Assembly: GCA_039919835.1 (NCBI GenBank)
Contig: JBDSEX010000033.1
Coordinates: 1-28,106, forward strand
Source of the DNA: Luteimonas sp.
Lineage (GTDB): Bacteria > Pseudomonadota > Gammaproteobacteria > Xanthomonadales > Xanthomonadaceae
Length of the DNA: 28,106 bases
Direction: 5' to 3'
Below are positions 1 to 28,106 of this stretch, piece by piece. Numbering within the stretch: the first letter of the stretch is position 1; every line of letters starts with the position of its first letter. Both the position numbers and the translations under genes were made by a program. The notes beneath the pieces were generated by a model. The model was not told the origin of the DNA and made no database searches. It saw only the letters and a program-made list of their open reading frames with translations.

Positions 1-49
1 GGACGCGGTCGGGCGCATCGACCTGCAGCTGTTGTCCAACGCTGCCTGA
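1..49 (+). CDS. 3' end of upstream gene (…DAVGRIDLQLLSNAA*), possibly bacterioferritin-associated ferredoxin
   Basis: Frame 2 is open to TGA at 47-49. Identity as Bfd is guessed only from its usual position upstream of bfr; no Cys motif lies in the window. Confidence 0.3.
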   Translation, partial: DAVGRIDLQLLSNAA

Positions 50-287
50 TGCGCCCTGCCCAGGACCGGGGGTAGCTTCCGGCGCTGCTTATCTGGGTGT
101 GGCCCTGCCATTTCCATCCCACACCATGGTGTTCCACGGCCGATGAATCGCTGTGGGTCGAGCCCGAGCCTACGGTCTTCCACTCGTGTTCCGCATTCGT
201 TTGCCTTGGCACGTGCTCGCGCATGACGCGTGGCCGCACCTGGCCTCCGCGCGAGAAGCTCCCACCGCTTGATGTCGATCCAGGGGA

Positions 288-306
288 AATGCGCGTGATT
301 CGCGTT
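288..306. promoter_or_regulatory. Candidate Fur-box-like palindrome upstream of bfr
   Basis: AATGCGCGT-G-ATTCGCGTT matches 13/18 positions of AATGAGAAT-N-ATTCTCATT and lies about 60 bp upstream of an iron-storage gene. Confidence 0.3.
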
Positions 307-363
307 TCCTCATCCGCGGCCGCGCAGGTCTAGAGTCGCGCCATCGAAACGGATCGAAGGGCG

Positions 364-837
364 ATGATGAAAGGCGATGCGAAAGTGATCGAGCACCTCA
401 ACAAGGCGCTGTACAACGAGCTCACTGCGATCAACCAGTATTTCCTGCACGCCAAGATGCTCAAGAACTGGGGCCTGAAGGAACTGGCCGAGCACGAGTA
501 CCACGAGTCGATCGACGAGATGAAGCACGCCGACAAGCTCGCCGAGCGCATCCTGTTCCTGGAAGGGCTGCCAAATTTCCAGGCGCTGGGCAAACTTCGC
601 ATCGGCGAGAATCCGCGCGAATTGCTGGAGTGCGATCTCGCGCTTGAACTGGAAGCGCTGCCGGTCCTACGCAACGCCATCGTCGATTGCGAGGCGGTCA
701 ACGATTACGTCAGCCGCAAGTTGTTCGCCGACATCCTCGAGTCAGAGGAAGAGCACATCGACTGGATCGAAACGCAGCTCGAACTCATGGTGCGCGTCGG
801 CGAGCAGAATTACCTGCAGGGCAAGATGCGCGAGTGA
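364..837 (+). CDS. bfr: Bacterioferritin
   Basis: [22 protein letters not shown] (haem-ligand Met, ferroxidase E/H), LFLEGLPN and EEEHIDW motifs. Start at 364 or 367. Confidence 0.98.
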
Positions 838-993
838 CGTGGCTCGCAAAAGGCGTTTTACCGGTGGCGGGGGAACCGGCGCAGCCGAGTCCGCTGCATG
901 TGGTCAGCGAGCGGGACCACGCCTGCAACGTTCATCGCGGCGGAACACCATGCGGCCGGCTCCGCCGCGCGGGGTCCTCCCAGCGCTGCGGCC

Positions 994-3294
994 TCAAACC
1001 GCGGGTGCAGCTGAAGCCGCATGCATCCGCGCAACCAGCAATGGACGCACGCGCTCGAATTCAGCGACAACCACGGCCACGGCCGCCGCGGGGCGTTCGA
1101 GGGTTTCCTGACGTGCATCCAGTTCGATGCGCTTGGCCGCTTCGGACAGCGTTTCCGCGCCGAGATTGCCGCTGGACGACTTGAGGCTGTGCGCCAGCTC
1201 GCGCAGGAGCGCAAGGTCAGGCACTTCGGCGGCAGATTTCATCTGCGCGATGAGGCGCGGGGTGGTGTCGAGGTACGTCGCGATGATCTGGCCGACGCCG
1301 CGGCCGATCACCGCTTCGAGTTCGTCGAGCGTGGCGATGTTGATCATGGGCACGGGCTCCTTCGGTGGGTCGACGCGGCCCTCGGCCGGGTGACGGCGGT
1401 CCTCGTCGGGTTCGTCGCCTCCGCGCTCGGACAGCCAGCGCGACAGGCAGTCGTCGAGCTGCGCGCGGGTCACGGGTTTGGCGAGGTAATCGTCCATGCC
1501 GGCGTCCAGGCATTTCTGCCGGTCGCCGGCCATGGCGTTCGCGGTCATCGCCACGATCGGCAGCCGTGTCGCGCCCGCGGTTGCTTCCATCTCGCGCCAG
1601 CGACGCGTGGCGCCGTAGCCATCCAGCACTGGCATCTGGCAGTCCATCAGCACCAGGTCGTAGCGCGACCGCGCCATCTTTTCCAGCGCGATCTCGCCGT
1701 TGACGGCGGTGTCGCAGGCCAGGCCCAGCACCTTCAGCAGCTCTTGCGCCACCAACAGGTTCACCGGGTTGTCCTCGACCAGCAGCAGGTTTCCGTGCCA
1801 CTGCCGCCTGCGCACCGCGGCGCCTTCCCCACGCCGTGCGACCTGCCCAAGGCCACCCATCGGTGCCGATGCCGGCGCAGGGGCGACGAGTACAGTGCGC
1901 AGTTCAGCGTCGCCCACGTGCCGGGGCAGGCAGGCCACGCCAGGTTGCCTGAGCTCATCGGGAATGAGGTCGTCGCTCGACAGGCACACCAGGCGAACAT
2001 CCCCGTACAGTGCCTGCCGCTCCAGATTACGGTGGAGGGCAATGGCGGTCCCGCGCATGCCGGCGAGGTCCGCGAGCACCACCGAGTACTGCCAGGGCGC
2101 GCCCTGCTGCGCGGCGACGCGCAGGCGGTCGAGCGCCTCGTGGACCGTGTCCACGGCGGTGATGCGCAGACCCCAGTTGGGTAGCAGCATGCTCAGGCGG
2201 CGCCGCAACTGCTCGTCCACGCTCAGCAGCAACAGTCGCGCGCCGCTGGCGTCGGTGGGACGCGCGACCAGGTCGCCCTGCACCTTGGTCAGCGGAATCT
2301 CGAAATGGAACGTGGCCCCGACGCCGGCGTCCGACTGCACGCCGATGCGTCCGCCCATCAGGTCCACGATGCGTTTGCAGATGGCAAGGCCGAGTCCGGT
2401 GCCGCCATAGAGTCGCGTGGTGGACGCGTCGGCCTGTGCGAATGCGGTGAACAGCTGCTTCTGCGCCTGTTCGGAGATGCCGATGCCGGTGTCGGTGATT
2501 TCGAACCGCAGCAGGTGCTGGCCGGCGTTCTCGCCCAGCCGTTTCACGGTCACGGTCACCGAGCCCTTTTCCGTGAACTTGACCGCATTGCCGATCAGGT
2601 TGCCAAGCACTTGCCGCAGCCGCACCTGGTCGCCACGCACGGGCAGCCGGACGGCGGGGTCCATCTCAAGGTGCAGGCGAAGCCCCTTGATGTCCGCCGG
2701 ATGGCGCATCCACTGCGTCACGTCCTCGAGCAGTTCGCGCAGGTTGAAGACGTTGCTTTCCAGCTCGAGGCGGTGCGCCTCCAGCTTGGAATAGTCGAGG
2801 ATGTCGTCGACGATCCGCAGCAATTGCTGCGACGAGGCGTATGCGGTGCGGACCAGGTCGCGTTGGCTTTGCGGCAGCGACATCGACAGCAGCAGATCCA
2901 GCATCGGGATGACGCCGTTCAGCGGCGTGCGGATTTCATGGCTCATCGTGGCAAGGAACTCGCCCTTCGCCAGCACCACCGACTCGGCAGTCGCCTTGGC
3001 CTGCTGCAGTTGGCGTTCAAGTTCCTGGTGGCGACGGATCTCCCGCTGCAGCGCATCGACCTCCGCGCGCCCGCGGTCGGCGTGCAGCGCGCGCGCGCGG
3101 AACTCGACCTCGTGCCGGCGCAGCGACAGCACGATCGCGATCACGCCGAACAATGCGAGCAGGACCAGCACCAGGGCCGCCAGCCGCATGCTGCCCCATC
3201 CGGCCTGTTCCATCGCCAGTGCGATGGCCGCTCCCGCCGCTGCGCCCAACGCCAGCCAGCGCGCGAACAGCGGCGAAGGATTTCCCGCGTTCAG
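994..3294 (-). CDS. Membrane-anchored hybrid sensor histidine kinase (HisKA-HATPase-pseudoREC-REC-HPt)
   Basis: H-box SHEIRTPLNG, N-box LGNLIGNAVKFT, DTGIGI, GGTGLGL; REC VEDNPVN…LMDCQMP…KP; HPt HSLKSSS. Start uncertain: CTG 3294 (overlapping the upstream stop), TTG 3249 or ATG 3213. Confidence 0.93.
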   Translation of the reverse strand: MNAGNPSPLFARWLALGAAAGAAIALAMEQAGWGSMRLAALVLVLLALFGVIAIVLSLRRHEVEFRARALHADRGRAEVDALQREIRRHQELERQLQQAKATAESVVLAKGEFLATMSHEIRTPLNGVIPMLDLLLSMSLPQSQRDLVRTAYASSQQLLRIVDDILDYSKLEAHRLELESNVFNLRELLEDVTQWMRHPADIKGLRLHLEMDPAVRLPVRGDQVRLRQVLGNLIGNAVKFTEKGSVTVTVKRLGENAGQHLLRFEITDTGIGISEQAQKQLFTAFAQADASTTRLYGGTGLGLAICKRIVDLMGGRIGVQSDAGVGATFHFEIPLTKVQGDLVARPTDASGARLLLLSVDEQLRRRLSMLLPNWGLRITAVDTVHEALDRLRVAAQQGAPWQYSVVLADLAGMRGTAIALHRNLERQALYGDVRLVCLSSDDLIPDELRQPGVACLPRHVGDAELRTVLVAPAPASAPMGGLGQVARRGEGAAVRRRQWHGNLLLVEDNPVNLLVAQELLKVLGLACDTAVNGEIALEKMARSRYDLVLMDCQMPVLDGYGATRRWREMEATAGATRLPIVAMTANAMAGDRQKCLDAGMDDYLAKPVTRAQLDDCLSRWLSERGGDEPDEDRRHPAEGRVDPPKEPVPMINIATLDELEAVIGRGVGQIIATYLDTTPRLIAQMKSAAEVPDLALLRELAHSLKSSSGNLGAETLSEAAKRIELDARQETLERPAAAVAVVVAEFERVRPLLVARMHAASAAPAV

Positions 3295-5378
3295 AGCACC
3301 GCGCTCTGGAAATCGAATTCCAGGTCGTCGCTTGCAACCTGCACCAGGTTGCCCTGGATGTAGTCGATGCCGCTCATCCACAGCGTAGCGGCCGCTTGCG
3401 GGTCTTCGATCTGGTGGCCGATGACCTGCAGGCCGAGCCGGTGCGCGCGATCGATGACTGCACGCATCTCATCGCGCAGCGCAGGCGAGGCTTGCGCTTC
3501 GGAATAGCGCGACGACAACCGCAGGTAGCCAAGCGGCAACTGCGCCAGCAGGGTCTGCGCTTCCTCGCTCTGTTCGTATTGGCTTAGGCAGAACTGCACG
3601 CCGGCGCCCATCAGGCGCTGGCAGAACTCGAGCAGGGTGACCGTGTGGATCAGCGCGTCGGACAGGCGCAGGTCGATGACCAGCGACGTGCCTTCGATGC
3701 GCTGGGTGGCGATGGCGTCCAGCAGCCATTCGGCGCTGGCCTGGCGCGACAGCGAACGCGGCGACTGCGACACGAACAGCCGCAGCGGCCGATGCTCCGC
3801 CCCGCGACGACGCAAGGTTGCCACGGCCTGCTCAAGCACCCAGTGGTCGAGCTCCTGCAGCAGCGCCGTATCTTCCAGCGCAGGCAGGAACTGGCCGGCC
3901 GACTGCAGCTGCCCATCCTCCGTTCGCAGGCGCAGCAGCGTCTGGTATTGCGCATCGTCGCCGCCGGCCACCGCGACGATGGGCTGGTATGCAAGTTCCA
4001 GCCGATCGTCCTTCAGCGCCTCGCGCACCACGTCGCCGAGGGCGGGATCGTCAGCCGCGCGGCGCTGCATCGGCGCCAACAGCTTCAACCCGGCCGGACT
4101 TTCGCGCGCGCCGCGCAGGGCGCTTTCCGCAGCGTCGAGCACCGCCCCGACATCGTCGAATCCGTGGCCTAGATCGACCGCGCCCACCGTCGCGCGCAGG
4201 CGGATTGCCTGTTCAGCGGTGCCAAGGGTGCAATCGGCCAAGCCGTCGCGCAAAGTCCGTGCGAAATCCTCGATCCGCGCCGATGCGAGTCCCGGCGCCA
4301 GTACCAGGAAAGCGCTGTCATTGAGCCGCGCGAACCCGGTGCGGCTTGCATCGAACGTTGGGGCCAGTGCGGCCAGTGCGGCCAGGCGCAGCCCGGCGCC
4401 GGCCATGATCTGTTCGTAGGAAGCATATCCGTAGCGTTCGCGCAGGCGCGCCGTGCCGGCAATTTCAATGAACAGCAGCGCGCCTGTCACCGTGGGTTGC
4501 AGCAGTTCCTCTGCAAGACGTGCGATCAGGAACGCGCGCGGCAGCAGGCCGGTTTCGGGCGAAGGCTGCGGCGCGAGCATCCGGCTCTGGCTGAGCTTGC
4601 GCGCACGCTGCACACGGCTCTGCACGGCGGCGACCAGATGCCGCGGCCGGATCGGCTTGTTGAGGAAGTCGTCGGCCCCGCCTGCCAGCACGTCGAACTG
4701 ACGGTCAGGGTCTGGATCTCCGGTCAGGAACACGATCGGCATGTGCAGGAACTGCTCATGCGCTCGTATCTGTTCGGTCATCGCAAGACCATCGAGTCCG
4801 GGGAGGTGCAGGTCCATCAGCACCAGGTCCGGATGGAAACGTTCCAGTGCGTCGATCACGCCGGACGATTCGCTCACGATCATCGTCTCCATTCCGGTGC
4901 CTTTCAGCACGCCCTCGGCGAACAGCGCCTGGCTGGGATCGTCTTCGACGATCAGGATGCGATAGGGATCCGTCGCCACGGTGGCACTCACGGCGCTGGC
5001 GATCGGCTTGGCACGGGCGGACGATCCATCCCCGGCGACCGCTGGCGACGTGTCGATCGAGGCAGGCGGGATGTGCCCGACCGGCCCATTCCCTGCCACT
5101 GCATCGCCCGCACCAGCAGTCCCTGCAACATCAGCCCCTGCAGCGTCAGCCCCTGCAGCATCAGCCCCTGCAGCATCAGCCCCAGCAGCATCAGCGCCTG
5201 CAGCATCAGCGCCCGGCGCATCGCCATGCCAGCGCCGCCAATACTGCGGCGGGGGCGCTTCGGCGCGGCGTGCGTAGCGGGTGACTTCGGGCGCGCCCGG
5301 GGCGTCTCCGGCCGCGATGCGGTCGTCGGTGCCGGGCGGTGCGGAGGTCGAGCGCGAATCGGGTCCGGTAGCGGACAT
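3291..5378 (-). CDS. REC-GGDEF-EAL response regulator with degenerate GGDEF and EAL motifs
   Basis: REC IVEDD…LMDLHLPGLDG…KP. GGDEF position reads NDSAF, EAL position reads QTLLR, and the DDFG loop is replaced by SQYE. SD AGGGGG precedes the ATG. Confidence 0.93.
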   Translation of the reverse strand: MSATGPDSRSTSAPPGTDDRIAAGDAPGAPEVTRYARRAEAPPPQYWRRWHGDAPGADAAGADAAGADAAGADAAGADAAGADVAGTAGAGDAVAGNGPVGHIPPASIDTSPAVAGDGSSARAKPIASAVSATVATDPYRILIVEDDPSQALFAEGVLKGTGMETMIVSESSGVIDALERFHPDLVLMDLHLPGLDGLAMTEQIRAHEQFLHMPIVFLTGDPDPDRQFDVLAGGADDFLNKPIRPRHLVAAVQSRVQRARKLSQSRMLAPQPSPETGLLPRAFLIARLAEELLQPTVTGALLFIEIAGTARLRERYGYASYEQIMAGAGLRLAALAALAPTFDASRTGFARLNDSAFLVLAPGLASARIEDFARTLRDGLADCTLGTAEQAIRLRATVGAVDLGHGFDDVGAVLDAAESALRGARESPAGLKLLAPMQRRAADDPALGDVVREALKDDRLELAYQPIVAVAGGDDAQYQTLLRLRTEDGQLQSAGQFLPALEDTALLQELDHWVLEQAVATLRRRGAEHRPLRLFVSQSPRSLSRQASAEWLLDAIATQRIEGTSLVIDLRLSDALIHTVTLLEFCQRLMGAGVQFCLSQYEQSEEAQTLLAQLPLGYLRLSSRYSEAQASPALRDEMRAVIDRAHRLGLQVIGHQIEDPQAAATLWMSGIDYIQGNLVQVASDDLEFDFQSAVL
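5121..5225. repeat. In-frame 15-bp tandem repeat (6 units plus 1 degenerate) encoding (ADAAG)n
   Basis: Units of CCCTGCAGCATCAGC and variants at 5121, 5136, 5151, 5166, 5181 and 5196, with a degenerate unit at 5211. Confidence 0.95.
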
Positions 5379-5487
5379 CAGCCCCCCTAGGCGATTTCCA
5401 CAGTATGCGCATGAGCGTTCATGCGCGCATGGTTCACAACGCGTCTCGCGCGGCGATCAGGCCACCTCGTGCGCGAGCGTGCTGCCT

Positions 5488-6075
5488 TCAACCCGTACCG
5501 GGCTGCGGCCGCGGTGCGCGGCGGAAGAGCTTGCGCCACAGCCACCATACGCCGAGCGCGAACAACAGGCTTACCGACACCACGATGCCGAGCCCGATCC
5601 ACGGATGCGAGAACGCCAATGCCAGCCCGCTGACCACGGCCACGTCTTCCGTCACCGACGCCGTCCAGTTGCTCACCGGCTCCGGTGACGTGTTCATCAG
5701 CGCGCGCGACCCGGATTTGAGCAGATGGCTGGTCAAGGCCACGCCCGCGCCTGTCGCGAGCACGCCGGCACCCAGCTCACCGTCGGGCGACATGGCCGCC
5801 GCTGCGAGGAATGCGCCCGCGGGCACGCGTAACAGGGTATGCAACAGGTCCCAGCCCGAATCCACGCCCGGTATCTTGTCGGCGAAGAATTCGGCGATCG
5901 CCAGCGCACCGGAAACGCCCAGCACCCATGGCGACTGCGTGACCTGCAGCGCCTGCGGAAGGTCGATCCAGCCGAACATCCCAGCCAGGCCGACTCCGAA
6001 CACCGTCAGGTACACGCGGATCCCCGCCAACCATGCGAGCAGCACGCCAATTGCGAACAGGTGGGCTTCGGACAC
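5488..6075 (-). CDS. DUF4126-like membrane protein
   Basis: Hydrophobic protein with GIRVYLTVF, EFFADKIPGVDSGWD and PEPVSNWTASVTED patterns recalled for DUF4126. SD AAGGA precedes the GTG. Confidence 0.8.
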   Translation of the reverse strand: MSEAHLFAIGVLLAWLAGIRVYLTVFGVGLAGMFGWIDLPQALQVTQSPWVLGVSGALAIAEFFADKIPGVDSGWDLLHTLLRVPAGAFLAAAAMSPDGELGAGVLATGAGVALTSHLLKSGSRALMNTSPEPVSNWTASVTEDVAVVSGLALAFSHPWIGLGIVVSVSLLFALGVWWLWRKLFRRAPRPQPGTG

Positions 6076-6251
6076 GGCGGATTCCTTGCATCGCGGCCGC
6101 GCTGGGCCGTACCTGGTGGAGTATAGGAAGCGATCGTCACGGTGCTGTAAAAAACCTGATCGTCATGCGACCTGCCCGACGCGTCCCGGCGGCGGGGCTC
6201 CCGGCCCGATCCGTACAATGCGTGTCCCGATACTTCAGGGTGCTGCAGCCG

Positions 6252-6983
6252 ATGAGCGATCCCATGTCTGAGCGAGCGCCCCTGGACGCACCCGGTCCAG
6301 CGCGGGACGAGCGCATGGTGAACCATCGGCCACCCCGGCAGCCCCAAGGGATGACCGCGTTGATCGCCGCACTCTGGATCGCGTCGCTGGCTGGTCTCTG
6401 GTTCTGGGCAGGCGATCGCACGACTCCGGCGGCGGTCCCGATCACAGCTCCTTCGGCGGCCGACGCACAACTCCAGCAACGCGTTGCCACCCTGCAGATG
6501 TCCGACCGGATCAGCCGCCAGGCCAATCGCGAACTGCAGCAGACGCTGGCCGAACGCGAGGAGGAGGTGGCCGGCCTGCGCGCCGACGTCGCCTTCTACG
6601 AGCGACTGGTCGGCTCCACCGGCCAGCGCAAGGGCTTGAGCGTGCACGACGTCGAGCTGCGCCGCGACAGCGATGGCAGCTGGCGATACATCGCCATGCT
6701 CACGCAGAACCTCAATCGCGGTGCAGTCAGCAAGGGCGGCCTGACCCTGAGCGTGGAAGGGACCCGCGACGGCAGGCTGACGCGGCTGGGCTGGGCCGAC
6801 CTGTTGCAGGCCCCGAACGCGCCCCCGCAGCGCTTCGACTTCCGCTATTTCCAGCGGCTCGAAGGCAGCCTGGTGCTGCCGAAAGGGTTCGTCCCCGGCC
6901 GGGTCATCGCCCAGGTCAAGGCCGACCGCGGCGGCAGCGCCGAACAGGCGTTCCCGTGGGCCGACGCCACCGACGCGCCCTGA
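6252..6983 (+). CDS. Conserved membrane-anchored coiled-coil protein (DUF6776-like)
   Basis: N-terminal TM helix, coiled coil, DVAFYERLV and FRYFQRLEG motifs. Start uncertain (6252, 6264, 6315 or 6351). Confidence 0.7.
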   Translation: MSDPMSERAPLDAPGPARDERMVNHRPPRQPQGMTALIAALWIASLAGLWFWAGDRTTPAAVPITAPSAADAQLQQRVATLQMSDRISRQANRELQQTLAEREEEVAGLRADVAFYERLVGSTGQRKGLSVHDVELRRDSDGSWRYIAMLTQNLNRGAVSKGGLTLSVEGTRDGRLTRLGWADLLQAPNAPPQRFDFRYFQRLEGSLVLPKGFVPGRVIAQVKADRGGSAEQAFPWADATDAP

Positions 6984-7155
6984 CCGTGCCGCAAGGCCTT
7001 TTTGCGACGGATCACACGGATCCACGCTCTCTGGGATCCATGCAGTGGTACACGCCGCTGGCGCATCGCAGTTGCTGATCATGTGCTTGAACTGCGTGCA
7101 TCAGGCCTGATCCGCGGCGAGTATGGTCTTGCGGTTGATTTGCGCGACATTAAAG

Positions 7156-7182
7156 ATTGAATCGATCTCCCGTGTGCCCCAT
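7156..7182 (+). promoter_or_regulatory. Sigma32-like promoter upstream of erpA
   Basis: ATTGAA-N15-CCCCAT, compared with consensus CTTGAA-N13-15-CCCCAT. Confidence 0.5.
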
Positions 7183-7191
7183 CTTGATGCC

Positions 7192-7551
7192 ATGACCACC
7201 GAAGCCAGCTACCAGCAACTCGACGCGCCGCTGCTGTTCACGCAGGCGGCCGCCAGCAAGGTGCGCGAGCTGATCGTCGAGGAAGGCAACGATGCGTTGA
7301 AGCTGCGCGTCTACATCCAGGGCGGTGGCTGTTCCGGTTTCCAGTACGGCTTCGAGTTCGACGAGGCGCAGGGCGAAGACGACCTCGCCATCCGCACCGA
7401 CGGGGTGACGTTGCTGGTCGATCCGCTGAGCCTGCAATACCTGATGGGCGCGCAGGTCGACTACAGCGAAAGCCTGCATGGCGCGCAGTTCGTGATCCGC
7501 AATCCGAATGCGAAGTCGACCTGCGGCTGCGGCTCCTCGTTCACGGTGTGA
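7192..7551 (+). CDS. erpA: Fe-S cluster insertion protein ErpA (A-type carrier)
   Basis: [17 protein letters not shown] and [14 protein letters not shown]. Start placed at MTTEAS. Confidence 0.95.
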
Positions 7552-8474
7552 GCGCACCGCATCACCGTGGCCATCCGCGCATGACCCCGCCGCCGGCGCC
7601 ATTCGCCTTCGTCGATGCCGCGCTCGATCGCGCCGATCACCTGCGCGATGACCTTGAAGCACTTTCGACAGGCTGGCCACAGGCACGCATCCTGATGCTC
7701 GATGCCGAGGGCCGCGCATTGGCGGATGCCGGCAATGCACTGTTCGCGCCACTGGGTGCCGAAGTCGGCGGTGGACCCGGCACCGCGCTGTTCCTGGGTT
7801 TGCATGGCGGCCAGGCCTGGTTCGCCGCACAGGCCGAGACCCTTGAACTCGACGCGCCGAATCGCATCGACCTGCGCAGCGCCGCGGCGTTGTGGTCGCC
7901 GTTCGAGGCTACGCTGTTCGCCCAGGCCCGCGCGATGCAGCACTGGCGCGCGCGGCACCGGCATTGCGGCGCCTGCGGCGGCGAAGTCGCCTTCGTGCGC
8001 GCGGGCTGGTGCGGACGCTGCACGCAATGCCAGGCCGAACATTACCCGCGCACCGATCCGGCGGTGATCGTGGCCGTGACCGACGGCGCGCGGCTGCTGC
8101 TCGGCCGGCAGGCGGGATGGCCACGGCTTCGCTATTCGACACTGGCTGGATTCGTCGAGCCAGGCGAATCGCTGGAGCAGGCCGTCGCGCGGGAGGTGTT
8201 GGAGGAAAGCGGCGTGCGCGTGCGCGCCAGCCGTTACCTCGCCTCGCAACCGTGGCCGTTTCCCGGTTCCCTGATGCTCGGCTTCGTTGCCGATGCCGAC
8301 CCTGACCCGCCGCGCACCGGCGACGAACTGGAAGACGCACGCTGGTTCGACATCGACGAAGTCGGCCGCGCAATCCGCGGTGAAGCGCGCGACGGCGAGC
8401 TGTTGCTGTCACCCTCCATTTCGATTTCGCGCTGGCTGGTGGAAACCTGGCACGCGTCAGCCACGCAAGGTTGA
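7548..8474 (+). CDS. nudC: NADH pyrophosphatase / NAD-cap decapping Nudix hydrolase
   Basis: Zn-finger CGAC…[13 protein letters not shown], Nudix box [20 protein letters not shown] and [15 protein letters not shown] overlap with erpA. Confidence 0.96.
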
Positions 8475-8598
8475 CCTTGCGCCATCGCGCTTCACGATGC
8501 ATGCGTCAAGGACGGTCGGAGCCTGACTGATGGGATGCCAACGCCCACGCTGCAGTCGTCCTGATCGCCTCGTAAAACCTGCAAGGTAGAATCCGGGC

Positions 8599-9510
8599 AT
8601 GGCCGCCACTCTCATCGCCGTAATCGTCGCGCTCGTCCTTGGGCATCTCGCGCAATCGCTGGCCGCGTCCGTTCGCCACTTCGCCTGGTACGGCAACTGG
8701 TTGCGCTGGCTCGATGCGCGATTCCCAGAGGGCAGCGTCTGGCGCGGACGCTACGGCATCGTGCTGGCGCTGGTGCCGCCGCTGGTGGTGGTGGGTTTGT
8801 TCCAGCTCGCGCTGCAGGAGCCACTGCTCGGGCTGGCAGGGTTGCTGCTCGGGGTCGTCGTGCTGTTCTACGCATGGGGACCCCGTGACCTGGATCTGGA
8901 TGTCGACGCGATCGTCGAAGCACGCGATCCGGTCGCGCGTCGCGATGCCGCAGCCAAACTCTGGCCCGGTGGCGAGGGCGTTTCGCTGGATGGCGCGAGC
9001 CTCGTCGATGCGGTCTTCCAAAACGGCCTGCGACGCTGGTTCGGAGTGCTGTTCTGGTTCCTACTGCTGGGGCCGTTCGGCGCATTGCTTTACCGCCTCG
9101 CGGCGCTCTCGGCGGAAGGCGAATTCGCACGCACCTTGCCCGCCGAAACCGCTGCCGGCGCGCGCACCCTGGTCGCCATGCTCGACTGGCCGGTGGCGCA
9201 GCTGATGACGCTTTCAATGGCACTCGTCGGCAACTTCGACACCGTCCTCGGCGCATGGCGCGACGCAGGCGGCACCGCATTCGGGCTGGATACCGCATTC
9301 CTTGCCGCTGCCGCGCGCGCCAGCGTCAAGAGCGAGCTGGCGGACGAAGCCATGGACTACGCCGAATCGGGTGTGGCCACCTCGACTGCCGTCGTCGCCT
9401 CAACCCCGGAGCTCCCCGAATTGCGCGACGCGATGAGCCTGGTCTGGCGCATCCTGCTGCTGTGGCTCGCGGTGATCGCACTGTTCGTCATCGCCGGCTG
9501 GGTGGCCTGA
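8599..9510 (+). CDS. AmpE/CobD-CbiB-like membrane protein
   Basis: Multi-TM protein with RRWFGVLFWFLLLGPFGALLYRL and LDWPVAQL, the pattern of the AmpE/CobD family. Confidence 0.75.
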   Translation: MAATLIAVIVALVLGHLAQSLAASVRHFAWYGNWLRWLDARFPEGSVWRGRYGIVLALVPPLVVVGLFQLALQEPLLGLAGLLLGVVVLFYAWGPRDLDLDVDAIVEARDPVARRDAAAKLWPGGEGVSLDGASLVDAVFQNGLRRWFGVLFWFLLLGPFGALLYRLAALSAEGEFARTLPAETAAGARTLVAMLDWPVAQLMTLSMALVGNFDTVLGAWRDAGGTAFGLDTAFLAAAARASVKSELADEAMDYAESGVATSTAVVASTPELPELRDAMSLVWRILLLWLAVIALFVIAGWVA

Positions 9511-9619
9511 CGTACCAGGTGCGTCCCCCTAGGCGACGAGAAGTTTTTTTCCGGTAACACCTGCAGGTCGACGTGCAGTGCCAAGGACAGCGCGCACTGC
9601 GAATGCACGCGACACAACA

Positions 9620-9647
9620 CATTGCCGGCCCCGGGGAGCCGGCAATG
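9620..9647 (-). terminator. Hairpin downstream of the small lipoprotein gene
   Basis: Perfect 10-bp stem CATTGCCGGC/GCCGGCAATG with an 8-nt loop, 13 bp after the stop. The U-tail is weak (TGTTGTGT). Confidence 0.5.
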
Positions 9648-9660
9648 CGCATCTTCCACC

Positions 9661-9810
9661 TTACGGATTGGGGCTGGGCCCAGGGCTCGGCGTACTCGGG
9701 CGCGGACAGTTGGACCCCGTGCATTCGTCGTCGCAACCCGCCAACGACAGCGCACCCAAAAGCAGGCCCAGTGTGATGACCCAACGGGCCTTGTTCCTGA
9801 TGGCATTCAT
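9661..9810 (-). CDS. 49-aa lipoprotein (MNAIRNKARWVITLGLLLGALSLAG-CDDECTGSNCPRPSTPSPGPSPNP)
   Basis: Basic n-region, hydrophobic h-region, lipobox LAGC; GGAG upstream of the ATG; downstream hairpin. Confidence 0.75.
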   Translation of the reverse strand: MNAIRNKARWVITLGLLLGALSLAGCDDECTGSNCPRPSTPSPGPSPNP

Positions 9811-10054
9811 GAGTGTCAGATCTCCATGTCTCGAATGGGCCGGCGCATCGACCGACAGTGCCACGGTAAGTGGCGATCACATGCTGGTGGGCGCCGCGAT
9901 AATAATCCGTGAATGTTCCAGGCCTTGCACAGTCGCCGCGTGCGATCCACCTGCAAGCTCACGCATCAATTTCAGGCGCCGTGACCGCCGCGCGTTCCAG
10001 GACCGCTCGATTGGGAACGGCGCAACAGATCCTTGATGTGTCTACCCGTGCTGA

Positions 10055-11968
10055 TCACACCGCGTCGCCACGCAACTCACGGACGTTCGCTTCCAACGAT
10101 TGTGATGTCGCCTCGCTGCCATCAACGGGCGCACCCGTTACAACCTCCACCTGCGCACGAAATCGCCGCGGAATGCGCATGCGGCCCGGTGTCCCGCTTT
10201 CAGGTTGCACGCTGCGGCGGCTCCACATGCTCGCCCACATCCCGCGCAGCGCCATCGGCACCACCGGCACGGGACGACCCGCCTCGCGCGCCCGCGCAAG
10301 GATCTTCTCGACCCCCGACTTGAACGGCGCGATCGCGCCATCGGCCGTCAGCCGCCCCTCCGGGAAAATGCCGATCAGTTCACCTTCCGCCAGCGCCGCA
10401 TCGATTTCGTCGAACGCGCGCTGCATCAGCGCCGGGTCCTCGCGCGCGCCCGCAATCGGGATCGCCCTGGCGGTGCGGAAGATCCAGCGCATCACCGGAA
10501 TGTTGAAGATCCGGTGGTACATCACGAACCGCACCGGCCGCGGGATCGCGCCTGCGAGGATCAATGCATCCATGTAGCTGACGTGGTTGCACACGAGCAG
10601 CGCCGGGCCCTCGTCTGGAACGTTGCGGATACCGTGGAGGCGCAGCCGGTACAGCGTCTTCACCAGCGCCCAGCTGAGGAATCGCATCAGGAATTCGGGG
10701 ACGAGCGCGAAGATCCACATCGCAACCAACGCATTGGCGATGGCGAGTGCAAGGAACACCTGTGGAATCGTCCAGCCGAAATAACGCTGCACGACGATGC
10801 CAAGCACCGCCGCAGTCACGATCAGTGCCGCGTTCTGGATGTTCATCGCGGCAATGACGCGCGAGATTTCGTTTTTCGGCGTTCGACCCTGGATCAGCGC
10901 GAACAACGGCACCACGAACAGCCCGGTGAAAAGTCCGATGCCGACCAGGTCCATGGCGATGCGCCAGCTTCCGGCTTGTTGCAGGAAGGCGCTGACATCC
11001 AGTCCGGTCTTCGTTGCAACACCGATGCGGGCAAAGTACAGGTCCAGCAGGAAGGCGCTGATTCCGAATGCCCCGAGCGGCACCAGTCCGATTTCCACCG
11101 TGCGCGCCGACAGCTTCTCGCACAACAGTGAACCCACGCCGGTGCCGATCGAGAACAGCGCCAGCGCGAGGATGTACAGCGTGTCGGTGCCACCGAGATT
11201 GATGTCGGCGTAGGTCGGCAGGTTGGCCGTGAGCACCGTGCCGATGAACCAGAACCATGAAACGCCCAGCATCGCGTTGCGCACTGCTGGCTGTTTTTTC
11301 GCGAGCCGCAACACGGCCAACGATTCGGGAACTGGATTCCAGTTGATCTTCAACTCCGGCGCACCGGGTTCCGCACGCGGGATCGCCCGGCTGACCAGGT
11401 TGCCGGTGATCGCCAGCATGACGATGGCAGTCGCGGCCACCACAGGCCCGTGCCCGCCGGCCAGCTTGAAGATCAATCCGCCAAACAGCATGCCGGTCAG
11501 GATCGAGATCGACGTGCCCATCTCGACCAGGCCGTTGCCACCGGTCAACTCTTCCGGTTTCAACACCGACGGGAGGATCGAATACTTCACGGGCCCGAAC
11601 AGCGCCGACTGCAGGCCTGTACAGAACAGTGCAACCAGCAGCACGATCATGTTCTGCGTCAGGAAGCCGACCGCGGCCAGCGACATGATCGCGATTTCCA
11701 TCGCGGTGGTGATGCGGATCAGCCGGGACTTCTCCAGCTTCTCCGCGATCTGGCCGGCGGTGGCGGAAAACAGGAAGTACGGGAGGATGAACAGTGCCGG
11801 CGCGAGGTTTGTGTACAGCGTGCGTTGCTCGGGACTGACGCCCAGATAGAACAACAGGCCGATGATGGCCTGCCGATAGACGTTGTCGTTGAACGCGCCG
11901 AGCGCCTGCGTGGCGAAGAACGGCAGGAAGCGGCGTTGCCGGAGCAACTCGAACTGGTTGTGGGCCAT
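10055..11968 (-). CDS. MFS lysophospholipid transporter fused to a PlsC-type acyltransferase (LplT/Aas-like)
   Basis: TQALGAFNDN, FGPVKYSILP and GNGLVEMGT in the MFS part; C-terminal NHVSYMD and IFPEG acyltransferase motifs. Confidence 0.92.
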   Translation of the reverse strand: MAHNQFELLRQRRFLPFFATQALGAFNDNVYRQAIIGLLFYLGVSPEQRTLYTNLAPALFILPYFLFSATAGQIAEKLEKSRLIRITTAMEIAIMSLAAVGFLTQNMIVLLVALFCTGLQSALFGPVKYSILPSVLKPEELTGGNGLVEMGTSISILTGMLFGGLIFKLAGGHGPVVAATAIVMLAITGNLVSRAIPRAEPGAPELKINWNPVPESLAVLRLAKKQPAVRNAMLGVSWFWFIGTVLTANLPTYADINLGGTDTLYILALALFSIGTGVGSLLCEKLSARTVEIGLVPLGAFGISAFLLDLYFARIGVATKTGLDVSAFLQQAGSWRIAMDLVGIGLFTGLFVVPLFALIQGRTPKNEISRVIAAMNIQNAALIVTAAVLGIVVQRYFGWTIPQVFLALAIANALVAMWIFALVPEFLMRFLSWALVKTLYRLRLHGIRNVPDEGPALLVCNHVSYMDALILAGAIPRPVRFVMYHRIFNIPVMRWIFRTARAIPIAGAREDPALMQRAFDEIDAALAEGELIGIFPEGRLTADGAIAPFKSGVEKILARAREAGRPVPVVPMALRGMWASMWSRRSVQPESGTPGRMRIPRRFRAQVEVVTGAPVDGSEATSQSLEANVRELRGDAV

Positions 11969-12153
11969 GAATCCCCCGGGATCAGCGCGGAGTGTAGCGA
12001 AGGAGTACTTCGTTCTCCCGTCGGACGACGTGCAGAAGGCGTATCGGGGCGTGAACCCTCAGATGGTCGTGTCCATGGCGAACTCTGCACGCGGAATCGT
12101 TACGCACTCTCCGTCGCTGCGCGCCACCGGCTCCTGGACGAGAAGGAAAAACA

Positions 12154-13440
12154 TCAAGCGTTTTCCCGCTCGATCGCCCGCCATCCGATGTCATGCCGAT
12201 GAAATTCCCCATGCCATGAAATTCCCGCCACTTCCGCATAGGCGCGGCGTTGCGCATCGACCACGGAGTCCCCCAGCGCGCACACGCACAGGACGCGGCC
12301 GCCGCTGGTGACCACATGGCCGCCTTCCACTGCGGTGCCGGCGTGGAAGACCTTGGTGCCTTCGACATCCGGTGCATCCCAGGCGTTGATGACATCACCG
12401 AGGCGCGGGATACCTGGATAGTTCGCCGCGGCCATCACCACGCCGAGCGACGGACGCGCATCCCACTGCGCCTGGACGTCGTGCAAGCGCTGGTCGATCG
12501 CGGCTTCGACAAGATCCAGCAGGTCCGACTGCAGGCGCAGCATCACCGGCTGCGTTTCCGGATCGCCGAAACGGACGTTGAATTCGATGACTTTGGGTGC
12601 GCCGTTGCCGTCGATCATCAATCCGGCATAGAGGAACCCGGTGAACGGCACGCCATCGGCGATCATGCCGCGCACGGTCGGCTGGATCACCTCGCGCATC
12701 ACCCGTGCATGCACGTCCGGGGTCACCACCGGCGCCGGTGAATACGCGCCCATGCCGCCGGTGTTTGGGCCGGTATCCCCGTCGCCGACGCGTTTGTGGT
12801 CCTGCGAGGTTGCCATCGGCAACGCGGTGGCGCCATCGACCATGCAGATGAAACTGGCTTCCTCGCCCTCGAGGAATTCCTCGATGACCACGCGCGCGCC
12901 CGCGGTGCCGAATGCATTGCCGGCGAGCATGTCGGTGATCGCCGCTTCGGCTTCGGGCAAGGTCATCGCCACGATCACGCCCTTGCCAGCGGCCAGGCCG
13001 TCGGCCTTGACGACGATCGGCGCGCCCTTGGCGCGCACGTAGGCAAGCGCGGCATCGACATCGGTATGTACGGCGTAATGCGCGGTCGGAATGGCGTGCC
13101 GCGCCAGGAAGTCCTTGGCGAACGCCTTGCTGCCTTCCAGCTGCGCGGCGGCCGCGGTGGGTCCGAAGATGCACCGGCCTTCGGCACGGAAGCAGTCAAC
13201 GATGCCGGCGACCAGAGGTTGTTCCGGTCCGACGACCGTCAGTGCCACGCCTTCGCGCTCCGCCAGCGCAAGCAAGCCATCGATGTCGACCGCACTGATG
13301 GCGACATTGCGGCATTTCGTTTCCGACGCCGTGCCCGCGTTGCCCGGCGCGACGATGATTTCATCGACACGCGGCGATTGCGCCAGCTTCCACGCCAGCG
13401 CGTGTTCGCGGCCACCGGAACCGATGACAAGAATTTTCAT
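12154..13440 (-). CDS. purD: Phosphoribosylamine-glycine ligase
   Basis: MKILVIGSGGREHALAW, VKADGLAAGKGV, QDHKR, NTGGMGAY and EFNVRFGDPE. Confidence 0.98.
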   Translation of the reverse strand: MKILVIGSGGREHALAWKLAQSPRVDEIIVAPGNAGTASETKCRNVAISAVDIDGLLALAEREGVALTVVGPEQPLVAGIVDCFRAEGRCIFGPTAAAAQLEGSKAFAKDFLARHAIPTAHYAVHTDVDAALAYVRAKGAPIVVKADGLAAGKGVIVAMTLPEAEAAITDMLAGNAFGTAGARVVIEEFLEGEEASFICMVDGATALPMATSQDHKRVGDGDTGPNTGGMGAYSPAPVVTPDVHARVMREVIQPTVRGMIADGVPFTGFLYAGLMIDGNGAPKVIEFNVRFGDPETQPVMLRLQSDLLDLVEAAIDQRLHDVQAQWDARPSLGVVMAAANYPGIPRLGDVINAWDAPDVEGTKVFHAGTAVEGGHVVTSGGRVLCVCALGDSVVDAQRRAYAEVAGISWHGEFHRHDIGWRAIERENA

Positions 13441-13524
13441 GGTGTCGAGCTCCCCCATTCGTCATCCAACCCAGCGCGGAGTGGTGAGCAGTCGCGCCCA
13501 CGCGTATCCACGGACGCTGGGCGA

Positions 13525-15096
13525 TCAATGCCGGAAATGCCGCACACCGGTAAACACCATCGCCATTCCATGCTCATCCGCGGACGCAACGACCTCGCTG
13601 TCCCGCATCGAGCCACCCGGCTGGATCACCGCCTTGATGCCAGCCGCTGCAGCGGCATCAATGCCGTCGCGGAACGGGAAGAAAGCGTCGCTGGCCATCA
13701 CCGAACCTTGCACCACCAGGCCGGCTTCTTCCGCCTTCATTCCTGCGATCTTCGCACTGACCACGCGGCTCATCTGGCCCGCGCCGATGCCGATGGTGCG
13801 CGAGTCCTTGGCATACACGATTGCATTGGACTTGACGTATTTCGCCACGCGCCAGGAAAACAGGAGATCGTTGACTTCGTCGCCGGACGGCGTTCGCCGG
13901 GTGACGACTTTCAAGTCATCACGCGTGACGATGCGATCGTCCGCAGTCTGCATCAACAGGCCGCAACCCACCCGCTTGGTGTCGAACCAGTTGCCACCGT
14001 CGCCGTGCGGGATACGCAGCACGCGTACGTTCGCCTTCCTTGCGCAGTATTCGAGTGCGCCGCCATCGAATTCCGGTGCGATCAGTACCTCGACGAACTG
14101 GCGATCGAGGATGGCTTTCGCCGTCGCTGCGTCCAGCCGCGCGTTGAACGCGAGGATGCCGCCGAAGGCCGAGGTCGGATCGGTCGCGTACGCAAGTTCA
14201 TACGCATCGCCGCACGCCGCTCCTTCGGCCACGCCGCAGGGATTGGCGTGCTTGACGATGACGCAGGCCGGCCGCGCGAACTGGCGCACGCATTCCCACG
14301 CGGCGTCGGCGTCGGCGAGGTTGTTGTAGCTGAGTTCCTTGCCCTGCAGCTGCGTAAACGTCGCAAGCGTTCCCGCGGACGGATACAAGTCGCGGTAGAA
14401 CGCCCCCTGCTGGTGCGGGTTTTCGCCGTAGCGCAGGTCCATGACCTTGGTGAAGTTGCCGTTCAACTGCGCCGGGAATGTCGCGCGTACGCCGTCATCG
14501 CCGATGGAGGAGAGGTAATCGCTTATGCAGGCGTCGTATCGCGCGACGCGGTTGAACGCGGCCACCGAGAGCGAGAAACGCGTTTTTGCCGACAGGGAGC
14601 CATCGTGTGCGGCGAGCTCTTCCAGCAGTGCGCCGTACTGCGATGGATCGGTGGCGACCGCGACGTGGGCGAAGTTTTTCGCTGCGGCACGCAGCATCGC
14701 CGGACCACCGATGTCGATGTTGTCGATGATGGTCTCGAAGGAATTTGCGGCGTCGGCCGAGACGCGCTCGAACGGATACAGGTTGAGCACAAGCAGGTCG
14801 ATGGGCTCGATGCCGTGCTCGGCCATCACCGCGTCGTCCGTGCCTGCTCGCCCGAGAAGTGCGCCGTGGATCCTGGGATGCAGCGTCTTGACGCGCCCGT
14901 CCATGATCTCCGGAAAGTCAGTGACCTCCGCCATCTCGGTCACATCGAGCCCCGCGTCGCGCAAGGCCCGTGCGCTGCCACCGGTAGACAGCAAGGCGAT
15001 GCCGCGGCCCGCCAGCGCATGCGCCAGCTCGACCAGACCGGTCTTGTCGGACACGGACAACAAGGCCCTGCGAATGGGCAGGCGGTCAGGGGTCAT
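13525..15096 (-). CDS. purH: Bifunctional AICAR transformylase / IMP cyclohydrolase
   Basis: [44 protein letters not shown] and GVRHFRH. Confidence 0.98.
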
Positions 15097-15125
15097 TCGG
15101 GGAATCGTGCGGTGAAAGAGCGCGA

Positions 15126-15131
15126 ATTATA
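15126..15131 (-). promoter_or_regulatory. Perfect -10 hexamer (TATAAT) upstream of purH
   Basis: TATAAT on the minus strand, 29 nt before the purH ATG. No convincing -35. Confidence 0.55.
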
Positions 15132-15331
15132 GCGGCCGCATCGCCCACGACCTGCGCGCGTTTGGCGTCAGGCCAAAAGCTGAAGGCTGCCATGCCCGTC
15201 ATTTCCGTAGCGCTCGAGAGCATGAGCCGGCGGAATCCCATGTCAAGGAAATCAGCAGGAAGGCAAATCAGGCAATCGGCAGGCTGCCACTGTTTCCTGG
15301 ATGCCTGCATCCCGCATGCGTAACGCTTGGA

Positions 15332-15607
15332 TCAGCCTAATCCGTAATCCTTCAGCTTCCTGCGCAACGTCGCACGATGGATGCCGAGCATCATCGCGGC
15401 GCGGCTCTGGTTGCCTTCGCAATGGTTCAGCACTTCGACGAACAGTGGGATCTCGAATTCGCGCAATGCGACGTCGTACAGGTCGGTGCTGTTGCAACCG
15501 TTCAAGTCACGCAGGTAACGCCGCACCGAGCTGGAGACATGTTCGCGCAACGGTGTGCGCGGTGCGCTGCGGCTGGCGTTGTCGGTGCGATCGGTTGCGT
15601 TGTTCAA
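15332..15607 (-). CDS. fis: DNA-binding protein Fis
   Basis: [41 protein letters not shown]; position upstream of purH; TTG start. Confidence 0.92.
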
Positions 15608-15721
15608 GCGGCGTCCCCGGAAAACTGCGCCGCCGGATGTCTCGACGGGGGAGCGAGTCTAGCGCGGTCCCGGCGCGCCCGACAACGAAAACAACCGCAT
15701 TCCGTCAAAATACTTTCGCAT

Positions 15722-16570
15722 TCATCTGAAGTCGAAAGAAAACGAGACGGTGTCGGGAACGGGCTCCTCGATTTCGAGCGCGACGGCGGCGGTCTGGCCG
15801 GTGGCGATGAGTTTCTGCGTCGGCGCTCCGCCCAGGTACTCATTGGCGGTGAACGTGCGGCTGCCGGTCACGCGGCCACTGGCATCGGACAGCGTCAGCA
15901 CCAGTAGCGGCCAAGGCTGCGGCCAGCGCGCATCGTTGCGGAATGCCGCGCGGATGAGCAGGGCATCGGCAGTGGCGGGATGCGCGTGCACGTCGCGCGC
16001 AAGCATGGTGAATGCACCCACTTCGCGCCATGGCGGAATGTCGCAGCGCAGTGCGGCGCAGACGCTGAGGATCCTCGCGCGCCAGCGCGGATGCGCCGCG
16101 ATGGACGCGCGGTCAGCGACCATCAATTGCAACAGCAGCAACAGCAACAGACAGGCCGCCACCGGCCAAGGCCAGCGCGCGCGATGCGTTGCCGCTTCAG
16201 CTGCGACGCTGCGTCTGGCGAAGCTGGGATGCGCGCGCTTAGGCCGGTTTTGCGCTGCGGACGCGCGTTGTGGTGCTTGCGCGGGGGTGTTGTCCGTTGG
16301 GTGCGCATCTACTTCCGATCCGCCGTCGGAGGCGCGATCCTCGTCATCGACAGGGACATCGATGGCTGGCGCGGGAGAGTCCGTGGAGGCGGATGCCGGG
16401 ACGACGGTGTTGGCGAAGACGCCTTCCTGCAAGTCCAACTGCACGCCCGAGTCCATTTCTGTCGCACCACCGCCGATCGCGCCATCGCAATACGGGCAAA
16501 AATCCGGCGCTGCGTCCGTCACGGCGTCAACGGCGACCAGCGACTGGCAATGCGGACAGCTCACGAACAT
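15722..16570 (-). CDS. Zinc-ribbon plus DUF3426 domain protein
   Basis: N-terminal CPHC…CPYC, acidic linker, TM helix, C-terminal WPLLVLTLSDASG…FTANEYL; position between prmA and fis. Confidence 0.85.
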   Translation of the reverse strand: MFVSCPHCQSLVAVDAVTDAAPDFCPYCDGAIGGGATEMDSGVQLDLQEGVFANTVVPASASTDSPAPAIDVPVDDEDRASDGGSEVDAHPTDNTPAQAPQRASAAQNRPKRAHPSFARRSVAAEAATHRARWPWPVAACLLLLLLLQLMVADRASIAAHPRWRARILSVCAALRCDIPPWREVGAFTMLARDVHAHPATADALLIRAAFRNDARWPQPWPLLVLTLSDASGRVTGSRTFTANEYLGGAPTQKLIATGQTAAVALEIEEPVPDTVSFSFDFR

Positions 16571-16733
16571 GGCCTATGCAACCACGCCGGTGCGTGCCCG
16601 GCTCGATGGATCATGGCCAGCACCTTCCATGCGCATCTGCGCCAGGACAGGTCCACGGACCACCTGGATCGCGGACCGCCACTGCGGTCGCGGATGTAGC
16701 GAGGCCAATGCGCTGTGGCGATGCGCGCGAGTC

Positions 16734-17657
16734 TCATCGAGCATGACGAACACCCTCCATGCGCAGCCAGTCACCTTCCCGTGCAACCTCGAGCGCGTCG
16801 AAGAACGTGCCGTAACGCAGCAGCAATTCGTCTTCCTGCCCCTGGAGGATCCCGGACAGCGCGATGCGTCCGCCGGGTTGCACGCGCGACGCGAGTTTGT
16901 CGGCCAGCAGGTCCAGCGCGGACGCGAGTATGTTCGCCACGACGATGGGATAGGTCGCGGCGATTTCGTCGTCCGGCAGGAAAACATCGAGCAGCGCGCC
17001 GACCCCATTGCGCTGCGCGTTGTCGCGCGAGGCAAGCAACGCCTGAGGATCGGTGTCGACGCCAACCGCATGCGCGGCACCCAGTTTCAGCGCGGCCAGC
17101 GCGAGGATGCCGCTGCCGCAACCGAAGTCGAGCACGTCGCGTCCCTGCAGGGCGTCGGCCACCGCAAGCGCATCGAGCCATTGCAGGCAGAGCGCGGTGG
17201 TGGGATGCGTGCCGGAGCCGAACGCAAGCCCGGGATCGAGCCGCACGATGGCGGCGTCGGGCGTGTCGGCTTGCACCGGAAGCGCATGATTCCACGGCAC
17301 GATCCAGGTGCGTGCGCCGAAGCGCATGGGCGCGTACTGGTCCATCCACGCGCGTTCCCAGTCCTGGTCCTCGACCTGCCGGAAGCGTGCATGCGACCAG
17401 TCGAGCGTGGGATCGAAGGCGTCGAGTTCGGCCAGCAGCAGCAGCGCGTCCGCGTCGTGGGGGAACAACGCCGTTACCACCATCGCATCCCACAATGGCG
17501 TTTCCCCGACGCCCGGTTCGAGGATGGCGTGTTCGTTTGCGGTGTCGGCGTCGGCGTCGAGCAGCGTCACCGCCAGTGCGCCGACATCCTCCAGGGCATC
17601 CTGGTAACGCGGCTGCTCGGATTCGCGGCAGCGCAATGTGAGTTCAAGAAAGGGCAT
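16734..17657 (-). CDS. prmA: Ribosomal protein L11 methyltransferase
   Basis: [37 protein letters not shown] and LSGIL. Start placed at MPFLEL. Confidence 0.97.
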
Positions 17658-17777
17658 GCGGCAGATTAGCGCAACAGGTCGAGCCGGAGTCGATCGCAGC
17701 CCGTGGTGCGGGTAGGCGAAGTCGCGGTTGCAGAACCTTTGCTGCGGCGGACGGCATGTCCGCACGGGATCTGCGCC

Positions 17778-19757
17778 TTAGCGGGACGGCACCAGCGTCT
17801 GCACCGTGTAACTGACCGGCGCGGGGGCACCAGCGGCATGCAGGGTGGCTTTTCCCAGCCGCGGAGGTGCATTGGAGGTCAGCGAGAATGAATACAACAT
17901 GCCCCAACCGAGCGTCGTGGCGGGGGAAGCGGCATTGTTCCAGCGTACTGATCCGGCGCCCGGTACGAAGGTCCAGTCGTTGTTCGCATCGAGGTCGCCG
18001 TCGCGAAACACCGTGCCACTGCTCGCCGCGGAGGTGGCCAGCGAAAATCCGTCGAAGCCGCGCGTGCTGGTGATGCGCAGGTTGGGTTCGGCGCCGGTGG
18101 TTTCAGCGAACGCGAAATCGAAGTTCATGACCGCGTAGTGATAGCGCCACAGGTTGGGGCCGATCCGGTTTGCGCGCACCGCGACCTTGGCGTGCGCGCC
18201 ATTCACCACCAGCTCGCGGTTCATCGATGCCGCATCGAAGGACGGCACGTTGTCGTGCCCTCGGCGGGTTCCAGTGACGCCGACGACCTTCGGCGATGGT
18301 GCGACCCAGCGGTCGATGGCCGGCCCGAGCGTCTGCGTGTCGTAGCCGACCAACCACACGCTGCCGTTCCACGACTGCGTGGTGCGCACGGTCGCCATCG
18401 AGTTGTAGATGTTGATGTCCTGGCGCGCGAGGTACCAGGAATCCAGCAGCCACGACGTACCCGCTGCCGGCGTGATCTGTGACTCGTCCACGATCAGGCG
18501 CTGGTAGTAGTCGTCGGTCGCTGGCGACGCGTTGGCGACGCCGTCGCAGTTCGTATCGAAGGTCGACCCGCACCGGCCCCACTGCCCAGTCGCTGGCAGG
18601 ATTTCCCAGCGCGGCGAGAGCGCATTGTTGAAGTCGTTGTTACTGGTGGAATACGTGTCTTCGCAGCCGCGTCCGAGCACGTGTGAGTTGTAGTCGCCGC
18701 TGTCCAGGCATCCGCCGTTGGTGGTCAGGAAGGCCTGCTTGACGCCCGAGCGGCCGATCTGCTCGAAGCTGCCGTCTGCGTTGATCCGATACATGTTCCA
18801 GATCAGGTACGGATGCTGGTCGTTGTTGTACGGCGCGAAATTGCCACTGAACTTGCTGTACCAGGGAATGCTCGCGGCGTAGCGCGCGGTGCTGGTTCCA
18901 AGCGGGTCGCCGGGCACGGTCGCTGCGATGTTGCCTTCATTGACGTTGTTGCGCAGCGTCGAGGCAGGCGTGATCACCACGTCGCCGCTGCCATCGGTAC
19001 CCGTGCAGCCGTTGCAGCGCATGTACTGCGCGGTGATGCGCTGCATGAAGAGATCGTTCTGGTAGGTATCGCCGTTCGGTGCCGGGTCGCCGTGCCAGGT
19101 GATGGCGTTTGAGAGCGGCATCGCGCCGCTGCCCTTGGCGACGATGCCTGCATCGAACTGCACCTCGCCAATCGCCCATCCGGTCACCTCTGGCTGGCCG
19201 ATGCGCCGGGCCAGCGCCGCGCTGATGCGGATGTCGGACGTGCGCACCGCAATCCTGCTGTCGTGTTCGGTGAGTTCGTGCATGAGCCGATCGACGTGGA
19301 ACCAGGCAGTGCCGTCGGCGCCGATCAGATTGAACTGCTGCGTGTTCTGTCCCGATTTCGCCAGTCGCGGCACCAGGCGGAAGTCGGACAGCGCGATGCT
19401 GCCCTTGCCGAGGTCAAGCGAGTAACCGCCGCGAGCCCGCAACGCGCCACCGGTGAAGGCATGCAGGTATCCGCGTTTGACGTTGAAGCGCAACCTGGCG
19501 GCGCGGTCGAGGTTGAATCGCTCCCCGCCAGAGTGGGCGAGCCTGCTCGCGTTGCCGATGGTCGAAATCCGGATGCCGAGATCCGCCGCAAGGTCGTGGT
19601 TCCAGCGCACCACGACGCTGCCGCCGCTCGCGGCCCACGCACGCACTTCCTGCTGGGCTGCGAGCGGCGGCTTCGCAGGCGTCGTCATGGCCGCGTAGGC
19701 GGCGCCGAGAAGCAAAATGCTACTGGCCAGAGTCAACAGGCGTATCGGGTTCCGCAT
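17778..19757 (-). CDS. 659-aa secreted protein of unknown function, possibly with a remote lysyl-oxidase-like central domain
   Basis: Sec signal peptide (AYA|A), six Cys, long ORF co-directional with its neighbours. The domain call is inference (see findings). Confidence 0.85.
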   Translation of the reverse strand: MRNPIRLLTLASSILLLGAAYAAMTTPAKPPLAAQQEVRAWAASGGSVVVRWNHDLAADLGIRISTIGNASRLAHSGGERFNLDRAARLRFNVKRGYLHAFTGGALRARGGYSLDLGKGSIALSDFRLVPRLAKSGQNTQQFNLIGADGTAWFHVDRLMHELTEHDSRIAVRTSDIRISAALARRIGQPEVTGWAIGEVQFDAGIVAKGSGAMPLSNAITWHGDPAPNGDTYQNDLFMQRITAQYMRCNGCTGTDGSGDVVITPASTLRNNVNEGNIAATVPGDPLGTSTARYAASIPWYSKFSGNFAPYNNDQHPYLIWNMYRINADGSFEQIGRSGVKQAFLTTNGGCLDSGDYNSHVLGRGCEDTYSTSNNDFNNALSPRWEILPATGQWGRCGSTFDTNCDGVANASPATDDYYQRLIVDESQITPAAGTSWLLDSWYLARQDINIYNSMATVRTTQSWNGSVWLVGYDTQTLGPAIDRWVAPSPKVVGVTGTRRGHDNVPSFDAASMNRELVVNGAHAKVAVRANRIGPNLWRYHYAVMNFDFAFAETTGAEPNLRITSTRGFDGFSLATSAASSGTVFRDGDLDANNDWTFVPGAGSVRWNNAASPATTLGWGMLYSFSLTSNAPPRLGKATLHAAGAPAPVSYTVQTLVPSR

Positions 19758-20002
19758 GGCAATGCCTGCTTTGGAGTGTGCGCTGATGGCGCAAGATTAA
19801 CGGTATCTGCGACACGCGCGGGTAAACGCCGAGGCCCGATGCGGATTCAGCCTGATGAAGGCCGCTGCCCCTCGCGGTCACCCGGCGCGCGCCTGCGATT
19901 TTCGCCCCGGCAAATCCATTGCGAGCATTGCCACACCACTTGTCCCTTCGAAGTACGCCTATATGGCGCGACGTGGGGCGTGCCCACGGCCAGGAAAGTA
20001 CA

Positions 20003-21370
<1,368 letters not shown>

Positions 21371-21380
21371 CGTCAGCGCC

Positions 21381-21890
21381 TCAGCCGATCACGAACAGCG
21401 GTTGGTCGAATTCCACCGGTTGCCCGCTTTCGCCCAGGATGCTGAGCACCGTTCCACTGACGTCCGCCTCGATCGGGTTGAACATCTTCATCGCCTCGAT
21501 GATGCCCAGCGTCTCACCCTGCTTGACCGCTTGGCCGATGCTGACGAATGCGGGCTTGTCCGGTGAGGGCGAGGTGTAGAAGGTGCCGACCATCGGCGCG
21601 CGCACGACGTGGCCGTCGGGAAGAGCCTGCCCCGGACTGGACCCCGGGTCGGAGTGCGGTTTGGCGCTGCCGCCGGTGGCTGCTTCGGTAGGCGACTGCA
21701 TCGGCATCGGCGCGCTGGAATAGGCCGGCTGCGGAAACGGGGCCTGCATGTACACCGGCGCCGACGCGCCTGCGGCGCCCTGCGGCATGCGCGCAAGGCG
21801 AACGGACTCTTCGCCTTCCTTGATCTCGATTTCCGAGAGGTTGGATTCTTCGAGCAGGTCGATGAGTTTCTTGATCTTGCGCAGGTCCAT
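21381..21890 (-). CDS. accB: Acetyl-CoA carboxylase biotin carboxyl carrier protein
   Basis: [18 protein letters not shown] and the biotinylation motif EAMKM. Confidence 0.98.
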
Positions 21891-21949
21891 GGTGGCCTCG
21901 TCTGGTCACCCTCCCGAGCGGAGCGGGCAGGGCTGGTTGGGTTGTGGGG

Positions 21950-22399
21950 CTATTGCGCCTTGCGATCGAGCTGCTGGATCGCCGCCGCCAGCGCCAGGCC
22001 ATAGCTGAGCGGCCCGAAGCCCGCGACCACGCCGACCGCCAGGTCGCTGAAATAACTCGTATGCCGGAACGGCTCACGCGCGTGCGGGTTGGACAGGTGC
22101 ACTTCGATGAACGGGATGGCCACGGCTGCCAGCGCATCGCGCAGGGCGACCGAGGTATGCGTCAACGCTGCCGGGTTGATCAGGATGAAGCTGGTGCCGT
22201 CGTTGCGTCCGGCCTGCACGCGGTCCACCAGTTCGTGTTCGGCGTTGGACTGGAAGCTCTCGAGCGCGTGGCCTGCCGCGGTGGCACGGGAAGCAAGATC
22301 GCGGTCGATCGTTTCCAGCGAAGCATGGCCATAGATGGCCGGCTCGCGGCTGCCGAGCAGATTGAGATTGGGGCCGTGCAGGACCAGCAGCTTCGCCAT
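21950..22399 (-). CDS. aroQ: Type II 3-dehydroquinate dehydratase
   Basis: [27 protein letters not shown] and [11 protein letters not shown]. Confidence 0.97.
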
Positions 22400-22598
22400 G
22401 TGCCAGGAGGGTGCCAAACGGAGGCGCAGTCTGCTTGAAGGGGTGAATGCTGTCCAGTTCGCAGAAGTTTGCCGGATTTAAGCGGGTGTTTGAGCGGAGT
22501 CTCGATTGCCAGCCATGCGCAGGGCGGGATTCACCGCGCCTGGCCGCGCTCCGCCAGGCCCTGTTTACTGAAGCGCAACGCTCGCGTGGAGACCCGAC

Positions 22599-23198
22599 CT
22601 AAGGGGTGACCCAAGCTGCGATCTCGCCTTCTGCAAATGGACCAATCCGCTGCTTGAGCAGGCGGCCGTCGGCAGAGATCAGGATGGAATAGGGCAGCAC
22701 GCCCTTGGGATTGCCGAGTCGCACGCCTGCATCGGTGGGGCCGGGCTGGTCCAGCAGAACAGGATAGGTCACCCGGGTGCGGGCCAGGAAACCACGCACG
22801 GCCTCGGTTTCATCGAGGGCGATGCCGACCACTTGCACGCCATTTGCCGCCTGTTCGACGGAGAAGCGCTGCAGTTCGGGCATTTCCCTGATGCAGGGGC
22901 CGCACCATGTGGCCCAGAGGTTGACCAGGAGGGGGCGGCCTGCGTACGCGGTCGGCAGCGTGACCAGTTGGCCGTCGAGTCCCGTCAATGAAAGCGCGGC
23001 GACGGGTTCGCCGCGTCTGGCCACCTGCGTACCCGCGGGCGGTGCGGGCGCGGATCGCGAGAGTACGGCGTGCAGCACGCGTTGGCCCAGTTCGGTTCCC
23101 AGCAGCGGGCCGGGGCCATTGATGGCGAACGACGCCACGAGGCCCAGCGTCGCGGCAACGAAGGCGATCAGGAGAATCTGTCCGGTGTTCGACTTCAT
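22599..23198 (-). CDS. Membrane-anchored TlpA/ResA-family thiol-disulfide oxidoreductase
   Basis: N-terminal TM helix, LVNLWATWCGPCIREMP and GVLPYS (cis-Pro loop). Confidence 0.92.
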   Translation of the reverse strand: MKSNTGQILLIAFVAATLGLVASFAINGPGPLLGTELGQRVLHAVLSRSAPAPPAGTQVARRGEPVAALSLTGLDGQLVTLPTAYAGRPLLVNLWATWCGPCIREMPELQRFSVEQAANGVQVVGIALDETEAVRGFLARTRVTYPVLLDQPGPTDAGVRLGNPKGVLPYSILISADGRLLKQRIGPFAEGEIAAWVTP

Positions 23199-23274
23199 GA
23201 CGTGCGAGACGCGATGGCCTCGACCTTCCCGTGCAGGCTGGACCAGTGCGACGTGGGCTGGACGTGTGTAGCAC

Positions 23275-23366
23275 GGCCCGGAGGGGGCGAGCGAAGCGAG
23301 TCGTCCGCTGACTTTCGGAGATTGAAGCCCGAGTCCCTGGGTTCCCGGGGGCGCGGGGATGACGGC
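23275..23366 (-). repeat. Degenerate CGTC-tagged REP-like element
   Basis: Minus strand CCGTCATCCCCGCGCCCCCGGGAACCCAGGGACT resembles the CGTCATTCCCGCG-N4-GCGGGAATCCAG REP class. A decayed partner arm begins AAAGTC…. Confidence 0.55.
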
Positions 23367-23415
23367 CTTGACCCGTGTTGTACCGACGTCCTTCCGGCGC
23401 CGCTGCCGGGTCGTT

Positions 23416-25878
23416 TCATCGCGCAGCGTTCTCGATGCGTTTGGCGAACGCATCGGCCTTTTCGTAACCGAACAGCCGCAGGTCGCGCCGCTCCGCGCCA
23501 TCGATGAAGAGCAGCGTCGCTGGCGGGCCGATGATGTTGAAACGCTTCATCAGCGCCTGGTCAATCTCGTCGTTCGCGGTGACATCCGCCTTGAGCAGCA
23601 CGAAATCCTCCAGCGCCGCATGCACCGCTGGCTGGGTGAAGGTGTACTTCTCCATTTCCTTGCAGGCCACGCACCAGTCCGCGTAGAAATCGAACAGCAG
23701 GGGCTTGCCGGCGGCGCGTGCGGCGGCAACTTCGCGGTCCAGATCGTCGACCGACTTGATCATCGTGAAATGGAGTTCGCGCGATTCGCGTTCGCCCATC
23801 ACGCCCGCCAGCGGCTGCAACGGATCGCGGCTGCCTGCAAGCGCGCCAAACAGCTCGGCGATGCCGATGACGCCCAAAACCACGCCCGCGCATCGCGCTG
23901 TCCAGCGCACGCCGTCGCCCACGGAAGGTTTCGCCAGCGAGAACAACCAGGTCGCGGCAGCGAGTGCGAGCAGGCCGTACAGTCCCAGCGTCGCGGCGCC
24001 CGGCAGGATGCGTGAAAGCATCCACACCGCCAGCGCGAGGAAGATGAATCCGAACACGCGCTGCACCGCCATCATCCACGGACCCGAGGTGGGCAGGCCG
24101 CGCCCCGCGGCAACACCGAACGCAAGCAACGGCGCACCCATGCCCATCGCCAGCAGGAACAATGCCGCGCCCCCAAACAGCGGATCGCGCGTCTGCCCGA
24201 TGTACAGGACCGCGGCCGCGAGTGGCGGGGCGACGCACGGTCCCACGATCAACGCGGACAACGCGCCCATCGCGGCGACGCCCGCCCACGAACCGCCGCT
24301 CTGCTGGTCGGTAATCGCGCCCATGCGCGAGCGCCATGTCGAGGGCAACTGCAATTCGTACAAGCCGAACATCGACAGCGCCAGCGCGACGAACACCGCG
24401 GCGAACGCAACGATGACCCACGGCGTCTGGAATGCGACCTGCAGGTTCGCGCCGAGCAATCCGGCAATGACGCCGGCGATGGTGAACACCACCGCGTTGG
24501 CCAGCACGTAGACGAACGACAGCGAGAACGCGCGCCGCGCGCCGATGCGTTCCCCGCGTCCTGCAATGATCCCCGACAGGATCGGGATCATTGGCAGCAC
24601 GCAAGGCGTGAAGGCAAGCAGCAGGCCGAAACCGAAGAAACCCAGCAGCGCCAGCCAGCGTCCCGACCCGGTAAGCGAGGCGGCGATGCGGGTGTCTTCG
24701 GCCTGCGGGAGTTCGCTCGTTCCTGACGCGGCGCGCGTGCCTTGCGCAGCAGCGCCTCCAGCTGCAGGAGTTTCCCGTGTCGCCTTGTTTGCATCAGGAT
24801 CAGCATCCGCATCCGCATCCGCGGCCCCTGCAGGAGCGACGGAAGTCGCGCCCTGGAATGGTCCGGAGGGAGGGGTCGCGACTGCGGTCGCCCCTGCTTG
24901 GGCTGGCGTCGAGATGTTCCCTGCCGGCAACGACAGCGCGGCTTTGCGCGTCATCGGCGGATAGCAAATGCCGTTGTCCTGGCAGCCCTGGAACGTCGCC
25001 GTCAGCGTCGCGCGTCTCGCATCGCTGACCGTGCGCCGCAACGCGACGGGGACTTCCACCTGGTCGAAGTACACGACGACATTTCCGAAGTGCTCGTCGC
25101 TGTGTTGTTGTCCCCTGGGCCAGCGCGGACGTTCCAGCGCGATCCCGTCCCCGGCATCCAGTGAAAGCGTGGTGCGGTCGCGATACAGGTAATAGCCGCG
25201 CGCGGGCGTGAAGCGCAACAGCAGCTGGTTGCCCCCATCGGCGATGGCCTCGAACGCGAACGCCTGCTCGGGCGGCAACGGCAAGCGGTCGCTGCGACCG
25301 CCCGGCGCGGTGCCGAGCAAGGACGGCGAGGTGCGGCCTCCCAGGAGGTTGCCCGCGGTGGCGACACCGTTGTCGCTCGAACCGGTGTCGCCTGCGCGAG
25401 GCAATGCGATTGTCAACGTGCGCGTTTGCGGTGGATAACAGATGCCAAGATCCGCGCAACCCTGGTACTTGATCTTGAGTGTGACGGCATTGACGGCGTT
25501 GCCGGCGACACCTGGGAGGGTGGCCGTGAGTCGATCGCGATAGGTTTCGACGTTGCCGAAGAACTCGTCGGTGTGCTTTTCGCCACCGGGCAATGTCAGC
25601 GCGGCCGCCTTGAAGTCGGCGCTGGTCGGCTGCACGGAAATGCGGTGGCGGTACAGGTAATAGCCGCCGGCGATGGCCCAGGTGATTTCGACGCGCTCAC
25701 GGGACGTTGCCGCGGCGGTCAACGCGAATGCGTCGTCCACGGGCAGCAAGTCCTTCTCGTCGATCGCCAGTGCCGGCGCGAGGAAGCTCAGCGACAAGCC
25801 ACACGCAATCAGGCTGCGCACGACGAAGCTGCACATGGAGAAGGTGTACGGCGAGTCGCCGCGCAACGACAGGGGCAT
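23416..25878 (-). CDS. dsbD: Thiol:disulfide interchange protein DsbD with two N-terminal alpha domains
   Basis: YYLYR…QGCADLGICYPP and YYLYR…QGCQDNGICYPP; TM domain FTPCVLPMIP and GPCVAPP; thioredoxin domain DFYADWCVACK. Start 25878 or 25836. Confidence 0.96.
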   Translation of the reverse strand: MPLSLRGDSPYTFSMCSFVVRSLIACGLSLSFLAPALAIDEKDLLPVDDAFALTAAATSRERVEITWAIAGGYYLYRHRISVQPTSADFKAAALTLPGGEKHTDEFFGNVETYRDRLTATLPGVAGNAVNAVTLKIKYQGCADLGICYPPQTRTLTIALPRAGDTGSSDNGVATAGNLLGGRTSPSLLGTAPGGRSDRLPLPPEQAFAFEAIADGGNQLLLRFTPARGYYLYRDRTTLSLDAGDGIALERPRWPRGQQHSDEHFGNVVVYFDQVEVPVALRRTVSDARRATLTATFQGCQDNGICYPPMTRKAALSLPAGNISTPAQAGATAVATPPSGPFQGATSVAPAGAADADADADPDANKATRETPAAGGAAAQGTRAASGTSELPQAEDTRIAASLTGSGRWLALLGFFGFGLLLAFTPCVLPMIPILSGIIAGRGERIGARRAFSLSFVYVLANAVVFTIAGVIAGLLGANLQVAFQTPWVIVAFAAVFVALALSMFGLYELQLPSTWRSRMGAITDQQSGGSWAGVAAMGALSALIVGPCVAPPLAAAVLYIGQTRDPLFGGAALFLLAMGMGAPLLAFGVAAGRGLPTSGPWMMAVQRVFGFIFLALAVWMLSRILPGAATLGLYGLLALAAATWLFSLAKPSVGDGVRWTARCAGVVLGVIGIAELFGALAGSRDPLQPLAGVMGERESRELHFTMIKSVDDLDREVAAARAAGKPLLFDFYADWCVACKEMEKYTFTQPAVHAALEDFVLLKADVTANDEIDQALMKRFNIIGPPATLLFIDGAERRDLRLFGYEKADAFAKRIENAAR

Positions 25879-25882
25879 CGGA

Positions 25883-26206
25883 TCAGGTCTCTTCGCGGCT
25901 GTGCTGGTGGATCCAGTCGAGGTAGGCGGGCGAACCGCCGACGGCTTCGACAGCAATGAGTTCCGGCAGTTCGTACGGATGCAGGGCAACGATGCGCTGC
26001 CGGAGGGGCTCAAGCCGTACGGCGGTCGTCTTGATCAGCAGCAGCACCTCGTCCGCACGCTCGATGCCGTCCTGCCATCGATAGACGGATGTCACCCCGC
26101 CGACCAGATTCACGCACGCCGCAAGGCGCTCGGAGACCAGCGTTTCGGAAATCCGGGTTGCGCTGTCGCGATCAGGGCAAGCGCAGTAGCAAACGAGGGC
26201 GGTCAA
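25883..26206 (-). CDS. cutA: Divalent-cation tolerance protein CutA
   Basis: LVSERLAACVN, SVYRWQD and HPYELPELIA. TTG start at 26206 preferred over ATG 26257. Confidence 0.93.
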   Translation of the reverse strand: MTALVCYCACPDRDSATRISETLVSERLAACVNLVGGVTSVYRWQDGIERADEVLLLIKTTAVRLEPLRQRIVALHPYELPELIAVEAVGGSPAYLDWIHQHSREET

Positions 26207-26302
26207 GTGCGCGGCCAGCCGGCAAAGAGGCACAGGGTAGCCGAGACACTCGGACACCCATGCCGATCAGCGCTCAATCGACGATCGCCTTGGTAGATGC
26301 CG

Positions 26303-26692
26303 CTACGCCAACGAGCGCCGGCCGGTGCGCTGGACGGCCAGTTGCTCCATGACCTCCACCAGCGACAGGCGCGCGCGCACCGGCGCCTCGCGGAAGGCCA
26401 GTACCAACCGCAATTCCAGGGCGTCCTCGACCAGCAATGCGTCGGCCGTCGCCACCGAGTCCAGTTGCGCGTCCTTGGACATTGCCATCGAGCCGCGGCC
26501 GGTCGCCAGCCATTCGAACTGCACCCCGGTGATCATCGCGATCTCGCGCAGGTGCGCTGCGGTCGGATGCTTGCCCTGCGGCGCTTCCCAATGGCTGACC
26601 GCGCTGCGCTGCACACCCACGCCCTGGGCCAGTTTCTGCTGCGACAGGCCGGCGTGCCGACGTGCCAAACGAATCCTCTGCTGGTCTGTCAT
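26303..26692 (-). CDS. XRE-family HTH transcriptional regulator
   Basis: RIRLARRHAGLSQQKLAQGVGVQRSAVSHWE…FEWLATGRG; SD GGGGGAG; no S24 peptidase domain. Confidence 0.93.
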   Translation of the reverse strand: MTDQQRIRLARRHAGLSQQKLAQGVGVQRSAVSHWEAPQGKHPTAAHLREIAMITGVQFEWLATGRGSMAMSKDAQLDSVATADALLVEDALELRLVLAFREAPVRARLSLVEVMEQLAVQRTGRRSLA

Positions 26693-26757
26693 CGCTCCCC
26701 CGCGAGATCGGACTGGATCACCTTACGCGACGTATTTCGCCCCGCGAACGGCTGTTG

Positions 26758-26830
26758 TTACCAATACTATCGCAGTGAATTACATTAGACATTACTGGTC
26801 TGCTTTTGGTAGCAGAATTGAGTATTGGTA
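26758..26830. promoter_or_regulatory. AT-rich control region with nested inverted repeats and a candidate + strand sigma70 promoter
   Basis: 26751-26830 is 30/80 GC. TACCAATACT (26759-68) pairs with AGTATTGGTA (26821-30); TCTGCT-N6-AGCAGA at 26799-816; TTACCA-N17-TACATT at 26758-86. Confidence 0.6.
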
Positions 26831-27051
26831 CCTGTTTTCCGCACGTCTGCAAGGGCGTTGGAGGGGACGCTTACCAGAATTATGCAGGGACGGGTGGGGG
26901 GTCCACTTCGCAGCGACATGATTACGGGGTATTTCTATCGCCGCTGACAGGGATGTCGGCTTCCCACCGCATTCGGGGGGAACGCGGCACCGCCACAGGA
27001 CGGCAGTGATCGCATCAAAAGCGCGCATGTCTGCCATGCGCGCTTTTTTTT
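26793..27051 (+). ncRNA. Candidate CsrA/RsmA-sequestering small RNA
   Basis: Six GGA motifs; hairpins GCTGACA-GGGA-TGTCGGC, CACCGCC-ACAGGAC-GGCAGTG and GCGT-TGGAGGGG-ACGC; strong terminator; no convincing ORF. The 5' end is uncertain. Confidence 0.6.
27017..27051 (+). terminator. Intrinsic terminator (potentially bidirectional)
   Basis: AAAA-GCGCGCATG-TCTGC-CATGCGCGC-T8. Confidence 0.92.
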
Positions 27052-27148
27052 CGGTCCGAACCGCTGCGCCAGTGCGTCTACTGCCGCTGGACGCGTCATG
27101 GGGTCGGCCCTGCATCGCCCGCATGACCATCGCCAGGCACGCCCGGCT

Positions 27149-27174
27149 CTTGAAAGCCCCCAGTTGCGCCCCAT
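27149..27174 (+). promoter_or_regulatory. Sigma32 promoter of groESL
   Basis: CTTGAA-N14-CCCCAT, an exact consensus match upstream of chaperonin genes. Confidence 0.88.
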
Positions 27175-27219
27175 CCTTCCTGCATCCTGGCCAAGCCGGG
27201 TTTTCTTGTGTCCACGATG

Positions 27220-27246
27220 CTGGCAGTCGATCACTGCGACTGCTAA
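27220..27246 (+). promoter_or_regulatory. CIRCE-like HrcA operator
   Basis: CTGGCAGTC-N9-GACTGCTAA compared with TTAGCACTC-N9-GAGTGCTAA; lies in the groES leader. Confidence 0.78.
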
Positions 27247-27294
27247 GATCGTCGGTCCTTTCCTCCATCAATCAACCACTTACCCGAGGTTGTC

Positions 27295-27582
27295 ATGAAT
27301 ATCAAACCCCTCTACGACCGCGTCGTCATCAAGCGCATGGAAGAAGAAAAGATGTCCGCCGGCGGCATCGTCATCCCCGACACCGTCACCGAGAAGCCCA
27401 TCAAGGGTGAAGTGGTCGCGGTTGGCGAGGGCAAGGCGCTCGACAACGGCAGCACCCGCGCGTCCAAGGTCAAGGCCGGCGACAAAGTGCTGTTCGGCAA
27501 GTACAGCGGCACCGAGGTGAAGCTCGACGGCATCGATTTGCTGGTGGTCAAGGAAGACGACATTTTCGCGGTGCTCGGCTGA
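27295..27582 (+). CDS. groES: Co-chaperonin GroES
   Basis: [18 protein letters not shown] and [15 protein letters not shown]; SD GAGG. Confidence 0.99.
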
Positions 27583-27590
27583 TTGCCGAG

Positions 27591-28106
<516 letters not shown>

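Follow-up and report, generated by a model that had tools for sequence, protein, structure and literature searches.

This locus raises the question of what a secreted protein might do when it carries a lysine and a tyrosine at the cofactor positions of lysyl oxidase (LOX) without the LOX copper site. The window, i.e. the whole stretch of 28,106 nucleotides that was analysed (contig JBDSEX010000033.1 of Luteimonas sp.), contains the gene on the reverse strand at 17778-19757. According to the list of open reading frames and the translation, it comprises 659 codons plus a stop codon and encodes a secreted protein of three domains. A preliminary description of the window had stated that the gene stands alone between the core genes accC (20003-21370) and prmA (16737-17657); the ORF map confirms this, the spacers being about 245 bp and about 120 bp, respectively. 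Promoter-like and terminator-like sites were looked for around the gene and none were found. ATG at 19757 is favoured as the start over the internal Met24 of a gene caller, because alignments with homologues begin at residue 4.

All features given below are encoded on the same reverse strand. Residues 1-23 (19689-19757) read as a Sec-type signal peptide, a hydrophobic core being followed by AYA, with the cleavage site inferred. In the structure model (whole protein: pLDDT 92.1, pTM 0.90), a helix at residues 4-23 is followed by a low-confidence linker. Then come an N-terminal beta-sandwich (residues ~38-209, 19131-19646) whose fold is tentatively likened to that of the HtaA/HtaB/ChtA heme-binding 'CR' domain, a central lysyl-oxidase-like domain (residues ~231-484, 18306-19067) and a C-terminal Ig-like beta-sandwich (residues ~505-659, 17781-18245) with its own invariant residues N545, W595 and G619. 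In our proposal, these three domains would follow the signal peptide in one secreted protein.

The protein belongs to a family without a Pfam or NCBIfam model, annotated only as 'hypothetical protein'. Pfam offered nothing useful for the protein (best matches MdcG_N, E 0.1, and FG-GAP_3, E 6), a search of NCBIfam gave no match, and searches of the PDB by sequence and by profile returned chance matches only. The open literature was searched for a LOX-like, copper-less or cytochrome-linked family and none was found described. Homologue clusters number more than 700 at 90% identity, with 1041 representatives at 50%. The family is present in 128 of the 201 genomes of the gammaproteobacterial order to which the window belongs and in 59 of 301 Planctomycetota genomes, some Planctomycetota having 8 or more copies. 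Paralogue arrays in the family resemble surface-protein expansions. When the domain profile was used to look for more distant relatives, most matches were fragments from the family itself, and a LOX-profile search retrieved only close actinobacterial LOX.

Within the central domain, the preliminary description had pointed to 18340-18860 (residues 300-473) for a LOX-like arrangement of His, Lys and Tyr. Direct reading of the DNA bears out its residues, codon and motifs. H315 is CAT at 18813-18815, in the motif NDQHPYLIWNMYR; K340 is AAG at 18738-18740, in SGVKQAF; Q341 is CAG at 18735-18737; and Y369 is TAT at 18651-18653, in GCEDTY, with RLIVDESQ...QDINIYNSMA downstream in the protein. The spacings it gave, 25 residues from H to K and 29 from K to Y, both held. 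In human LOX, the copper ligands are H292, H294 and H296, the pair forming lysine tyrosylquinone (LTQ) is K320 (GHKASF) and Y355 (GCYDTY), and the corresponding spacings are 24 and 35. The LOXL2 equivalents are H626/H628/H630, K653 and Y689.

Are these residues conserved? In an alignment of 67 homologues, 28-64% identical to the query, just 13 of the 659 columns show no variation, three of them being H315, K340 and Y369. The chance expectation for three residues chosen blind is roughly (13/659)^3, about 8e-6, and the pattern exceeds chance. The candidate cofactor lysine K340 and Q341 (18735-18740) are placed by the alignment, by hhalign and by structural alignment ranges. Position 341 is His in 65 of the 67 sequences, which supports the earlier idea that Q341 lies one base from His. 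Gln is common to the window's closest relatives; sequencing error is thereby ruled out, and Gln341 is a genuine variant. The segment C365-E-D367-T-Y369 (18651-18665), identified by alignment, hhalign and LOXL2 spacing, contains the candidate quinone tyrosine Y369, an invariant cysteine four residues before it and an aspartate kept in 66 of 67 sequences. C350 (18708-18710), ten residues after K340 as C663 is after K653 in LOXL2, is kept in 61 of 67. The H-P, K-H and GC.D.Y motifs also persist in 30 Planctomycetota members, in which K340 is again invariant. Around the core, Trp, Arg, Asp, Glu and Asn are conserved at many positions; H357 and H359 are present in the window's clade, and the family's C355 is absent from the window's protein. 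The proposed LOX likeness, which lack of conservation of these residues would have refuted, thus passed this check.

Such conservation bears on the view that the protein has no catalytic function and serves at the surface or in binding, whether as an adhesin-like module or as an inactive relative of LOX. In its favour, longer members are extended by Ig-like, cadherin-like, BACON and FG-GAP domains, the paralogue arrays look like surface-protein expansions, and the copper site is gone. Against it stands a dense invariant cluster of polar residues (H, K, Y, S, N, D, R, E), which resembles an active site and not a scaffold and is held at 28-64% identity and across phyla. We consider this view very unlikely.

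Next, the central domain was folded alone (pLDDT 89.7). LOXL2 had been missing from the Foldseek list of the whole protein because the N-terminal domain dominated that search. For the isolated domain, LOXL2 (5ZE3) is the top and only significant structural match in the PDB, the top 24 of 24 matches among Swiss-Prot AlphaFold models are all LOX/LOXL catalytic domains, and in AFDB the LOX clusters rank next after the family's own. A bacterial PF01186 cluster was matched at TM 0.51 over 201 residues. Most of these comparisons have predictions on both sides; as predicted by the model, the central domain has the LOX catalytic-domain fold. The suggestion of a divergent LOX-fold family, which an unrelated fold would have refuted, is supported, while quinone formation, metal and substrate remain inference only. 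In the structural alignment ranges K340 is in register with LOXL2 K653 within one residue; individual residue pairs are not visible, and residue-for-residue equivalence with LOX is inferred. The distance between K340 and Y369 in a model would not be decisive, because the LTQ precursor residues sit 16.6 Å apart in the LOXL2 precursor crystal (PMC5899467). To our knowledge, no structure of mature LOX is available.

Homology to LOX is not established by sequence statistics alone. PF01186 gave no match at E <= 10 for the whole protein and none in any of the 67 members, four bacterial LOX proteins scoring 30-53 bits as a control; it was likewise absent from the window's genome and from 401 Pseudomonadota genomes searched. 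Bacterial LOX sequences were obtained via a degenerate DNA pattern for GHEHWHF, and when the family was compared by hhalign with 17 bacterial LOX domains, significance was not reached (P 0.22; Prob 0.27%, E 0.22), nor was it after 30 planctomycete members had been added to the family profile (P 0.098). All hhalign runs, in alignments themselves non-significant, put K on K, Y on Y and DQH on HEH. In the best register on GHEHWHF, D313 corresponds to the first His, H315 to the second and Y317 to the third; K340 lies opposite the lysine of bacterial LOX SGKEAFCL and the Y369 motif opposite GSGDTY/GWGDTY. C350 and C365 are spaced like C663 and C685 of LOXL2, which are disulfide-bonded there (PMC5899467), and from this spacing we infer a C350-C365 disulfide in the window's protein.

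Could the LOX likeness be convergent, or an artefact of structure prediction, in a family unrelated to LOX? This is very unlikely. Matches so specific to LOX (24/24 in Swiss-Prot, the sole significant PDB match, TM 0.51) are hard to obtain by chance, and so are four separate co-linear motifs combined with two cysteine spacings.

The family shares with LOX and LOXL2 (PF01186, 5ZE3) the predicted fold, the LTQ positions being occupied by Lys and Tyr, the D-x-Y aspartate, a strand rich in Asn towards the domain's C-terminus, and secretion; with LOXL2 it also shares the cysteines at K+10 and Y-4. It differs from them in lacking a PF01186 match, in an identity of only about 10%, in having one copper histidine instead of three, in a K-to-Y gap 6-7 residues shorter and in an extra conserved His after the Lys. 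Where LOX and LOXL2 carry a propeptide or SRCR domains, HtaA-like and Ig-like domains are found here. Prokaryotic LOX proteins, known from Streptomyces and other Actinomycetota and from Haloterrigena turkmenica (HTU-LOX), are similarly secreted, with the LOX domain C-terminal or central, and their motifs are strikingly alike: RSGKEAF against RSGVK[H/Q]AF, and G[SW]GDTY against GC.DTY. In contrast to the family, they keep the full HxHxH (GHEHWHF) and match PF01186 at 30-53 bits. Activity of HTU-LOX needs Cu2+ (PMC6452851).

At the copper site the family departs from LOX. The earlier claim that only one His of the triad is present held: the motif is N-D-Q-H-P-Y, with H315 as its sole histidine. 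The HxHxH copper 'talon' is thus incomplete, and the family consensus likewise keeps H315 alone. Its putative remnant is D313-Q314-H315 (18813-18821), assigned by alignment and hhalign register; D313 persists throughout the Pseudomonadota set, whereas the Planctomycetota members do not retain it. Lysyl oxidases are the only enzymes known to contain LTQ. On current understanding, forming it requires a copper ion bound by three histidines, as is the case for LTQ biogenesis in LOX (PMC11951088, PMC5899467).

The protein might still be a conventional, O2-using copper LTQ amine oxidase with a rebuilt copper site, its ligands being H315, His/Gln341 and others (D367; H357/H359 in this clade), and the cytochrome neighbours described below being coincidental. 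K, Y and D-x-Y are indeed conserved as in LOX, two histidines (315 and 341) are conserved across phyla, prokaryotic LOX are active amine oxidases of relaxed specificity (PMC6452851), and one AFDB relative has been auto-named 'Amine oxidase'. However, the window's protein and those of its nearest relatives have Gln at position 341, which makes a strict role of this position as a copper ligand doubtful; D313 is not conserved in Planctomycetota; and neither a copper chaperone nor any other copper-related gene was seen nearby. We therefore regard this alternative as unlikely.

Gene neighbourhoods of relatives suggest a possible redox partner. Among 20 family-carrying genomes sampled, 19 of them from the window's order, 8 contain a gene for a pentaheme protein (610-690 aa, five CXXCH) 3-600 bp from the family gene. 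This neighbour shows weak Cytochrome_C7 matches and falls in MtrC-type clusters. It is absent beside the family gene in the other 12 of the 20. A search of the window's genome (69% complete) did not reveal this pentaheme partner, and no cytochrome gene lies beside the window's gene. In AFDB, one relative carries a fused cytochrome c domain. Fusion to cytochrome as a general trait was rejected, since a search for CXXCH in 357 family proteins and 31 planctomycete ORFs found none. In 4 genomes the same cluster includes a short protein with a weak copper-amine-oxidase (PF01179) signal, which rests on sub-threshold Pfam matches and language-model similarity. As searches of the PDB by sequence and by profile gave no match for this 397-aa neighbour, its likeness remains a lead only.

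The pentaheme neighbour in 8 of 20 relatives suggests the pattern of quinohemoproteins. Methylamine dehydrogenase (TTQ) with MauG and quinohemoprotein amine dehydrogenase (CTQ) likewise combine a protein-derived quinone with co-encoded c-type heme proteins, and in these systems heme proteins, not copper and O2, mature the cofactor or take electrons (PMC11951088). Their folds and cofactor residues (Trp/Cys) are unrelated, though, and the window's copy has no heme-protein neighbour. The likeness, drawn by analogy, would concern a possible working mode and not membership. Copper amine oxidases (PF01179, TPQ) resemble LOX in their tyrosine-derived quinone, amine oxidation and three-histidine copper site, but they have a different fold and a single-residue cofactor without a Lys cross-link.

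A more serious competitor dispenses with the quinone altogether. The LOX-like fold may serve other chemistry, as in a secreted hydrolase, lyase or transferase acting e.g. on a polymer, with H315, K340, D367, Y369, R383 and E385 as ordinary acid-base or binding residues. The protein lacks the copper triad that LTQ self-processing requires, conserved Trp, Arg, Asp, Glu and Asn residues are numerous around the core, and a redox partner is not encoded close to most family genes. Relatives also carry extra galactose-binding-like, dockerin, PPC and fn3 modules, which typify secreted degradative enzymes. On the other side, it is precisely a Lys and a Tyr that occupy the LOX cofactor positions with absolute invariance, the cysteines flanking them are retained along with the D-x-Y aspartate, the recurrent pentaheme cytochrome neighbour suggests a redox function, and no match to a hydrolase or lyase active site was found by fold or profile (Pfam and structure searches). 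This alternative remains possible.

Our preferred reading is a secreted quinone-type oxidoreductase built on a very divergent domain of the LOX superfamily; we hold it with as much doubt as conviction, its quinone, redox activity and substrate all being inferred. The central domain would have diverged very far within the lysyl-oxidase structural superfamily and would have kept, as K340 and Y369, the pair cross-linked into LTQ in lysyl oxidase. The Asp nearby and the two flanking cysteines are kept as well, and two of the three talon histidines are lost. Its most likely role would be that of a quinone-type oxidoreductase that works on an amine-like substrate outside the cytoplasm, with a metal or redox site rebuilt around H315, residue 341 (mostly His; Gln here) and D367. 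In many relatives, electrons would probably pass to the adjacent pentaheme c-type cytochrome, or the cytochrome may mature the enzyme. The window's copy would be a solitary, laterally inserted K-Q variant. Several observations speak against the quinone proposal: the copper triad is two His short, D313 is not kept in Planctomycetota, and the window's own protein has Gln for the family's His341 and lacks C355.

A bolder reading, possible as a whole and no more than that, is that we are dealing with the first LTQ-type quinoprotein working without a copper talon, in which heme, whether that of the HtaA-like domain (His/Met at 159) or that of the neighbouring MtrC-like pentaheme cytochrome, would serve to mature and/or re-oxidise a Lys-Tyr quinone. 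If this is true, the protein would be an extracellular 'LTQ dehydrogenase' in electron-transfer chains and not an O2-consuming oxidase.

In either case, a large bacterial family keeps the cofactor residues without the copper site, by way of another route to the quinone or of a quinone-free role for Lys and Tyr, and either outcome informs how LOX cofactors form. These soluble bacterial proteins should express more easily than animal LOX. The family may represent a new kind of quinone redox enzyme, the chemistry being inferred, and the link to multiheme cytochromes in some lineages, if real, would add a new type of enzyme to extracellular electron transfer.

The LOX-like (lysyl-oxidase-like) gene occupies the minus strand of the window at 17778-19757, an ORF of 659 codons according to the ORF listing and translation. 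The preliminary description proposed a LOX-like His/Lys/Tyr geometry, and its residues held on reading the DNA (H315 CAT, K340 AAG, Q341 CAG, Y369 TAT), as did its motifs NDQHPYLIWNMYR, SGVKQAF and GCEDTY. The N-terminus is, as read from the sequence, a typical Sec signal peptide. Since homologues align to the query from residue 4, the ATG at 19757, and not the internal Met24, is the real start; the database gene call begins at Met24 and cuts off the signal peptide (window 19689-19757). Upstream lie accB-accC, downstream prmA, a zinc-ribbon protein, fis and purH, and no deviant base composition was found at the query gene. A 282-aa ORF downstream of prmA (15722-16570, minus strand) has a zinc-ribbon-like N-terminus (CxxC...CxxC), and behind it come a linker of low complexity and a hydrophobic stretch.

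No useful match to the query came from sequence searches of Pfam, NCBIfam and PDB, and neither Pfam nor NCBIfam holds a model for the family. Homologues fall into more than 700 clusters at 90% identity (Luteimonas, Dokdonella, Rubrivivax and many metagenomes), every one named 'hypothetical protein', and the library clustered at 50% identity contains 1041 representatives. Neither the family nor any copper-less LOX relative was described in the literature searched. Aligning 67 full-length members that share 28-64% identity with the query left just 13 columns without variation: W299, P309, H315, P316, S337, K340, C365, Y369, N374, G478, N545, W595 and G619. H315, K340 and Y369 are all included, and thus the three residues singled out beforehand rank among the most constrained of the protein. 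Largely kept are D367 (66/67), C350 (61/67) and His341, a residue to which the preliminary description had also drawn attention and which was found in 65 of the 67. Gln341 of the query is common to its nearest relatives, and forms with Gln (K-Q type) and His (K-H type) after K340 alternate among close relatives. It could be argued that these are non-catalytic surface proteins, which we regard as very unlikely; H-P, K-H, G-C-x-D-x-Y, N374 and P-R-x-E are kept across phyla, in the Pseudomonadota set and in Planctomycetota.

AlphaFold2, run without templates, gave a confident model of the whole protein (pLDDT 92.1, pTM 0.90) with three domains; the central domain was also modelled alone (residues 188-497, pLDDT 89.7). 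Human LOXL2 (5ZE3) is its only significant PDB match (Foldseek, E 1.2e-4, prob 1.00), and in a search of Swiss-Prot AlphaFold models its 24 best-ranked matches are, without exception, catalytic domains of LOX or LOXL1-4. Among AlphaFold DB clusters, its own relatives rank first and LOX homologues next; one relative is automatically named 'Amine oxidase', one carries a fused cytochrome c domain, and MAM, dockerin or TPR modules occur in others. A bacterial cluster of PF01186 (Pfam lysyl oxidase) in the ESM Atlas matches the central domain at TM 0.51 over 201 residues. A fold unrelated to LOX, which would have refuted the proposal, is therefore not what is predicted.

For comparison of sequences, bacterial lysyl oxidases were fetched with a degenerate GHEHWHF pattern, four being verified on PF01186, and 17 diverse catalytic domains were aligned into a profile. 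Those from Streptomyces and other Actinomycetota (loci L003-L122) are mostly 570-850 aa long, the LOX domain forming the last ~150 residues after a long N-terminal region almost without Pfam assignment; a short form of ~290 aa occurs in Jiangellaceae-type MAGs (L010, L057, L118). Profile-profile comparison of the family with the 17 domains was not significant (E 0.22), nor was it after the family profile was widened with 30 planctomycete members (P 0.098), so homology to LOX is not proved by sequence alone. The best alignment, though not significant, was identical in every run and co-linear with the LOX motifs: it places D313-Q-H315 over H-E-H in the copper motif, the Y-R strand over the Y-R/Y-x-L strand, R-S-G-x-K340 over R-S-G-K with the lysine of lysine tyrosylquinone (LTQ), G-C-x-D-x-Y369 over G-[SW]-G-D-T-Y with the LTQ tyrosine, and the Asn-rich strand near residue 450 over the N-N strand. 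By simple offsets in structural alignment ranges, not residue pairs, H315 and K340 lie at most one residue from LOXL2 H628 and K653 and from mouse LOX H288 and K314. Resemblance to LOX by chance or artefact is, in the face of the fold matches, the least credible explanation, below even the surface-protein reading.

The shorter K-to-Y gap noted previously held, as a 6-7-residue deletion ahead of the tyrosine relative to LOX. Query C350 (K+10) and C365 (Y-4) are spaced like the LOXL2 cysteines C663 and C685, whose disulfide fixes the strand bearing Y689. The cofactor Lys and Tyr are 16.6 A apart in the LOXL2 precursor crystal (PMC5899467), so a large K340-Y369 distance in a model would not by itself decide against the proposal. 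In LOX, an HxHxH hairpin supplies the three histidines that hold copper, and LTQ formation needs this metal (PMC5899467, PMC4448552, PMC11951088). The claim that a single His of this triad is present also held: the first position is D313 in the Pseudomonadota set (not kept in Planctomycetota) and the third is Phe or Tyr in the family. The query protein is thus like LOX in fold and cofactor residues but fails a defining test of the LOX family proper, because only H315 of the three copper histidines remains. An ordinary copper/O2 LTQ oxidase would require a rebuilt copper site, and we consider it unlikely. The same fold might also serve a non-quinone chemistry, which remains possible; the Lys and Tyr of the cofactor pair are invariant.

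Within the window's order, 128 of 201 genomes carry the LOX-like domain, often in tandem paralogue arrays; in the window's own family it is present in only one of 25, and across the class in three of 300 sampled. Of 301 Planctomycetota genomes 59 have it, some in at least eight copies, and there it is joined to galactose-binding-like, dockerin, PPC, P-domain and fn3 modules; longer Pseudomonadota members carry extra Ig-like, cadherin-like, BACON or FG-GAP domains. When loci L163-L185 of the window's family were compared with window 17658-20002, accC lay less than 1.5 kb from prmA in 15 of 24 genomes (5-201 bp in 11, 0.4-1 kb in four), the other nine having at least 1.5 kb of other DNA between them. 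None of the 24 has a LOX-like gene at this variable junction; only the window does, and its copy is therefore a lineage-specific insertion.

Neighbourhoods were sampled in 20 genomes (20-kb regions for 19 members of the order, plus one Rubrivivax contig). In eight, a LOX-like gene has as its neighbour, at a distance of 3-600 bp, a protein of 610-690 aa that contains exactly five CXXCH heme motifs and belongs to an uncharacterised secreted family, often within tandem arrays: L001:4216-6126 (Dokdonella koreensis), L142:8811-10679, L143:5782-7722 and 11953-13902, L147:9270-11345, L154:10863-12701, L159:7005-8951 and 9004-10851, and L160:9815-11875. It gives weak Cytochrome_C7 and paired-CXXCH Pfam matches, and its language-model (Atlas) neighbours are multiheme, MtrC/MtrF-type clusters. 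The LOX-like members adjoining it are all of the K-H type. The link is not universal: no trace of the pentaheme protein was found beside the LOX-like gene in 12 of the 20, nor was it found in the window's genome (69% complete). CXXCH is absent from the LOX-like proteins themselves (357 family proteins and 31 planctomycete ORFs). Position 159 of the HtaA-like N-terminal domain is His or Met in 60 of 67 members, which would allow, as speculation only, a heme or metal site within the protein itself.

In four of these genomes the cluster also carries a 204-aa lipoprotein and a secreted, Cys-rich protein of ~400 aa with an invariant T-H-W-H-H-N-Y-W motif (L001:6734-7927, L143:14618-16168, L144:10826-12181, L159:11616-12836). 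The copper amine oxidase family PF01179 is represented among Atlas neighbours of the latter, and a sub-threshold match to it comes from three of the four homologues. As PDB searches with it returned no match, this likeness is a lead and not a finding.

The best-supported reading, which we hold to be as likely right as wrong, is that the query protein is a secreted, highly divergent enzyme of the LOX superfamily; its chemistry and redox activity are inferred. Such an enzyme would keep the Lys-Tyr pair and work via a rebuilt or different redox site, and multiheme cytochromes may be coupled to it in some lineages, an analogy being quinoprotein dehydrogenases, where heme proteins mature the cofactor or receive electrons (PMC11951088). 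Should the PF01179 likeness of the ~400-aa neighbour prove true, two different quinone-oxidase-like proteins would reside in one operon.

What the first reader, a model, noticed from the sequence alone, without database searches (positions are those of the whole stretch)
26793..27051. Unannotated CsrA/RsmA-sponge-like sRNA upstream of groESL
Seen: a strong + strand terminator (27017-51) with no + strand gene to terminate. Upstream are six GGA motifs (26860, 26865, 26888, 26951, 26979, 26998). GCTGACA-GGGA-TGTCGGC (26943-60) is a 7-bp stem containing ACAGGGATGT; CACCGCC-ACAGGAC-GGCAGTG (26988-27008) and GCGT-TGGAGGGG-ACGC (26855-70) also put GGA in loops; CAGGGACG occurs at 26885. Established: CsrA/RsmA binds ACARGGAUGU with GGA in hairpin loops, and CsrB and RsmX/Y/Z are multi-GGA RNAs with intrinsic terminators driven by GacA/UvrY. 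Inference: an Rsm-type antagonist RNA controlled by the adjacent XRE protein instead, since no TGTAAG-N6-CTTACA GacA box is visible. That would be an XRE-sRNA-RsmA module. Whether it corresponds to a known Xanthomonas sRNA such as RsmU could not be checked.
Basis: partly seen in the sequence, partly recalled or inferred. Interest (0 to 1): 0.82.

Follow-up and report, generated by a model that had tools for sequence, protein, structure and literature searches.

The report
XRE-linked GGA-hairpin small RNA gene
Between a regulator gene and the groES chaperone gene lies a real, uncatalogued gene for a ~112-base RNA, conserved across many Lysobacter-type bacteria, that shows the loop motif bound by the global regulator CsrA/RsmA and is probably a decoy for it.

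Summary
However, the GGA count is no higher than chance (P=0.38). The three upstream GGAs lie in poorly conserved DNA outside the RNA.

The conserved unit is window 26941-27052 (+), about 112 nt. It has a hairpin with loop GGGA (ACAGGGAUGU), a second stem-loop, a hairpin with loop ACAGGAC, and the terminator.

A covariance model built only from other genera finds this spot (E 9e-7). It is the only hit in the window's own genome assembly (69% complete).

Strong matches occur in 55 of 151 sampled genomes of the family, in about 25 genera, and in none of 107 genomes from other families of the order. Stems covary, and GGA is kept in the loop of the first hairpin in 74 of 81 RNAs. No ORF is conserved and Rfam has no match.

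In 51 genomes the RNA lies divergent to the XRE gene, 171-284 nt away, including genomes where groES is elsewhere. Palindromic operators sit at fixed distances from the RNA. No GacA box is present.

RNA-seq contigs from a relative cover exactly this RNA.

Binding to CsrA is untested, and the window's copy is a reduced one with 2 exposed GGAs. This is a new sequence family of a known kind. Earlier scan notes on CsrA-sponge candidates concern other RNAs on other DNA.

The parts
26303..26692 (-). XRE-family regulator gene (129 aa): N-terminal HTH plus two long C-terminal helices. It is the conserved divergent partner of the RNA gene.
   Evidence: Pfam HTH_3, E 3.4e-10. Model with pLDDT 81; nearest solved folds are SinR, 434 and P22 c2 repressors. 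Orthologues (>=165 bits) occur in 58 of 150 family genomes.
26757..26771 (.). Operator-like site GTTACCAATACTATC (family motif GYTAC-N5-GTARC), centred 180 nt upstream of hairpin 1.
   Evidence: The motif is found 159 times against 25+-5 in shuffles across 85 loci, peaking at -181, -139 and -67. That the XRE protein binds it is inferred.
26799..26813 (.). Second operator-like site TCTGCTTTTGGTAGC, centred at -138. It is kept even in the most diverged species of the genus.
26821..26832 (.). Half-site AGTATTGGTACC, the inverted copy of the first site's left arm, centred near -117. This genus has no site at -67.
   Evidence: Read from the sequence.
26907..26935 (+). Candidate promoter of the RNA: TTCGCA, 17 nt, TATTTC. 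Not verified.
   Evidence: This block is conserved within the genus while the DNA just upstream is not. A family-wide -10-like cAAtaT lies 10-15 nt before hairpin 1. The scan tool found no consensus sigma-70 site here.
26941..27052 (+). The conserved small RNA gene, about 112 nt.
   Evidence: R1 scores 42.4 bits, E 8.7e-7, with no sequence of this genus in its seed. R2 scores 58.5 bits and gives the only hit in the window's own genome assembly (69% complete). MFE -54.8 kcal/mol, z -4.64.
26943..26960 (+). Hairpin 1: 7-bp stem with loop GGGA. ACAGGGAUGU matches the CsrA SELEX core ACARGGAUGU.
   Evidence: GGA is in this loop in 74 of 81 family RNAs, and all 4 modelled stem pairs show double changes.
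26961..26982 (+). Stem-loop UUCCC...GGGAA. It holds the 26979 GGA inside a stem and aligns with the family's GGGGA strand.
26984..27013 (+). Hairpin with loop ACAGGAC (GGA at 26998). It aligns with the family's most conserved GGA, present in 76 of 81 RNAs.
   Evidence: This GGA is lost in one species of the genus, where the loop reads AAAAGAC.
27017..27055 (+). Intrinsic terminator: 13-bp stem, 5-nt loop, T8.
   Evidence: The stem covaries across the family; 9 of 10 pairs show double changes.

Best explanation
Window 26941-27052 (+) is the gene for a ~112-nt non-coding RNA. It belongs to an uncatalogued family found in Lysobacter, Luteimonas, Pseudoxanthomonas, Vulcaniibacterium and related genera.

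The RNA is probably transcribed from its own promoter just upstream of hairpin 1 and ends at the intrinsic terminator. Its conserved feature is GGA shown in hairpin loops of the CAnGGAnG type. The most likely action is therefore binding of the CsrA/RsmA dimer, which keeps it away from mRNAs. That is the Csr/Rsm decoy mechanism.

Transcription is most likely set by the divergently encoded XRE-family protein, acting through GYTAC-N5-GTARC palindromes, and not by a GacA/UvrY-type box.

Shown here: the gene, its extent, its conservation, its structure, the placement of GGA, the linkage to XRE, and an abundant RNA in a relative. Inferred: CsrA binding, the exact start, and the XRE-operator link and its sign.
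For: Homology and extent:
- The seed of model R1 holds no sequence of this genus, yet R1 finds 26941-27052.
- R2 gives a single hit in the window's own genome assembly (69% complete).

Structure:
- 94.7% of cells are paired, against 82.5% in shuffles and 32-57% with slid partners.
- 24 of 26 pairs show changes on both sides.

GGA placement (81 distinct RNAs):
- GGA is in the hairpin-1 loop in 74 of 81 RNAs, in the junction between helices 3 and 4 in 76, and in the hairpin-3 loop in 57.
- In single-sequence folding, GGA has a mean unpaired probability of 0.53, against 0.27 for GG[CGU].

Non-coding and uncatalogued:
- 59 of 81 RNAs have no closed ORF at all.
- Rfam gives only terminator-level noise.

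Decoy-like evolution:
- Two metagenome-assembled genomes carry 4 and 5 tandem units (29 GGA in about 650 nt). The GGA loops are kept while the rest drifts.
- XRE-linked loci that the model misses still hold GGA-rich, terminator-capped stretches.

CsrA:
- An intact 75-aa CsrA is encoded in this genome.

Expression:
- In two transcriptomic runs of a relative, short contigs of high word depth tile only L051 2150-2268, from the hairpin-1 loop to the terminator. One run has no contig over the 60 nt upstream.

XRE link:
- 51 of 58 genomes with the XRE orthologue have the RNA, always divergent and 171-284 nt away.
- The RNA stays next to XRE where groES is elsewhere.
- Operator motifs peak at -181, -139 and -67.
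- These motifs are missing at the four loci that lack XRE.
Against: - No binding data exist.
- GGA number is only modestly above expectation in the family (4.8 against 3.2) and not above chance in the window.
- The window's copy has lost the family's hairpin 3 and the hairpin-2 GGA. One species of the genus keeps a single loop GGA.
- The family's hairpin-2 loop holds GGA in only 29 of 81 RNAs.
- The GGGGA strand is predicted to be paired.
- The covariation alignment was fitted to the model, and the sequences are related to one another.
- The RNA-seq evidence comes from strandless contigs of another species. No run holds this organism's locus.
- In the window's genus no operator sits at -67.
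- Four genomes keep the RNA without the XRE gene.
Confidence: 0.6

Rival explanations
1. It is a base-pairing small RNA. The conserved G-rich loops (GGA, GGGGA) act as seeds that pair with C/U-rich stretches of target mRNAs, and CsrA plays no part.
For: The RNA is a compact, terminator-capped, abundant, stand-alone sRNA. The window's copy shows only 2 exposed GGAs, too few for a classic multi-site sponge. GGA enrichment is modest.
Against: What is conserved is a 3-nt motif in hairpin loops of 4-8 nt closed by covarying stems, not a longer single-stranded seed. The flanking loop letters fit CAnGGAnG. Tandem amplification to 4-5 units and wholesale sequence turnover with GGA retained suit a titrating RNA better than a seed-target pair.
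Confidence: 0.17
2. It is a structured RNA that binds some other protein, or works in cis on the XRE gene. For example, its transcription or its 5' part could interfere with XRE expression. On this reading the GGA motifs are a by-product of G-rich composition.
For: There is tight divergent linkage to XRE. One RNA-seq contig runs from the XRE gene into the first 30 nt of the RNA gene, so overlapping transcription is possible.
Against: GGA is twice as exposed as other GG-triplets. It is held at the same loop positions across about 25 genera. The RNA persists in four genomes without XRE.
Confidence: 0.13
3. It is not an RNA gene. On this reading it is an orphan terminator plus chance hairpins, or a leader or insulator of groESL, or a small-protein mRNA.
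For: The GGA count in the window is at chance level. An 18-codon ORF overlaps the hairpins. groES lies 240 nt downstream.
Against: Family-wide covariation is seen. There is a single model hit per genome in most genomes. The RNA is present where groES is not adjacent. groES has its own sigma-32-type promoter and CIRCE-like repeat after the terminator. No ORF is conserved.
Confidence: 0.03

Closest known systems
RsmY / RsmZ (and RsmX) of Pseudomonas
   Same: They are stand-alone genes of 110-130 nt. Several GGA motifs sit in hairpin loops and between helices, and a rho-independent terminator closes the RNA. A CsrA-family protein is present. Copy number can rise by tandem duplication, as reported for rsmX-2 in P. 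brassicacearum (PMC7911923, abstract seen).
   Different: No sequence or covariance-model similarity was found; Rfam 15 gives no hit even at E<=10. No TGTAAG-N6-CTTACA box lies within 330 nt upstream in any of 86 loci. Instead there is a dedicated divergent XRE gene with phased palindromes. The window's copy has fewer exposed GGAs.
CsrB / CsrC of Enterobacteria
   Same: The proposed principle is the same: an RNA that holds CsrA dimers on GGA loops.
   Different: By my own knowledge CsrB is about 370 nt with about 18-22 GGA and depends on BarA/UvrY. Here a unit is about 112-130 nt with 2-8 GGA. Only the 4-5-unit tandem arrays in two metagenome-assembled genomes approach CsrB in size.
RsmU (sRX061) of Xanthomonas campestris
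   Same: It is an RsmA-binding RNA from the same order, it is also absent from Rfam, and it also has only 3-4 GGA motifs (PMC7694677).
   Different: RsmU is processed from the 3' UTR of the comEA (XC1332) mRNA, and its authors report it only in Xanthomonas. The present RNA is a separate gene beside an XRE regulator. None of the 80 best XRE loci comes from Xanthomonas. The two sequences could not be compared because no RsmU sequence was in hand.
BswR control of rsmZ in Pseudomonas aeruginosa
   Same: An XRE-type regulator with an HTH and two C-terminal helices binds the promoter of an Rsm RNA and raises its transcription (PMC3985676).
   Different: bswR is not adjacent to rsmZ, and BswR needs GacA and acts against MvaT. 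The XRE protein here shows no special likeness to BswR: BswR is absent from the PDB profile hits and ranks 47th in the fold search at E 0.05.

Membership tests
Csr/Rsm-type CsrA-titrating sRNAs (functional class) | Several GGA motifs exposed in hairpin loops or single strands | tested here: met
   Family: the median is 5 GGA per RNA, 2-3 of them with unpaired probability >0.5, and loop positions are conserved. Window copy: 2 in loops and 1 in a stem, a weak pass.
Csr/Rsm-type CsrA-titrating sRNAs (functional class) | Non-coding, stand-alone transcript ending in an intrinsic terminator | tested here: met
   Terminator; no conserved ORF; RNA-seq contigs confined to the unit in a relative.
Csr/Rsm-type CsrA-titrating sRNAs (functional class) | Binds CsrA/RsmA and relieves its action | not testable with these tools
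   Only the presence of an intact csrA gene was shown.
Csr/Rsm-type CsrA-titrating sRNAs (functional class) | Promoter with a GacA/UvrY box (TGTAAG-N6-CTTACA) | tested here: not met
   No match with <=2 mismatches in 330 nt upstream of 86 loci. Seven loci match with 3 mismatches, at scattered positions.
Rfam CsrB, CsrC, RsmX, RsmY, PrrB_RsmZ and other catalogued sRNA families | Score at or near the family's covariance-model threshold | tested here: not met
   No hit at gathering score in the window. At E<=10, only terminator-level matches to unrelated families appear in the window and in two relatives.
RsmU (Xanthomonas) | Processed from the comEA 3' UTR; confined to Xanthomonas | tested here: not met
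   No + strand gene lies upstream, and the RNA has its own promoter-like block. The named loci are from Lysobacter, Luteimonas, Pseudoxanthomonas and related genera. The definition is taken from PMC7694677.
BswR-like XRE activators of Rsm RNAs | Specific sequence or fold kinship of the XRE protein to BswR (PDB 4o8b) | tested here: inconclusive
   The overall plan is the same (HTH plus two C-terminal helices). However, 4o8b ranks 47th (E 0.05, TM 0.43) behind SinR, 434 and P22 c2.

The most novel reading that the evidence does not exclude
Lysobacter-type bacteria may carry a self-contained two-gene cassette: an XRE-family transcription factor and, divergent from it, a CsrA-decoy RNA. The promoter of the RNA would be driven from a helix-phased operator centred about 50, 55-57, 66-67 or 77 bp (mostly 66-67) upstream of hairpin 1. 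On this reading the cassette, not a Gac-type two-component box, sets free CsrA/RsmA levels in this branch of the order. It would also be able to grow by tandem duplication into a CsrB-sized array.
Probability: 0.4. Interest if true: 0.72.

Novelty: new variant of a known kind. Interest (0 to 1): 0.62.

Why it matters
RsmA/CsrA governs motility, secretion and antibiotic or virulence traits in Xanthomonas and its relatives. What holds it in check in this order has been unclear.
- A 2014 study states that no rsmB homologue had been found in Xanthomonas (PMC3937308).
- The one antagonist described since then, RsmU, is a 3'-UTR fragment reported only from Xanthomonas (PMC7694677).

The RNA found here is a concrete, easily testable candidate in about 25 genera. 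Among them are culturable Lysobacter species (L. enzymogenes, L. antibioticus), for one of which transcriptome data probably already exist. It comes with a candidate dedicated regulator and operator.

If it holds, it adds a non-Gac way of controlling a Csr/Rsm decoy RNA. It also gives genome annotators a covariance model for a gene that is missing from Rfam.

Tried and rejected
- Rfam: searched at gathering and at permissive thresholds. Nothing but terminators.
- Sequencing runs holding the window's own locus: only small shares, probably groES. There is therefore no expression data for this organism.
- MAFFT alignment of all 51 RNAs (A4) with RNAalifold: only the terminator came out. The structure emerged only from a 25-sequence subgroup (A6) and from model-guided alignment.
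- Weak model hits of 30-38 bits in other genera and other families of the order: on inspection these are 3' ends of coding genes plus terminators, so they were not counted.
- GacA box: not found.
- Sigma-54 promoter reading of the TGG..TTGC-like strings before hairpin 1: the spacing is off by one, so I rejected it by eye.
- Kinship of the XRE protein to BswR: not shown.
- Small-ORF reading (MSASHRIRG..., 18 aa): not conserved.
- groESL leader or attenuator reading: rejected, because the RNA stays with XRE where groES is elsewhere and groES has its own promoter.

Full report
**What is in the window**

The XRE gene (26303-26692) is on the - strand and groES (27295-27582) on the + strand, with 602 bp between them. 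A strong + strand terminator sits at 27017-27047, followed by T8. After it come a CTTGAAA...CCCCAT sigma-32-type promoter and a CIRCE-like inverted repeat that belong to groES.

Rfam 15 gives nothing beyond terminator look-alikes.

**True extent**

Three species of the same genus conserve the spacer at 75-80% identity, from the operator region up to the terminator and not beyond. Inside it, 26840-26905 varies and has indels, while 26906-27052 is well kept. That variable stretch holds the GGAs at 26860, 26865 and 26888.

A fourth, more distant species keeps only three islands: GCTTTTGGTAGC, a 22-nt exact match over hairpin 1, and the terminator. Its genome was flagged unpublished, but the locus is identical to a public record.

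I built a covariance model (R1) from 25 RNAs of other genera. It places the window's RNA at 26941-27052 (42.4 bits, E 8.7e-7). The broader model R2 gives 58.5 bits and no other hit in the window's own genome assembly (69% complete). This 112-nt stretch folds into four hairpins (-54.8 kcal/mol, z -4.64).

**A family**

A search with the XRE protein returned 80 named loci from Lysobacter, Luteimonas, Noviluteimonas, Novilysobacter, Marilutibacter, Cognatilysobacter, Pseudoxanthomonas and Vulcaniibacterium. Almost all carry a terminator 260-390 nt from the XRE start, preceded by GGA hairpins.

The consensus structure, from RNAalifold on the sequence-only alignment A6, has these elements:
- hairpin 1
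- hairpin 2
- a closing helix (GGGG with CUCC) around hairpin 3 and an unpaired GGA
- the terminator

On the 86-sequence model-guided alignment (81 distinct rows):
- 94.7% of cells are paired, against 82.5% in shuffles and 32-57% when partners are slid.
- 24 of 26 pairs show changes on both sides.

That alignment leans towards the model and the sequences are related to one another, so the numbers overstate. The direction is nevertheless clear.

**GGA placement**

GGA is found at these positions among the 81 distinct RNAs:

| Position | RNAs with GGA (of 81) |
|---|---|
| Hairpin-1 loop (typically CAnGGAnG) | 74 |
| Junction between helices 3 and 4 | 76 |
| GGGGA strand of the closing helix | 64 |
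| Hairpin-3 loop | 57 |
| Hairpin-2 loop | 29 |

In single-sequence partition folding, GGA has a mean unpaired probability of 0.53, against 0.27 for GG[CGU]. The loop motif fits the CsrA SELEX consensus RUACARGGAUGU and the RsmE site A/UCANGGANGU/A; both consensus strings are from my own knowledge.

The window's copy keeps the three best-conserved GGA positions but has lost hairpin 3 and the hairpin-2 GGA. It is a reduced member of the family.

**Not coding, not a groES leader**

59 of 81 RNAs have no closed ORF. In L. enzymogenes, L. antibioticus and others, groES is not nearby, yet the RNA still sits beside XRE.

**Expression**

No run holds the window's own locus. For the L. enzymogenes locus L051, I laid two transcriptomic runs of one organism on the region:
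- Short contigs tile only 2150-2268, which runs from the hairpin-1 loop to the U-tract on the - strand.
- Their word depths are 250-1070, against 24-70 for the long contigs over the flanking genes.
- One run has no contig over 2269-2330.

Contigs are strandless and their depths are crude, so this is support and not proof. It favours a start at hairpin 1. This fits a -10-like cAAtaT found 10-15 nt before hairpin 1 across the family, and TTCGCA-17-TATTTC at 26907-26935 in the window.

**Link to XRE**

Among 151 sampled genomes of the family:
- Strong RNA hits (>=49 bits) occur in 55 genomes, about 25 of 64 genera.
- XRE orthologues occur in 58 of the 150 genomes scored.
- 51 genomes have both. 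In all 51 the two genes are on one contig, divergent, and 171-284 nt apart.
- These tallies include two genomes flagged unpublished (G001, G111).

None of 107 genomes from other families of the order has a strong hit; the weak ones are gene-end terminators.

The palindrome GYTAC-N5-GTARC occurs 159 times against 25+-5 expected. It peaks at -181, -139 and -67 from hairpin 1, with smaller groups at -77, -57 and -50, which are about one helical turn apart. The four loci that have the RNA but no XRE gene lack these sites. In the window the sites lie at -180 and -138, with a half-site near -117.

**Further hints for a titrating role**
- Two metagenome-assembled genomes carry 4 and 5 tandem units. 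The 5-unit array has 29 GGA in about 650 nt, and its inner units lack good terminators.
- Vulcaniibacterium gelatinicum has a minimal version of about 55 nt, with two perfect sites.
- Two XRE loci that the model misses hold long stretches with about 10 GGA each.

So what persists next to XRE is the combination of GGA hairpins and a terminator, rather than a fixed sequence.

**Comparison with what is known**

The RNA works like RsmY/RsmZ but is not a member of any Rfam family. It has no GacA box. It is not RsmU.

BswR shows that an XRE-type protein can drive an Rsm RNA. The protein here is no closer to BswR than to SinR or phage repressors. The genome encodes a canonical 75-aa CsrA.

**Verdict**

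| Claim | My odds |
|---|---|
| A real, conserved, structured sRNA gene | about 0.95 |
| It acts by binding CsrA | about 0.6 |
| It is controlled by the XRE protein | about 0.6 |

It is a new sequence family with an unusual control arrangement, within a well-known kind of regulator.

Noticed in passing
window 27149-27246: groES has its own control elements after the sRNA terminator. These are a sigma-32-type promoter (CTTGAAA at 27149, CCCCAT about 16 nt later) and a CIRCE-like inverted repeat CTGGCAGTC-N9-GACTGCTAA (27220-27246). Both are conserved in the genus and in other genera.
   Followed up: partly
window 27583-27730: The 148-nt groES-groEL spacer holds four GGGAA repeats (27592-27628). 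They pair imperfectly with UUCCC repeats (27676-27712), and a T9 run follows just before the groEL ribosome-binding site. It is a long intercistronic hairpin with GGA motifs on the mRNA strand. A diverged species of the genus has an unrelated spacer.
   Followed up: partly
L090:1581-2229 and L098:1705-2221 (- strand): The sRNA unit is amplified to 5 and 4 head-to-tail copies between XRE and groES in two metagenome-assembled genomes. The 5-unit array holds 29 GGA in about 650 nt. The inner units lack good terminators, so the array may be one long transcript.
   Followed up: partly
L113 (same as L086, Vulcaniibacterium gelatinicum), about 215-260 nt from the XRE start: A minimal version of the RNA. 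ACACGGAUGU is followed, 24 nt later, by a GACAGGGAUGUC hairpin that also serves as the terminator.
   Followed up: no
L123 (G008:C3) and L124 (G095:C5): In two of three species of one genus the XRE gene is missing: cutA is followed directly by the sRNA and groES. The operator motifs are absent too. This is a natural test of the operator-XRE link.
   Followed up: partly
L051:2235-2265: One RNA-seq contig turns back on itself at 2265, inside the hairpin-1 loop, forming a perfect palindrome. It may be a snap-back cDNA at an RNA 5' end or an artefact of the GACGUC self-complementary core.
   Followed up: no
L119 (G007) and L122 (G123), upstream of XRE: These are long, divergent GGA-rich stretches (about 10 GGA each) beside XRE orthologues. 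The covariance models barely detect them, so the family is wider than the models.
   Followed up: no
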